IMG/VR virus record: IMGVR_UViG_3300037424_000564
Span: 1 to 64,000 of that record
Source of the DNA: a virus
Taxonomy: Duplodnaviria; Caudoviricetes
Reading direction: 5' to 3' (one strand)
DNA: 64,000 nt
In this document: positions 1 through 64,000 of the stretch, piece by piece
Layout of the letters: every line of letters begins with the position of its first letter
Numbering within the stretch: the first letter of the stretch is position 1
Program-made: the position numbers and the translations under genes
Notes under the pieces: generated by a model
Seen by the model: the letters and a program-made list of their open reading frames with translations, nothing else
Told to the model about the DNA's origin: nothing
Databases searched by the model: none

Positions 1-155
1 GCATTACCGGATACTTTAGCATCATATCCGATAAAGCAGGTAGGTTCTACTGATGCAGAGTCAGCTACCCAACCACCTTCAAATCCATTTGGGTTTTTAT
101 GTCGTTTAGCTAGAACTGATCCTGCTCCATCTTCAAAATCGAATGTATTTTCCAT
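1..155 (-). CDS. Hexapeptide-repeat (left-handed beta-helix-like) protein, 5' part only, cut by the window edge
   Basis: 1..166 is identical to 2441..2606. ATG at 155 with AGGAG RBS; encodes MENTFDFEDGAGSVLAKRHKNPNGFEGGWVADSASVEPTCFIGYDAKVSGN. Confidence 0.85.
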   Translation of the reverse strand, partial: MENTFDFEDGAGSVLAKRHKNPNGFEGGWVADSASVEPTCFIGYDAKVSGN

Positions 156-266
156 TATTATCTCCTCTTTTTAGTATTCTAGTGAATTAATTATTTCTGG
201 AAGTTATAATATCTTGGTAGAACAAACATAGTCATATTCATTTAATTTGACTGTTATGTATAAAGA

Positions 267-1055
267 TTAAATCATTCCCATAAATTCATCTTCAGTTAGA
301 ATAATAACTCCAAGAGATTTTGCTTTGTCCAGTTTTCCACCAGCATCTGCACCAGCAAGAAGATAGTTAAGTTTTTTGCTAACAGATGAAATTGTGCCAC
401 CATTATCAGTGATCATCTTTTCAAACTCTTTTCTACCTTTAGTAAGTGTCCCTGTGATACAGAAACTTTTACCAGAGATAGAAGAATTTGTGTTAATATT
501 GGTAGCTGTTTTGACTTCAGGTTTCCATCGTTTATCCTTAATAATGGAAAGCATAACATGAAGATTTGATTTCCAATCAGGAGCAATCTTGTCAATAATT
601 TTCTGACCAATGCCTTCAGGATAACCAGTAATTGATTTGGTGACATAAAGCATATTCGATGTAAAAATAACATCGAGATTATTACCATCCCCGAATGAAT
701 AAAACTCAAGAATCTTCATAATATTCTTTCTACCAGCACCATTGAAGGTCATACAGGAGAAGATATCTTCTTGGCTTTTAGAAAAAACATTCTTCTTAAT
801 TTCTTTAACAAAATTGTCTTGAGATTTAGAACCATCAGACACAAATGAAAGCATATCATCAAATGTCAGAACGTTCCAGTTTTCGAGAGAAGTAGCAGTA
901 ACACCTTCAACTCCACATTTGATAAGAAAACTTTCAAGTGATTTGATTTGAGTTGCGCCACATGTCAGATTAGTACACTTCAGATCAACACCAGCCCAGA
1001 TAAGAGCAGTGCCACAAGAAGGACAAATGGTAGGTAGAAATGAAAAATTAGACAT
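267..1055 (-). CDS. ligA: NAD+-dependent DNA ligase, C-terminal subunit (Zn finger, HhH region, BRCT)
   Basis: CPSC..C..C Zn finger at the N-terminus; BRCT GKSFCITGTLTKGRKEFEKMI..GG...SVSKKLNYLLAGADAGGKLDKAKSLGV. AAGGAG RBS points to ATG at 1055 rather than 1085. Confidence 0.93.
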   Translation of the reverse strand: MSNFSFLPTICPSCGTALIWAGVDLKCTNLTCGATQIKSLESFLIKCGVEGVTATSLENWNVLTFDDMLSFVSDGSKSQDNFVKEIKKNVFSKSQEDIFSCMTFNGAGRKNIMKILEFYSFGDGNNLDVIFTSNMLYVTKSITGYPEGIGQKIIDKIAPDWKSNLHVMLSIIKDKRWKPEVKTATNINTNSSISGKSFCITGTLTKGRKEFEKMITDNGGTISSVSKKLNYLLAGADAGGKLDKAKSLGVIILTEDEFMGMI

Positions 1056-1083
1056 GTATATCTCCTTTATTTTATATATACTC

Positions 1084-1112
1084 AATATATATTTCTATTG
1101 TTTATTTGTCAA
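1084..1112 (-). promoter_or_regulatory. Sigma70-like promoter TTGACA-N17-TATATT for the ligase C-terminal subunit
   Basis: Read directly on the minus strand, 17-nt spacer. Confidence 0.8.
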
Positions 1113-1119
1113 TTAAAAA

Positions 1120-2169
1120 TCATCCGATAACTTTGATGATTTTGGGAATAACTTCACCAGATTTGATTAGGAGAACTTTAGTTCCTTTTTGGATTTTATT
1201 TTCCTGAATGAATTTGGCATTATAACCAGTTGCACGTTGAACGGTAGTTCCATCAATTTCAGTAGGTTCAACAAGGACTACTGGTTTAAGAAGACCACCT
1301 TTACTGATATTCCATTCAATACCAATAACTGTAGTTTCGACACCAGTTGAATTAATTTTGAAAGCAATTTTACTTTTAGGGTAAAAGGTATTTTCAGGAA
1401 CATAATTAGCGTCAGAAATAACCAAACCATCCATTGCATACATAGCATTTGAACGACGATGATCATACCATACTTTAAGTTGTTCATGAAGATCATTAGT
1501 TACATCAAAAAAACCAATTCCTGAAGTTTTAAATCCAAGATTATCAAGAAAAGTGAATTGGGATTCGATAGTCATATTACCAGAAAGAACTTCGTAAGTA
1601 TACGCATGAATATATTTGAGACGAGTAGGATCAACATCCTTAGCATTCATAATACCAGCAGTACCGGAACGTTTGTTTTTAAATCCAAGAACATCAACAC
1701 CATCCTGATGAATAGTTACTTCACCACGAATATCAATAGGATCTGTATTGCTGATGGTTTGGGGAATATTGATATATGGTGCTTTTGGAGTCCAGTCAGT
1801 TCCTTCATCACCATCACCACGCGAAGTTAGAAGAGTCAGTTTTCCATTGCGATATTCTGCATAGAAAGAACAACCATCAATTTTATCAGATACAAAGACT
1901 TCATTGATTTTTTGATCTTTTAACCATTTGATGAATTTATCAGATTCTTCAAATTTGAATTTAGTGAGAGAACCAAGGACATAACTATTTGCTACAGTTC
2001 CTTTGGATTCAGTGAGTGTTTTTTGAAAGGAAACAAACTCAATAAAGTCAAGTTCAGATTCAAGATCTTCGAGAAGAGAATCATACTCTTCGTCTGAAAT
2101 GATAGAGTTGCCGTTACGATAAGCATTGTTGGCATCAATAATTTGAGATTTAATAGAATCAATAGACAT
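1120..2169 (-). CDS. ligA: NAD+-dependent DNA ligase, N-terminal subunit (Ia, adenylation and OB domains)
   Basis: AYRNGNSIISDEEYDSL (domain Ia), KIDG adenylation motif, DGLVI, KIAFK, KSGEVIPKI. Confidence 0.95.
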   Translation of the reverse strand: MSIDSIKSQIIDANNAYRNGNSIISDEEYDSLLEDLESELDFIEFVSFQKTLTESKGTVANSYVLGSLTKFKFEESDKFIKWLKDQKINEVFVSDKIDGCSFYAEYRNGKLTLLTSRGDGDEGTDWTPKAPYINIPQTISNTDPIDIRGEVTIHQDGVDVLGFKNKRSGTAGIMNAKDVDPTRLKYIHAYTYEVLSGNMTIESQFTFLDNLGFKTSGIGFFDVTNDLHEQLKVWYDHRRSNAMYAMDGLVISDANYVPENTFYPKSKIAFKINSTGVETTVIGIEWNISKGGLLKPVVLVEPTEIDGTTVQRATGYNAKFIQENKIQKGTKVLLIKSGEVIPKIIKVIG

Positions 2170-2265
2170 ATATAACTCCTTCGTTGTTAGTATAAAAATA
2201 TATTACACTATTATTATTTGTTTGTCTATTATAAATTTTTTTAATATTCAACTGTTATATAAGTA

Positions 2266-2595
2266 TTACCGGATACTAGCATCACCAAATAATTTAGCAT
2301 CACCGGATACTTTAGCATTACCGAATACCATAGCATAACCGAATACTCTAGCATTGTCGAATACTCTAGCATTGTCGAATACCATAGCATTACCGAATAC
2401 TTTAGCATAACCGGATACTTTAGCTTTATCGGATACTTTAGCATTACCGGATACTTTAGCATCATATCCGATAAAGCAGGTAGGTTCTACTGATGCAGAG
2501 TCAGCTACCCAACCACCTTCAAATCCATTTGGGTTTTTATGTCGTTTAGCTAGAACTGATCCTGCTCCATCTTCAAAATCGAATGTATTTTCCAT
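2266..2595 (-). CDS. Hexapeptide-repeat protein ([V/A]xGNA[K/R] repeats)
   Basis: 18-nt tandem repeats encoding VSGNAK/VFDNAR. Confidence 0.85.
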   Translation of the reverse strand: MENTFDFEDGAGSVLAKRHKNPNGFEGGWVADSASVEPTCFIGYDAKVSGNAKVSDKAKVSGYAKVFGNAMVFDNARVFDNARVFGYAMVFGNAKVSGDAKLFGDASIR

Positions 2596-2623
2596 TATTA
2601 TCTCCTTTGTTTAAAGACTATTT

Positions 2624-2908
2624 TTACATCAGTTTACGATATACTTTTGGAGGATAACCAAAATCAACCAAAGTTCGATTCATTTTTTCAAGAGAATTAA
2701 TGACTTGTTGTATTGCCCAGTCAATCTGTTTGTCCTTGATTTCTTTAACAACAACTTCAATATCAATATTCCAAGTTTCAGGGACAGTACGTTTACCACC
2801 ATCACGACCATACATCAATTTAAAAAAATTCTGCCACTGAACAGGAAGTTTATTAACATTATCAGTCAACCAGATTCGTTTGAAATTTTTCAATTCACTC
2901 GAAGACAT
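2624..2908 (-). CDS. Hypothetical protein
   Basis: ORF in the minus-strand operon with normal spacing. Confidence 0.7.
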   Translation of the reverse strand: MSSSELKNFKRIWLTDNVNKLPVQWQNFFKLMYGRDGGKRTVPETWNIDIEVVVKEIKDKQIDWAIQQVINSLEKMNRTLVDFGYPPKVYRKLM

Positions 2909-2909
2909 A

Positions 2910-3146
2910 TTATTTTCCTTTCAACATATCATTGAGTTCTTTTTTGATACGTCTTGCAGTCTCGCCCCGCCAGCTATTAGCATTAGCAAGAAAATATGCA
3001 ACAACACTTTCTCCAGAATCATAATAGAACTTATCAGTGATTGAGTTGAGGGATTCCATTGCTTGAAGATATGGAACGGCTCCAAAATAAACATTCTTCC
3101 AATCTTGCCGAATTTCTTTTGCGATTTCATAGATAGGACGTTTCAT
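2910..3146 (-). CDS. Hypothetical phage protein
   Basis: AGGAG RBS; typical small phage ORF. Confidence 0.75.
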   Translation of the reverse strand: MKRPIYEIAKEIRQDWKNVYFGAVPYLQAMESLNSITDKFYYDSGESVVAYFLANANSWRGETARRIKKELNDMLKGK

Positions 3147-3188
3147 AATTATCTCCTTGTTAGTTATTTAACTATAATATATTATGAA

Positions 3189-3425
3189 TTATTTGATGAT
3201 TTTTACTTCATACCCTAGAAGTTCAGAAATCTGTTTGATTGTAAGTTCTTTTACTGGATTCATTTCCTTATTAAATTCTTCTTCAGTATATTTTTCACCT
3301 TTGATATACCATTCCTTATATCCATTATGCCATTCGATAGCAGGACCATCAACACGATGGTGGTTCCCATTTTGACTCCAGCGGATAGTTCCAGTATTTT
3401 CAACAGTTACTTCGTAAGTTTCCAT
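3189..3425 (-). CDS. Small protein with HRxDGPA repeat module
   Basis: HHRVDGPAIEWHNGYKEWY motif; AAGGAG RBS. Confidence 0.75.
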   Translation of the reverse strand: METYEVTVENTGTIRWSQNGNHHRVDGPAIEWHNGYKEWYIKGEKYTEEEFNKEMNPVKELTIKQISELLGYEVKIIK

Positions 3426-4338
3426 TTTGTTTTCTCCTTGGTTGAAATAAATATACTAGATATTGATTTAATTGTCAATTAAATAATTAACAAACCCTCC
3501 CAATACAAATATTTTCTTCATCGTAAATTTCAATAAATGAGCAACCTTTACCTGTGGGATCATGGACAGCTTTATATGTCCATTCAGGATCATTACTTTG
3601 TAGCATTTCGACAAATCCATCTACTTCAGTTCTTTTAAAAAGACGATATGTTAAATTGACTAATCTCATTTTATTTACCTCAATCATAATTCCAAGGATT
3701 TGAAACTTCACGTAGAATAGGGCATTCGCCTTCATCAAAAGTATCAATATCTTTTGATACTTTTTCAGTGAATTCATTACATTTACGTCTGAAAGTTCTA
3801 TTGTCACTTTTAAGTGCTTTGTTAAAAGCAGTTCGTGATCTGTTATAATTATAATGTTTTGATCTACTCATTTGGAAGTACTCCTATTTTATAACACCAA
3901 GGATGATAAGGTTTCCCATCTTTTCCTTCACGAATTTCTCTATATACAGTATAGTCATGCTGATGCCATGAAATAGTACCTTCACAATATGCACAAATTT
4001 TAGTATCTGCAGTATCTTCACAGCCAAAAATTATTGAAATAATAACAATAATACAGAATAATTTAATTACATTTTTCATTTACAATTCTCCAATCTTTTG
4101 AGTTGTTTTCTTTTACGTTTTTCTTCTGCTTTACTTTCAATTTTTTCATAAGGAACTTTTGGTTTCTTTGCATATTTTCTGGAAATACGGTCTAACCCAG
4201 ATGAAAATGATTCAAGACCCATTCCCATACATAATCCATCCATTGTAGCCATATATAAACTATCTGTTAATAATACTTTGGGCGTCCTATTTGTTACTGT
4301 TTCTATATTAGAATTTTCTTTATGCATTATATTATCTC

Positions 4339-4725
4339 CTAGTCAATGTTTGAATAAACATAAATACCTTTAATACCAGCCAAAGTGAATACTTTAGCAG
4401 CAGCATAAGCACATGCCTCATTCAGACCCCATTCTTGGCGACCAGAATATTTATGTTTGAGAAAAATTGCACCATTATAACCATTTTGGATTTTCTTAAT
4501 ATATTTGGAGAAAGCAGTGCGTTTATCAGTAATACGAATATGAACCATGCCGCACACATCAAGCATAGTTCCTAGACAAGGACCATATTGTTTGCCTGTC
4601 AGAACATCAGCATTATAAACAGCAAAAACTGGTTTGGTATGTTCATCCACCCATTTCTGACCTGCTTCTTCAGCCGCTTTCGTTGCCTGAGCAATTACAT
4701 CATCAAATCCATTTTGAGTTTTCAT
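4339..4725 (-). CDS. Hypothetical phage protein
   Basis: AAGGAG RBS; TTGACA promoter upstream near 4795. Confidence 0.75.
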   Translation of the reverse strand: MKTQNGFDDVIAQATKAAEEAGQKWVDEHTKPVFAVYNADVLTGKQYGPCLGTMLDVCGMVHIRITDKRTAFSKYIKKIQNGYNGAIFLKHKYSGRQEWGLNEACAYAAAKVFTLAGIKGIYVYSNID

Positions 4726-4893
4726 AAGTCTCCTTTAAATTAAAAAGTCTTCTTAGTTAGTAGCTAAGAAGACTTTAAATTATAATTGAATTGTTGTCAA
4801 TATTTATTTTTGATGAGATTTAAATCCTTTATATCTATTTGCTCCAGCGGCAACTAAGGTTGATTATAACATCAGATTCCAGATCTGTCAAAT

Positions 4894-5190
4894 TTAAAGG
4901 CTGGATGTGATTGCACTTCCTTGCACTACTGTTCCTGAAAACCCACCAACAAATGAATCACCAACTCTAACTGCTTGTTTTCCTTCAATAAATAACACAG
5001 AAGAGGATGCGACAAGAGTTCCTGTATGACCACAATTACCTATAACTATATCACCATTTAACCCTGCTGGCAACCCATCAATAGATGCGATAGCTGAAGT
5101 GGCTAAAACAATTCCAGTCATAGGAATTGGTGAATTATGTAGAGTACAAACACCAACACAAGTATCACCATGTCGAGCTAAAGGAATCAT
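4894..5190 (-). CDS. PAAR-like spike tip protein (gp5.4-like)
   Basis: LARHGD, CGHTG, IEGKQAVRVGD PAAR-type repeats with metal ligands. Confidence 0.88.
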   Translation of the reverse strand: MIPLARHGDTCVGVCTLHNSPIPMTGIVLATSAIASIDGLPAGLNGDIVIGNCGHTGTLVASSSVLFIEGKQAVRVGDSFVGGFSGTVVQGSAITSSL

Positions 5191-5963
5191 GAGTTAACTC
5201 CTTTAATAGTCCAGTTATGCTTTTCTAATAATTCTGCATAACCATAATCTTCTAATAATATAGTTTTTACATCTAGACCAGTTAAAATAGTCTTAGGTTT
5301 CCCGTATACCTTATACACCATCAAATCTGTTGAAGAATTAAGTATACTTTGTTGTAAATTTATAAGATTAGTAATATCACTTGTTACGCTATCATCAATA
5401 ATAACGTCAAGTGCTGATAATGATGCTGAGATATAACCTTTTGCAGTTATATAAGTTGCTGATGCTTCAGGAGTACTTAATTCTTCATCAGCATACCACA
5501 TTTTATAGTTTAATAAATCTGTATTGGTAGAAATTGGATTGCCATCAAATCCAGAAACAGAAACACCTGTCATAACAAATCCAGTATAATCAGGTAATTC
5601 ATAATTTATAGAATTAAAAATATCAATAGCACTAGCAGATACACTTTCAATTGGATCTGCACCTTCTGTAATCATTACATCTTTATTGTTGATATAAGAA
5701 TATAAAGACAATAAAGTTTGTTTGAATGTATTTAATAGATTAGTGCTATTAATATAATTATTAAAATGAACTTCTGTATTATTTAATTCCGATGTTAATG
5801 TAGACAACATTTCTGATTCGTTAATATATTGTGGAGTACCTGCATAAGATGAATTTACACTGGTGACAGCATAACTATAAAAATCATTAACACCACTAGA
5901 TACTGTTACAGTCCAATAATCAATTGCTTCTTGCTTCCATGTTTCAAAATCAATCAGTTTCAT
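5187..5963 (-). CDS. Hypothetical virion-associated protein
   Basis: Lies between the sheath and PAAR genes; no motif recognised. Confidence 0.65.
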   Translation of the reverse strand: MKLIDFETWKQEAIDYWTVTVSSGVNDFYSYAVTSVNSSYAGTPQYINESEMLSTLTSELNNTEVHFNNYINSTNLLNTFKQTLLSLYSYINNKDVMITEGADPIESVSASAIDIFNSINYELPDYTGFVMTGVSVSGFDGNPISTNTDLLNYKMWYADEELSTPEASATYITAKGYISASLSALDVIIDDSVTSDITNLINLQQSILNSSTDLMVYKVYGKPKTILTGLDVKTILLEDYGYAELLEKHNWTIKGVNS

Positions 5964-5995
5964 ATATACTCCATTTTATTTTTATTTATCCAAAT

Positions 5996-6026
5996 AAAAA
6001 GGGACTAGATTTCTCTAGTCCCTTTT
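5996..6026 (-). terminator. Rho-independent terminator after the tail sheath gene
   Basis: AAAAGGGACTAG / CTAGTCCCTTTT inverted repeat with T-run. Confidence 0.8.
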
Positions 6027-6047
6027 GTTAAACTATGTTGGATGTTA

Positions 6048-8585
6048 TTAAAATGAACCGACATACTCTTGGAAACTGGCTCCAGTAGGAACAACGATAG
6101 CACTTACGCGAATGAATTCTGCAACTTTAGTAGGTTGTAGATAGATATCAATAACAAGACCATTTGAATCAATAACTTGACTTGTATTGTTAGATTCATC
6201 GATAACTAGTTTGTAAGCATATAGACCTCTACGTGCTTGAACTGTACGTAGGAATGGGTCGATGATGTTAAACAAACGAGTTCTAGTGAATGTATCATTA
6301 AACTCGAAAAGACCAATATTTGAAGCAGTAGCAATTGATTTTTCAAGGTAGATAAGAAGTCTACGAACGTTAACTCTATCAAAAGCTGAAGGAGTTGCAG
6401 TAGCAGTCTTTTGACCCCAAACAATAGCAGAACCTTCACCTGCAATTGCCATGATTGGATTGATACTATTTACATATAGTTCATCTCTATTTTGTTTATT
6501 AGGGTTGAATGCAAGTTTAATAGCATTTTTGATAACACCGCGAAGTGTACCAGCAACAGCCCACCAAGGATCATTAGTATTATCAGTTTGTGCATATAGA
6601 CCAGCAAGGTCGCCTGATACGTTAACCCAACGATTCACATTATTAAATTTATCATATTGATATTTCATGTTACCATAAACAGCAGTGTATGTACCAAATG
6701 TATAGAAAATTTTACCATCAAAATCTACTTGTGAACCAAAATTATCAAGAAGATAAGAAGTACAATCAGTGTTTGATTTTGTTGAAAGATAAGCATAATC
6801 AAAAGGAGCAACAATAGCCATACAGTCTTTACGAGATTCTGCTATAGTTGATGCATAGTTCATATCAAGTGCATGACAAATCAGAATATTAATGTCAAAA
6901 GATTCAGGATCAGCAAACATAGAATAAGCTTGCATGATATCACCTTGAGTATAACCAAAAGCATCATATACTACTTTGCCATATTCAACTTTTTGAGGAT
7001 AAATTGTAGCTGAAAGAGCAGGAGTACTTAAAATTTTAGGCAAAGCAGTTGGACCTGTATCTACACGTTGACTAGTAGTGCTACCAATTTTACAATATAG
7101 TGATTCAGAAGTTTTGAAGAATAAATCTTCAGCATAAATCAAGCTACCATTAACGTCTCTAGCATCTGGTGTATATGAAGCAATACTTTGTTCAAAACTC
7201 TCATAAAGACCAGAATCATTTTTACGAAGTACAACTACAGCAAATTCACCATTTGCATAGTTAGGTGGATATTCAAAAATTTTATTAAAAGGTAGTAATG
7301 ACTGAGCAATCACGCTAACAGGTTCGCCACCAGAAAGAGATAGAGTCATTCTAGTTTTTTGAATAAGACCAGCATCGTATACTTTATCAAAGTAGTTGAT
7401 ACCAGTAATTAAACTATCAAGAGTAATAATAGAAGTAGCAATAGATAAAGAAGATGAGACACTTACATCAAGAGGAGCAGGAGAAACAAATGTAATTTTA
7501 TTTAATGTTTCATCAACAGAAGCAACAATTAGTGAAAAAGTTTCATCAATATCAACTACTACACCGGGTTCTAGAATAAAACCGGGTTGTAGATATAATT
7601 CAGTAGCACCAGCTTCAATACCAAATTGAACGTTAGCATTATTATATGCAGTATATGCAACATATTGTATTTCATTCAATGATAGTGGACCAGTAGATAC
7701 TTCAGCAGAAGAATTATTTAAAGTTACTATATATTCTAGAGCATTGTTAGGATTATTTTGAATATTAGTAACATAAGCAGGTACAGCAAAAGCAGTAGCT
7801 GAATATGCACCTTTTTTTAAGGTAAATCCTTCTTTAAGAGCATAAAAATTAATACCACCAGCAACAGGAGTCTCACCAGAAACTACATTAGCCCACATAG
7901 GACCAATATCAACAGCATCAATAGTTCTATCAAAAGTAATAGTAGCAGTTGCACTAGTAGATTGACTAACAGTAGTAACAGTAGCTAATTTTGAACCATT
8001 AAGAATTACTTTAGAACCATTAGTTAAAGTAGGGACACCAGAAGCAGTAACGCTAGTAGTTCCAATTGCATTAGTAACATTAGCGAAAAATTCCAAACCA
8101 ATTGGAGATTTGAAGTATTTTGGAGTTGAGCAGATACCAAGAGCATATCTTTGATTAGAAGTAATTTCTCTATTGAAGAAATATAGAGATTCAGCGGCAT
8201 CACTGAAATTCTCAAGAGTATTTTCTGCAACGCGAGGATTGAAGAGATTTTCTTGAGCTAGATTTGATGAACCGGCAGTTCCAGTAATACCAATACCAGC
8301 ATTTTTTACAGTAGTATTAGCATCGATAGGTCTAACGACATAAAGTGATGATGAATATTGTAAAAAATTCCAACATTGAAACCAATCTTGGTAGTTAGCA
8401 GTATTTGGCTTGCCAAATTTGCTAATTAAGTCAGTTTCATTTGTAATAGAAGTGATATCTAATGCTGGTCCTTGATCTGCTCTTAGTATCATACCTGTTT
8501 TAGCAGAAGGTAGATTAGGAACACTTCCTGTTAGATTGATTTCACGAACGGTAACTGCGGGACTTAGTGAAAATCCTAAAGCCAT
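6048..8585 (-). CDS. gp18: Tail sheath protein (T4 gp18-like, with internal insertion)
   Basis: LSPAVTVREINLT N-terminus; WWAVAGTLRG, RDELYVNSINPI, FDRVNVRRLLIYLEKSI, FEFNDTFTR. Late promoter TATAAATA upstream. Confidence 0.96.
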   Translation of the reverse strand: MALGFSLSPAVTVREINLTGSVPNLPSAKTGMILRADQGPALDITSITNETDLISKFGKPNTANYQDWFQCWNFLQYSSSLYVVRPIDANTTVKNAGIGITGTAGSSNLAQENLFNPRVAENTLENFSDAAESLYFFNREITSNQRYALGICSTPKYFKSPIGLEFFANVTNAIGTTSVTASGVPTLTNGSKVILNGSKLATVTTVSQSTSATATITFDRTIDAVDIGPMWANVVSGETPVAGGINFYALKEGFTLKKGAYSATAFAVPAYVTNIQNNPNNALEYIVTLNNSSAEVSTGPLSLNEIQYVAYTAYNNANVQFGIEAGATELYLQPGFILEPGVVVDIDETFSLIVASVDETLNKITFVSPAPLDVSVSSSLSIATSIITLDSLITGINYFDKVYDAGLIQKTRMTLSLSGGEPVSVIAQSLLPFNKIFEYPPNYANGEFAVVVLRKNDSGLYESFEQSIASYTPDARDVNGSLIYAEDLFFKTSESLYCKIGSTTSQRVDTGPTALPKILSTPALSATIYPQKVEYGKVVYDAFGYTQGDIMQAYSMFADPESFDINILICHALDMNYASTIAESRKDCMAIVAPFDYAYLSTKSNTDCTSYLLDNFGSQVDFDGKIFYTFGTYTAVYGNMKYQYDKFNNVNRWVNVSGDLAGLYAQTDNTNDPWWAVAGTLRGVIKNAIKLAFNPNKQNRDELYVNSINPIMAIAGEGSAIVWGQKTATATPSAFDRVNVRRLLIYLEKSIATASNIGLFEFNDTFTRTRLFNIIDPFLRTVQARRGLYAYKLVIDESNNTSQVIDSNGLVIDIYLQPTKVAEFIRVSAIVVPTGASFQEYVGSF

Positions 8586-8682
8586 AATTATAATTCCTTT
8601 CTTGTTATGTTTCTATTTGTGTACATTTATTTATAAAAATAATTTTTAATTTTGGTAAAGAATATTTTTCATAAATAATAAG

Positions 8683-10098
8683 TTATAACCAATGGAAATC
8701 TCCTTTTGGAATTTCTAAATCATCATCAGGCATAACAATGTCTAATAGTGAATCATCTTCTTTTACCCCACTATCACCTATGATTTTTGCAAGTTCTGCG
8801 TTATTTTCAATCAAACCAACATCTAGACCTTCAGCCAATAAGAAAAATATGGAAGCAATCAATGACATAATTAAGTCATCTTGATATCCCTTCTCAGCTT
8901 CATATGACATTTTCTTTTTAATGAATGTACTTAATTGTGAAATAGTATCAAAATCTCTTAATATTAATTTACTGTGTTCAATTAATAATCTTAAGTTTTC
9001 ACACCCAAGTCTTTTTGTTTTCTTTGTAGTTCTAAAACCGGGAAGACTACCTTTCTCGAAATACACATTTTCATATTCGAGATCGAAGTGAAGCATGTTT
9101 GCTACTTCTTGTCCTATTTCATTATTTTCAACAAACACAATCGCATTATTAAAGTAATGACCTAATGTAAAAATTATTTCTGGTGATTGTAAATATGACA
9201 CTCCTTTTTTAGCAAAGAAAACGCATACCTGTCTAATAGGGAAAACAGTTATATCTAACACTTGCATACCTAAAGCATCACCAATACTTTCTTCTGTCAT
9301 TTTTGCTGAGTCAGCGCCGATAACATATTGATGACCTTTTTTAACATCTTCATATAGTTTGAAATAAGGATGAAGTCTAGCATCAAACTTATCTAACAAA
9401 GTACTTTCGTTTAATGCTTCTGCGTGTTTCAATTCAGTTATAACTTTAGGATCTACAAGAGTAGTTATAGAACCTAATGCTTGATTACCATATTCCTGAT
9501 TGAATCTTGTTTGTCCGATGTTAGCAATAGTTTCTGCTTTCCATTTTTCATCTCTACCGGGAACTTCCCACCAATCAACTCTAATTGGTTCGAATTCACT
9601 TGCTCCTTCTGTAGCATCATTCCAGTCACGATAGAAATGGTTTAGACCACAAAATGTAGAAACATATATTACTCTTGATGTAGGAGAAGATGAAACTGTA
9701 GGATAAACAGAAGATAAGAAAGCATCCCAAAGATTATGTGGAATGAAAGCACGTTCATCAATAATTAGACAATTATGTACACTTATACCATTACAAATAA
9801 ATGAGTTGTTATCTTTGACATTTAGTAAGTCAAATACTTCATTATTTTCATAAAATATTTCCTTACAAATAATTTCATCTATACCATTTTCAGTAATGAC
9901 GGTATCACCTATTTTAAGTTCAATAGCTTCAATAAAGTTATTGGGAGTTTCTATTAGATGTTCAATTGTACATGTTAAATTATAACCATTACTTGTTTCT
10001 ATATATATCATTTCATTTCTGGAATTAATAGAAATTCCATCAAAATCTTTAAATCCATCTTTAGTTAAAACTTCATATATGTTATTTTCTTTTACCAT
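8683..10098 (-). CDS. gp17: Terminase large subunit C-part fused to a split-intein C fragment (IntC 9772..10098)
   Basis: IntC ends NGISVHN|C, followed by Walker B LIIDE, YVSTFCGLNHFY, RFNQEY and nuclease GADSA/DDLIMS. Likely start is MVKENN at 10098. Confidence 0.93.
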   Translation of the reverse strand: MVKENNIYEVLTKDGFKDFDGISINSRNEMIYIETSNGYNLTCTIEHLIETPNNFIEAIELKIGDTVITENGIDEIICKEIFYENNEVFDLLNVKDNNSFICNGISVHNCLIIDERAFIPHNLWDAFLSSVYPTVSSSPTSRVIYVSTFCGLNHFYRDWNDATEGASEFEPIRVDWWEVPGRDEKWKAETIANIGQTRFNQEYGNQALGSITTLVDPKVITELKHAEALNESTLLDKFDARLHPYFKLYEDVKKGHQYVIGADSAKMTEESIGDALGMQVLDITVFPIRQVCVFFAKKGVSYLQSPEIIFTLGHYFNNAIVFVENNEIGQEVANMLHFDLEYENVYFEKGSLPGFRTTKKTKRLGCENLRLLIEHSKLILRDFDTISQLSTFIKKKMSYEAEKGYQDDLIMSLIASIFFLLAEGLDVGLIENNAELAKIIGDSGVKEDDSLLDIVMPDDDLEIPKGDFHWL

Positions 10099-10972
10099 AC
10101 CCATACTTAAATCCTTCTGGTAATTCATCTGATTCTAAAATATATTTTCTTTCATTCGTTACTTCATTATAAATCCATTTCATTCCTTTATTTTTAGCTG
10201 GTGAATTTTCAAATCTTCTTTTTTGTGCTTCTTTCATATTTTGTTTTGCTTCTTCACTACGTTTCATTCCTCTGTGTGTGTCAGCAGTTTTTTTAATTTT
10301 TTCTGGATTGTTGTTTATTTTATTTTGCCAATCATGAATTCGACCTTCATGTTGTTCTCTTATTTGTTGTTTACTTTCTTCCGTATGATTGCCCCAAGAT
10401 TTACCTAATCGTTTTTGTCTTAAGATTTCTTTTGTTTCATCTGTATGGTGTTTCCCTTTAAAACTGTTTGAACATTTTTGTTTAAATTCATCTGTTATAA
10501 ATGATTTATCTCTATTAGAGAAAATGTCAATCATTCTATCTTTATTTTCATCCCAAAATTGTTTACTTGCTTTTGAAATTTTTTCTTTGTGTTCGTCTGT
10601 TGGTTTATACCAACTATTATTCTGTTGGATTGTAGCAATTGTTTCTTTAGAATGAGTTTTTCCATAGAAAGGATTGTTTTCACCATACATTACAGGATTT
10701 ATATTCCCACCTTCTGAAATATTATAAGTATCTTCCCTTAATGTAAATTCCTTTGTTACATATTCTTTTTCTTTTTCAAACGCATGAGTTACTTCATCAT
10801 TATTGAATATGTGTAAATATTCTCTTTTAAAATTTTCTTTTCCATATTTCTTTAGTGCTCGTTTTATTAACTTACCACTTCCATAATAATTATCATTTAA
10901 AATATCTGTTCTATGAACTCCAATATAAATTTTATTGTTTATTAAATTTGTTATCTTATACACAACTACCAT
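10082..10972 (-). mobile_element. Free-standing GIY-YIG homing endonuclease with NUMOD3-like repeats
   Basis: VYKITNLINNKIYIGVH..YYGSG; NPFYGKTHSKET, KGKHHTDETK. AGGAG RBS before ATG at 10972; TATAAATA at 10999..11006. Confidence 0.92.
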
Positions 10973-11010
10973 AATGCACACTCCTGAATGTTTTATCTTA
11001 TTTATAAAAT

Positions 11011-11706
11011 TTAGATAAGTGTGCGTTTATTTAATTCATCAATTGAAATATTCTCAATCTTTCCTGTTAATTTGTTTTTAATTGTTACTATATTATCACC
11101 TGTCACACAAGAAATTGAGCGACCACGAATAGCAGTTGAGCTAGTTGATGCCGCAATTACCATTGAACCATTTTCTAAACGAATAGATCCAACGTTCCAT
11201 AAAGTTGTACCTTGTTTCAACCACATTGGAAGTAGTTCATATGCTTCTTTAATTTTACGTAAAATATCTCTTGATTGTTCAGCTTTGTTTGCAAGTATAG
11301 CAACACGTTGATCTTTGTGAAAAAGTATTAACCAACAGACGAATATTTCGAAAGATGTTGATTTACCAGCCTGACGGGTAGCAAGAACAATATTAAATCT
11401 TTTATTGACGTAATTATCTATCATTTTTACTTGATAATCACGCAATATAGGAATGATCATACCTTCAGTTAGTGATAGAATCTTGTAAAAGTTTTCAGCA
11501 AAGAATCTCCAATCAGTAGCGCACTTCATAAACAATTCTATATGTTCTTCTGTATATGCTAAATCAGTTCCTTTGCCTTTCAAATTTGTGTTACCATTGA
11601 ATGATAATTCTTCACCATTAATATCATATTGGAAATCAGATATAGATCTTGCTAATTCTTTGTAGTACTTTTTATTCTTTTTAATTTTTACAACTTCTGG
11701 TTCCAT
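11011..11706 (-). CDS. gp17: Terminase large subunit N-part fused to a 32-aa split-intein N fragment (IntN 11014..11109)
   Basis: LRDYQ, Walker A TRQAGKST, AILANK, AIRGRSIS|CVTGDNIVTI (intein block A), then stop. Confidence 0.93.
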   Translation of the reverse strand: MEPEVVKIKKNKKYYKELARSISDFQYDINGEELSFNGNTNLKGKGTDLAYTEEHIELFMKCATDWRFFAENFYKILSLTEGMIIPILRDYQVKMIDNYVNKRFNIVLATRQAGKSTSFEIFVCWLILFHKDQRVAILANKAEQSRDILRKIKEAYELLPMWLKQGTTLWNVGSIRLENGSMVIAASTSSTAIRGRSISCVTGDNIVTIKNKLTGKIENISIDELNKRTLI

Positions 11707-11780
11707 TTCATATTCCTTAATAAAAAAATCTCTTACTTTATTTAGTAAGAGATTTTTATGATATATACTATTTTATTTTT

Positions 11781-12452
11781 TTATTTTTTATTACTATGCT
11801 TTGCGGCTTGGATAGCATCAGCATGATCATCAAATACTGCTAAGATACCAGCATTTTTTAATCCTTGTCTTGGTTTAACTGCAACTCCATCTCCTGTGTC
11901 AACTAAAGCATACTTCCATGTATCTGATGTGCCGGGATGTTGATTATAAGTATTTTTATATTCATCTCTAAAATTACCATCAGAATCTTTTGTCAACTTT
12001 TCTTTCAATAGTTTTAGCATTTTGCTTATATTTGATTCAGCACGAATTGTTTGTTGTTTACCATCCTTTTCAGCAATCTCAAGAGCAATGTCATATCCTT
12101 TGACTTTTCTTTTAGGAAACATTTTTTGAAATATTTCTTGGGCCTTATTCTGTGCGTCGAGTTTACCCTTATCACTAGTCACTTCAATCTTTTTATTATC
12201 ATAAAAAGCTATGTAGCCATAAACAGCTTCATTCATAGACTCATTTTTAGGACGCATTTTTTCATATTTACCACCCACAAATTCAGGAACAGATCTAAAT
12301 TTAATTTCAACATCTTGGCCATACATTTCTACTGCTACTGCAATAGCATCTTCTTTATCATCAGAATAATAAGCACCATCTTCATAACCATCTTTAGCTG
12401 GAACTCTAAATTCTCCGTCAGCTTTTTCTATTGTAATTTTCATAATATACAT
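11781..12452 (-). CDS. Putative internal head protein
   Basis: Multi-module protein with E|A-type candidate protease sites (NESMNEA); clustered with CTS-bearing ORFs. Confidence 0.5.
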   Translation of the reverse strand: MYIMKITIEKADGEFRVPAKDGYEDGAYYSDDKEDAIAVAVEMYGQDVEIKFRSVPEFVGGKYEKMRPKNESMNEAVYGYIAFYDNKKIEVTSDKGKLDAQNKAQEIFQKMFPKRKVKGYDIALEIAEKDGKQQTIRAESNISKMLKLLKEKLTKDSDGNFRDEYKNTYNQHPGTSDTWKYALVDTGDGVAVKPRQGLKNAGILAVFDDHADAIQAAKHSNKK

Positions 12453-12455
12453 TTC

Positions 12456-12956
12456 TTAATCAAATAATTCAGAATATTCTTCTTCTGCTTTTGAGGTAAT
12501 GTTTCCTTTATTATCTAAAAACCCAAGTCTAACTAATTTAGAACGCTCAGAAGCAGATATTGTATCTCCATTTATAGCTTTGTCGATAATATCTTTAATG
12601 GAATTATTTGATGCTTCTGATAAATCCATAGCTTCTTTCATATCCTTTTTTCGTAACTCTGGATTATTAGGATATGTTGGTTTACTATTACAATATTTTG
12701 TTTTGCCACAAAGTTCACCATTTTTCTTCACAGCAAATTCAGTATTTTCGAGCCAATCTTTATCATCTTTAAAATGTAATGGATATGTTTTTCCATCTTT
12801 CCAAATTTGTTTAGTCCATTCTGGTTTGTTGTTACCAGTAAATCTATTTACAAATTTAGATTTTGCTTCTCGTTGTTGTTCAGGAGAAAGTCGTGAACCT
12901 TTTACCCATTGTTTTTCTGCTTCCATTATAAGTGATAGTGTTTTATTAAAATCCAT
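12456..12956 (-). CDS. Putative internal head protein
   Basis: MDFNKTLSLIMEA N-terminus and internal MKEA/LSEA motifs. Confidence 0.5.
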   Translation of the reverse strand: MDFNKTLSLIMEAEKQWVKGSRLSPEQQREAKSKFVNRFTGNNKPEWTKQIWKDGKTYPLHFKDDKDWLENTEFAVKKNGELCGKTKYCNSKPTYPNNPELRKKDMKEAMDLSEASNNSIKDIIDKAINGDTISASERSKLVRLGFLDNKGNITSKAEEEYSELFD

Positions 12957-12967
12957 TATATTATTCC

Positions 12968-13192
12968 TTATCTTGATTTTTCAGATTTGTATGTATCAGA
13001 TGCTGATTTAGCTGCATCTTGAGGTGTCTTTCCACTATTAAATGCATGTGTTGCACTATCCCAACATACTCTTCCCGGTTGATAATCTTTGCGAGTAGAT
13101 AATGCTTTCTCATAATCTAACATCCATTTTTGTTTCTTTGATGGTTTATTAGATGCTTCTTGTAGAAGTGCTAAAGTTTCTTTGAAATTCAT
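12968..13192 (-). CDS. Putative internal head protein
   Basis: MNFKETLALLQEA N-terminus. Confidence 0.5.
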   Translation of the reverse strand: MNFKETLALLQEASNKPSKKQKWMLDYEKALSTRKDYQPGRVCWDSATHAFNSGKTPQDAAKSASDTYKSEKSR

Positions 13193-13204
13193 AATAGTAT
13201 CCCT

Positions 13205-13420
13205 TTAATTTATTTTTTCTACTTTAATTGCTTTTCTTTTAGTTTCTTTGCCATTTTTGGTTTCAACAGTAAAAGGTTTACCAATAAAATATTTTTTAGC
13301 ATCTGCTAAAGTAATATCAGCAGCCATATCAGTTGTACTAGTAGTACCATCATCATATGTAATTTTATATGCAGTTAATGGTTTAGATTTTTCCATTAGA
13401 TATTTATCAAATTTGCTCAT
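13205..13420 (-). CDS. Putative internal head protein with capsid-targeting-like N-terminus
   Basis: MSKFDKYLME resembles the T4 IP capsid-targeting sequence (MKTYQEFIAE). Confidence 0.55.
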   Translation of the reverse strand: MSKFDKYLMEKSKPLTAYKITYDDGTTSTTDMAADITLADAKKYFIGKPFTVETKNGKETKRKAIKVEKIN

Positions 13421-13423
13421 AAT

Positions 13424-13921
13424 TTATCCTTCGTAGTATTGTAATTCTTTATCTGATGCTTCGAGATACCCATGTTTATTATCATCAAATGGAATAATTT
13501 TAGTCTTATTCCAATCAATTAATTTAGACGCATTATCATTAAATATTAAAATTTGATGTGGAACTTGTGTTATTCCATTTTTGTCATACACTCCATCAAA
13601 TCCTTTTTCTTTTAATTCACTTTTATCAATACCTCTTTTAAGAATTGCTAGTTTCAATGGTTTATTAAAAATGAATTCTATAAATGCTCCTTCTTTATCT
13701 TTTTTTGCTGAATGAACCCAAGGTGATGTTCTATTCATTGAAGGGTGAACATAAAAACCTGAACCTATTTCATTAACACCAGTAGAATCTTTCATTACTT
13801 TTGTGTCTAATATATTTTTAGCTATAGCTAAAGATGTACCATGAAACAAAGATTTATCCTCCCATTGAATTTCTTCAATGGGAGTTGACAATTCAACTAA
13901 AAATCTTTTAAAATTTAGCAT
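13424..13921 (-). CDS. ADP-ribosyltransferase-fold protein with capsid-targeting-like N-terminus
   Basis: LFHGTS, IGSGFYV, GFDGV, HQILIF pattern of H-Y-x ARTs; N-terminus MLNFKRFLVE. Confidence 0.65.
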   Translation of the reverse strand: MLNFKRFLVELSTPIEEIQWEDKSLFHGTSLAIAKNILDTKVMKDSTGVNEIGSGFYVHPSMNRTSPWVHSAKKDKEGAFIEFIFNKPLKLAILKRGIDKSELKEKGFDGVYDKNGITQVPHQILIFNDNASKLIDWNKTKIIPFDDNKHGYLEASDKELQYYEG

Positions 13922-15336
13922 TAAAATTCAGTTCTAAATTGTTCTGGGAAGTTAGGAACAATAACGTTAGGGTCATAATAATTTACAGAGAAAATTCTAA
14001 AGAAATCAGAATCTCCATCACCAGTACCTGAATCTTGTGGATGTTGTGTAAATCCGTAACGATTCATAACCATAAAGTTTTGACTGAAAGGGATAACATC
14101 ATTTGCAGTATCACCAGAAGTTAACTCATGAATAGTAGTAGTGTAAGGACAGAAGAATAGTCCTGAATCATGTTTCTCTTTTGATTTATGTTTGTATCCA
14201 ATAACAACATAATGATCTATAGAGAAAGGATCGCAATACAAATCATATGCTCCAATTTTACCAACATAATATGGATTACTTTCTTCTGGTGAAGCTTGAG
14301 TGTGTATAGGATTTAAAAGTAAAAAAGCACAAGTAGCTGAGTCAGCCAAAACAAACATAGTACGATTACGTTTTGTTGCTTTAACAATTTCTTCAGCGGC
14401 TAAAAAGATAGACCCAAATAAATCATAAGTCAAATCTCCTAAACTAGAACCCATACCAATTGATAAAGGTAGAACAATATCAGATTGCATAGGAGTAGCG
14501 ATTAATTTGAGATATTCAATAATTTCTCTATCAACTTCTTGTCTAATTTCATTTGATATTGCTTCTGCAACTATATCATATGCCTTTTCTTTGTAAAGAG
14601 CTAGTAAATCTTGTAGCTTTTCTTGAGAGAATTTAGAACGAATCTTTCTAGAGATAGTTTCGATTGTTTTAGTAGCTGGTTCAAAGTTAATTTCACGTAA
14701 ATCACTATTTGTTTCAAGAACCTTAGAATAATTTTTAAATACTTTTTTGATTGTATTTTTATTTGTAGTTGTGTAAAGGATTGTTTCGCCTCCAATAGTA
14801 TTACCGGCAATAACAGCCCCAATTGGATTTAGTGTTCCTAATGTAGTTGTGTCAAACCCAAGAGAACCAGTTACACAAGCAGCAAGAATATTCCAATACT
14901 TATCAACTGAACTTACTGATTGAGTTTGACTTAATCCGGCAGAACTTTCATAAGTAACAAATTCTTGTTTCATCTCTCCATAATATACTGTTAAATAAAT
15001 GTTTGGAGTTGTATTTACCAAATAAGTTCCACCAGCAGTTACTGATGAAGATGCAGATGCAGCTAAAGTTAATAGACGGGAGTTAGTCCAGTGAACATCA
15101 TTTTCAATATTTGATTTATCACCAGTGTATATAGCGTTAAGATAAGTGATTTTAGCTCTTGGTGATTTTGTTGGTTGAACAGACGCGATTTGCTCAACTA
15201 ATGATTCAGGATATATCTTATGAATCAAAGGAAAAATCAAAGGTTCCCATTTAGCGATATCATCAGCCATAGAAACTTCATTTAATGTATTTTGGTACAA
15301 AGCGTCACCTAGTGCTTCTGTAAAAAGTTTATCCAT
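13921..15336 (-). CDS. gp23/gp24-like capsid protein (probable vertex or minor paralogue)
   Basis: LIFPLIHKIYPESLVEQIASVQP, SRKIRSKFSQEKLQDL, ISNEIRQEVDREII HK97-fold T4-type motifs. Confidence 0.85.
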   Translation of the reverse strand: MDKLFTEALGDALYQNTLNEVSMADDIAKWEPLIFPLIHKIYPESLVEQIASVQPTKSPRAKITYLNAIYTGDKSNIENDVHWTNSRLLTLAASASSSVTAGGTYLVNTTPNIYLTVYYGEMKQEFVTYESSAGLSQTQSVSSVDKYWNILAACVTGSLGFDTTTLGTLNPIGAVIAGNTIGGETILYTTTNKNTIKKVFKNYSKVLETNSDLREINFEPATKTIETISRKIRSKFSQEKLQDLLALYKEKAYDIVAEAISNEIRQEVDREIIEYLKLIATPMQSDIVLPLSIGMGSSLGDLTYDLFGSIFLAAEEIVKATKRNRTMFVLADSATCAFLLLNPIHTQASPEESNPYYVGKIGAYDLYCDPFSIDHYVVIGYKHKSKEKHDSGLFFCPYTTTIHELTSGDTANDVIPFSQNFMVMNRYGFTQHPQDSGTGDGDSDFFRIFSVNYYDPNVIVPNFPEQFRTEF

Positions 15337-15360
15337 ATTTAATACCTCTTTGTTTTTATT

Positions 15361-15876
15361 TTATTTATGATTTTCTTTTATAATATCTAATAATGCTGAT
15401 GTATTCCCAGAAAATACTATTGTGTTATTAGTTGTTGTACTACCATGACGTTGTTCAACTGATCCATCTGGAACTTTACCTGAAATACCTAATCTCATTT
15501 TTTCTATTTCACAAATCTCTTTGTAAATACTAACCATCAATTTTAAATTACTACCAACAGTTTGTTGTAATGTAGCTAAAGCACTTAATGTAGCTGGTTT
15601 TAAGTCACCAACATCTAACACAGAAGCAGATTCTAAAATACGTTGTCCTGTTGTAATAAGTTTCATTACATTATTTCTAATTAAAATAAAATCACTTTTA
15701 AGTGAATCAATTGAAAATATTTCATGTGAATCAGCAGAAACACTAGCAACAATAGATGGTGTAATATCTATCGAAGGTAACATACTTAATTCATGACTTT
15801 CAATATCAAGTTCATCAATAAGTTCTGTAGCTATATTTAACTTTTTTTCTAGTAAGGCGAAATCAAATTCTTTCAT
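15361..15876 (-). CDS. gp16: Terminase small subunit (gp16-like)
   Basis: DFILIRNNV helix and C-terminal TNNTIVFSGNTSALL; position next to gp15. Confidence 0.7.
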   Translation of the reverse strand: MKEFDFALLEKKLNIATELIDELDIESHELSMLPSIDITPSIVASVSADSHEIFSIDSLKSDFILIRNNVMKLITTGQRILESASVLDVGDLKPATLSALATLQQTVGSNLKLMVSIYKEICEIEKMRLGISGKVPDGSVEQRHGSTTTNNTIVFSGNTSALLDIIKENHK

Positions 15877-15887
15877 ATATTATCCAA

Positions 15888-16793
15888 TTATGCGATTAAA
15901 AAATCAACTAAAGAAGGAGCATCAGGATCAGGAATAGTAGCTTCTCCGATTGAAGGTGGAATAATATATGTTTTTCCAACTACATCATATGTATACTCAT
16001 CACCATTATATGTTTGGATTATCCAAGCATTTATCGTAGTACTTTCTTCTATTAATACAGGGCCAAGGTATTCAGTTTCATTTTGATTTTGTGAAGTAGT
16101 ATATACAGTTCTGAAATTACTATCACCAGATATATCTGGTGTAGAAGTTATTATCATATTAAATGCTGATGGTTGAAATGTTTCTAATGGAGTAATATCT
16201 AATGTATAAGCAGATCTAACTAAAATGTAAGTTGAGTTATAAAGGGCGCTAATAGTACCATCAGAAAGTACACAATAATAAAACAAATCAAAATCATCAG
16301 TAAATGTCAAAGTTCCAGTATATCGAATAAATTCACCAGCACTACCAGTAATAGAATAATAGATAGGTGCATTATTTGCAAAACAAATGAGATCAATATC
16401 GAATGCAAATCCATTATTAACATAAGTTGGATATGTTCCAGCAGACACAGAAGGAATTACATAATTACTAATAGGAGTAAGAATGATATCTTTCTTTAGA
16501 TGAAAAATAGTTCCATTCATATTAGCAATACAATTTATTTTATAATTACCAGCATATGTATATGTATGTTCTGGAACATCTAAAATAGAATTGAATACGT
16601 ATTCATTGGTAGCAGAGAACGGATCACCAAAATGCCATATAACTGAAGTATTTTTATCTTTGCCTTGATCTAGTTTAGCAAAATCAATTGATATCACTTT
16701 TTTAACAGGACTAGCTACATCAAACAATAATGAAGATGCCATTGTTGCTGATGTAGCTGGTGTTATTTTATATATATCTTGTATTAATGCCAT
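15888..16793 (-). CDS. Ig-like (PKD and chitobiase/FN3-like) virion decoration protein
   Basis: WHFGDP..PEHTYTYAGNYKI PKD motif; APIYYSITGS motif. Confidence 0.7.
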   Translation of the reverse strand: MALIQDIYKITPATSATMASSLLFDVASPVKKVISIDFAKLDQGKDKNTSVIWHFGDPFSATNEYVFNSILDVPEHTYTYAGNYKINCIANMNGTIFHLKKDIILTPISNYVIPSVSAGTYPTYVNNGFAFDIDLICFANNAPIYYSITGSAGEFIRYTGTLTFTDDFDLFYYCVLSDGTISALYNSTYILVRSAYTLDITPLETFQPSAFNMIITSTPDISGDSNFRTVYTTSQNQNETEYLGPVLIEESTTINAWIIQTYNGDEYTYDVVGKTYIIPPSIGEATIPDPDAPSLVDFLIA

Positions 16794-16804
16794 AATTATT
16801 ATCT

Positions 16805-18022
16805 TTAATTAATAGTAAAATCTGCTGATGTTGGAACAAGTGGATCACCTACTAACCAGAATCCTACTCCATTTACAAGAATATCTATGTTACTAAATTG
16901 AGAAACTGAAGTTCCATTAGAGAAATCAACCCAACAATATAAACGAGTCATACTATTAGTAATTTCTATTGGTCCTTCATATTTATGCGCTGTAAAATCA
17001 TCATCAATTCTATAATACATGAAGAAACTATTTTGATATGCAGACGCAGAATCATTTGTCAAATATACTAATGAAGAAGGACCACTATCATCAACGAAGG
17101 CATGAATAAATGGTGTTGGCAATCCTGATATAGCATCACTTATATATTGTAGTTCTTTTAAAGTTTCAAATTGTTTAATTTTATTTGCATCTGTATAATT
17201 AATTTCAGAAGTAGAATTAAGATTGATTAGAGGATTCATTCTATCTGCATTAGATATATATTCTGTGAATTTTGTTTGCATTTTGTTTTGAGCTTCAAGC
17301 CATACAGTATCAATTCTTACTATTTCAGTGCCATTTTGCATGTTAATAGTAACACCAGTAATGAAACTCTGAATCTTTTTCATCATATAATAATTTATTT
17401 TTATTTGAAAAGTATATACATTAGTAAAAATGCGTTCATCAAATTCTGGTAGATCGGTTGGATTATCTAAACTAACATTAGACAAAGTAATAGGAACAGA
17501 TTCCGTTAATCGATTATCATAAAGATTTAAATTCAAATTCATAGTAGGAGAGAAGAAAGGTAAAATTTGTTCCATAATTTGGAAATTATCATCTAAATGT
17601 CTAGCAATAGAAGCAATTTCAAAATTAAGAATATAAGGAGCAGGAGTGTAAACTTTACCAGTACTATTACTTGTACTATGAGCATAATCTTCTACGATTT
17701 GTGTTTTAATTAATCGTCTACTTGCGTCATATTCTAATCCAGATAAATTACATGAAATTCTAGGAAGAATCCATTGCATTTCAATAGGATTTAAATCACG
17801 CATAGCAGGGTCCATTGCTTTTCGTCCAGCAGATGAACGAACAATTTCAACCCACTTTTCTCTAGTTGCCCATTGAATAGGAACAGGAATTACTTTGCGT
17901 TGTGCATATACAGACTCACCAGATACAGAAATTGTTTTGTATTTTTCAATAGAAATTCTACTAAACCAATCCATTAATGCGATAGAAACCATTCTGGTTA
18001 TGCTTTGATTAAAAAATTCCAT
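16805..18022 (-). CDS. gp15: Tail terminator/sheath stabiliser (gp15-like) with C-terminal extension
   Basis: VPIQWATREKW, LPRIS, PAPYILNFEI, QIMEQILPFFSP. Confidence 0.88.
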   Translation of the reverse strand: MEFFNQSITRMVSIALMDWFSRISIEKYKTISVSGESVYAQRKVIPVPIQWATREKWVEIVRSSAGRKAMDPAMRDLNPIEMQWILPRISCNLSGLEYDASRRLIKTQIVEDYAHSTSNSTGKVYTPAPYILNFEIASIARHLDDNFQIMEQILPFFSPTMNLNLNLYDNRLTESVPITLSNVSLDNPTDLPEFDERIFTNVYTFQIKINYYMMKKIQSFITGVTINMQNGTEIVRIDTVWLEAQNKMQTKFTEYISNADRMNPLINLNSTSEINYTDANKIKQFETLKELQYISDAISGLPTPFIHAFVDDSGPSSLVYLTNDSASAYQNSFFMYYRIDDDFTAHKYEGPIEITNSMTRLYCWVDFSNGTSVSQFSNIDILVNGVGFWLVGDPLVPTSADFTIN

Positions 18023-18024
18023 AA

Positions 18025-18729
18025 TTATCCTAGAGGATCGTCTTCTGTGTTATTTATTATAGGAACTGAACTTTGAATTATTTTAGCATTATTCTGGTTG
18101 AATTCTTTTGTAGGTAGATCAACTAAATTACCATCCATATCATTAAGTAAGTTATCAAGAGCTTGAACAGCAGATGGAATACCACCAGAAGTTGATTGTG
18201 AAATCTCTTCATGATTATAAGCAAATAATTTACATTGAATTTTAAATCCACTACGATTTCCTAGTAAATAGAATGAAGGCTGGATTTCATCTTCAATATG
18301 ACTGATTTGAAATAATTTCTGTGATTTACCAACATAAACAAGATCACCTTGTTTAGGATATACACCAGATGTTTGTTGAGTGAAAAATGATTTAGTACAC
18401 CATAAAGTACATTCGTCGGTAACTTGTAATCCAAATTTAGAATACATATCACCATTACCAGACCATGCTTGAACTTCTTCAATAAACATTCTCATTGGAT
18501 ATCCTCTTTCATATGTTGCTGAAAGATATTCACCAAAAGTTGTTTCTTCTTTGTTAACTTCTCGGGGTAAGAAATTCATATCAGTACCATAAAGAAAGTA
18601 CCATTCAGATGCAATAGCATCCATAGTACTTGCTTCATTCGTTGCTGATAATGCATATGTTTCATTTAAAAGATATGGATGAAATGCAGCAGATACCCCA
18701 TAGCTATTATAATTTGCAAATATACTCAT
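18025..18729 (-). CDS. gp14: Neck protein gp14-like
   Basis: YGTDMNFLPRE, DMYSKFGLQVTDE, PKQGDLVY, FYLLG. Confidence 0.9.
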   Translation of the reverse strand: MSIFANYNSYGVSAAFHPYLLNETYALSATNEASTMDAIASEWYFLYGTDMNFLPREVNKEETTFGEYLSATYERGYPMRMFIEEVQAWSGNGDMYSKFGLQVTDECTLWCTKSFFTQQTSGVYPKQGDLVYVGKSQKLFQISHIEDEIQPSFYLLGNRSGFKIQCKLFAYNHEEISQSTSGGIPSAVQALDNLLNDMDGNLVDLPTKEFNQNNAKIIQSSVPIINNTEDDPLG

Positions 18730-18803
18730 TTGTTAACCTTTAAGAAAATCAATCTTATTTTATAAATAGTATTATACTAACTTTATTTATAAGGAATGAA
18801 AAT

Positions 18804-19532
18804 ATGAAAATTTGTAAAACTACTACATTTATAACAAAAGCAAAAAAGATTCATGGTGACACTTATAATTATTCTGAAACGGAATATGTGCATGTAATGG
18901 ATAAAGTTAAAATACTTTGCAGTATTCATGGAATATTTGAAATAACTGCTAATAAACATTTAAATGGTAGAGGTTGTAATATTTGTGGTAATATTAGAAC
19001 AGCAGATTCGAAACTTTCAAATGTTAATGAATTTATTAATAAAGCTAATAAAGTTCATAATTATATTTATGAATATAATTTGGTTAAATATAAAAAGTCA
19101 TCAATTAAAGTAAAAATAAATTGTAAAACTCATGGAATATTTGAATGCACTCCAAATAATCATTTGAGTGGTAAAGGTTGTCCTATGTGCAGATTATCAA
19201 AAGGTGAAATTAGAGTAAAAAATTTTTTAGATATTCATAAAATTAATTATAATACTCAGTATAGATTTTTAAATTGTAAAAACATCAGACCATTACCATT
19301 TGATTTCTATTTACCAGATCATAATATTTGTATTGAATATGATGGGAAACAACATTATATTAAGGATTGTTGGAGTTTAGATAAAATAAAAAACGAAACA
19401 AGATATAAACAAACACAACTGACAGATAAAATAAAAGATGAATATTGTAAGGATAACAATATTCATCTTATTAGGATATCTTATTTAAAATTTGATGAAA
19501 TTGAAAATATATTAAAAGATTTAATTATTTAA
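18804..19532 (+). mobile_element. Homing endonuclease (DUF723-like repeats plus PD-(D/E)XK/Vsr-like domain) inserted antisense between gp13 and gp14
   Basis: Two KVKIxCxxHGIF...HLxGxGCxxC repeats; LPFDFYLP..ICIEYDGKQHY. Own TATAAATA at 18761..18768. Confidence 0.85.
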
Positions 19533-20312
19533 CTAAGCTACAAAAAAATCGACAGGTAGTTCGTAACGGTCATGTAGTTCTGCTTCTAGTTTTTCAATTT
19601 GAGTATTAGCTAAATTCATAATACCATCACCATTCAAAGATCCTCCATTTGGTAGTGCAGATCCAAGATATTTAAGTCCAATATTTTTTCCCCATTGAAG
19701 CATAGCTTTGGCAGTTGCCATTCTTTTAACCCATCTATCGTTGTAAATGTTATTTTCAACATAAGTCATACTACCAGCAGATACTTCAGTAGTATCAACA
19801 GTTAAAGTTTGATAACATTGGAGAATAATATTTTCATCATCATGAACTTTACCATGTAAATGTAATACTTTAGAAACACAGTTAAAATCAAATGTTTTCT
19901 TTTTAGCAAAAATGATATCGATACTTGAAGTTAATTGATTAATCATTTCATAACCAGCTAAGTCGATCTTTGCAACTCCCGGTCTATATAAGTCAGCAGC
20001 AATAAATTGATTCATAGAAAACATATTACTTGGTAGATTAGCACCAATCATTGACATATTTGCATCATTAACACCTAGCACAGCAAAAATTTCATAAGGT
20101 AATATATAATCTTGAACATCTTTGATGACAGTAATTGGAATATATATTTCAGTTACACCAGAATATGCAAATTGTACATAATCTTGTACTGTATCATCAA
20201 TAACATCATCAAGCTGTTCATCTGTAATTTCTATAGTATGAGCAGGATAACCGAGGCTTCTTAATATATATTGTTTCAAACCACCTATTGAATTTATTTT
20301 TGGTTGTGCCAT
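19533..20312 (-). CDS. gp13: Neck protein gp13-like
   Basis: LKQYILRSLGYP..IEITDEQLDD; WVKRMATAKAMLQWGKNI..LPNGGSLNG. Confidence 0.92.
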   Translation of the reverse strand: MAQPKINSIGGLKQYILRSLGYPAHTIEITDEQLDDVIDDTVQDYVQFAYSGVTEIYIPITVIKDVQDYILPYEIFAVLGVNDANMSMIGANLPSNMFSMNQFIAADLYRPGVAKIDLAGYEMINQLTSSIDIIFAKKKTFDFNCVSKVLHLHGKVHDDENIILQCYQTLTVDTTEVSAGSMTYVENNIYNDRWVKRMATAKAMLQWGKNIGLKYLGSALPNGGSLNGDGIMNLANTQIEKLEAELHDRYELPVDFFVA

Positions 20313-20317
20313 AAGTA

Positions 20318-20623
20318 TTAACCTTTAGTAAATGGTATTTTTTTAGGAACGGAAACTTTTGTTAATTTAGGAGCCTTTTGTGTTTTAGGAGCCTTTTGTG
20401 CCTTTGGTGTCTTTTGTGCCTTTGGTGGTTTAGGAGCCTCTGGTTGTGTTTCGACTGTTTCTTTCACCGGAGCAATAGGATCTGGAATATGAATAAAATA
20501 AGAAGGATATAATGCAATTAATTGTTTGTTATTAACAACATCACCATGACTTAACGTTACAGTTCCAAATGGAAGAGATAAGTGAATTTGACCACCTTTA
20601 GGTGCATTAACGATATATGACAT
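20318..20623 (-). CDS. Hypothetical protein with basic K-A/T-Q-K low-complexity tail
   Basis: PKAQKTPKAQKAPKTQK repeats. Confidence 0.7.
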   Translation of the reverse strand: MSYIVNAPKGGQIHLSLPFGTVTLSHGDVVNNKQLIALYPSYFIHIPDPIAPVKETVETQPEAPKPPKAQKTPKAQKAPKTQKAPKLTKVSVPKKIPFTKG

Positions 20624-21069
20624 TATTTTTTACCTTTCTTAGTTAGTTCTTTATCTGATTCTTCTATGGCATCCTCTACAACAACTGTAGGAGCCACAAC
20701 AGTAATTACATTAACATGTTGGCTAAAAAGTTTTCCGATATGTTCAGGAACCTCTTGTCCTTCAACTATATCAAAAGGTCCGTATATAGATCTTAATTGA
20801 GTCGTTCTTTTTGCGATATACTTTTTCATTTTATATCCTTATTTAATTTGTTTGTGTACATCACCACATTTAACAATTATTTGAGTGGTACGATTATTAG
20901 ACATCATATATTGTGCTAATTCAATAGTTTCCGCATCACGTTGCCAGTGACGGCGATCATTAGGATCTTGAGCTTTTAATCCAGATAGAAAGTTTTGCTT
21001 ACCATTGTCTGTTTCTAATTCGATTGTTGAGAAATTTCCGTTATCTGTTACTTTCATTTGTGTTCTCCT

Positions 21070-21759
21070 TTAATGTATTGGTGTTCCATACTTATTTATA
21101 GTAAATTTAGACTTGCCACGTTTCTTTCTTTTCTTTTTAACCTTTTTAGTCTTTTTCCCTAGATATTGTCCATGTTGAGCAATGTCAGCAGCTACTGTAC
21201 CTTTGAATGCAACAGGAGCATCCCCAACAGGAGCATCACCACCACCTTCATCCTCAAATATAAGTCGTATTGCTGGATTATCTACAAGACATTTTTCTAT
21301 AATACTCATATATTTAAACATCAAGAGTTCTACATTGTCTTCAGTAAGTTTTTCAACTATAGGAAGTTTTTTCATAAATGTATGTAGATTTAATTGTTTG
21401 CTATATGTAATATCACTAAGCAAAGTTTCATTTAAATATTCTATATTACGATTAATATAAAAAAGATTAATAGAATCTTTAAGAAGATAGGCGGCAGTAA
21501 AGTAAGATACAAATTTTGATTTACCTATAAACTTCATTGTTATTTTCTTGAGATTCCAACAAAAGCGTGTTAATATATCCCATGCTTCGCGTTCTCTTGA
21601 GTTAACAGGTGATTTTAGTTTGTTTCCATTTTTATCAATGATACCTAATTTAAACGCATCCCATTCTGTGAATTCAGTCATGAGACGTTTTAATATCATA
21701 TAGATAGAAACACTTCCTATTAAAGATTCAGTTAAAAGATAGTTTTTAGGATTCGTCAT
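21070..21759 (-). CDS. T4-like hypothetical protein in head gene region
   Basis: WDAFKLGIIDKNGN motif; likely start is MTNPK. Confidence 0.6.
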   Translation of the reverse strand: MTNPKNYLLTESLIGSVSIYMILKRLMTEFTEWDAFKLGIIDKNGNKLKSPVNSREREAWDILTRFCWNLKKITMKFIGKSKFVSYFTAAYLLKDSINLFYINRNIEYLNETLLSDITYSKQLNLHTFMKKLPIVEKLTEDNVELLMFKYMSIIEKCLVDNPAIRLIFEDEGGGDAPVGDAPVAFKGTVAADIAQHGQYLGKKTKKVKKKRKKRGKSKFTINKYGTPIH

Positions 21760-22434
21760 CTGCAAGTTCCTGTACCTTTTTGATAAATTTTTCAAACGAA
21801 TAAACATTCATATTTTTATTGAGAAGAATCATAGTAGAATGAAATCTAATATCAACTAACTCACAAAGAGCAGGATACAACACATCAAAATCAAATACAT
21901 TATTCAACTGACGTAATATATTAATTGATTCAAGGATATATCGCTCCTTTTCAGTTCTTTCAAGCTTGGATAAAACTTGATTCAACTTCTTAATCAATTT
22001 AATATCTTCAATTATAAATTTAGTTATCCTTGGAACTTTGTAAGCAAGAGCCAAACTAATATTCAAATCATTCATTATTTTTTCTCGATAGTGGTTATCA
22101 TAGCGGCGATAATTGGTGCCAGCATTTGTAAGTTAACATCTTCTTTTTTAGAAGATCCGATTGTTTGTTTATATTTAGTGATGATAGAATCAAGAGATTT
22201 ATATTTTTCTCCATTAACTGTTTCACCTTTTTTCAAAAATGAATTAAGAAAGCCAATAGAATCGTTATCAATCTTATCAACTATTTCTTTTTCCATTTTG
22301 CTGTCAGTTGCCATTTTTTCTAAAAGTCTTTGAATTCTCATGGTGTCTCCATATTTTTAATTGACATTATCAAATAAGTAAAGTATTATCATTACTAACA
22401 GTATTTATATAAATCAAAATAAGGAGTTATACCT

Positions 22435-23609
22435 ATGTGTGACGAACTAGATTCTCAAGGTTTGATCCCGGTACAAGTAGTAAAACCTTTTGAAGCTACC
22501 AGAACTCCTTGTCCTCCTAAAGGAACTTATGGAGAGATTTATAGATTTGATGGTGACTATGTATGTGTTCGTTTTCCTCTTCCTATGATAGATACTGATG
22601 GTGATGTGTGGCATTCTCATGGAGACAATACTGACTTCATGAGACTTAAGTTTAAATTTAACGAAATTTCAGAGATTTAATTAAGGAGATAAAATATGGC
22701 AAATGTAAAGATTAGAACTATCATGGAACTTATTGAAAAGAATTTCAAAGAAGTTATTGAAACAAAGAATAGTTGGAGAAAGAATGAAATTAGTAGAGCA
22801 TTAGATAGTAGTATTGACAAAGCATTAATTCAGATATATGATGATATGGTTGAAAGCGAACGAGTAGTGAAAGAAATTTGACGTAATAAGTATAAGGAGA
22901 TACATCATGGCTGTCAAAATCGTATGGACTCATCAAGTATTTGGAGATTTTGTAGAAGTAATGGCTATTGCAAAAGTGAATGAATTTGCATTTGCTATGA
23001 GTATTGATGAAGAAGGAAACCATTCCTGTGTATTTGGAGATAAATCATTACATGAAAATCTTAAGGATGCGTTTGACTTTATTAAAGAACGTAGCAAACC
23101 AGTATATTACCAGCATTTCAATTTGAATTATGAATTAGAATATGTCGATAAGACTTCTCAAGAATGGTATGATGCTCATACACGATACAATACTACAATG
23201 GAATTGATTCGTGAATTCAACAAACAACAAGAATTTAACAAACTTCCATGGTATAAAAAACTATTTAAAAGGATATAATATGGATGAATTGATAAATGAT
23301 ATTAATGAAATCATAAGTAGAATTGAATTTAAGTGTGATGTTTTGCCAGTAGAGATCTTAAATAAGTACACTGCTGTTATATCATATATATTATCATTAG
23401 CAGAGATTAAAAGTGATTGGAAGACAGAAACAATACCTAAATCACTTTTAATACTCAATAATAATCTCTGGGTACATAGAGATAAATATTTAAGTTCTAG
23501 TTGTATGAGACGTAATAAAATGGGTGATCATTCTAGTGCATATCATAAATATCAACTAACTTTTATGTTATCAACTATAAAAACTCTTAAAGAGTTACAA
23601 ACCTTATAG
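22435..23609 (+). other. Short plus-strand operon of four hypothetical ORFs (22435..22680, 22696..22881, 22907..23278, about 23280..23609)
   Basis: Each has an AAGGA(G) RBS; a TTGACA upstream near 22360; ends at a bidirectional terminator. Confidence 0.7.
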
Positions 23610-23648
23610 AAAAAGGAGGATCTAAATTAGATCCTCCTTTTCTTTTTG
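23610..23648. terminator. Bidirectional terminator
   Basis: AAAAAGGAGGATCTAA / TAGATCCTCCTTTT between convergent genes. Confidence 0.8.
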
Positions 23649-23665
23649 CCTGTGGTGCTATGTTA

Positions 23666-24013
23666 TTAAACAACTCTGTCGCTTCTACCAACCTTACCAA
23701 ATCCATCAGTTCTTTTTCCTGTTGGTAGATTTTTTGCTAACAGGAGATTGTCTATTAGGCGAATGTCATTGTCATTGATTTTAGAGAATCCTTTTGATTT
23801 CAAAAAAGCCAATTTATTTACAACTTTATTTTTGTTGAAATAATTAGACAATGCTTTAGCTACTTCTTGTGGAGTGGCCCTTGTTATGTCCAAGCCAAGT
23901 TCTTTCATAAAACTATTATTTTCTCTATTAGAAGTATCGACTGCAACCACACTTTCAAGTAAATGATCTACTTGTTCTTGTTGTTCAGTTAAAAATTGAT
24001 CGAATTTAGGCAT
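23666..24013 (-). CDS. Putative internal head protein
   Basis: MPKFDQFLTE CTS-like N-terminus. Confidence 0.55.
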   Translation of the reverse strand: MPKFDQFLTEQQEQVDHLLESVVAVDTSNRENNSFMKELGLDITRATPQEVAKALSNYFNKNKVVNKLAFLKSKGFSKINDNDIRLIDNLLLAKNLPTGKRTDGFGKVGRSDRVV

Positions 24014-24024
24014 TGCATTCTCCT

Positions 24025-24657
24025 TTAGAGTGGGCTAACGATTCTTTTGCCTTTAACTCTGCCCATCCCTTTATAAATTTTCTTATGAAGACCAGAAACT
24101 TTTTGACCAATTTCAGATGCTCTCCATTTAGCATTACGTGCAGAAATCTTACCTTTATTCTTGCGATAGAATTCACGCATTTTAGAACGTGCTGCTAGTG
24201 CGGCTGGACCTTTTTTAGCTTTATTGAAAAATGAAGCACCTTCAGTAACAATTGATTCAAGCATGGTATCTTCAATTTCAAACATATCTTTTAAGTCATC
24301 TACTAATTGATTGATGACAGTTTCAGGAAGTAGATCTGCGTATTCATAGATAAGATCTAGACCAATCTCACCAATATCATCGCCACCTTTTTTATTACCT
24401 TCTTCGTCATCATCATCTTCGTCATTTTCTTCTTTTAGAAGATCACGAACATAATCGATAATTTCACGAAGATCATCAGCAGTATAATGTCCTTTACCAT
24501 CAGGAGTATGATCGCTGATTTTTTCATCTTCTTCGTCTTCATCTTCATCCCCAGTAGTAACAGGTTTCTTTGTTGCCATAGCAGCGGTTTCTTCTTCTTC
24601 AGCTTCGATTAAAGCTACTTGTAATTCTTCTAGCATTTCTAAAATATTTTTTTTCAT
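24025..24657 (-). CDS. Acidic/basic prohead core-like protein
   Basis: Acidic tracts and a basic C-terminus; late promoter TATAAATA at 24699..24706. Confidence 0.45.
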   Translation of the reverse strand: MKKNILEMLEELQVALIEAEEEETAAMATKKPVTTGDEDEDEEDEKISDHTPDGKGHYTADDLREIIDYVRDLLKEENDEDDDDEEGNKKGGDDIGEIGLDLIYEYADLLPETVINQLVDDLKDMFEIEDTMLESIVTEGASFFNKAKKGPAALAARSKMREFYRKNKGKISARNAKWRASEIGQKVSGLHKKIYKGMGRVKGKRIVSPL

Positions 24658-25351
24658 GAGAACTCCTTGATGTGTTATATAAACAATAATCTTACGTTTA
24701 TTTATATTTATAAAAAGTCAATAAAAAAAGGTCAAAGAAAAATATCCTTGACCTGATTGTATTTTAATGTCATTCATCTTAATCTGGTTATTGCGAAATA
24801 TAAGAAAATCACATATAAAATTATCATATTATATTTCCTTACTAATTATTACATTTAATGAAATCAATGTAGTATTCATCACCTATATTGAATTTGCCAA
24901 TTAATTGAGTATTAGTTATAGTCAAACTAAATCTAGCTGATGGAGTCCATTTTGCAAATGTGTTATTTTCATCAGTACCAGTATCATCATATGCATCTTT
25001 ACTTACTGCACGTAATTCGATATCTTCCCATACAGGAGGAAATAGTGAATCTTTACGTGTATCTGTTACTTTCATTTTTGCTCTACATACTTTATCTTCC
25101 ATGAATGTTATTCTCCCTAATATAGTTTCTGCATGAAATATTTTCCTTCTTCCCCGCATGTATCTTTAAACCATTTATCTTTTCTTTCATCATTACAATA
25201 AAGATTAATTGAATTGTATTTTGGTTCTCCTGTAATAAGTGAAAATCCATTTATAGTATTTTTCCTTATACAAGTATGAATCTTCCAAATTTCAATATTT
25301 TCATGATATTTACAATTGACACACAATTCCATTTGTATATTTCCTTATTAA

Positions 25352-26059
25352 TTAAATTTCTGTGATTTGAACACAATCTTCAAATAAAAATCTATGATCA
25401 TTTGGAATTTGTTCCCAAACTTTCCGAGCAAGTTCTCTAATTTCAAAATGTGCTCGAACTGAATCACGTAAACAAAAGAAGTTTCTAAGTGAACGAGCAT
25501 TAATTGTCCAAAACAAATCAGTTTTATAGCATTCAGGTAATGCATATTTTGTATAGTCATTTGAATAAAATTCGCTTTTAACTAATACACGTAAAGATTC
25601 TAATGCATGTAAAGATGCAATATCAATTTCTTTGATTCCAGTTAAATTAATATACTTAGAAGCTGTGTCAAAGTAGTAAGAAGGATTTGGTACACCAAAA
25701 TCCATAAAAGATTCTTCTTTCATTAATTCTTTTAATGTATATCTGGTAGATTTTACGGAAAGACTAGCCATACGGTGTCGAGCAAGTTCCTGAAGAACTA
25801 AACGTGATATTCCTTTGATATGGAAATTATAGGTTAGATGCTCAAGTGTGCTAGTGTGACCTGATTTGATAATAGCTTGAACTAATGCTTTATCTTTAGG
25901 TCCAATAAGATATACAGCCCCATGATATTCTTTTGGTTTGTACGTATCAATAAATCCATATACGGAGTCACTTTTATCTTGTGATTCATAACATTGTCTG
26001 ATTGCTTTAACTGCAATTTCTAGTGGTGTTGAGTTTAATAATTCTACTTTAATATCCAT
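25352..26059 (-). CDS. thyX: Flavin-dependent thymidylate synthase
   Basis: GHTSTLEH, ISRLVLQELARHRMASLSVKSTRY, INARSLRNFFCLR. Confidence 0.97.
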   Translation of the reverse strand: MDIKVELLNSTPLEIAVKAIRQCYESQDKSDSVYGFIDTYKPKEYHGAVYLIGPKDKALVQAIIKSGHTSTLEHLTYNFHIKGISRLVLQELARHRMASLSVKSTRYTLKELMKEESFMDFGVPNPSYYFDTASKYINLTGIKEIDIASLHALESLRVLVKSEFYSNDYTKYALPECYKTDLFWTINARSLRNFFCLRDSVRAHFEIRELARKVWEQIPNDHRFLFEDCVQITEI

Positions 26060-27065
26060 GTATTATCCTTTATTATTTTTATTCATTGCAAATGATACTT
26101 CAAATGGTATAACTGTTGTTATTAGTTGTGGTGCGAATCTATTTTTGAAAGTTAATTGTCCAACCCAAATCCTTTTATTTTTAATAAGATCTTTAATATC
26201 TTCTTCGTCTAGTTCCCAACATGACCACACTGTGCCTTCAGTGTCATTACATACTAATGCTGGTAGTTCTAGATATTCTGGTTGACCTTTACCTAAAGTG
26301 AGATTCTGCCCTTCAAATGATGTAGGTTTCATTATATTCCTTTGTTATTTTGAAAGTATGAATGATGTATTGAAATCAGTAATGACTAAATATTTTTTAT
26401 TTAGTTTGACGTATTCTTTAGTTTGTATAAATTTAATAATTGATTGTTTGCAATCTTCCCATGTTTCATATGGAATATTGGATGGTACAGGATTAAACCA
26501 ATCAACTAAAAGCATTGTACATGCGATTGGACCATTAAAACAATAATCATCTGGATATCTAGATGGAAGTTCAAATACTCTACAAAAATTTTCTTCTTCA
26601 CTTACCTCAAACATTTTATCTCCTTATCCATACCAAGAATGGTTTATAGTACGGTGATTAAATTGTTTTTTGCAAATTACACATTCATACCAATAATCTG
26701 TATATGCAGTATCATTATAAGATCCACTATTATATGATTGTTTGGGTACTAATTGTTTACAAGGACATTGTAACAATATTTCATTGAGATAAGCTAAAGC
26801 AATTCTCAATTCATCTTGTTTGCATTTATATATTTCTCTAGCACGTTCAACTTTTTCCTCAAATTCTAGAGGGAATAGATTTAATTGATCTTCCATATTT
26901 ATCCTTTCATTAATCATCATCATCAAAATCTTCTATTCCAATTCCTCCAATAATAAGTGCCCCACTTTGGAATTTTGATATTAATTCGATTGCTTCATCG
27001 CCACTACATACACTTAATTTCTTTAAAAATTCATAAAAGGTTATATCTTGCATTTCGTCTCCATA

Positions 27066-27536
27066 TTAAATAATAATTCCGTTCAGATGATCTAGTTCAT
27101 GTTGGAAGCCTCTTGCTTCATCGCCACGAAGAACAATAGGCTTAAGAGAATAAGCATCTTTCACAATGATTTCTTTATGACGTTTTACTGTGGATTGTTT
27201 GCCGGGAAAAGAGAAACAACCTTCAGTAGAAGAAATCTTCTGCGTTCCAGAAAGAAGTTCGGGATTAACGAATGCGCGATATTTGCCATTCTTCTTACGA
27301 AGCACAAAAATACGAACATCGTAACCAAGTTGATTTGCAGCAAGTCCCAGACAAGATTGTTTTTTAGAACTATTCAGATCCATAGCAGTAATCGTTAGAT
27401 CGTAAATAACGTCACTGATAAGTTGAGGGTCATCATGAAGATCCAGAAGTCTACAAGGAATTTTCAGTTGTTCCACATCAGTAACGATACATTTGATTGC
27501 AGATTCGAATGCACTTTCAGGGATTGCCATGGTCAT
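27066..27536 (-). CDS. def: Peptide deformylase
   Basis: GLAANQLG, EGCFS, HELDHLNG motifs. Confidence 0.95.
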   Translation of the reverse strand: MTMAIPESAFESAIKCIVTDVEQLKIPCRLLDLHDDPQLISDVIYDLTITAMDLNSSKKQSCLGLAANQLGYDVRIFVLRKKNGKYRAFVNPELLSGTQKISSTEGCFSFPGKQSTVKRHKEIIVKDAYSLKPIVLRGDEARGFQHELDHLNGIII

Positions 27537-29396
27537 GTTAAATCTCCTTTTGATATATTACTAATATACACGTAACTTTATTTCTTGTCAAATTTTTAAT
27601 CGTTAAGATGAACTACCTGACCAATACCAGCTTCCATACAATGACGAACTTCATGTCCAAATACATAGAATCTGAATGTATCTTTCCAACCAGTCCATTC
27701 TGAAATATAGATTCTGCTAAAATACGTACCACCAGTTCTAGCCAATCCATAAATTGGAGGTTGATTTATGTAATTAGGACCATAATACCTCTCCATAATT
27801 TCTTCATGAGTTTCAAATTCAATAAGGATAGATAGTTTGTTATCAGTTAGATCTTTATAGTCATGTGTAGCTACTGCATCACCTTCATATGTAATGCTTT
27901 CGATATAAAATTTCACATGATTATCTATCACAATTTCATCAGGAACAGCAGGTGTTTCAGTAGTATCAACAACATCACTTCCACAACCAACCAGCATAAG
28001 AACAAATAGGATATAGATAAAAAATTTCATGATATCTCCTTAGTTAAAGTCCGGTGAAGTTCCGCTATTTGGTTCAATACAAATTCTCAATGCTTGCCCA
28101 AAGTAAATAAAAGGATAAAGATCATTCCAATCTTTCCATTCAACAATAAAGATATCACAAGTGTTATTTGTAGGATAAATCATTGCCATTATTGACGTAG
28201 GATCATTAAAATATTGGCTTGAAAGATCCAATAAATTTTCAGATGTTATAAAATGAATTCGAACATTCATATTTGTTAGATATTCGTTATTAACGACTAC
28301 TGGATCATTTGTGTTGTTGTAATCAAAACCAACTGGTTCAATCCCAGTTGGAATATTGATTTCTGCATGACCATAAGTTACGACCATAAAAACTGCAAGT
28401 AGAACAACAAGACCACTATAAATGTGTTTCATTTTTTCCTCCCTTTGTTATAATGACTATAATTCAAAGGGATTTATTTGTCAATTTAAATCTATGAGTT
28501 TCATATAGCGCATAGTTTATTGAAATGCGAAGAATCTATAATTATTTCCTCAAGAAATGTTTACCATTAATTTTTTTGATGGTGCTATCAATTTTAATTC
28601 TGGTAGATTCACTTACAACTACATTAGTATAGTTAATAATAAAATACCATTTAAAATTGAAGTCATAAGAACCATTAATTGCTTTACCTGCACCTAGCCA
28701 GTCACATAGCATTTCTTCAATAAAAACATCAGGAATTTCTAAAGGAATCAATAGACCACTATCCATTGCCCTATTGCATGGAATCGATTGTAATTCTTTT
28801 GTTACAACACATTTATCACCATGTCCCATGCAAGTACATCTAGTGAAATGTTTTCTAGCTCTTAGGAGTTTTGGCATACTAATTTTCCACTTGGTCAACA
28901 TGTAAGATTGATAGATCATCACGATCTGCGAATTTAACAGCAACCATATACGAATCTGCGTTGCTACGAATATTAGGATACTTGGCAACTACTAAAGGAT
29001 CTTTAAAATCCAATTGAGTTACGATAGTTCCTTTGGGATAAAGAACTTTTCCAATTCTAGTAGGATATTTTAATTTCATTTTTATTTCCTATTCTTAATT
29101 TAGGTTTGATATTCCAATCAAGTATTGGGTATAATCCTGCAATTTTTCTTAATACATTATAACGTATTCTTGCTACTCTAAGTATTTCACGAATAGGAGC
29201 ATCTTTAGATGCAAATCTAAGATTTGATGCAGAATATGCTCCACCATCGAATAATCTACTTTCATATTCTAGTGCTTCTTTATATTGTCTTTCACTTAAC
29301 ATGTTTATTCCTTGAATTAATATGAATAAATTAAATAGGTTCTGATATCTTTAACAATACCAGAACCTATTCAATGTTAGATAAATTTTAGTCAAA

Positions 29397-30386
29397 TTAA
29401 AATTGCCAACGAGGAATAACAGCATATGTCATTACCATACTAGTATCAATTGGTGGATATTGCATTTTAATAAAAGTAATAGGCTCTATAGGAGAATGTG
29501 TTATGACTGGCTCTACGTTAACTTCTTTGCAAATATTACAATGTTCTTTACAAGAGTTAAAACATTTGAATCTATAATCTTTAAATTGGTTTTCCCAAAT
29601 ATCTTGCAACGAAGTAATTGATAAATTGCCTTGATATGAATTATTGAGTTGTTCAGTAGTCATCCAGCTTACCATTGATAAACAAGGAATAACATAACCA
29701 TTTGCACATATACCAAGAGAATGAACACCAGCAGTACATTTTGTTTTAGGATTCATATTATCACCAAGAACAATATTTGCTTTGGAATTAGAAATCAATT
29801 GACGTAGATATGAGTCAGAAGTAGAATTTGCATAGATTGCTTGTTTATAATTATCTTCAGTATACATTGTGTATTGAATTTGCCAAATGATGTCATTATC
29901 AATGACAAACTTTTCAATTAAGCCAAAGTCAAAAATATTTGAAATATTGAAATTAGTAATAACTGTAAATTTATTTCTAATATCTTGTATTGACCCTTCC
30001 ATTGCCATTACCAATGGAAGTGATTCGACTTCATGCCTGTTATTAATAGAAATTCCAACCCAATCATATAATTTAATTATATCAAAATCAGTATCAATAC
30101 TTATATTAAATGGATTGATAATTAGCTTACATTTAACTCCTTTTGCTTTGAGTTTGGTGACTAGCGATTCATGAATTGTATAGTCAACCAGCAAAGGATT
30201 TCCACCTGAAATATTAATTTCTTCTGGTGGATAATTTGCGATAGTTGTGACAATATTATTGATTCTAGATCCATCAATTTTTGTTTTATTGATATGATCT
30301 TTAGATCCGCAGTAAGAACAATTCTGATAACAATTATCAGTAATCTCATAAATAATTTCTTTTAATTTTAAGCTAGGCTCTTGCAT
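29397..30386 (-). CDS. Radical SAM protein with SPASM/twitch-like C-terminal region
   Basis: CYQNCSYC; ISGGNPLL; CTAG...GYVIPC; C-terminal Cys cluster. Confidence 0.9.
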   Translation of the reverse strand: MQEPSLKLKEIIYEITDNCYQNCSYCGSKDHINKTKIDGSRINNIVTTIANYPPEEINISGGNPLLVDYTIHESLVTKLKAKGVKCKLIINPFNISIDTDFDIIKLYDWVGISINNRHEVESLPLVMAMEGSIQDIRNKFTVITNFNISNIFDFGLIEKFVIDNDIIWQIQYTMYTEDNYKQAIYANSTSDSYLRQLISNSKANIVLGDNMNPKTKCTAGVHSLGICANGYVIPCLSMVSWMTTEQLNNSYQGNLSITSLQDIWENQFKDYRFKCFNSCKEHCNICKEVNVEPVITHSPIEPITFIKMQYPPIDTSMVMTYAVIPRWQF

Positions 30387-32923
30387 ATTTATTTCCTTTA
30401 TGTTGCGTTTCTATTAAGATCAATAATATCTTTTTTGAGTTTTGCATGGTCTAGATCACGTTTAGTTCTTGAATCATATAGATATACTTTAACAGTCAAT
30501 TTAGAATCTTTATCTATAAAGGTAAGTCTAATTTTATCTTTAGTTTCAACATCATATCTACCATCAATACTACCATCAAATGACTCAACATAAAGTAGAG
30601 TATGGAATGGTGAATGAATATTAATAATATCATCTTGAATTTTTATTAATTGCATTAACATAATTTATTCCTTTATATGATGTTTGAAAATAGATCTTCA
30701 TATGCATCACGATCAGCAAGATAACAACCGCCGCGAGAAGTCTTATTAATAATACCAACTTCTAACAAAAAATCTTCAATAACACCATCATAAATGCATA
30801 TAGCATTAAAATATCCATCGGTTTCATTAAGTGCATCCAAAACATCAATCAAAGTATGCATATGTAATTCATAATTGTTATATTTGATATATTTAACTGG
30901 TTGTAGTTTTGTTATGATTTCAAATCCAATACTCATTAGTTCCTCTTAGTAAATTGATATAATTTGTTTAGGACCATGATACGATTCTTCTGCTTCATCC
31001 CAAGCAAGATTTCCTGCTTCTTCTTCATCAAAAGCTATAACTTCATATTCATAGATATGATTTTCAGTATTCAAAATAGAAACTGTGTAATGTTGTTTAT
31101 CCATTAGTTTTAGATTCATTCACAATTTTATTCACGAACTTTTGAGCAACAGGAGAACCCCAGAATTCTCTAACTTCTGCGATCATTTCGTCTCTTGTTT
31201 TGTGTTGTTGATCTTCTGGTGTGTTAGCAATCAGAATGTCAACAAAACGATTAATTTTTTTAACAGTTTTACCGTTCATATGATGATCTTTCATTTGGTT
31301 TGTTGTAATGTGATTCATTAAATTTACTTGCACCTATTGAAATTAGAATACACAGAATAGCAAGTACAATCAATAGTTCAATAAATGTGAACCCGTTATC
31401 TGATTTCATTTTTTATAATTTCTATTATTAGTTTTTTTAAACCACTGTATATAGAATGTTTCTTTTGTTGAATAATTGGTAATTTTGATTGGCATACCAC
31501 AGATCCACGCAATTAAAAAAATACAAACACCAATTAACAGGATGGGAATAAAAGAAACAGCAACAATACAAAAAATAATTACTGCACCTATAAATTCTAA
31601 AAAATTCATTTTATCTCCTTAAAAAGTTATCCAGTTTCGATTTATCCAGAAATATGTATTTCCTTTATTTTCTTTGACAGGTGGCATATAGCAAGTGATA
31701 ACTGCTAAATCTCTCACCACAATAACCCAATCAGTATATTTGTACATTTTATCCGTAGATTCTTTTGCTAGAATGAATTTACCTTTATCATAGATCTGTT
31801 GAATTCTTCTTTTTGTTTCTTCAACTGGAATATTCAAACCAGCACGTTGTTGAAATCGAGTAACAGCATGATCTGTAATTTTAATAGTTCCTCTTCGCAT
31901 TAGATCCTCACATTTTGATAGAGATTCTTGACCCAAAAATATCAACCCAAAAGCTAAGTTTATAATCTTCCAATACCTCAATTACTATATCACGCATTAT
32001 ACTAGAATGTCCAGTTATAATGTCAACAACATCATCACAATCCCAATGATCTTCTATAAAATAAGTAACATATCTAGATACATCTTCATGCTTAACACCA
32101 TGAAGATCAAGTACTTTCTTCATGGTGTCAATTCTCCATTTGTTACTAATCTGATTCCGTTTAAATAAACTGCTTTAAATTTACTAATTGGGTGTTCTGT
32201 ATACACATTTTGGTAAATGACATAATGAGAATCAGGATTTACTTGGTGAACTGAAAAACGAATAATACTATCGCAAATTAGTTTGTTAAGATTTTTTCGT
32301 CCATAATCCCCTACAATTTCAACATCAGCAACAACACCATCATAAGTAACTGTAGTCAATCTGTTCATATATTCCTCCATAAAAATATCAATAATCTTCT
32401 GTAAAACATTTGATAAGAATGTTAATCTTCTCAAATGTTTCCATTGTTACTTTATGGGCTTGTCCATTAATATTAACTATTTCATATTTCGGTTCATTTG
32501 ATTTTTTATAAACATTGGTTTTCTTCCAATCCAAATAGTCATCTGTATCTTTATTGTAAATAACATATCTATCATTATGTTCCGCAATAAAGATTACATT
32601 AGCATCAAGCTTAATGCCTTTAACGATAACATCAACTTCTTCCCCATATTTGGGAATCCATTCCATTTCTTTCCATACTTTTTTAAGTTCATCTAAAGTA
32701 TAGATAGTTGCTCCATTTTCCAAACAAAAACTTTTTGATCTTGGAGTAAACGTATTATCAATACTTATACAAAATCCAATATCTCTATTATACAAATAAA
32801 CATAAGATCCTGTTAAATCTTTAGGCCAAATCAATCCATTTTCTTCACATAGATTAATATAATTCAAGTATTCAATATAATTTGCTAGAAATACGTAAGC
32901 ATTTGGAATGGACTTATCCATAA

Positions 32924-33409
32924 TTAGATTCCTTTATTCTTGGTGCAGAGTTGTTCCGCATCACAACTATAACAGACATCATTATCAGTTGTCAATTTAT
33001 TATTTTCTAGAATTTTACGTTCGGTCACAAGGTCACGATTCTCCGCATGAAATTCAGTAAACTTATCAGGATAACGTGCTTTAAGTTTAGCAATATTGAC
33101 TGACATAACATCGTCTAGAGTTGTTTGGAGGATATCAACAGCAAGAGCGATGTACCACATTGAATCACCAATTTCTTCCCCAAGATTGACAAGATCAAGT
33201 GGTTTGCCATAGAATAGATGTTTCTTAAGCATATCAACAAATTCACCAGCTTCAGTTACCATGCCCATACCAGCATGAAGAAGCCTAATATTAGTTGGAT
33301 CTGAAAAACGTGCAATCATTTCAGGAGTGATTGGAGATTCAGTTGCAGTTGCATTTTTTACGTAAGTTGAGCTATTAATCATATTAGTTTCCTTTTTAGT
33401 AAATTGCAA
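32924..33409 (-). CDS. MazG-like nucleotide pyrophosphohydrolase
   Basis: GMVTEAGEFVDMLKK..EEIGDSMWY..NIAKLKARYP. Confidence 0.9.
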   Translation of the reverse strand: MQFTKKETNMINSSTYVKNATATESPITPEMIARFSDPTNIRLLHAGMGMVTEAGEFVDMLKKHLFYGKPLDLVNLGEEIGDSMWYIALAVDILQTTLDDVMSVNIAKLKARYPDKFTEFHAENRDLVTERKILENNKLTTDNDVCYSCDAEQLCTKNKGI

Positions 33410-33754
33410 TTCGATCTAGATAATCTTCAATTAGATTAGAATCGTGTTCAATACTTTCTAATACACTTCGCATTTCGTTAAAATAAGATGGGTACACTCG
33501 ATATGCCACATCAGTTACTTTTGTTGTTGGTAATTCTTCAAATGGCAACATTATAGGTCTTAATTGGGATTCAATTCTAATTTGAATTGAGTTAATTCTT
33601 TCTGAAGCATAACGTAATCGTTCAAGCATTTGATATCCAATAGATATTTCAACATCGACTTCTGATACAGTATCTCTTTTTGGTGTGCATTTATTCATTT
33701 TTTATCTCCTTAATTTTATATGGTATCTTACCATAATTTTCGTTATGTTGCAAT

Positions 33755-34312
33755 TTAGTCTTTAAAGATGTTTCCGAGGATTTGAGTCTGAAATTGTTCT
33801 GGGGATAAATGTTTATATTTAAAGGGATCATGACTATACACATATGTAAAATCAGGATGAACTATTAAGTTATACATTAATTCTTTTGAATATATATCAA
33901 CCATTTCATCTAAATCTTTTAAAATAGGACCAAGTTCTTTTTTATTTTTCCACCATGCACGACATAAAGTTATGTCAGTAGTATAGAATTGTTTTGAAGG
34001 TGTTCCAAAAGCAGTAGTACTACATATAGTTTTATATTCATTTAAATTAAATATTTTTTCTTTAATATTCATGGGTAGATCAAAATAATCATCAATATAT
34101 AAATGGGTTGTTAAAGTTGCCACATGACCAACAAAACATTCATTAGTACAAAAAATAACTTGATCTTTATTTACAAAATTATCACCAACAAATCTTCTAT
34201 ACATTTCTCCATGAGCAACAATAACTTTAGCATTTGGATTTTTCTTCAATTCTTCAAGAATAAAAGTTGTTTTTCCAGTCATTCTAGGTTTAATAACTAG
34301 TTGATTTTTCAT
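33755..34312 (-). CDS. P-loop NTPase-like hypothetical protein
   Basis: KPRMTGKTT and LYIDD motifs. Confidence 0.55.
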   Translation of the reverse strand: MKNQLVIKPRMTGKTTFILEELKKNPNAKVIVAHGEMYRRFVGDNFVNKDQVIFCTNECFVGHVATLTTHLYIDDYFDLPMNIKEKIFNLNEYKTICSTTAFGTPSKQFYTTDITLCRAWWKNKKELGPILKDLDEMVDIYSKELMYNLIVHPDFTYVYSHDPFKYKHLSPEQFQTQILGNIFKD

Positions 34313-34686
34313 TTTACGCCTCTCTTCTCATATATATCTCTAATTTGTTTCATTTCTATATCATCAATAAGATTACTATATTCTTTAGCTACTTGATGTG
34401 AACAATTATAATACTGCATCAAATAGAATACATCTTGATCTTTTTTTGCTTTAGCTGCATTATACTTTATAAACCGTTTGCCTTGTGGAAGACCATGATA
34501 TAGGCAATCGAAATACATTTTATTTGAAATTTTAAGTTTAGACATTTCATGAGCAATACCAGCAAATAATTTATCACAGGATAAGGTCATATTAATAATG
34601 TATTGATTACAATCTTTATTAATTTCTTCTGTGGAAGGAATTGATTTCTTTTCGAAGAAAATATTTAGAAAGTCGAAAGGTTTCAT
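34309..34686 (-). CDS. gp62: Clamp loader small subunit (gp62-like)
   Basis: QYIINMTLS, YFDCLYHGLPQGKRF, YYNCS..AKEY; adjacent to gp44. Confidence 0.85.
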   Translation of the reverse strand: MKPFDFLNIFFEKKSIPSTEEINKDCNQYIINMTLSCDKLFAGIAHEMSKLKISNKMYFDCLYHGLPQGKRFIKYNAAKAKKDQDVFYLMQYYNCSHQVAKEYSNLIDDIEMKQIRDIYEKRGVK

Positions 34687-35621
34687 TTAAACTCACAATC
34701 GCGCATGATTTCAGTAATACATGCACATAGAGAAATTTCAGGAGCAATCGATAGAGAAGCCTCATATACAAATCTACCTAAAATCATAATAGCAGTAGGT
34801 TTAGATTTATCCACAAGAATTTCATCCAACTTAGAATAAAATTCAGTATAGAAAGTGGAATGGTCAATTTGAGTTACAAGTTTTCTAACGTTATTGAATT
34901 TTTTATTCTTGATTTCTTCCAGAATATTACCAAAGATTGCACCATCAATGTTACGAAAGATAGCGTCATCAATTTTCCCAAACATTTTATAAAACTTCTG
35001 CAATTCGTTTAATGTTTTTCTGAAGTCAGGATAGATTTGTTGAACAAACTCTGCTAGGATTTGTTTATCATATTGGACACCTTCTTGATCGAGAATCCAG
35101 CATACACGTTTAAAGTATGCAACTACCATTGATTTCTTTTCTTTTTGATTGAAATTGAAATCAATCAACTGGCATCTAGATTTGATCTGATCAATAATTT
35201 GTGACATATTATTAGTTGTTAAAATAAATCGACAGTTTGATTCTGTTTGTTCTATCAAAGCTTTCATTGCATCTTGTGCTTGTGGACTTAAACGGTCGCA
35301 TTCGTCAATGAAACAGATTTTTCCGTTATCAGAGAAAGAAGATGTGTTAGCGAACTGTGTGACTTCATATCGCAAGGTATCAATTGAGGTGCTAACAGAT
35401 CCATTTAAAAAAAGTTTATCAGCTTTAAGATCATGAATTAAAGAAAATCCAGCAGAAGTTTTTCCTCTACCAGCAGAAGATGAAAATAAAAGATTAGGGA
35501 TATCACCATCTTTAACAAAATTATCAAATAGATTTTTGATATCTGTAGGTAAGATTAGATCTTTTACAGTTTTGGGTCTGTATTTTTCTACCCATAAACT
35601 TGATTTACCGATTAGTTCCAT
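34683..35621 (-). CDS. gp44: Clamp loader large subunit (gp44-like AAA+)
   Basis: LWVEKYRP, GRGKTS, FIDECD, CRFILT, SRC, YPDFRKTLNELQ. Confidence 0.96.
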   Translation of the reverse strand: MELIGKSSLWVEKYRPKTVKDLILPTDIKNLFDNFVKDGDIPNLLFSSSAGRGKTSAGFSLIHDLKADKLFLNGSVSTSIDTLRYEVTQFANTSSFSDNGKICFIDECDRLSPQAQDAMKALIEQTESNCRFILTTNNMSQIIDQIKSRCQLIDFNFNQKEKKSMVVAYFKRVCWILDQEGVQYDKQILAEFVQQIYPDFRKTLNELQKFYKMFGKIDDAIFRNIDGAIFGNILEEIKNKKFNNVRKLVTQIDHSTFYTEFYSKLDEILVDKSKPTAIMILGRFVYEASLSIAPEISLCACITEIMRDCEFK

Positions 35622-35676
35622 GTATTGTTTTCCTTGTTAAAAAATTCCCGCATAGGTTATTCTATACGGGAATATG

Positions 35677-35799
35677 TTAATTAGAATGATATGTACCACA
35701 AGTAGGGCATCTATGCTGAAAAATTGGAATACCTTTTTCAGAAAGATATATTACATATTCCTCGCCACATTTTAAGCATATAACTACTTTAGTTCGCAT
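35677..35799 (-). CDS. 40-aa Zn-ribbon protein (not in the ORF track)
   Basis: MRTKVVICLKCGEEYVIYLSEKGIPIFQHRCPTCGTYHSN; two CxxC motifs; overlaps the gp45 stop. Confidence 0.65.
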   Translation of the reverse strand: MRTKVVICLKCGEEYVIYLSEKGIPIFQHRCPTCGTYHSN

Positions 35800-36511
35800 T
35801 TGGATCTACGATATTAGTAGCAATAAAGTAAGTCACTCCATTTAAATTAGACCATTTAGAGAGATACTTAGTTTTACCTTTTACTTGTTTGCTACCAACG
35901 TTTAGAGTATACTCACCACCAATAAGTTTAAAATCTTCCATAGAGATACGAACTGGTTCAGTTAGATTATTAATGGTGGCGTCATCAATAACAAGTTCAT
36001 AACTGTTCGCAGAAGTTTCTAGTTCATCGCCAATAGTGATACGAACTAACTTTTTAGTGTTAAATGTGATGGATTCAATGAACATGTATTTTGATTTGAA
36101 TTGAGCAGATGCTTTCATGATAATAGCGATACGATCAGCAGGAAGAGATAGCGCAACACTTTCATCTAAAGTTTTGAATAGTGAATTAGTATCTGGAACA
36201 ATTGGTACTAATTCTTTAGCTGTCGTATAATATGTAATTTTATCACTTTTTGCAGTTATTGATAGAAATTTATCTTTGACTTCAATTTCTGCTTGCTTCA
36301 TAATTGAAAGGATACCAATGAAGTCACTTGTATTATACAATCCAAATGGTTCAAAATCAAATGGAGTAGTGAAAGGATAATTAGCAATAACTGATTTACT
36401 GCTACTAATAACTGAAAACTTATCTGGTTCTACTAACATTTGTTGACTGATACTTGAGAAGTTAGCCAATATTTTTAATTGGACTTCATCAAAATTAAAC
36501 TTAGTTGTCAT
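35789..36511 (-). CDS. gp45: Sliding clamp (gp45-like)
   Basis: LKILANFSSISQQM, FGLYNTSDFI; synteny with gp44 and gp62. Confidence 0.9.
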   Translation of the reverse strand: MTTKFNFDEVQLKILANFSSISQQMLVEPDKFSVISSSKSVIANYPFTTPFDFEPFGLYNTSDFIGILSIMKQAEIEVKDKFLSITAKSDKITYYTTAKELVPIVPDTNSLFKTLDESVALSLPADRIAIIMKASAQFKSKYMFIESITFNTKKLVRITIGDELETSANSYELVIDDATINNLTEPVRISMEDFKLIGGEYTLNVGSKQVKGKTKYLSKWSNLNGVTYFIATNIVDPNAN

Positions 36512-37115
36512 TTAAATCTCCTTGTGGTTGAAATTTATGTTTGTTGTTCTTCATAAATTTCTTAACTTTTTTAGTGGCGATAGAGTTAAGATAACGTCTA
36601 GCCTTACGTGGCTGATAACCTTGAGCCAGTAAATTTTCATATGCTTTTTTATACCCTTCAGAAAAGGCATCTTCTTGTTTTGGTTCTTCTTGTTTTGTTT
36701 CTTCAAGTGGTTCTACATTAATTTCCATTTAATTTCCTTCATCTAGAATAAATTCTAGCTCGGTTAATGTTTCAAATTGTTTACCAATTACTTTCCAACT
36801 ACCATCATAAATATAATACAGATCGTCAGAAAAGTCAACTGAGTCCTCTAAGTCCTTGAAATTGATGTATTCTTCATACACTCTGGAAATGACAGAATCC
36901 CCATCATCCTCGAATTCAGTATAAAATTCAATTTCACCATCTTCAATGAAATCAACTGTAGTCTTAACAATTAATTTTGATTCAGAGATATCTTTAAAAT
37001 AATCATACAATTCAATACCTAGATATTCAATTTCACCATCACCTAGATATTCAACAACTTTGATTGATCCTTTTTTCTTTGTTACACCGATAAAAGTACC
37101 CATAATTAATCTCCT

Positions 37116-37868
37116 TTAAAAAACAGTACTTGAACATTTATCAATTACGAATAATTTTTTACATCTAATCTTTCCTGCTTGTACTGTGATAATATCATCT
37201 ACATGAACTTTACAAAATAAAACTACTCGACCCCCATTTCCTTCCCAATATGTCGCATTAGATACATGAAGTCCTTTTGCACAAGATCTATTAGATAGAT
37301 CGGCTGAATCTTCGCTAATATATGAATCCAATTTATAAAAGAAATTTGAGTTATATAGTGAACTTAAATCCTCATTAACATGTTTATAACAATAAACATA
37401 ATTACCTACAGTTTCAAGTCCAGTTTGGACTTTAATATTTTCTCTAATGTTTTTGGGATCTGTAAGATCAACTACACACTTAGAATAACTAACTTTCATG
37501 TTTTCAGATACAATAGCATTACCGAATACTCTAGCATTATCGAATACTACAACATCACCGTATACTCTAGCATTATCGTATACTCTAGCATTATCGTATA
37601 CCCAAGCATCACCGTATACTCTAGCATCACCGTATACTCTAGCATTATCGTATACTCTAGCATTATCGTATACCCAAGCATTACCGAATACCCAAGCATT
37701 ACCGGATACTCTAGCATTACCGGATACTTTAGCATCATATCCAATAAAACAGGTAGGTTCTACTGATGCAGTGTCAGCTACCCAACCACCTTCAGATCCA
37801 TCTGAATTTTTATGTCGTTTAGCTGGAACTGCACCTGCTCCATCTTCAAAATCGAATGTAGTTTTCAT
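37116..37868 (-). CDS. Hexapeptide-repeat protein, long paralogue with C-terminal CxxGLH domain
   Basis: Same N-terminus as 2266..2595; about 12 VYDNAR-type repeats; SCAKGLHV. Confidence 0.85.
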   Translation of the reverse strand: MKTTFDFEDGAGAVPAKRHKNSDGSEGGWVADTASVEPTCFIGYDAKVSGNARVSGNAWVFGNAWVYDNARVYDNARVYGDARVYGDAWVYDNARVYDNARVYGDVVVFDNARVFGNAIVSENMKVSYSKCVVDLTDPKNIRENIKVQTGLETVGNYVYCYKHVNEDLSSLYNSNFFYKLDSYISEDSADLSNRSCAKGLHVSNATYWEGNGGRVVLFCKVHVDDIITVQAGKIRCKKLFVIDKCSSTVF

Positions 37869-38251
37869 TAGATATCCTCATTTCGCATTTTGGTACGTTT
37901 TGTGTGTGGAGTATTTTCATATTCATATTCATGGTCATCGCACTGAAATACAATATAACGACCATTAATATACTCACATTTACATCCACATTCTAATTCA
38001 TATGTTCCGTTTTCAGCCGACACTTTTTGTTCTCCTTGAGTTTGTTTAAGATTATTCATATTTCACGAAAATTGCATCAATAATATCTGTATAGTACTCG
38101 AAAAATGCAGCTACAACCATCTTCCCATTCTTCAATGATATATGCAATGGGAAATAAAATTGGGGATAAAATAAAGATAACAATTCCAGCAATAGGTAAT
38201 AGCCAAATATGTTTCTGAAAAAATGGGCGAAGAGTTTCTTTTTTATTCATA

Positions 38252-38767
38252 TTACCTCTCATGATGTTTAATTAATGGTACGTCTTTAAATCTAAGAATC
38301 AGTTGATCCATTGATACTGGCTTATAATTCCAAGCATCAACTCCTACATCACATGACCTACAATAATCAGGCATTCCACCATGTGAATGTCCAAATGCAT
38401 GATAGACTCCATAATGCGCTCTATTCCAAACTCTATGAGCATAATGAGAAAGGAAAATAAACTCTTTTTCTACTTTGATAGTTGCTACCTCACGGCACCA
38501 TTTGAATCCGGCATCTTTCCAGTCATTGCCTTCATGATTACCTTTAATAAGATAATGTGTTCCATTTAGTTGTCGGAGATATTGTTTGTGATTTTTGAAA
38601 GCAAAGTCGCCTAGATGATAAACTTCATCTTCTGGTTTGACTACAGCATTATGATTTAGAATAAATGTTTTGTGCATTTCTTCTAAATTGACAAATGGCC
38701 GATTACAATACTTAATAATATTGTTGTGGTTGAAATGTTGATCTGATGCGAACCATACTTTTGACAT
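38252..38767 (-). CDS. Calcineurin-like metallophosphoesterase
   Basis: SDQHFNH, YHLGDF, GNHE, HAFGHSH. Confidence 0.92.
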   Translation of the reverse strand: MSKVWFASDQHFNHNNIIKYCNRPFVNLEEMHKTFILNHNAVVKPEDEVYHLGDFAFKNHKQYLRQLNGTHYLIKGNHEGNDWKDAGFKWCREVATIKVEKEFIFLSHYAHRVWNRAHYGVYHAFGHSHGGMPDYCRSCDVGVDAWNYKPVSMDQLILRFKDVPLIKHHER

Positions 38768-39133
38768 TAGAAATTTACCCACCTTACTAGATCTAGAATA
38801 ATTAAAACAGAATACATAAAGACAAAAAATAAACAAATATTATAAATCCATTTGGTTTCTTGTAATTTAGGTTCATTCACAGCCCACAGATAGGCAATAA
38901 AAAGGAAAGCATCCAAAAAATATTTGAGAATAACGGCAGTTAGTGTCATATTATTTTCCTTTAAATGTGATGAACATAATTATAGAGTTTGACAATCATA
39001 AGGATAGTATGCATATTTACAAAAAATACACTAATTGCTAGAGTATACACCTTTTCTTTTGAAGTTGTTTCAAAAATGTAAAGCCATACGATAAACATAA
39101 AGGCACTTAAAAAATACTCAATCAATGGTTCCA

Positions 39134-39532
39134 TTATTCGTTCCCCTTTTGTAGTATATTTGCGTCATTTGTCGAATAATACACATTTCGGATACCTACA
39201 TAATCGATAAATTCTTGGCAAAATTCACACGGTTTAGCCATACGAAGTTCACCATTTGAATTTATGCGAACTACTAGTATATTATAATCTTTTAGATTTC
39301 GTCTGGCTTTGATGATAGCATGTGCTTCTGCGTGACTTGATTCCAAATAGTTCTTAAATTTATAAGGAATTTTATTAGATCTTACCGCATTATGAGCTAT
39401 AGCGATAACTCGTTTCCCCTTAAAAATAACAGCGGCTATCTTATGCTGTTTATAGGTTGAAAGCTTTGCCTCTTCAATTGCAAGCTTCAAGATAGGAGAA
39501 AATATAAATTTTTTGGTTACGTTGATTTCCAT
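39134..39532 (-). CDS. Zn-dependent deaminase (dCMP/cytidine deaminase-like)
   Basis: HAEAHA and KPCEFCQ. Confidence 0.85.
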   Translation of the reverse strand: MEINVTKKFIFSPILKLAIEEAKLSTYKQHKIAAVIFKGKRVIAIAHNAVRSNKIPYKFKNYLESSHAEAHAIIKARRNLKDYNILVVRINSNGELRMAKPCEFCQEFIDYVGIRNVYYSTNDANILQKGNE

Positions 39533-39592
39533 ATACAGAATATAACAGAGAGGGAGATATTTGTCAATTTAAAATATCTCCCTCTCAATTAA

Positions 39593-39820
39593 TTACCCAT
39601 CGTAACTAGCACCATACGAAATATCAAGGTGAGTGATTCCTTTTGCTTTTGCTTCTTCTAGTTGTTTCATGAGTGAATTGATTTCAAGTCGTGTAGTATC
39701 TACCTTATTTACCTCGCAATCTTCGTCATACCCTTCATTCAAAATTTCATCTTCTCCAAGACTAATAAGAATGAAACTAGAACTTGAACTATTTGCTACA
39801 AATGATTGTCTTGTTTTCAT
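39593..39820 (-). CDS. FVANSSSSSF-leader protein 1
   Basis: MKTRQSFVANSSSSSF N-terminus. Confidence 0.8.
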   Translation of the reverse strand: MKTRQSFVANSSSSSFILISLGEDEILNEGYDEDCEVNKVDTTRLEINSLMKQLEEAKAKGITHLDISYGASYDG

Positions 39821-40287
39821 TTATTCTCCATTCTACACCATTCCATAAATTCAGTGTAATTTTTAAATTGTGTTTTGATTTCTTCTTCTACTTGTGTTGA
39901 TGTGATATTAAAATTACGATAGACATAATCAATATATTCACAATTGTAGAGTTTCTTCCTGCGTTTATTCATTTCTTTGATTCCAGCAAATACAATTGCA
40001 CGATCAACTTTGTATTTTGCTGTGAGATATGATGTGATATCACTTTCAGCAAAATTTAGAAATTGACAGAAAGGACAGTTTTCTTCTGGTGCTTCATACA
40101 TACAGATTTCTTCACCATCAACAGGTACATTTACCAAACCTTCATCACAGAAGATATGCCCATGTTCACATTGATAATGATCGAATTGTGATGGAGAAGC
40201 ATCCCAACCTGTAAAAGTTTCTCCACATAGATCACAAATAAAACTTGAACTTGAACTATTAGCTACAAACGATTGTCTTACTTTCAT
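39817..40287 (-). CDS. FVANSSSSSF-leader protein 2 (Cys-rich)
   Basis: Same leader; CDLC, CEHGH, CPFC. Confidence 0.8.
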   Translation of the reverse strand: MKVRQSFVANSSSSSFICDLCGETFTGWDASPSQFDHYQCEHGHIFCDEGLVNVPVDGEEICMYEAPEENCPFCQFLNFAESDITSYLTAKYKVDRAIVFAGIKEMNKRRKKLYNCEYIDYVYRNFNITSTQVEEEIKTQFKNYTEFMEWCRMENK

Positions 40288-40289
40288 TT

Positions 40290-40694
40290 TTAATTATCTC
40301 CTTCTAGTTTAAACATACCATCGCCTCGATCTTTATCTGACATATAATCATAGAAATCACTATCTTCATTATTATCAATTTCAATAAATGCAATTGAATA
40401 TTTGTCATTAATGGTCTTCACGTATGTATTATATTTTTCTTTATAATCTGGATCTGAGCATATTGATTCTACGGTATCTGTATCACAATATCCATATCGC
40501 TCAATAAAATGCACATTCAATTCTTCAATATTATCCGCAATACTATTACCTAATAATTTAGTTGCTGTTTTTTTGATTTGCTTCTTAGCCCAATCTGGTA
40601 GATTGTCAAAATTAGGAGCAGTAGTAGGATTTTTGAATGCAATAACAAATGAAGATGAACTTGAATTAGCTACAAATGATTGTCTAATTTTCAT
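40290..40694 (-). CDS. FVANSSSSSF-leader protein 3
   Basis: Same leader. Confidence 0.8.
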   Translation of the reverse strand: MKIRQSFVANSSSSSFVIAFKNPTTAPNFDNLPDWAKKQIKKTATKLLGNSIADNIEELNVHFIERYGYCDTDTVESICSDPDYKEKYNTYVKTINDKYSIAFIEIDNNEDSDFYDYMSDKDRGDGMFKLEGDN

Positions 40695-40984
40695 AATGAT
40701 TCCTTTATTGTTGGTATATATTTTAAAAATTGGGTTAAATGACCAGTGTTATAACGACCTGTTGTTGCGCAACGTGTACAATCAACATCTTCTGCATCGT
40801 TATGATAGATACTATGTGTGGTATATCCTTTGCCTTCACAAGAAGGGCATATATCATGAATTCTATACAAATCTTCTCTAAGAATTTTAAACTTATTTTC
40901 CGCTACAAATTTACGGATTCTTTCATATTCTTCAAGTTCATCCACTTTCAATAGATCTTTTTTTAATTCTGCAAGCTTATTCAT
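40691..40984 (-). CDS. DnaJ-like Zn-finger small protein
   Basis: CPSCEGKG and CTRCATTG. Confidence 0.6.
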   Translation of the reverse strand: MNKLAELKKDLLKVDELEEYERIRKFVAENKFKILREDLYRIHDICPSCEGKGYTTHSIYHNDAEDVDCTRCATTGRYNTGHLTQFLKYIPTIKESL

Positions 40985-40992
40985 AATTATCC

Positions 40993-41676
40993 TTAATGAT
41001 TACTAAATCTTACTGCTGTATTGATTTTATCCCAATGTCCACCATGTTCCAGTTCGCTACCCAAAGATCCATCTTCATCACAAAAAGTTCCATATAAAAA
41101 ATTAGTGAATTTGTCAGGTTGATATCCTTGGATTTTATGGATGAAACTTTCTACATTTAATAAGAAATTTTCTTTGATTCTTTTAAGTTTAAAGTAATCA
41201 TTTATAATTTCAAAACGTTTCATATCTGGAATATCATATTCAGAATATCTATCAAGTTCTTCTTCTGATTTATTAGGAAATTGTTTGGTTAATATTTTTC
41301 TAACTCGTTTATCGATATAATTGTCATAGTCTGTATCATCATATCTAAACGAAAAATGAGTAGACAACTTATACAGAATTTTCCATTCATTATCCATTGT
41401 GATATCATCGTACTCATTTTCTGCAAATTTAGGTGCTTCTTCCCACACTCTATTAATACATTTGATATTTTGTGCGATAGATCTTAATTTATTCAGATCA
41501 AGTGGGAATGGTGTGAGTCCAGAGAAAAGATTTTCCATAATAATAGGAGCGACATATTCTTTGGTACGACCAAATACAATATCACCAAATTCTCCTATTG
41601 TATTTGGAATAGCTGATACTCCAATGATGAAACTAGAACTTGAACTATTTGCTACAAATGATTGTCTTGTTTTCAT
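40993..41676 (-). CDS. FVANSSSSSF-leader protein 4
   Basis: Leader starts at ATG 41676; 50 bp identical to protein 1. Confidence 0.8.
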   Translation of the reverse strand: MKTRQSFVANSSSSSFIIGVSAIPNTIGEFGDIVFGRTKEYVAPIIMENLFSGLTPFPLDLNKLRSIAQNIKCINRVWEEAPKFAENEYDDITMDNEWKILYKLSTHFSFRYDDTDYDNYIDKRVRKILTKQFPNKSEEELDRYSEYDIPDMKRFEIINDYFKLKRIKENFLLNVESFIHKIQGYQPDKFTNFLYGTFCDEDGSLGSELEHGGHWDKINTAVRFSNH

Positions 41677-42725
41677 GAGTCGATTCCTTTCCACCAAGAA
41701 GTATAAGTAATCCAAAACGAAGGACGTTCATCCAAATCACGTAGAATTTTATCTGTAATTGGAATTAGCTTAGGGCCTTCTGTTGGACGGGAATCCCCCA
41801 GACGAGGCTCAATACCACCGTAACAAATATGAAGAAATTTATGTAATTCAATCAGATCACGATGAATACTTGTTCCATCACAATATGTATTACCATTAGT
41901 ATGATACCCCATCCAATTCAAAATATATGCAGTTGGTTGATTATTTGTTGGTGTGATATCAAGTTTCGTAGTGGAAATATCAGTAAAACAAGATTCAGTC
42001 ATAGTAAAACAATCATATCCATCTAAATCAACTTTGATAGTAGGTTCCAGAATATAGATATTTACTGGACCTATATATGAAACTCCTTTAACTTTAGCCA
42101 CAAGTCCATCTAAAATTGGAGATCCTGTTGAATGAATTTTTACCAGTGTGCCATTAGTGTATTTCATACTAATTTTCCTTTATAAATTTAAAGAACTTCG
42201 GTGAGAATTCGCCATGATTTAAGTGTCATCCCATCAAATGTTAGTTCAACAGGTTTACCTCGTAGATTAGTGATATCATCAACTTTAGCATCACTCATAA
42301 TAGTTTCAATTCGGTTAATCATTTCAAGCCGTGACTTCGAACGATCTTCTTCTGTCCATTTAGTATATTCTGATATAGTTATTGTATTTACCCATCCACC
42401 GGAAATGAAATCTCCACAACCACAACAACCATTAAATGTGAAATTAAAATTACATCCAAACATTGCTTCATTATATCCACCAACCCCAAACTGAATACTA
42501 TCAATTTTTCCTAGTTTCTTTTCCATTATAATTTTTATACTCCTATATCAACTGTTGGTTGTATATTACAACCAACAGTTGTATATTACAACCATAAGCT
42601 TCATTAAAATGATCCAATCGAACTAATCCATCAAACATAATGTCCATATCTCTAAAAAACTTAGTTGAATATTGCTCTCCTGTAATAGGATTAAGATAAA
42701 CGATATATGGTGGGCTAAGATCCAT

Positions 42726-43820
42726 TTAAACCTCAAAATACGGGCATGATCTACCATTATCCATGATACGTTTACGTTCAACACATGTTAATTTATTATG
42801 CCATACCTGTTCCTGAAAGTCAATTACTTCCAACATATCAATTCCGGTAGTAACATCTTCAGCAAAAGAGCAAGGAAAGAAGCGACAATCAACACTAGTA
42901 TACATACTAAAAGCAGTTGATTCACATGGTTCGATAAACTGGTCGTATTTTTCAAAAATACCCATCTTTTTAAATACTTGGGATACTTTGTTTGCTGAAC
43001 ATGAATCAAATCCAATAGGAACTTTACCATGCATCGCATATTTGATTAGAAATTCAAAATTAGAATCATCAAGCACATGATAGCTTTCACCACGACCTTT
43101 TTGTTTCAACCCAAGAAACACAATGGCATTCAGTTGTTCTAGACGAGGATCATTTAGATACGAAGTAACTACAGAAAGACAATTATTAAAGGTTTCTTTT
43201 GAAACCATTTGATGGATATTAACATACTTCATACCAGCATCAGTAAGACGCTTTACCGCATCATAACAAACGTTAGCGTCATCGTAACAAGAAACAGAGA
43301 TAGCACCACAAAAACTAACTAGCTTTTCAACTAGACGATCAGTTAGACGATCCCCATTGATTGTAATATTTGGAATAACACCATTGTCACGGCAATACTG
43401 CATCATAAGCCATAGATCAGGATTGGAATCAATATCTCCAATTCCAAATGCAACTTGAGTTAGAAAAGGAATACCATCATATTTTGGGAGTTTGTCAAAC
43501 ATTTTAATGAAATCAAAATATGAAGTATTGCGACCTTTATTACCAACATTACCTTTATAGCAGAAAGGACAAGGAATATTATTAACACCATGACATTTCT
43601 CTGAAACTTCAGCATCCCAGATTTCAGGACCAAAAGGAGAATATGTAGGATCTTCTTCTACAGTTTTCCCCCATCGTTCAAAGTATCCTGTTTTGACATT
43701 GAAGTTGTAATTATATTCTGGTGAACGAAATTGTTTAACATCACCAACCATGACAAGAGACACATTTTCCAGATTCATTTTTTTCTCCATTTTATTGAAA
43801 ATTATTTTGTTGGCTTCCAT
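42726..43820 (-). CDS. Radical SAM protein
   Basis: CHGVNNIPCPFCYK cluster motif; VAFG, NITING; C-terminal CESTAFS..PCSF. Confidence 0.85.
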   Translation of the reverse strand: MEANKIIFNKMEKKMNLENVSLVMVGDVKQFRSPEYNYNFNVKTGYFERWGKTVEEDPTYSPFGPEIWDAEVSEKCHGVNNIPCPFCYKGNVGNKGRNTSYFDFIKMFDKLPKYDGIPFLTQVAFGIGDIDSNPDLWLMMQYCRDNGVIPNITINGDRLTDRLVEKLVSFCGAISVSCYDDANVCYDAVKRLTDAGMKYVNIHQMVSKETFNNCLSVVTSYLNDPRLEQLNAIVFLGLKQKGRGESYHVLDDSNFEFLIKYAMHGKVPIGFDSCSANKVSQVFKKMGIFEKYDQFIEPCESTAFSMYTSVDCRFFPCSFAEDVTTGIDMLEVIDFQEQVWHNKLTCVERKRIMDNGRSCPYFEV

Positions 43821-44146
43821 AGTTTGAAAAATTTGAATGGCTTCACATCTTCTGTTGGAAACACACCAATAGCAACCTCTCTACCACCAAGAGCAGATTC
43901 TGTGAATACCTTATGTTTATACTCTGATTTTTTAATATTGTCAAATTCTTTTTGATTTACTGTACAAACAACTTTCTTAAATGAAAATTTCTTCCATACA
44001 ACCATATCAATATCATATTCAAATACAAGATAAGTACCTAATGCAGTATGGGCAGCGATAACAGGAACAAAATTATCAGGAACATCGTCTTTTATAAGAA
44101 TATACATTTTTAGGTTAGAATCATTTTTATAAGTTTCCATTTTCAA
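43802..44146 (-). CDS. Peptidyl-tRNA hydrolase type 2-like
   Basis: KMYILIKDD..AAHTAL..KKVVCTV..AIGVFP. Confidence 0.75.
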   Translation of the reverse strand: MKMETYKNDSNLKMYILIKDDVPDNFVPVIAAHTALGTYLVFEYDIDMVVWKKFSFKKVVCTVNQKEFDNIKKSEYKHKVFTESALGGREVAIGVFPTEDVKPFKFFKLWKPTK

Positions 44147-44471
44147 TTAAGTCTCCCCTTATGTTATTTGTATTCCTTTGGATTTTTTTTGTTCATGTAA
44201 GCGAACATTAGCAATAAATTCATCGTGTCTTTTTTGTTCTTTTTCTTTATATGTGATAACTTTTTCAATAGTATTAAATCGTTCTGATACGCTATCAAAA
44301 TCTTGTTCTTTAAATAAATATATGGACCAACTTGCTACACTGGAATTAATAACTCCAATATGAAACCAATATCGCACTTTATGATATATCGGAAAAAGTC
44401 TATAGTATGCATATTCTACACAATAATACTGATCCCCACCATAATATCTAATTCTACTTTTAAATTTATAC

Positions 44472-44870
44472 TTAGGAATCATTATTAGCTCCATTAATAT
44501 TGATTGATGGACTTTTCACTTTTGCCATAGCTTGTCCGACTGTGATATTTTTACCAGTATGAGTTATAGAAACTCCACCAACAATTGAATATCCCATATT
44601 CATATATGCGGTGACTGTTTGTGTAAATTCATCCCAATCTTCATCTGTATTTTCTATATTAATTCTTCGAACGACAATATACTCATTTTTTTGCTTTTCT
44701 ACAACTTGAACATCTAGAACAGCAATTTGATGATTACAATTATTTTGCTTTTCGTTCACAAACTTACAAACTTGACTGTCAGTATATCCATAACAACCAT
44801 CACATAAGTTGCCCAGATTGGGAATTAGTTTAAAATTTTTATCATTGTATTTAAAAGTTTTACCACTCAT
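44472..44870 (-). CDS. Hypothetical protein with DUF1737-like C-terminus
   Basis: VTAYMNMGYSIVGGVS..GQAM. Confidence 0.6.
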   Translation of the reverse strand: MSGKTFKYNDKNFKLIPNLGNLCDGCYGYTDSQVCKFVNEKQNNCNHQIAVLDVQVVEKQKNEYIVVRRINIENTDEDWDEFTQTVTAYMNMGYSIVGGVSITHTGKNITVGQAMAKVKSPSININGANNDS

Positions 44871-44979
44871 AAATATGTTCTCCTTTTTAGTTTAGGTATG
44901 ATAACAAAAAACTCCTTCAAAGTGACTGTTAAGTACACTCTAAAGGAGTTTGAATTGTTTGTCAATTTTTATTTAAGAA

Positions 44980-46536
44980 TTAATCGATATAATCAAGGAA
45001 ACGTTTATATGATTCTTTCACAGGAGGTTCATCACCAGTTAATTTATCAGTATCAACTGGTTCAGTGCATTTTGACACACCTTTGACACCACATTTTGCT
45101 TTACAGTGATGACATTTTCCTCCTGCTGCTTTTCCTTCACTTTCACCAGCACAGCACATTTTATTTTCCATTTTACTAATCAAATGTTTAGCATCTTCAT
45201 CAGTAAACACATGAGTAAATGGAGGATTTATATGATCAAACTCTTCTTCTATATTAGGAATTACATTTGCTTTTGTTTCAGTGCGGGTTCCATCTGTAGA
45301 AGTTGTTACTTGTTTCCAAATATCTCCTTCACGAACTAAAGTAGTAACTACATTATGATGTGTTTCAGGATTGAATGCTTCTTCTATTTCTGCTTCTTCT
45401 TGATCTTTACCTTTACCTACATTAACTTCTAGAACTTTTATAGTTCCTTTTTTAAGAGCAGAACTAGCAGCGTCTCTTAATTTATTATATCTTTTAGCAT
45501 AATCATTTAGTGCATCAGTAACAGCACTAATACTAGGATATTTAACATCACCGTCTAACCAATGCATGAGTTTAGCAGGGAAGTTTGCTTGCATGATTAT
45601 TGTCTTAGGTGAAAAAGGTTCTTTCGGTTTCGATGGAGTAAATCTAACTCCATTACCGGGAATATCATGAGCAGATGTTATAACTCCAATATGTGCATCA
45701 TCCCCTTTAGATTCAAGAATTTTTGTTAAATCAAATGGGGTATGTGTTACTGTTCTTCCAATAACTTTATCGGAATGTTTCTTAATATTTTTAGCATCTT
45801 CTTTAGATAATTTTGATTTCAAATGTTCTTTGTCAGCATCAGATAACTCTTTATGATCATGATTACCATGTCTCAAAGCTTTAACTGCTTCATGAGAAAG
45901 TCCAAATACTTGAGCATTCATAGAAACATCAACACCCTTTAATGCAGGATGATGAATATGGTCTTTAAGAAATGAGATTTCTTTAGTAATAGCTTTTACA
46001 TGCCAACCATGTTGTTTTGCATCATCTAAGAAAGCAGTAACATTATGTCTAAAGTAGTCTTTATCTGTTACGTTATATTCTTTCATCAATTCAGCATAGA
46101 AAGGATCTGATGAATCAGGATAATCGGCTGCACTAAACATGCGAATTCCGCCATTTGCATTGATTTGTTTTTTAGTGTCTTCTAGAATTTTTTTATTTTC
46201 AGGATTCTTATTTCCCCATTCTTCCCATTTATTAATATCCCCTTTATATTCTTTGATAGGTAAATCTTTTACTGCATTACATGCAATTTCTTTTGCTCTA
46301 TCTACATAACAACCGGGACAACCACGATTGCATCTATTGGTCAAGTCAAAAGAGTAAAACATATTTTTACCATTATGAGTTAATGCAGTAGGAATGCCAG
46401 CATGTAGTTTACGCCCCCTTGAATACTTATCACCTTCTTTTGCTGATACTAATGCAGGTTCAAATATTTTAATGGCTCCTGTTTTATCTTTCTTCCAACC
46501 TTCGAAAATAAATTTAGTTAATGGTTTGATATCCAT
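44980..46536 (-). CDS. Radical-SAM-like Fe-S protein with CTS-like N-terminus
   Basis: CNRGCPGCY, GGIRMFSAADY; C-terminal CC..CHHCKAKC; N-terminal LTKFIFE. Confidence 0.6.
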   Translation of the reverse strand: MDIKPLTKFIFEGWKKDKTGAIKIFEPALVSAKEGDKYSRGRKLHAGIPTALTHNGKNMFYSFDLTNRCNRGCPGCYVDRAKEIACNAVKDLPIKEYKGDINKWEEWGNKNPENKKILEDTKKQINANGGIRMFSAADYPDSSDPFYAELMKEYNVTDKDYFRHNVTAFLDDAKQHGWHVKAITKEISFLKDHIHHPALKGVDVSMNAQVFGLSHEAVKALRHGNHDHKELSDADKEHLKSKLSKEDAKNIKKHSDKVIGRTVTHTPFDLTKILESKGDDAHIGVITSAHDIPGNGVRFTPSKPKEPFSPKTIIMQANFPAKLMHWLDGDVKYPSISAVTDALNDYAKRYNKLRDAASSALKKGTIKVLEVNVGKGKDQEEAEIEEAFNPETHHNVVTTLVREGDIWKQVTTSTDGTRTETKANVIPNIEEEFDHINPPFTHVFTDEDAKHLISKMENKMCCAGESEGKAAGGKCHHCKAKCGVKGVSKCTEPVDTDKLTGDEPPVKESYKRFLDYID

Positions 46537-46898
46537 AGTGTTACTCCTAATAATTTGATGTTTTAATTATTTAGGAAAGTTTGAATTTGATGTTTTCTTT
46601 AAAATAATCATAAACTTTATTTGCAAATTTATCAGGATTTATTAAGGAAAGATCATTACCAAATTCTGTTTTACCTTGCAATAAGAAATAATTTAAATTT
46701 GTATTCTTATTGAATTCTGTTTCTATTGTTTGTGCTTTAGACCATTCCCATAGCAAACCAAATCCATCCCATGTTGAGAAGTCAGTTAATTTATCTTCAT
46801 CAATATCTTGATTGCATTTAATACAATGAATAGTTCCATAATTATTAAATCCTTCATGAACGCAATTATTCATCAATTCAATAATAAAGTTATCTCTT

Positions 46899-47393
46899 TC
46901 AGAATTTATTTGCATAATAAAATACTCTTCTACGATAATGGTTAGGATCAAATTTCAATCCATGTTTATTAACATTTCCCGGTCCTACGTTATACGCCAA
47001 TACAGCTTTTTTAATATCACCATGATAATATCCAATTAGATATTTAATATAACGTGAACCTACCATAATATTAAAATCATCATCATATCGCAATGCCTGC
47101 GCTAATTGTTTGTCAGTACCATAAAAGTTAAAGAGTTTCTTTTTAATCATAAATTTTGCAGTAGCCAATTGAACTTGCATAACACCAAAGGATCTACCAT
47201 CATCCCCAATTCGCCCAAGTTTACCTGCAAGAGTTTCTTGCATCAAAACACCTTTTACTGTTTTGGGATACCCAAACATAGCTCCATACTTACCAGCAAT
47301 AGATAACAGATAATTTTGTTGATCTGTAAATGCAAAACAAATACTCGGAATGAAACTAAGGATACAAAAAATTATAACAATTTTCTTTTTCAT
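46899..47393 (-). CDS. Lytic transglycosylase (SLT-like) with signal peptide
   Basis: QET catalytic Glu, FGVMQV, AVLAYNVG; hydrophobic N-terminus MKKKIVIIF. Confidence 0.88.
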   Translation of the reverse strand: MKKKIVIIFCILSFIPSICFAFTDQQNYLLSIAGKYGAMFGYPKTVKGVLMQETLAGKLGRIGDDGRSFGVMQVQLATAKFMIKKKLFNFYGTDKQLAQALRYDDDFNIMVGSRYIKYLIGYYHGDIKKAVLAYNVGPGNVNKHGLKFDPNHYRRRVFYYANKF

Positions 47394-47521
47394 CGTTTTT
47401 CCTTTCAGTTGTATTTGACAAACTATATTTGATATCAATTTGTTTGTCAATATAAAAAGTCCCAAAGACTTATAATAGTTACTTTGGGACTTTTTATTAA
47501 ATAAAATTTAGAGTAACAGTA

Positions 47522-49627
47522 TTATACCCAATCAGTCATAATACGATCCAAATCAAAAGGACTTAGATCCCCATCTTCTGCAATAACATAATCTGCATCA
47601 GATCTACGATAAACGATATCTGCACCTTGAGCAATAATATTTGAAACAAAAATATCATATAGAGAAGCAGATGTGTTTGCCATTTGTGTTGCTTTAGCAG
47701 CAGTAGCAACAGTAATTGGAAGAGTATTCTCTACACGAAATCCACTACCATCAATAGTAGTAGCTAGATCACACCAAATAATTTGATTATTTCTAATATC
47801 AACAATCAAAGGACTGGTTGAAGTAGCGTCAGCAGTTAAATCACAACGACCTTTGACAGATTTTGGTTCAAAGATTTCTCCTGAATTTACAGAAGAACGT
47901 TCCATCCATCCCATAAAACCAACTTCTAATTGATTCATTTTTTGACCAGTATAGCTATTAACATTACATACAACGTAAGCAACATTTGGATCAAGAGAGT
48001 TAAGATTTACATCAATAAATTCACTTGCACCAGTAGGAGCATCAACAATATCTCCAGAATGGTAGTAAGCATTATTACTACCACGTAGGTGTGTCCAAGA
48101 ACAATTACCTAAGTAATTCCAATCTGCGTCAAATGTAACAGCAGAAAGATCTAAATCAACTCTATTAGAGCCAATATTCTGCCAGTACATGAACAATCTA
48201 ACAGTAGGTGCAGTCAAATCAAAACGTGAACCTCGTCCAACTTGACGTAGTGCTGATGATGCACTACGATTACTAGAAGGAATTAACAGATTTTGACAGA
48301 TATCATCAATAAATACGTTTTTTCCCTTGATTTCAGTTTTGTCTTTATATTTTTCAATGATGGCATCAATAATAACTCTGACGATTCGATGCGTAATATC
48401 GTCTGTAAGTGGTTTTAAATTATTTTCAATGGTAATCACAGCATGAGATTTTTTAGGTAAAAAGATCCTATTTTTATAAGAACAAAGTTCATTACGACCA
48501 CGGAAATATCCATATAGTTGCCAAAGGACAGTTGTTGAAACTGAATTTGCAACTTTAGCAAATTCATTAATAACCTTATTAGGATTTGTTGCTTTATTAA
48601 TTAAAGCATTCAAACGTCTAGCGAAGTCACCGGGACGAGTTGCACATTTAGACAGAACTTCATCAATTAATCCAAGTTCAATGAAATATTCAATAATAGA
48701 ATTATAAGTCTTACAACCTTCATTACGAAGAGCATGAAAACAATCTACTGTTTGTGGGAATTGGGTTGAATATTCTCTTGGATGAAGCTTTTCAGCAACA
48801 CGAATCCATTTGTTGCGATGACGCATCAAATCTTCCCCAACATTGCTTGGATTCATTGATTCAAGTTTAGATAGAATCAATCTACGAAGTGAACGAGGGA
48901 TATTTTTATATTTGGTGTTTTTACCGAGAGATACATCACCACCAGACAGACTTGTAATGAAACGAAGAACATCAGTTGCAGTGGTTACTTGAGTATCCCA
49001 AACATTCATAATCATTTTGCGTTGATTTGATGTCGCTGTTTTACCATCACCAATAATACCAAATAGAGTTGCCATTCTTTCTTTATTGGTGAAGATTGCG
49101 TTACAAGAGAATCCAAATTCTACAAAGGTTTCAATATCAGAAACATCCTGAACTGAAGGAGAAGCTTTGGATTCGAGAATAGTTTTAAAACAATCAACAA
49201 TATCCTCCATAACACCTAAACCAATCCATTTTGCTTCGGTGATATCAGTGAAAGGAAAACGATATGATGTGTTATAATTTGGAATAAAGGAAGGATTGAG
49301 ATAATGACAAATAGCATTAATATAAAGTTCTTCCTCAGAAGCGGTAGCTACTTGTACAGGAAAATTACGATACATAGGACGATGATATACTATCCCATTT
49401 TGCTCTTTGATAATAGAAACAACAAAGTCATACAATGACTTTAACGTAGAAGAACTGGCAAGTTTCATTTCACCAATAAATTTTTCATCAAACACATAAC
49501 CTAGATCAGCAACATTCGCTATAATTGCACCAACCATACCGATAGGTGCTACATTTTCAGTAGACTCCGCACTGAAAACAATTTTAGATTTACGGCGAAA
49601 AATGATTGCATCGATTGAGTTAGTCAT
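47522..49627 (-). CDS. 701-aa protein with helical N-terminal region (possibly TROVE/Ro-like) and C-terminal TerD domain
   Basis: RVDLDLSAV, HSGDIVDAPTGASEFIDV TerD motifs. The TROVE assignment is inference. Confidence 0.7.
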   Translation of the reverse strand: MTNSIDAIIFRRKSKIVFSAESTENVAPIGMVGAIIANVADLGYVFDEKFIGEMKLASSSTLKSLYDFVVSIIKEQNGIVYHRPMYRNFPVQVATASEEELYINAICHYLNPSFIPNYNTSYRFPFTDITEAKWIGLGVMEDIVDCFKTILESKASPSVQDVSDIETFVEFGFSCNAIFTNKERMATLFGIIGDGKTATSNQRKMIMNVWDTQVTTATDVLRFITSLSGGDVSLGKNTKYKNIPRSLRRLILSKLESMNPSNVGEDLMRHRNKWIRVAEKLHPREYSTQFPQTVDCFHALRNEGCKTYNSIIEYFIELGLIDEVLSKCATRPGDFARRLNALINKATNPNKVINEFAKVANSVSTTVLWQLYGYFRGRNELCSYKNRIFLPKKSHAVITIENNLKPLTDDITHRIVRVIIDAIIEKYKDKTEIKGKNVFIDDICQNLLIPSSNRSASSALRQVGRGSRFDLTAPTVRLFMYWQNIGSNRVDLDLSAVTFDADWNYLGNCSWTHLRGSNNAYYHSGDIVDAPTGASEFIDVNLNSLDPNVAYVVCNVNSYTGQKMNQLEVGFMGWMERSSVNSGEIFEPKSVKGRCDLTADATSTSPLIVDIRNNQIIWCDLATTIDGSGFRVENTLPITVATAAKATQMANTSASLYDIFVSNIIAQGADIVYRRSDADYVIAEDGDLSPFDLDRIMTDWV

Positions 49628-49656
49628 TAGTTTATTCCTTAATTAGTTAGTTAGTA

Positions 49657-49755
49657 TGTGGTGATTGTCAGGCGAACCGTACAGGGTGAAACTCCAATGA
49701 TAGAATATAGAAGGATGCCCTTGGTAAAACCCCTGTAACAGTTAACATAGCCACA
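49657..49755 (-). ncRNA. GCATCCTTCTA-motif structured RNA, copy A
   Basis: Outer stem TGTGG/CCACA; begins about 5 nt downstream of the -10 box of a promoter at 49761..49789. Confidence 0.7.
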
Positions 49756-49785
49756 TTCTTAATATAGAACAGTTTTGAAAATTTG

Positions 49786-50277
49786 TCAAATCCAAATATC
49801 TTTAAGATCGATTCCTAGAGTTCTCATTTTGAAAAACATGTATTCAGAGAAGTTAGGGTGAGTTGCTGGTTTGATCAAAGTCATATTTGTCTGATGAAGC
49901 AATTTATCATCCTTCCAATTATTGCAGGTTTTACAAGCAGTTACACAGTTAAGGTAAGAACTTTTGCCACCTTTTGAAACAGGAAGAACGTGGTCAATGG
50001 TGCAAGTTTTTGGAGTTAGAACTTTACCACAGTATTGACAAGTATGGTTATCTCTAACCAAAACAGTTTTCTTTGAGAATGGAATTTTTTTATTCAAAGA
50101 TTGTTTGACTGCTTTAAGTAAGCGAATAACCTTTGGTAGATACATACCACCATGAATCAATCTATCAGTATTTTTAACAACTTCTACTCGATTTTTCACG
50201 ACTAGTTTAATTGCTTTTTTGATAGATACAACATTCAAAAATTGGTAATCATGAGTTAGAAGAAGTACGGTTGCCAT
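49786..50277 (-). CDS. HNH endonuclease (McrA-like)
   Basis: RDNHTCQYCG, TIDHVLPVSKGG, VTACKTCNNWK. Confidence 0.92.
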   Translation of the reverse strand: MATVLLLTHDYQFLNVVSIKKAIKLVVKNRVEVVKNTDRLIHGGMYLPKVIRLLKAVKQSLNKKIPFSKKTVLVRDNHTCQYCGKVLTPKTCTIDHVLPVSKGGKSSYLNCVTACKTCNNWKDDKLLHQTNMTLIKPATHPNFSEYMFFKMRTLGIDLKDIWI

Positions 50278-50298
50278 GATAGATTTTCCTTAATTAGT

Positions 50299-50366
50299 TT
50301 GCGGTGATTAATAGGCTGATTTAGTTTAATAATATTAAGTAGAAGGATGCCTTAATATAGCCGCAA
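50299..50366 (-). ncRNA. GCATCCTTCTA-motif structured RNA, copy B
   Basis: Outer stem TTGCGG/CCGCAA; inner 8-bp hairpin presenting an 11-nt conserved loop. Confidence 0.7.
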
Positions 50367-50374
50367 TGTCTTCT

Positions 50375-50683
50375 CTATTTAACAATACTCAATGGATTTG
50401 GTTTTACTGTTCCTTTAATGACAATACCTGTAGTTGATTCGATATATGCATTTTCTAATTCTTTAGGGCAAGGCATTTTACGAATGATATGTTTAATATC
50501 AATATCGCAACCAACAGTTTCAAATGGATACATATACGGAACTAATTCAATTCCAACTCGACCTTCATGTGAAGGAGCAAAATTAACCATAAAAACATTT
50601 TCGAGGTATTCAGGATTCGTATCATATGTACGACCAATAACAATTTCTCCTGTACAAAGTTTTACAACTACAATTTCATTCAT
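50375..50683 (-). CDS. T4-like hypothetical protein (Sm-like fold candidate)
   Basis: VVKLCTGEIVIG N-terminus; C-terminal LENAYIESTTGI. Confidence 0.65.
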   Translation of the reverse strand: MNEIVVVKLCTGEIVIGRTYDTNPEYLENVFMVNFAPSHEGRVGIELVPYMYPFETVGCDIDIKHIIRKMPCPKELENAYIESTTGIVIKGTVKPNPLSIVK

Positions 50684-50703
50684 TATATTTTCCTTTGTTT
50701 GTG

Positions 50704-51258
50704 TTAATAACTTTTACTTTCTTCGTATCGTTGTCTTCTATAAAATCTACCATTACCTATATTTTTTGATCTATGGTTATCAGTTTGAGTATGACAATTA
50801 GGACACAAAATTTCTAAGTTATCTGGTTTGTTATTAGAAGAATTCCCATCTTTATGATGTATTTCGAGTGTTAAGGCAATACCATTCCATTCTGAAATAT
50901 TACACTTACAACAAGATGAATATATTTCTTTGATATATTTTCTTACCGTAGCAGGATCTAATACTTCCCCTAAGCGAAATTTATTTCTATAATATTCTTT
51001 ATTTTTTACTACCTTATTTTCTTTAATTTTTGAAATAGTCCTACAAACACCTAAGTTATTAAAAGAAGCAGCACATGAATGATTGCAATATGTTAATTTC
51101 TTTTTTTCATATGATAATGGAGTCAGGCAAAACTTGCACAATTTTGGATCTTTATTATAATCTTCGATTCGTTTTGACTTTTTTGTTGCTTGTGTTTCTC
51201 TTCCTCGTTTAGCCGCTTCTTCAATTTTATTTTTGTTTTCTTCTGATATGCTTCTCAT
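50704..51258 (-). mobile_element. HNH homing endonuclease
   Basis: LEIHHKDGNSSNNKPDNLEILCPNCH; TATAAATA at 51288..51295. Confidence 0.88.
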
Positions 51259-51322
51259 AAAAATCTCCTATAAATGTTTCTTATAGTTATTTATAAAAAG
51301 CCCATCAGTTTATTCGGACTTG

Positions 51323-51407
51323 AGCCGGAAGAGGGATTCGAACCCCCGATGTAGTTTCCATACCTGATTACAAGTCAGGTGCAATCGACCAACTATGCGA
51401 TTCCGGC
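51323..51407 (-). tRNA. tRNA-Thr(UGU) with 15-nt variable region
   Basis: GCCGGAA/TTCCGGC acceptor, CCTGA-CTTGTAA-TCAGG anticodon arm, TTCGAAT T-loop, U73. Confidence 0.85.
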
Positions 51408-51975
51408 ATTTTAAGGATTTGAACAAATATGTTGTTCTCTCATTGATTCTGTATCTAATATATTAGACCTCGTAGAATTCCTTTTACAACAGCAACGAGT
51501 TTTATTTAAATAATTTATCCCATTCATCTACTATTTTTTGCATTTTTTCTTCCTGATAATCCCAAAAACCAATAAATTCAGCTTCTTCAAATAATCGATT
51601 ACCTTCTGTCATAAATGGTTCTTCTGCATATAAAATCTTACATGGATCGACACTACATCCTTTATTAAGGACAAGGATATCACCCTCACTAAAAAAATCT
51701 TTCCAACAATTAATAGCGCACTCAATTACTTGTGATTCTGAATCAAATCGTTCAGTTTCATCACCCTCACGATAAAAACCACGCTCTTTAAACTTGTTTA
51801 ATTTTGCAGCACTTTCTTTATCTAGAACACGATTTAATGTAATCTTTTCAAGATCATTGTTAGAAAATAGTTGCAAATATCCATAATAATGAATAGCACC
51901 GGGACAAATACCAGCATAGCTTGAAGTTTCTAAACTAACTATTTTTGATGACATTTCGATAGTCCTTTAACTTAG

Positions 51976-52052
51976 CGGGGATAGTAGGAGTTGAACCTAC
52001 ATGTGTCCAATTACACTTTCAAGTGGGTAGAAGCCACAGGTGATATATCCCC
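51976..52052 (-). tRNA. Rearranged (D-arm-less, D-loop-displaced) tRNA-Arg(UCU)-like RNA
   Basis: GGGGATA/TATCCCC; GTGG-CTTCTAC-CCAC; T-arm GTAGG-TTCAACT-CCTAC; G73; 77 nt. Confidence 0.75.
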
Positions 52053-52067
52053 AAATTATTAATTTTT

Positions 52068-52152
52068 TGGTAGGGAAGGAGGGGATCGAACCCTCACCCA
52101 ATTAAGGACAGGATTTTGAGTCCTGCGCGTCTGCCAGTTCCGCCACTTCCCC
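52068..52152 (-). tRNA. tRNA-Leu(CAA)
   Basis: Type II cloverleaf with encoded CCA. Confidence 0.95.
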
Positions 52153-52199
52153 ATGAAAACTGGTCTTTTTAAGGTATGACCAAACCTATCAAGGCTGTG

Positions 52200-52343
52200 T
52201 TAGCCTTGACCAACACTTAGTTTCTTGCCACGTTTTTTATCTCTTTTCTTACGAATTTTAGTATTGGTTGATTTACCAATAGAAGTAACTTTAGTTGATT
52301 TCCGTTTGACTTGCTTAGTCGCATCTGATGCTTTAACTGCCAT
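52200..52343 (-). CDS. 47-aa basic protein ending in GQG (not in the ORF track)
   Basis: MAVKASDATKQVKRKSTKVTSIGKSTNTKIRKKRDKKRGKKLSVGQG; AAGGAG RBS. Confidence 0.6.
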   Translation of the reverse strand: MAVKASDATKQVKRKSTKVTSIGKSTNTKIRKKRDKKRGKKLSVGQG

Positions 52344-52383
52344 TGTATAACTCCTTTGGTTGTTTGTCAATTTAATTAAAAAT

Positions 52384-52477
52384 TGGTACTCCGTGAGGGA
52401 CTTGAACCCCCATCATGCGATAATCTGTCGCCAAGCCTGTGTATAAAACAGGTGCTTTGCCATTAAGCTAACGGAGC
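52384..52477 (-). tRNA. tRNA-Ile(UAU) with 24-nt variable arm
   Basis: CCTGT-TTTATAC-ACAGG; variable-arm stem GCGA/TCGC; CCA. Confidence 0.85.
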
Positions 52478-52485
52478 ATGATCTT

Positions 52486-52570
52486 TGGTAGGGAAGGAGG
52501 GACTCGAACCCTCAAGCAATTAAGCGACGGATTTTAAGTCCGTTGTGAATACCAATTCCACCACAACCCC
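52486..52570 (-). tRNA. tRNA-Leu(UAA)
   Basis: Type II; acceptor stem has two U.U mismatches; CCA. Confidence 0.88.
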
Positions 52571-52576
52571 ATGTTA

Positions 52577-52903
52577 TTACCTTGAATGTGGTGGATGCAG
52601 ACCAGTAGCAGATCGTGCCAGATCAACTAGATCTTTTGCTTCCTTAAGTCTAAAAGAAAAATTTGAACTAAGTTCTTTGATACAAGGAATCGGCGCATTC
52701 CCTTCTTTCAGAAGACGAACAGCAAGAACATAAGCTTCTTGATCTTCGCTTTTAACACCATCAGGAAGACGATATTCGGATACTTGTGAATCAGCGAAAT
52801 ATGCACAGAAACATGCCGGATCTTCTTTAGCGAGACGAATAGCAATTTTCTTGTAATCAACTGCAACATCACCAGTAAGGATATCGATAGCTTTTTTGTA
52901 CAT
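52577..52903 (-). CDS. Protein with ribosomal L7/L12 C-terminal-like motif
   Basis: IPCIKELSSNFSFRLKEAKDLVD. Confidence 0.65.
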   Translation of the reverse strand: MYKKAIDILTGDVAVDYKKIAIRLAKEDPACFCAYFADSQVSEYRLPDGVKSEDQEAYVLAVRLLKEGNAPIPCIKELSSNFSFRLKEAKDLVDLARSATGLHPPHSR

Positions 52904-52970
52904 TATGAACCTCCGTTAGTTAGTTATAAGACATTGTAAACTAAGTTTACTTTTTTGTCAATTTAATTTG

Positions 52971-53043
52971 TGCGGAATGTAGGGATCGAACCTACTTATC
53001 AAGATCTTCAATCTCGCGCATTGACCACAATTGCTTATTCCGC
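52971..53043 (-). tRNA. tRNA-Phe(GAA)
   Basis: CGAGA-TTGAAGA-TCTTG; cloverleaf. Confidence 0.9.
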
Positions 53044-53231
53044 AGATATTAACCTTCTACCATATAGATGAAATGTTTGATTGAGTTACAACGTTCACAC
53101 ATACCACGTTTAGCATAACCAATATTCATCATTGTTTCTAATTCTTTATGACATTCTAAACACAACCAAGTACCAGTATGAATTGTCGGATTCTTTACAG
53201 TATCTAGCATTTTTAGTTCCTTAGTTAAATT

Positions 53232-53315
53232 TGGCAGACGCAGGGGGAGTCGAACCCACAACACAAGTTTTGGAGACTTGCCTAACTCGCCCGGTTAGAT
53301 GAAGTTCCTGCATCT
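53232..53315 (-). tRNA. tRNA-Trp(CCA) with 10-nt acceptor-to-D-stem linker
   Basis: AGATGCA/TGCGTCT, CAAGT-CTCCAAA-ACTTG, G73, CCA. Confidence 0.8.
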
Positions 53316-53320
53316 ATTTT

Positions 53321-53391
53321 TGGTAGTTTACCTTGGAATTGAACCAAGCTATATTTCGATATGAGCGAAACATGATCCCAGATCGTAAACC
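53321..53391 (-). tRNA. tRNA(CAU) (Met or Ile2) with minimal D-arm
   Basis: TTTCG-CTCATAT-CGAAA; D region only GATC-TGG-GATC; CCA. Confidence 0.75.
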
Positions 53392-53401
53392 GTGATACTT
53401 C

Positions 53402-53573
53402 GGGCCAGTAGAAGGATTCGAACCTCCAAAGATCATTAGAATACAACCGCCAGATACGTCTATCTACTTTATGCATTCCCGATCCAACTGTAGCCTTTCA
53501 TATACTTTCAGTCATGACTCCTGCCATATATGAACACTTTCTGTCTGCGTCTTCCAATTCCGCCATACTCGCC
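53402..53573 (-). ncRNA. 172-nt tRNA-like RNA with anticodon arm replaced by a roughly 115-nt structured domain
   Basis: GGCGAGTA/TACTGGCC ends, Leu-type D-arm GCG-GAATTGGAAGA-CGC, T-arm GGAGG-TTCGAAT-CCTTC. Confidence 0.75.
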
Positions 53574-53583
53574 ATGTTTGTAT

Positions 53584-53829
53584 TTAAATAATTCTACTAT
53601 ACTTTTTTATTCTTGTCAATATTTCTTTGCAACAAATTTGATTATCGTCAAAAGATGATTCTATCCTAATTAAGATTCTTTCGTATGTCCAACCAACTGA
53701 AATTCCGGTCAAATAAAATTCATACCAATCAATAACCATATCATTATTATAAATTGAATTCACTATTAAGTCAAGTGGTATTCCTAACGAATCCGACATT
53801 TTAAAAGCATCAAACCCAGAAATAACCAT
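53584..53829 (-). CDS. Small protein resembling an alanyl-tRNA synthetase internal segment
   Basis: ISGFDAFKMSDSLGIPLDL resembles the AlaRS motif SGxDAFKLYDTYGFPLDL. Confidence 0.55.
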   Translation of the reverse strand: MVISGFDAFKMSDSLGIPLDLIVNSIYNNDMVIDWYEFYLTGISVGWTYERILIRIESSFDDNQICCKEILTRIKKYSRII

Positions 53830-53928
53830 TTTATCTTCAGTAGTTATTCCTACAGATCTTAAACCGTAACATTTTTTCCATTTGCGTTTAGCTGTTTCAT
53901 TTGTACCTCGCCTATTCTATTAAATATT

Positions 53929-54002
53929 TGGAGCTAACATTCGGAATCAAACCGAAATCCAGACTGTACCAGAGTCTTATTCTATCATTGAACTATGCCA
54001 GC
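53929..54002 (-). tRNA. tRNA-Thr(GGU)
   Basis: AGACT-CTGGTAC-AGTCT; U73; CCA. Confidence 0.9.
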
Positions 54003-54006
54003 ATTG

Positions 54007-54092
54007 CGGAGAGTGAGGGATTTGAACCCCCAGATGTTTTACCACCGGACTGTTTAGCAAACAGCGTCCCTACCAGATTAGGCCAACTCTCC
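54007..54092 (-). tRNA. tRNA-Ser(GCU)
   Basis: Type II; G73. Confidence 0.93.
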
Positions 54093-54339
54093 AAATGTTC
54101 TAATTCCTACTTGATTCCCTATATCCCAAGCATAATACATTTCATAATCGTTAAAGAAATTATAAGGATTTTCGACTAAACTTTTCAATCCTGCTTGGTA
54201 TCCATCATTATATTCTTGTGTTAGATCTAGTCTAACTGCTTTCCCTTTTGGAACACCGGGATATTTCCTACTCATTATTTTAATTCCTTTAGTATAAATA
54301 GGCTCGATTTGCTGATAGATTATCTTCACACCTATTTTG

Positions 54340-54480
54340 CCAAGGGAGTTGGATTCGAACCAACATTCTTCTTATTACTTGATATTACCCTCTCTTATCT
54401 AAAATCAGTGATATCAACTCTGATTTGTCCATTGAGCAATAATACCTTTCATAAGGTGCTTTCCAGTCAGCTATCCCCCG
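54340..54480 (-). ncRNA. 141-nt tRNA-like RNA without an anticodon loop and with a large insert
   Basis: CGGGGGA/TCCCTTG, D-arm GCT-GACTGGAA-AGC, tetraloop hairpin, long stem domain, T-arm GTTGG-TTCGAAT-CCAAC. Confidence 0.75.
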
Positions 54481-54499
54481 AAAGTTAATCTATTATATT

Positions 54500-54582
54500 T
54501 GGTAGCTCTGGGGAGACTCGAACTCCCAATCCTTTCGGCAACTGCTTCTAAGACAGTCATGTATACATTCCAACACAGAGCC
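54500..54582 (-). tRNA. tRNA-Leu(UAG)
   Basis: Type II; CCA. Confidence 0.92.
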
Positions 54583-54589
54583 ATGTTAA

Positions 54590-54736
54590 TTAAAAATTTT
54601 TAATCTGTTTAAAATATCCACGATATAGACGTTTCATGCTTGCAGGATGAACAGTTTTACTACATCTATCACATGCTTTAGTTTTACTAGTAATTCTTCC
54701 ACATACAACACAAAAACATTTAGAATGTGATTTCAT
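54590..54736 (-). CDS. 48-aa Zn-finger peptide (not in the ORF track)
   Basis: MKSHSKCFCVVCGRITSKTKACDRCSK...; GGAGG RBS. Confidence 0.65.
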   Translation of the reverse strand: MKSHSKCFCVVCGRITSKTKACDRCSKTVHPASMKRLYRGYFKQIKNF

Positions 54737-54748
54737 TAAACCTCCTAG

Positions 54749-54821
54749 TGTGACGTGTCGGTATTGATCCGACTAACAACTGATTCACAGTCAGTCTGCT
54801 CACTTTTTGCACTACGTCACC
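54749..54821 (-). tRNA. tRNA-His(GUG)
   Basis: ACTGA-CTGTGAA-TCAGT; encoded G-1; A73. Confidence 0.88.
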
Positions 54822-55063
54822 ACAACTGTAGTAAATAGTCTCAGGTCGCTACATCGTCTCATACATATTAGTTAATTTAAATTTCATGCCTGAAAGATAA
54901 TTAGAAAAAAATAAGTGCGTACTTTAATGCCCCTCAATGAACTATAATTAGTATCTCATTCTCCGTGATCAGTTAGAGCGATACCTGTTAATTCAGGTCA
55001 ACTGGTGCGCTGTCTTGTATATATGATAAATCATATCACATCTTTAGCGTTTGAGATTATAAG

Positions 55064-55196
55064 AGCCGATAGTCGGAGTCGAACCAACGCTTGTCTTATC
55101 AATGATTTCTTAGATTTAACTAGTCATCTAAAAGCTATCTAAAGACATTATAACAGGATTTTGCAGTCCCTGCTCTAGCCACTGAGCTATACCGGC
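55064..55196 (-). tRNA. tRNA-Cys(GCA) with roughly 65-nt variable-region insertion
   Basis: GCCGGTA/TATCGGC, GCTC/GAGC D-stem, CTGCAAA loop with an extra A, U73. Confidence 0.8.
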
Positions 55197-55204
55197 AATA
55201 TTTT

Positions 55205-55323
55205 TAGCTTTTGATTGTAATCGAACCAATCTATACAAAACCTCAAGGTGACTAGTCTTGATTCAAGCCTTTAGTTGTCAACTACCTGCATTTAGTTTTG
55301 TATAAAATCCATCTTTAAAAGCT
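55205..55323 (-). ncRNA. 119-nt tRNA-like RNA with long stem and branched apical domain
   Basis: AGCTTTT/AAAAGCT, TATACAAAAC/GTTTTGTATA, T-arm GATTG-GTTCGATTA-CAATC. Confidence 0.65.
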
Positions 55324-55325
55324 TG

Positions 55326-55401
55326 AGCAGAATGGGAGAATCGAACTCCTAATTGTCAGCTTGGAAGGCTGATGTTGCTACCTTACAACTTATCATTCTG
55401 C
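55326..55401 (-). tRNA. tRNA-Gly(UCC)
   Basis: TCAGC-CTTCCAA-GCTGA; U73. Confidence 0.9.
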
Positions 55402-55581
55402 ATTGCGGTAGATATGTCAGGTCTACCTTCCTTATTCCAGAGTCGCGTCATGGAAAACCAGAGGACTATTTAAGTTTTCGTATCCTTTAAGACCAGTTGC
55501 CAATTCTGGTCAGGATACTTATTTACCTTAGACGAAAGGTGGTTAATAGTCAAACCTTTAACATAAAATCATTTATTATAA

Positions 55582-55668
55582 TGGTGGGTGTGGAGGGATT
55601 CGAACCCACGCTGGCGTAAACGCCTCCTGATTAAAAGTCAGGTATATTACCACTATATTTACACACCC
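55582..55668 (-). tRNA. tRNA-Lys(UUU) with 16-nt variable arm
   Basis: CCTGA-CTTTTAA-TCAGG; variable-arm GGCG-TTTA-CGCC; CCA. Confidence 0.88.
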
Positions 55669-55677
55669 CAAAAAGGG

Positions 55678-55750
55678 TGGATGCGGTGAGGTTCGAACTC
55701 ACGGCGTATCGGTTAAAAGCCGATTACTCTACCAACTGAGTTACGCATCC
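55678..55750 (-). tRNA. tRNA-Lys(UUU), canonical
   Basis: ATCGG-CTTTTAA-CCGAT. Confidence 0.95.
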
Positions 55751-55760
55751 ATAATATTAA

Positions 55761-55835
55761 GTCATTTTCGTGACTACATACTATGAATGCATGTAGTCAC
55801 GAAAATGACTACATACTATGAATGCATGTAGTCAC
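55761..55835. repeat. 19-bp-stem inverted repeat with a 35-nt-period tandem duplication
   Basis: TGACTACATACTATGAATGCATGTAGTCAC at 55771..55800 and 55806..55835. Confidence 0.85.
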
Positions 55836-56038
55836 TATTGTTTATATTTTTTCATAATTTCATCATATTCCTTTTCTTCTTTGCTTTTAATTGAAAGGTT
55901 AGCTGCATTATCTAAGGTACAAGCAACAATAACAACCAACGTTGCCTCCCATGAAATAAAAAACCCAATGATAAGACAAATAATACCAATAAACCATAGA
56001 ATGCTACTTTTAATCATTTCAGTATCCTTTTTATTGTT

Positions 56039-56112
56039 TGGTAGCTCCTGCCGGTTACGATCCGACTGCTTCATCTTATCAGGATGATGTGTTACCATTA
56101 TACCAAGGAGCT
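56039..56112 (-). tRNA. tRNA-Ile(GAU)
   Basis: TCATC-CTGATAA-GATGA; CCA. Confidence 0.9.
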
Positions 56113-56145
56113 ATGTTTTATATAAGACACTTTAACATCTTTATT

Positions 56146-56499
56146 CTAGTCTGTCAATTTATAAATCATGACATAAACTTTTAAACCTTTTTTAGTTGCA
56201 TAATCAATCATACCTTTTGTCCCGGCAGACTTTCCGTCCCAAATAGCAATGAGCGCATCTGCATAGTCTACCATTTCTCTATTTCGGATATGACCAGCGG
56301 CTTTACCTTTACCATCCCAATCAGGAATAAAAAACTTTATAGAAATATGATTCTTTTCTGCAAACTCTTTACCTAGTCTATCTACCCCTCTAGCACCACC
56401 ACAAACAACTTCAGTTATAACAAATCTAGCTTCTTTAACAGCTTTGAGTATTAGATTATAGTCCGTTATATCTCTACTACCTGCGATGATTACTTTCAT
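56146..56499 (-). CDS. SLOG-superfamily protein (DUF2493/YspA-like)
   Basis: VIIAGSRD, CGGARGVD, AGHIRNREM, WDGKSAGT. Confidence 0.88.
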   Translation of the reverse strand: MKVIIAGSRDITDYNLILKAVKEARFVITEVVCGGARGVDRLGKEFAEKNHISIKFFIPDWDGKGKAAGHIRNREMVDYADALIAIWDGKSAGTKGMIDYATKKGLKVYVMIYKLTD

Positions 56500-57044
56500 T
56501 CTTTTCCTTTGAGATTACCTCTTCAAAAAACCCATGACAAGTTTGATTATTTCTCAAATGAGGAACAGGAAATCTCATTTTATCATTATTTTTCGTATTG
56601 AAGTTTCTTCTTAATTTAATTACAGTTCCGCATATTTTACAAATATATATCATCTTAGCATCATCTTATATACCTTTGATATATAATCTTCCATTCCTAA
56701 ATCTTTTAAAACAATACCTTCATTGATATATCGTTCAACTAATTCTGCTTCTATAGGATACCATTTACCTTGTTTGATATACCATCGTGTTCTACCTGAT
56801 GGATAAGTTCTACATTCTACCTTTTCAAGATACGAATTAATCGTGACATATTTTTCTATTTGAGTCATGGTGTCCTTTCGGGATCGAACCGTTGCAATTA
56901 TATTATTATAGCTATACACCCCGTATTAGCATTAAATATAATCTCTTGTCCATCATCTACTCTACCATTACTTAACATGTATTTCATGATATTTCAACTT
57001 TGCCCAAGTATCACATAGGAGTTGAACCTATGAGGGACATAATA

Positions 57045-57121
57045 TGGTGGGGCTTATCAGACGCTACCCTGATCCTTGTCCCTGATGTACGGTCAGGTTG
57101 TGCTACTTACACCATCACCCC
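57045..57121 (-). pseudogene. Degenerate tRNA-like sequence (GUA in loop) with CCA end
   Basis: CCTGA-CCGTACA-TCAGG; poorly paired acceptor; non-canonical T-loop. Confidence 0.5.
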
Positions 57122-57136
57122 ATATTTGTTATATTG

Positions 57137-57212
57137 AGATTGCAAAGGGAGTCGAACCCTTTATTCGAAGTTTTGCAGACTAAGCCCATTACCACAATGA
57201 GGAAATGCAATC
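57137..57212 (-). tRNA. tRNA-Cys(GCA)
   Basis: CTGCAAA loop, U73; weak anticodon stem. Confidence 0.8.
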
Positions 57213-57235
57213 ATTTTTTTGTTCTAGATATTTTG

Positions 57236-57763
57236 TTATCTCTGAGAGGACCAGTCAGATGAACCACTGTCGATACAGACTAATGTATTGCAATAGTGTT
57301 CTTCTACATGACATCTACAACATAATGGAACACAATTTTGAATCTCTTTTAATATTCTATCCCAAGACCATCCTCTTAGGTTTTTAAATTTACTGTCTTT
57401 CTTTGTTGGGTCTACATGATGTAAATCAATAGCTCCATAATACTTATCATACCCACATTTAATACATTTTCCACCTAAATATTCAATAGCTTTTTTACGT
57501 TTTTCATTACCAACTTTTATTGTATATTTGTTGTGACATTTCGAACAAAATGATCGTTTTTTCCCATAAAATTTATCTGGATTTGTTTCACCACAAATGC
57601 ATTTATGTGTTATATTTCTAGGTGAAATTTCTATCTGTTTAGTATTATGTTCCCCATAAGGAGAGCATTCCAAACAATATTTTCTTGTATTAATTATTTT
57701 AATCTTCCCATCAATATTAACTCTATTTGGGAATTCTTTATTACATTTAGTACAGATTGGCAT
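57236..57763 (-). mobile_element. HNH homing endonuclease within the tRNA array
   Basis: CIKCGY..DLHHVDP..CVPLCCRCH; TATAAATA at 57793..57800. Confidence 0.85.
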
Positions 57764-57843
57764 AACAGCATCCTTTGTAAGATAGATACTATTATTTATA
57801 AAAAATTTATCTTACATTCTCATAATATTATCCTTAGTTGAAT

Positions 57844-57918
57844 TGGCGGGGGATGAAAGAATCGAACTTTCGTCTTCTGGGTCAAAGCCAGATATGTTAC
57901 CACTACAATACAATCCCC
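57844..57918 (-). tRNA. tRNA-Gln(UUG)
   Basis: TCTGG-CTTTGAC-CCAGA; CCA. Confidence 0.92.
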
Positions 57919-57920
57919 TA

Positions 57921-57995
57921 TGGTCGGTGAGGCAGGGATCGAACCTGCATGATCTACGCCCCAAACGTAGTGGTCAGCCATTGACCCACTCACCG
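57921..57995 (-). tRNA. tRNA-Pro(UGG)
   Basis: C1-G72; CTACG-TTTGGGG-CGTAG; CCA. Confidence 0.92.
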
Positions 57996-58021
57996 AATTA
58001 CTAATTAACTTTACCATATTG

Positions 58022-58094
58022 TCGCGGAAGCAGGATTCGAACCTGCGACCTCTTGGTTATGAGCCAAGCAAGATAGCCTCTTCTCTATTCCGCA
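58022..58094 (-). tRNA. tRNA-Met(CAU), elongator-like
   Basis: CTTGG-CTCATAA-CCAAG; lacks the initiator GGG/CCC pairs. Confidence 0.88.
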
Positions 58095-58255
58095 ATAATT
58101 TTAAATAATTCTTTATTGAGTCTATCTTTTTGAACCCTTCGTACACTTCTTGAAATTAATTTTCTTTCTTTCCCATGATAGACATTACAACAGTAACATT
58201 TAAGTCCACCAATTCCACAACGAGAATTCATTTCTTGCCTAAAAATATCAGACAT
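58085..58255 (-). CDS. 56-aa Cys-containing basic protein (not in the ORF track)
   Basis: MSDIFRQEMNSRCGIGGLKCYCC...; AGGAG RBS. Confidence 0.6.
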   Translation of the reverse strand: MSDIFRQEMNSRCGIGGLKCYCCNVYHGKERKLISRSVRRVQKDRLNKELFKIIAE

Positions 58256-58269
58256 TATAATCTCCTATT

Positions 58270-58347
58270 TGGCACTCCTGATCGGGATCGAACCGACAAT
58301 TTTTGCCTTGAAAGGGCAACGACTTTAACCAATTTGTCTACAGGAGC
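58270..58347 (-). tRNA. tRNA-Glu(UUC), copy 1
   Basis: TTGCC-CTTTCAA-GGCAA; CCA. Confidence 0.93.
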
Positions 58348-58388
58348 ATGTTTAGGGATAGAATAATTGAGGGATTGAACCTCATATT

Positions 58389-58466
58389 TGGCACTCCTGA
58401 TCGGGATCGAACCGACAATTTTTGCCTTGAAAGGGCAACGACTTTAACCAATTTGTCTACAGGAGC
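58389..58466 (-). tRNA. tRNA-Glu(UUC), copy 2 (exact 119-bp tandem duplication)
   Basis: Identical to copy 1 at offset 119. Confidence 0.93.
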
Positions 58467-58476
58467 ATGTTTAGGG

Positions 58477-58622
58477 ATAGAATAATTGAGGGATTGAACC
58501 TCATATTTCGAACCATCAATATAAAGACCCATTTTCTTTATACACAAAGGGAATCGAACCCTTACTTGATACGACCAGTATTTAATAGGAATTGAACCTA
58601 ACTACTCACCAAGTTATTCTAT
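58477..58622 (-). ncRNA. Candidate multi-T-loop RNA
   Basis: ATAGAATAA/TTATTCTAT closing stem with three T-arm-like hairpins. Confidence 0.6.
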
Positions 58623-58623
58623 G

Positions 58624-58696
58624 CGCCCTAGACGGGGATCGAACCCGCTACTTTCTGCTCGACAGGCAGACTCCACTACCAAATGGACTCTAAGGC
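58624..58696 (-). tRNA. tRNA-Asp(GUC)
   Basis: TCTGC-CTGTCGA-GCAGA; G73. Confidence 0.92.
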
Positions 58697-58709
58697 ATTA
58701 TTAAATTAT

Positions 58710-58799
58710 TGGCTCCAGTGACAGGCTTCGAACCTGTAAGTTCCTTGCGAGAACGCTTGATTAACAGTCAAGTGGGTTTGCCAATTCTCCTACACTGGA
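58710..58799 (-). tRNA. tRNA-Asn(GUU) with 18-nt variable arm
   Basis: CTTGA-CTGTTAA-TCAAG; variable-arm GTTC/GAAC; G73; CCA. Confidence 0.88.
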
Positions 58800-58812
58800 A
58801 TGATATTAATTT

Positions 58813-58887
58813 TGGCTCCGAGAGCAGGGATCGAACCTGCGACAGGGTGGGTAACAGCCACCTACTCTACCACTGAGTTACCTCGGA
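58813..58887 (-). tRNA. tRNA-Asn(GUU), canonical
   Basis: GGTGG-CTGTTAC-CCACC; CCA. Confidence 0.93.
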
Positions 58888-59037
58888 ATGTTATGCTACC
58901 GATTTACATTAGGCTGATAAAGTGAAATAATCATTTCCTAACTATCTTGTAGCGATGGAAATTCTATCACAATGAATAAGCAGTCTCACATGGAGTTAAA
59001 GTATTCAATTGTGACTTAAGATTGTAGCCGTATTCTT

Positions 59038-59106
59038 TGGTGGAGCGACTAGGACTTGAACCTAGAATTGATGGGTTACAGCCATGCGTGATACCAATTT
59101 CACTCC
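59038..59106 (-). tRNA. Short tRNA-Tyr(GUA) lacking the 5' D-stem strand and variable arm (possible pseudogene)
   Basis: GGAGTGA/TCGCTCC, ATGG-CTGTAAC-CCAT, CCA; 69 nt. Confidence 0.6.
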
Positions 59107-59112
59107 AAAATT

Positions 59113-59194
59113 TGGTGGGTATGGTAGGACTCGAACCTACATGCTTTCGCTACGGTGTTACAGACCGCTGGACCACCAATTGTCCAACATACCC
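59113..59194 (-). tRNA. tRNA-Tyr(GUA), canonical type II
   Basis: GCGGT-CTGTAAC-ACCGT; CCA. Confidence 0.93.
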
Positions 59195-59651
59195 AAAGTA
59201 TGGAGACTAGTTATCGGACTAATCTTTATCCACATTTACTGATCCGATTCAGACTTAAGTTTATATTATTGTTAGACTACACACAGATCATTGTCCAGAG
59301 TTAATAGGCTCCTTCCTCCCTGATATCATCTTCAAATATAATTCAAAAGATTTAAGTTTTCGGGCATACCCAAGGTACTTATTACCTTAAAACTGAAGTA
59401 TAGCAAATAGGTAAATCTAAAATCTAACAACAATGGCTTTGACAGGGAGTTAGTTCCCTCCGGTAGGTATCATGTTGCAAATCATCGAATAGCCACTATT
59501 CATCGAATGATATTGAGAGTTTATTATTGGGATTGGGAAACTCTCTCTTTTACGCAACTGCTTAATAAGCATGGACCCAATTTTGATGTAAGATATTTTA
59601 ATATCTCTTGGAGGGCTTTTCATCCTCGTCGTTATCTTACATCTTGTAATA

Positions 59652-60397
59652 AGATTACTACTTAATCATTTGGTTGTCAATTTAAATCTTCAAGTTTTCA
59701 GGCATACCCAAGGGACTTGATACCTTGTATCTGAGAATTGAGAATTTTGATTTCAGGTGGTTATTCCAAGGACGTCTCCATTCTAATTAGCATTAGAACT
59801 TCACAGACTCACCACTATCCTATACATCCATCAAAACTTATCACTTTTGAAATTATAAACCGTGTCGTAATCTTTTCAGACCCAACAACCATACCTCAAT
59901 AAATAATGGCTGGCTTATAATTCTAGTCAAGCTACTCAATTTTTTCAAATAACTCGTTCAACATTGAAATAATCTTACTACTTAACCATTTGATTGTCAA
60001 TTTAATTCCAAAATAAATTAATTAAGTTAGAGTTCACATCACACACCTTCCTTTCACAAAAGTAGGAGTTATTGATTTTTGATTTTCTCTATCGTAACAT
60101 GATGATTTTACTTTGTCAATTTATTTGTATAAACAGATAGTCATTGATTGCATTTAAACTAAACTCTGCAAAGTTAGATCGCACCTACCTATCGTCAAGC
60201 CTTATTGTCGCCCCCTCTGGTTATCGTCAGGCTCTATTGTCGTATACATCTATCCACTTCTATTGAGTGGGTTTTATTTCTGATTGCAGTCAGAAGGCAC
60301 TTCAATCAATGACTTTCTGTTTATACAAATAAATTGTCTTGTCAAATAACTCGTTCAACATTGAAATAATCTTACTACTTAACCATTTGATTGTCAA
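59652..60397 (-). promoter_or_regulatory. Four tandem sigma70-like promoters (59652..59680, 59972..60000, 60091..60119, 60369..60397)
   Basis: Each is TTGACA-N17-TA(A/C)(T/G)(C/A)T; no ORF of 60 aa or more follows any of them in the ORF track. Confidence 0.8.
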
Positions 60398-60402
60398 TTT
60401 AA
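59945..60402. repeat. 61-bp exact direct repeat (59945..60005 = 60342..60402) containing a promoter and transcript start
   Basis: Base-by-base match at offset 397. Confidence 0.92.
60117..60336. repeat. 34-bp inverted repeat (1 mismatch) enclosing 152 nt with two 21-nt direct repeats
   Basis: 60117..60150 versus 60303..60336; inner repeats at 60190..60210 and 60222..60242. Confidence 0.92.
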
Positions 60403-60413
60403 ATTTTGATATG

Positions 60414-60490
60414 CGCCCCGAGTAGGACTTGAACCTACATGTATCCAATTAACCTTTCAATCGGTTCGTAGCCGAAGGGTATACCGAGAC
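60414..60490 (-). tRNA. Rearranged (D-arm-less, D-loop-displaced) tRNA-Arg(ACG)-like RNA
   Basis: GTCTCGG/TCGGGGC; TCGG-CTACGAA-CCGA; T-arm GTAGG-TTCAAGT-CCTAC; G73; 77 nt. Confidence 0.78.
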
Positions 60491-60504
60491 AATAAACTAG
60501 TTTG

Positions 60505-60590
60505 CAGCGAGTGAAGGCATCGAACCATTGACGCTATTAACGTCACCACTGTTTTCAAGACAGCTTGGGGAGCCAACCCCGGCACTCGCC
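60505..60590 (-). tRNA. tRNA-Ser(UGA)
   Basis: CTGT-CTTGAAA-ACAG; long variable arm; G73; weak T-stem. Confidence 0.85.
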
Positions 60591-60737
60591 ATTGATTAAA
60601 CTTTACTACATCTTTATTCAGTTGTCAAATTAAATATAGTAATTTCAACCCTAGAAGGACTTTCGTTAAACACTGCTAAAGCATTTTAAGTGTTAGTTGA
60701 AATCTTTACTGTCCATTAACTATATTATTGCTGTTTG

Positions 60738-60808
60738 TAGCTCTTAACAGAATCGAACTGTTGTTTATGGTATGTAAAACCACCACTCTACCATTGAGTT
60801 AAAGAGCT
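60738..60808 (-). tRNA. tRNA-Val(UAC)
   Basis: GTGGT-TTTACAT-ACCAT. Confidence 0.9.
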
Positions 60809-60818
60809 ATATTACTTG

Positions 60819-60888
60819 TGGAGATAGGCGGAATCGAACCCCCTGCTGAGATTTGCAAGACCTCTGCCCTTTACCAAAACATACCCCC
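60819..60888 (-). tRNA. tRNA-Ala(UGC) with reduced D-arm
   Basis: G3.U70 identity pair; CTTGCAA loop. Confidence 0.8.
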
Positions 60889-60894
60889 AAAACT

Positions 60895-60925
60895 AAAAAA
60901 CCCTTGTCACATAAGCAACAAGGGT
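60895..60925 (-). terminator. Terminator between the leader ORF and the tRNA array
   Basis: ACCCTTGT..ACAAGGGT followed by TTTTT. Confidence 0.8.
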
Positions 60926-60952
60926 GATAAATCTAACTATCCCTGTTACCGT

Positions 60953-61069
60953 TTACATTGTATCCCCACCAAATGCCCAAATAAGATATGAGCGCACATC
61001 AGCTTTAAAGGATGCAGTCATAGCACTCTCTAAATTGACTTTATTAATTGTGGGTTGATTTATATTCAT
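60953..61069 (-). CDS. 38-aa putative leader peptide
   Basis: MNINQPTINKVNLESAMTASFKADVRSYLIWAFGGDTM; downstream of TATAAATA at 61100..61107. Confidence 0.45.
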   Translation of the reverse strand: MNINQPTINKVNLESAMTASFKADVRSYLIWAFGGDTM

Positions 61070-61177
61070 ATATATTTTTCCGTGTAAATTGGTTATCTTT
61101 ATTTATAAAAGATAAATTTTATCTATTCATGAAATAGCGTAACTAGTTGAAATAGTTATTTAAATTATTGATTTTTT

Positions 61178-61384
61178 CTATTCATTATAATCGATGCAAT
61201 ATAACTCACCAGTACCATGTAAATATTTTTGTAATGCTACAATTAACCCAAAACTTTCATTTTCTAGCTCACCATATATAACAGAACAATTTATTTCAGC
61301 CATAACTTTGTTGCATCGTTCATGTAACTTTAATGCTTCTTTTTGTCGTTCTTCTGGTTTGTTAGTTAAATAGTTGAATTCCAT
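61178..61384 (-). CDS. Hypothetical protein downstream of RNA motif copy C
   Basis: AAGGAT RBS. Confidence 0.7.
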   Translation of the reverse strand: MEFNYLTNKPEERQKEALKLHERCNKVMAEINCSVIYGELENESFGLIVALQKYLHGTGELYCIDYNE

Positions 61385-61401
61385 ATTATCCTTAATTAAG
61401 A

Positions 61402-61484
61402 CTAGTGGAGATTAGCAGGCTTATATCAATTAACAGTTGAGTCCCCGAAGGGAGTAGAAGGATGCCTCTTACTATAGCCACTAG
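61402..61484 (-). ncRNA. GCATCCTTCTA-motif structured RNA, copy C
   Basis: Outer stem CTAGTGG/CCACTAG; promoter TTGACA-N17-TACAAT at 61494..61522. Confidence 0.7.
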
Positions 61485-61523
61485 CTTTAAATAATTGTAG
61501 CATGTTTTTATTTAGGTGTCAAT

Positions 61524-61967
61524 TTAAATATCTATAATTCCGAAAACAACGTAATCTGGTTGTTGCTGAAAACTAGTAACATAGGAAATCTGTTTGTTAA
61601 TTTCTCTTCCAGTATAAAATCGGTCATCTGAAAGAATTTTATATTCTTTTAAAATTACAAAATCACCTTTGTTGAAGGTACGATCACCGTTATAACGAAT
61701 TTCGAATGTCTTTTCACCACGTAGAATAGCTTCAAAAAATTCAGGTAGTTCTTTTAGTTCATGTGTTTGTCTCTTCTTAATTGGTTCTTTATATGCACAT
61801 GGAGCACAAGTAAATGCTCGTTTATCACCTAAAAAAATTTGTTTACAAATATGACATACATTTGAGTAGTTTCCACCAGCCCATCCTGCTCTAGGTGGTC
61901 TTTTATCACAATTAAATGTATCATAGAATGGTATATTCATATAATTACTTCCTACGTTATAAACCAA
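61524..61967 (-). CDS. ASCH/PUA (DUF3850-like) domain protein
   Basis: HELKELPEFFEAILRGEKTFEIRYNGDRTFNKGD. Confidence 0.85.
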   Translation of the reverse strand: MVYNVGSNYMNIPFYDTFNCDKRPPRAGWAGGNYSNVCHICKQIFLGDKRAFTCAPCAYKEPIKKRQTHELKELPEFFEAILRGEKTFEIRYNGDRTFNKGDFVILKEYKILSDDRFYTGREINKQISYVTSFQQQPDYVVFGIIDI

Positions 61968-62555
61968 CTAACTCCAAATAAACAATATTACCGATACAAT
62001 TAACGACATAAATGATAACGCACCAATTGCAGCGACAATACGTGATACTGTGTTGCTTACATCGTCAAAACACAATGCAATAAAAACACAAGCAAATATA
62101 ATAATAAATGATGTCTGCATTATTTTAATTAACATTATTATTTTTCATCCATAGTATTAATATCTTTAACAGACAGTTTTCTAAATTTAGAAGCATGAAC
62201 ATCATAAAGAAGTAGAGTATCATCATCAGTTAGTGCTGATTTACCAGAACCAATATAATTACCGAGATACTTAGATTCAAGGGAAAATGTTTTAAAGAAA
62301 TTCATACCATTATGTGAGTACGAAACTTCATAAGTACCAGAGCGAAGTTTAGTAAGAACTTCTTCCTTGGTGAAGCCATTCCCAATATTGGCAGAAGTTA
62401 CTGCTTGAGTAGAATTCAGAGGAGCCGACATGAATTTTCCACAAATAGAACAACGACCTTGATGTTTATAAGTATTAGCGATACAGGTATGCATTATGAT
62501 TTCCTTTCGTTGATTGATTTAATTAAATGTAACATGAATATTGGTTCTTGTCAAT

Positions 62556-63302
62556 TTAATTATTATCTATAATATTTTCTTTTGGTAACATTGCGTGAAT
62601 AGAATCAATTTCTATTTCAGATCCATGTGCATCTTGTTTCTTCAGATCTTCTAGTGACATGTTTCGACGTTTTGCTCTAGTTTCATCTGATGCGACAACA
62701 CCATAAATCTTAACAGAATAACCAGTATATTTACCAAATTTCAATAAAGATTCATATTCATTTACAAATCTACAATCCGATATAATAGCATAAGTTGCTA
62801 ATTTTTCATCGAATGCTTTTTTAATTTTATTAAATGCTGTATCAATCCAGATAGTATCATTAACATATCTACCTAATTCCGTACCTAATAGTTGACCTAA
62901 TTTACGGAATGAATTATTATAATCAATATTCATTGCACAATTATTTACATTCTTAACAAATTCTTCTTGATAAATTTCATAATTTGTTCTTATGCTTTGT
63001 AAACGATATTGTTTATTTTGTGTAATATATGTTGTAGTATCTAGGTTTTCCAACAATGACAATATATTTTTAATGGTATGGTGAGTAATATAATTATGAG
63101 TAAAATTAGATCTAATTGGGGTTGATGTATTTGATTTAGTAAACCCAAAAGAATCATATAAAATTTGTTTGATTGGATCAGCAAACGAAATCATCAATAT
63201 TGAATTACCATCATCTTTAAGTTTTTCAATTTGTCTCATTGCACTATAATCTTTACCTGAGCCTAATTTTCCAGAAAAGGCTAAAACTTTATTCATAAGC
63301 AT
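62556..63302 (-). CDS. Deoxynucleoside monophosphate kinase (gp1-like)
   Basis: AFSGKLGSGKD, SFADPIK, LGQLLGTELGR, ISDCRF..E. Confidence 0.9.
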   Translation of the reverse strand: MLMNKVLAFSGKLGSGKDYSAMRQIEKLKDDGNSILMISFADPIKQILYDSFGFTKSNTSTPIRSNFTHNYITHHTIKNILSLLENLDTTTYITQNKQYRLQSIRTNYEIYQEEFVKNVNNCAMNIDYNNSFRKLGQLLGTELGRYVNDTIWIDTAFNKIKKAFDEKLATYAIISDCRFVNEYESLLKFGKYTGYSVKIYGVVASDETRAKRRNMSLEDLKKQDAHGSEIEIDSIHAMLPKENIIDNN

Positions 63303-63895
63303 TCCTTAATTATTTGTTTAATTTCTTCGTAACTACCAGCAGATTTAAATTTAGACATATCAATATTATTCTCCATAATTAGAGGAAGATGATTATTAAT
63401 ATTTGACCAACCATTGTTATGTAAGTTGATGCATATACCTAAGTTATTGTTTTTATTGATATGTTGTAAAATATGATACGGGTAATCATCAACTAAAATA
63501 CATTTTTTAGTAAAGTTATATTTTTCGATAATATTATTAGAAAACTGGATATCAGTTATACCATAATTATATTTAACAAACTTACTTTTTGCTTCTTTAT
63601 TTTTATATGTGTCTGCATGACTTAATATAGAAACTTCATCAAAATTTTCTTTACACCATTCTACAAATTCTTTTGAACCTTCATATGGTTGAATTAGTTT
63701 ACCATAGATGAAATGGGGATCTTCAAGATAAAAATCAGATGCTCCCTTTCCAAAAGAACGACATAGGAAATCATAGGTAGTAACTTCAGGTAAAGTTAAA
63801 ATCCTATCAGCATATCCTTCAGAGTATAACCAAACTAACCAAGTTTCAATGAAATCACATAGAGTATTATCTAGATCAAGTATAATTCTTTTCAA
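63293..63895 (-). CDS. HAD-family 5'(3')-deoxyribonucleotidase-like protein
   Basis: ILDLDNTL, ILVDDYP. Confidence 0.85.
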   Translation of the reverse strand: MKRIILDLDNTLCDFIETWLVWLYSEGYADRILTLPEVTTYDFLCRSFGKGASDFYLEDPHFIYGKLIQPYEGSKEFVEWCKENFDEVSILSHADTYKNKEAKSKFVKYNYGITDIQFSNNIIEKYNFTKKCILVDDYPYHILQHINKNNNLGICINLHNNGWSNINNHLPLIMENNIDMSKFKSAGSYEEIKQIIKECL

Positions 63896-64000
63896 GCGTA
63901 TTCTCTCCTTAATTTTACTTTACCACACTTAGTACATTCTTTCGATTGTAATACAAATTGAGCAGTTACAATGCCTTCTGATGTTCCTGTATCAGTTTCG

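Follow-up and report, generated by a model that had tools for sequence, protein, structure and literature searches.

A conserved 36-nt element in the probable leader of a jumbo-phage tRNA operon

Phage tRNA clusters are known to contain leaders, spacers and stable RNAs, as in the tRNA region of T4, which has the stable RNAs C and D, and in that of T5. GOLLD and ROOL are likewise phage-borne, non-coding and often found near tRNA genes; they are 400-800 nt long and have many covarying helices. The smaller preQ1-I and preQ1-II riboswitches pair a hairpin loop with the tail that follows an A-rich linker, and preQ1-II embeds a hairpin in a long loop. In bacteria tRNA-Tyr carries queuosine. The type III antitoxins ToxI and CptI are pseudoknots, and a phage mimic, pseudo-ToxI, has been described (PMC5086642, PMC3475682).

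Like the T4 and T5 tRNA regions, the locus described here places ORF-free sequence within a phage tRNA cluster. It may also be expressed in the same way, with host polymerase reading from phage promoters and with RNase P and other host nucleases releasing the RNA from the tRNAs. In contrast to the T4 and T5 RNAs, to which it has no sequence or Rfam relation, only a 36-nt element of this locus is conserved.

The window, which is the whole stretch of DNA that was analysed, comprises bases 1-64,000 of a 205,056-bp virus record (G000) that was judged complete. The record came from sediment, has a GC content of about 31%, contains a contractile-tail sheath gene and is a myophage. Nearly all genes of the window are carried on the minus strand. 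A tRNA island extends from about 51.3 to 60.9 kb, with 24 genes found by ARAGORN and 25 matches to the Rfam tRNA model, all on the same strand. Near its upstream end lies the region that we studied. A sequence-only reading had described this region as a promoter-driven, ORF-free, structured transcript of roughly 450 nt directly before tRNA-Tyr. We found that it does adjoin tRNA-Tyr, and no terminator-like site was predicted between 59650 and 59113.

59195-59650, minus: region under study, between a promoter-like site and tRNA-Tyr
59113-59194, minus: tRNA-Tyr (GUA) with encoded CCA, the first tRNA downstream of the putative leader (ARAGORN; Rfam tRNA, 57.5 bits)

A blastn search of GenBank phages with 59100-60250 gave no match. 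When the DUF3850 protein and the dNMP kinase were used as anchors in IMG/VR only distant loci were recovered, and no close relative of the DUF3850 protein was found among 5.8 billion proteins. By these searches the phage is without a close relative in GenBank or IMG/VR. Searches with the sheath protein led to two members of its clade, both complete jumbo-phage records: G001, with a sheath 57% identical and the nearest large relative of the window phage, and G002 (51% identical). Both contain tRNA islands.

Several other features of the islands and their surroundings were observed. In contigs from two other sediment runs, 59035 is followed immediately by 59111. The missing 75 bp (59036-59110) contain a weak tRNA-like gene (59041-59106, Rfam 37.6 bits), so that near-identical strains differ in the presence of this one tRNA gene. 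At 60505-60591 (minus) ARAGORN missed a tRNA whose variable arm is long and whose anticodon is UGA (Ser-like); it gives only a sub-threshold match to the tRNA-Sec model (38.4 bits against a gathering score of 47). Just upstream of tRNA-Lys, 55760-55835 forms a 20-bp perfect hairpin, the strongest stem in the tRNA island, and a 30-nt exact direct repeat (55771-55800 and 55806-55835) overlaps it. G001 encodes tRNAs with the anticodons UUA and CUA (L224 9877-9951 and 12644-12718), which would read TAA and TAG stops; none were called in the window. The interval 47522-49627 encodes a 701-aa protein with no Pfam domain, whose relatives at 22-32% identity belong to large phages of Rhodococcus, Mycobacterium, Xanthomonas, Lactobacillus and Rhodobacter.

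The absence of a gene from the region held up. The longest ORF on the transcribed strand is 57 aa (59623-59450), a length reached by 21% of shuffles. A GAGG precedes its ATG and could be taken as a ribosome-binding site for a small protein; however, the GAGG abuts the ATG, whereas real genes of the phage have AAGGAG 6-9 nt upstream (38 genes). The frame has no Pfam or PHROG match, and against 1.84 billion proteins it gave only repeat-like, multi-stretch matches inside proteins of 700-1400 aa. A 2-nt deletion at 59596 in a natural strain, X4, shifts the frame, and reading any stop codon as sense still did not open the region. We consider it very improbable that this frame encodes a small protein; these data support the conclusion that the region is in practice ORF-free and non-coding.

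GOLLD and ROOL had been named as possible relatives of the region, and a cmscan search covering these and OLE, tmRNA, RNase P RNA and 6S RNA had been proposed. At gathering scores a search of the whole window against Rfam returned only tRNAs. With E values up to 10 over 58900-60900, only noise was seen within 59195-59650 (tsr33 on the wrong strand, E 3.4, and sR30, E 6.7), and none of the six named families had a covariance-model match in the region. ARAGORN found no tmRNA. Neither ARAGORN nor the tRNA model (E up to 10) found a tRNA or decayed tRNA inside 59195-59650, and Rfam had no match to the corresponding region of G001 or to the loci of the conserved element alone. This supports the view that the region belongs to no described RNA family, in line with the earlier reading, which had assigned it to none.

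We then defined a promoter family by searching the 205-kb genome for AAATTGACA, a 17-nt spacer and TAnnnT. Genome-wide 24 copies with an exact -35 and a 17-nt spacer were found, and the region stands directly behind one of them.

59652-59684, minus: sigma-70-type promoter of the phage family AAATTGACA-N17-TAnnnT (family pattern match at 59683-59652; repeat families D3 and D7)

In this copy the -35 is TTGACA (59680-59675) and the -10 is TAATCT (59657-59652), which places the predicted transcript start near 59646-59644. Four family promoters occur within 750 nt (60397, 60119, 60000 and 59680), each preceding ORF-free sequence in the interval 59650-60402. The 59680 copy has the weakest -10 of the four, with three of six consensus positions, and falls below the threshold of a generic promoter scan. 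Thus the promoter that had been proposed belongs to a real phage family but has a weak -10. The site is predicted to be used as a promoter, and because its -10 hexamer is weak the leader may be read mainly from the upstream promoters.

The promoter units are partly duplicated. The segments 60402-60339 and 60005-59942 are 98% identical over 64 nt, including the first 25 transcribed bases. In G002 two units (L226 1733-1790 and 2166-2225) have the same promoter and ~30 transcribed bases in common, beyond which they differ, a pair that resembles units A and C of the window. Duplicated promoter heads with different bodies thus seem to be a recurrent feature of this phage clade. Elsewhere in G000, outside the window, there are three perfect 16-bp inverted repeats (65456-65499, 67637-67680 and 106792-106839); in each, a family promoter has its spacer paired with a segment further downstream, which includes a Shine-Dalgarno-like AAGGAG. 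The recurrence of this design at several promoters suggests a shared regulatory hairpin in the 5'-UTR.

To describe the anatomy of the region we examined the hairpins that had been listed and the predicted fold. All of the listed hairpins are present in the sequence.

59585-59643, minus: 5'-proximal hairpin of 11 perfect bp (59643-59633 with 59595-59585) and a 37-nt loop (sequence, fold)
59389-59584, minus: non-conserved leader body with several short hairpins (sequence, fold, alignments)
59545-59538 with 59522-59515, minus: 8-bp stem
59511-59477, minus: 6+6 bp hairpin of the leader body
59501-59487, minus: GAATAG/CTATTC hairpin
59459-59444, minus: AGGGA/UCCCU stem, 5 bp
59388-59362, minus: two small hairpins
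59195-59352, minus: 3' part of the leader (sequence, fold)
59234-59199, minus: bulged hairpin of the 3' part that contains the 'CCA', followed by 4 nt to tRNA-Tyr
59224-59205, minus: GATTAGT/ACTAGTC and then T-CCA, 6 nt before tRNA-Tyr

The 5'-proximal hairpin begins 1-3 nt after the expected transcript start. In a fold of sliding 100-nt windows it alone stood out (z -3.2), in a test of limited power since the tRNAs themselves score only about -2. The minimum free energy of the whole region was ordinary (z -1.13, with 14 of 100 shuffles as stable; antisense +0.24), as was that of the leader body alone (z -1.24). The region contains 12 perfect stems of at least 6 bp, which exceeds mononucleotide shuffles. 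However, genome windows of the same size have a mean of 7.4 such stems and 12.7% of them reach 12, so the short-stem count is ordinary for this genome, in which perfect stems of at least 11 bp occur 56 times in 205 kb. The region folds no better than shuffles. The terminal hairpin followed by CCA was also reported correctly as sequence, but the fold predicts that the CCA is paired within a longer 6+7-bp helix.

We next compared the unit that contains the region with a paralogous unit upstream and with the two relatives.

60005-59684, minus: unit A, the upstream promoter unit, which ends in copy 1 of the 36-nt module
59685-59346, minus: unit B, the unit of the studied region, from promoter to module

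Units A and B align at two places only: their initial promoters and a 51-nt repeat with which each unit ends. Between these the bodies of A and B cannot be aligned (p 0.34), and all pairwise body comparisons, including those with G001, gave p > 0.1. The ~260-nt body of unit B has no similarity to unit A, to unit C or to the matching unit of G001; the bodies of the three comparable units, two in the window and one in G001, are 242, 260 (unit B) and 224 nt long. The 5'-proximal hairpin has no sequence counterpart in unit A or G001.

The head of the G001 island consists of a family promoter, ~225 nt, two modules 59 nt apart, a second promoter, ~120 nt and tRNA-Tyr. Its ~225-nt stretch contains no convincing gene, only one 54-aa ORF with a GTG start. 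The 3' part of the window leader cannot be aligned with the G001 leader, and the hairpin with CCA is absent before the G001 tRNA-Tyr. A 10-nt word after the window module (59348-59339) equals the upstream flank of the second G001 promoter; no usable promoter exists at that site in the window. In G002 the order is promoter, 71 nt, module, 490 nt and tRNA-Asp.

DNA contigs from four other sediment runs were ~99% identical to the window over 59111-59690, which is too close for covariation analysis. They provided the following natural variants.

59596: 2-nt deletion in strain X4, in the loop of the 5' hairpin, with the 11-bp stem kept
59260, 59266 and 59336: substitutions in strain X2, in the 3' part of the leader
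59442 and 59466: substitutions in the body
59406: 3-nt deletion in the body

None of the five substitutions or two indels touches a listed stem or the module. This placement is compatible with constraint but, with so few changes, is not evidence for it. One strain contig has a joint that skips 59691-60112 and hints at a strain without unit A (a single contig, with a 30-nt side). By these comparisons the promoter and the 36-nt module are the only conserved parts of the region.

The module occurs twice at the head of the window island and once more in a looser form. Relatives carry two copies (G001) and one copy (G002), and every copy lies in a tRNA island. Thus there are five tight copies: copies 1 and 2 of the window, two of G001 and one of G002. 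No chance matches to the module repeat were found in shuffles.

59353-59388, minus: module copy 2 (51-nt repeat D14; homologues in G001 and G002)
59691-59726, minus: module copy 1, at the end of unit A and 10 nt before the -35 of the 59680 promoter
55471-55529, minus: module copy 3, looser, between tRNA-Lys and tRNA-Gly (covariance model 17.4 bits; fold z -4.4)
59388-59384 with 59376-59372, minus: S1 of copy 2 (pair table)
59381-59377 with 59357-59353, minus: S2 of copy 2, loop strand with tail strand (pair table, RNAfold)
59371-59362, minus: hairpin P2 of copy 2 (pair table, RNAfold)
59361-59358, minus: GAAA linker of copy 2 (pair table)

For the five tight copies a pair table was built from explicit coordinates, as MAFFT left the loop and tail strands out of register. 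A model-guided alignment mixed in antisense matches and was not used for the table, which reads as follows.

S1, AAGGU/ACCUU: 21 of 25 cells paired, with one A-U to U-A swap
P2, GGG-N4-CCC: 15 of 15 cells paired, invariant except for one G-U pair
Linker, GAAA or AAAAC/AAAAG: unpaired
S2, the last five bases of the S1 loop with the five bases after the linker: 24 of 25 cells paired, with two to five pair types per position

The S2 strands of the five copies are UAAGU/ACUUA, CAAGU/ACUUG, GAAUC/GAUUU, AACUC/GAGUU and GGCCC/CGGCC, and every S2 position covaries. Loops and tails drawn at random with the same composition would reach 5/5 complementarity in all three independent copies with a probability of ~5e-5. 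RNAfold, which was blind to the alignment, predicted S2 enclosing P2 in 5/5 copies. S2 and P2 are therefore supported both by covariation and by RNAfold, and these statistics rest on five sequences from three phages. In the looser copy 3 the S2 strands and flanks are kept and P2 is replaced by a long hairpin. The module can thus be modelled as a bulged hairpin, or as an H-type pseudoknot with a hairpin in its long loop if S1 also forms. A plain bulged hairpin is a possible form, since S1 rests mainly on conservation and not on covariation.

This structure differs from the three-way junction that had been drawn at the same place. The outer helix of that junction, AGUUUU/AAAACU, exists only in copy 2 and competes with S2; the loop pairs instead with the downstream tail. 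Conserved structure is therefore present in the region as the 36-nt module with its covarying S2, but not in the ~260-nt body, the junction or the hairpin with CCA.

To determine how widely the module is distributed we searched larger collections. A degenerate pattern found it in only three phages of IMG/VR, with no chance matches. Looser patterns there gave 119 and 16 matches, all coding or chance and with no tRNAs nearby. The tight pattern in JGI metagenomes recovered only G001 and two GC-rich coding chance matches, and the degenerate pattern in GTDB genomes gave 23 matches, of which 0 kept both helices. Against 49 records of sheath relatives the covariance model R2 gave only matches of 14-16 bits, in a search that also missed the known G001 copy; a 16-bit match common to G028 and G030 lies inside an ORF, and G029 has a match of 14.7 bits. 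Lambda boxB, the RfaH ops element, the pistol ribozyme and a T-arm mimic were considered as relatives and rejected, since they share few bases or only a loose topology and have no Rfam support. The module thus appears to be a new, small RNA motif that is in no RNA catalogue and is so far found in three related jumbo phages.

No intrinsic terminator was called at any copy of the module. Its helices are 5 bp and A/U-rich, and a clear U-run follows only the G001-b copy. Three of the five tight copies are followed, after 10-23 nt, by a -35 box or a promoter relic, which suggests a role at unit boundaries or in protecting an end. However, a single positional role does not fit all copies: the G002 module comes early in a long leader, close to its 5' end, and copy 3 stands between two tRNAs. 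The stems covary freely whereas the loop and linker bases are fixed, a pattern that suggests that the element is recognised by a protein.

How should the whole stretch be read? We favour an untranslated 5' leader of a multi-tRNA transcript that has tRNA-Tyr first and that carries the conserved element, which we regard as probably correct. This is the simplest reading: a family promoter and a hairpin at the 5' end are followed by a drifting body and one selected element, with no terminator before tRNA-Tyr. Against a leader, the three units of 260, 242 and 224 nt, each without a convincing gene and each ended by the module, could be discrete RNA genes. Promoter, body and module would then form a self-contained small-RNA gene, with two here (units A and B) and one in G001, yielding RNAs of ~290 nt in which the 3' module is a shared handle or end-protecting structure and the bodies evolve fast. 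The shared three-part layout fits this, as does the promoter or promoter relic that in three copies follows the module at once, as at the end of a unit. Against it, the module is not a terminator, with its weak helices and a good U-run in one copy only; in G002, 71 nt separate the module from the beginning of a 600-nt leader, and copy 3 lacks a body altogether. The bodies also lack any conservation or stability signal, and the contig that may lack unit A entirely would count weakly in the same direction. We regard discrete small-RNA genes as an unlikely competitor. Somewhat less likely still is a version of it in which the units would be a phage small-RNA gene family of tRNA islands whose covarying pseudoknot is a fixed protein-binding handle, acting as a decoy for a host RNA-targeting defence nuclease or as an adaptor for a phage protein, while the 220-260-nt bodies diversify rapidly.

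The remaining readings are weaker. The module could be a decoy, a phage-made pseudoknot that would neutralise a host type III toxin-antitoxin (abortive infection) system by mimicking its RNA antitoxin, or that would likewise neutralise some other defence protein that binds RNA. A type III antitoxin forms an H-type pseudoknot in which the tails are single-stranded and the loops A-rich (PMC5086642), and a phage that encodes and expands such a mimic is known (PMC3475682). [quoted passage not shown] Unlike ToxI and CptI, the module has no tandem array, adjacent toxin or Rfam match, contains an extra mini-hairpin in its long loop and always lies in tRNA islands, a location that a decoy does not explain. 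Tandem Repeats Finder detected no relevant array of ~34-45-nt direct repeats in the window region or the G001 unit. Because tandem repeats and an Rfam match (which would cover ToxI if Rfam holds such a model) are both lacking, membership of the type III antitoxin family is disfavoured. The units are not flanked by a conserved cleavage motif, and we consider a decoy improbable. An equally improbable reading takes the stretch as spacer without function that remained after promoter units were duplicated; the module would then be conserved at the DNA level, for example as a protein site upstream of a promoter. Both the 98% identity of the duplicated promoter heads and the three module copies just upstream of a -35 box or relic agree with this. 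However, compensatory changes on both strands of S2 preserve pairing and not sequence, which argues for an RNA helix and not for a protein site on DNA, and neither the G002 copy nor copy 3 has an adjacent promoter. We give hardly any weight to one large, ornate, conserved ncRNA of ~450 nt like GOLLD or ROOL. The region is ORF-free, lies beside phage tRNA genes and has many local hairpins, but in contrast to those RNAs it has no Rfam match at any threshold, a fold z of -1.1, an ordinary density of stems and no conservation beyond 36 nt. Its body is conserved in neither paralogue nor orthologue and tolerates natural indels.

We also compared the module, which lies upstream of the queuosine-bearing tRNA-Tyr, with the preQ1 riboswitches. 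The module shares with them the pairing of a hairpin loop with the tail beyond an A-rich linker and, with preQ1-II, the hairpin in the long loop. In contrast to these riboswitches, the loop bases that would contact a ligand are not conserved, the loop sequences differing in all five copies, there is no Rfam match, and no expression platform or regulated ORF is present at the module.

In the favoured reading, that of a leader, host sigma-70 RNA polymerase would read the stretch from one of the four closely spaced phage promoters and continue into tRNA-Tyr. The leader would be a composite and not one folded machine. At its very 5' end is a hairpin; such terminal stem-loops are known to slow 5'-end-dependent decay and to stabilise transcripts in bacteria. 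This would be followed by ~200 nt of fast-evolving spacer with incidental small hairpins, by the one conserved 36-nt element, and by ~150 nt of further spacer up to the predicted RNase P site of tRNA-Tyr. In the element the 5-bp hairpin AAGGU/ACCUU would have the last five bases of its loop paired with the tail past GGG-N4-CCC and GAAA. The element would act in cis on RNA, and its likeliest role may be that of a boundary or stability element, or of a protein handle in the processing of the leader.

Our data thus confirm part of what had been noticed at this locus and do not support its interpretation as a large structured RNA; most likely it is an ordinary tRNA-operon leader with a small motif. 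A chain of hairpins found by hand in an AT-rich genome should not be taken as evidence for a large structured RNA. The sequence between the genes of large-phage tRNA islands is usually ignored, and here it would be mostly fast-evolving leader. The module within it is kept across phages whose sheath proteins are 51-57% identical, and its fold is backed by compensatory changes. This suggests a concrete and testable new RNA motif tied to the expression of phage tRNAs.
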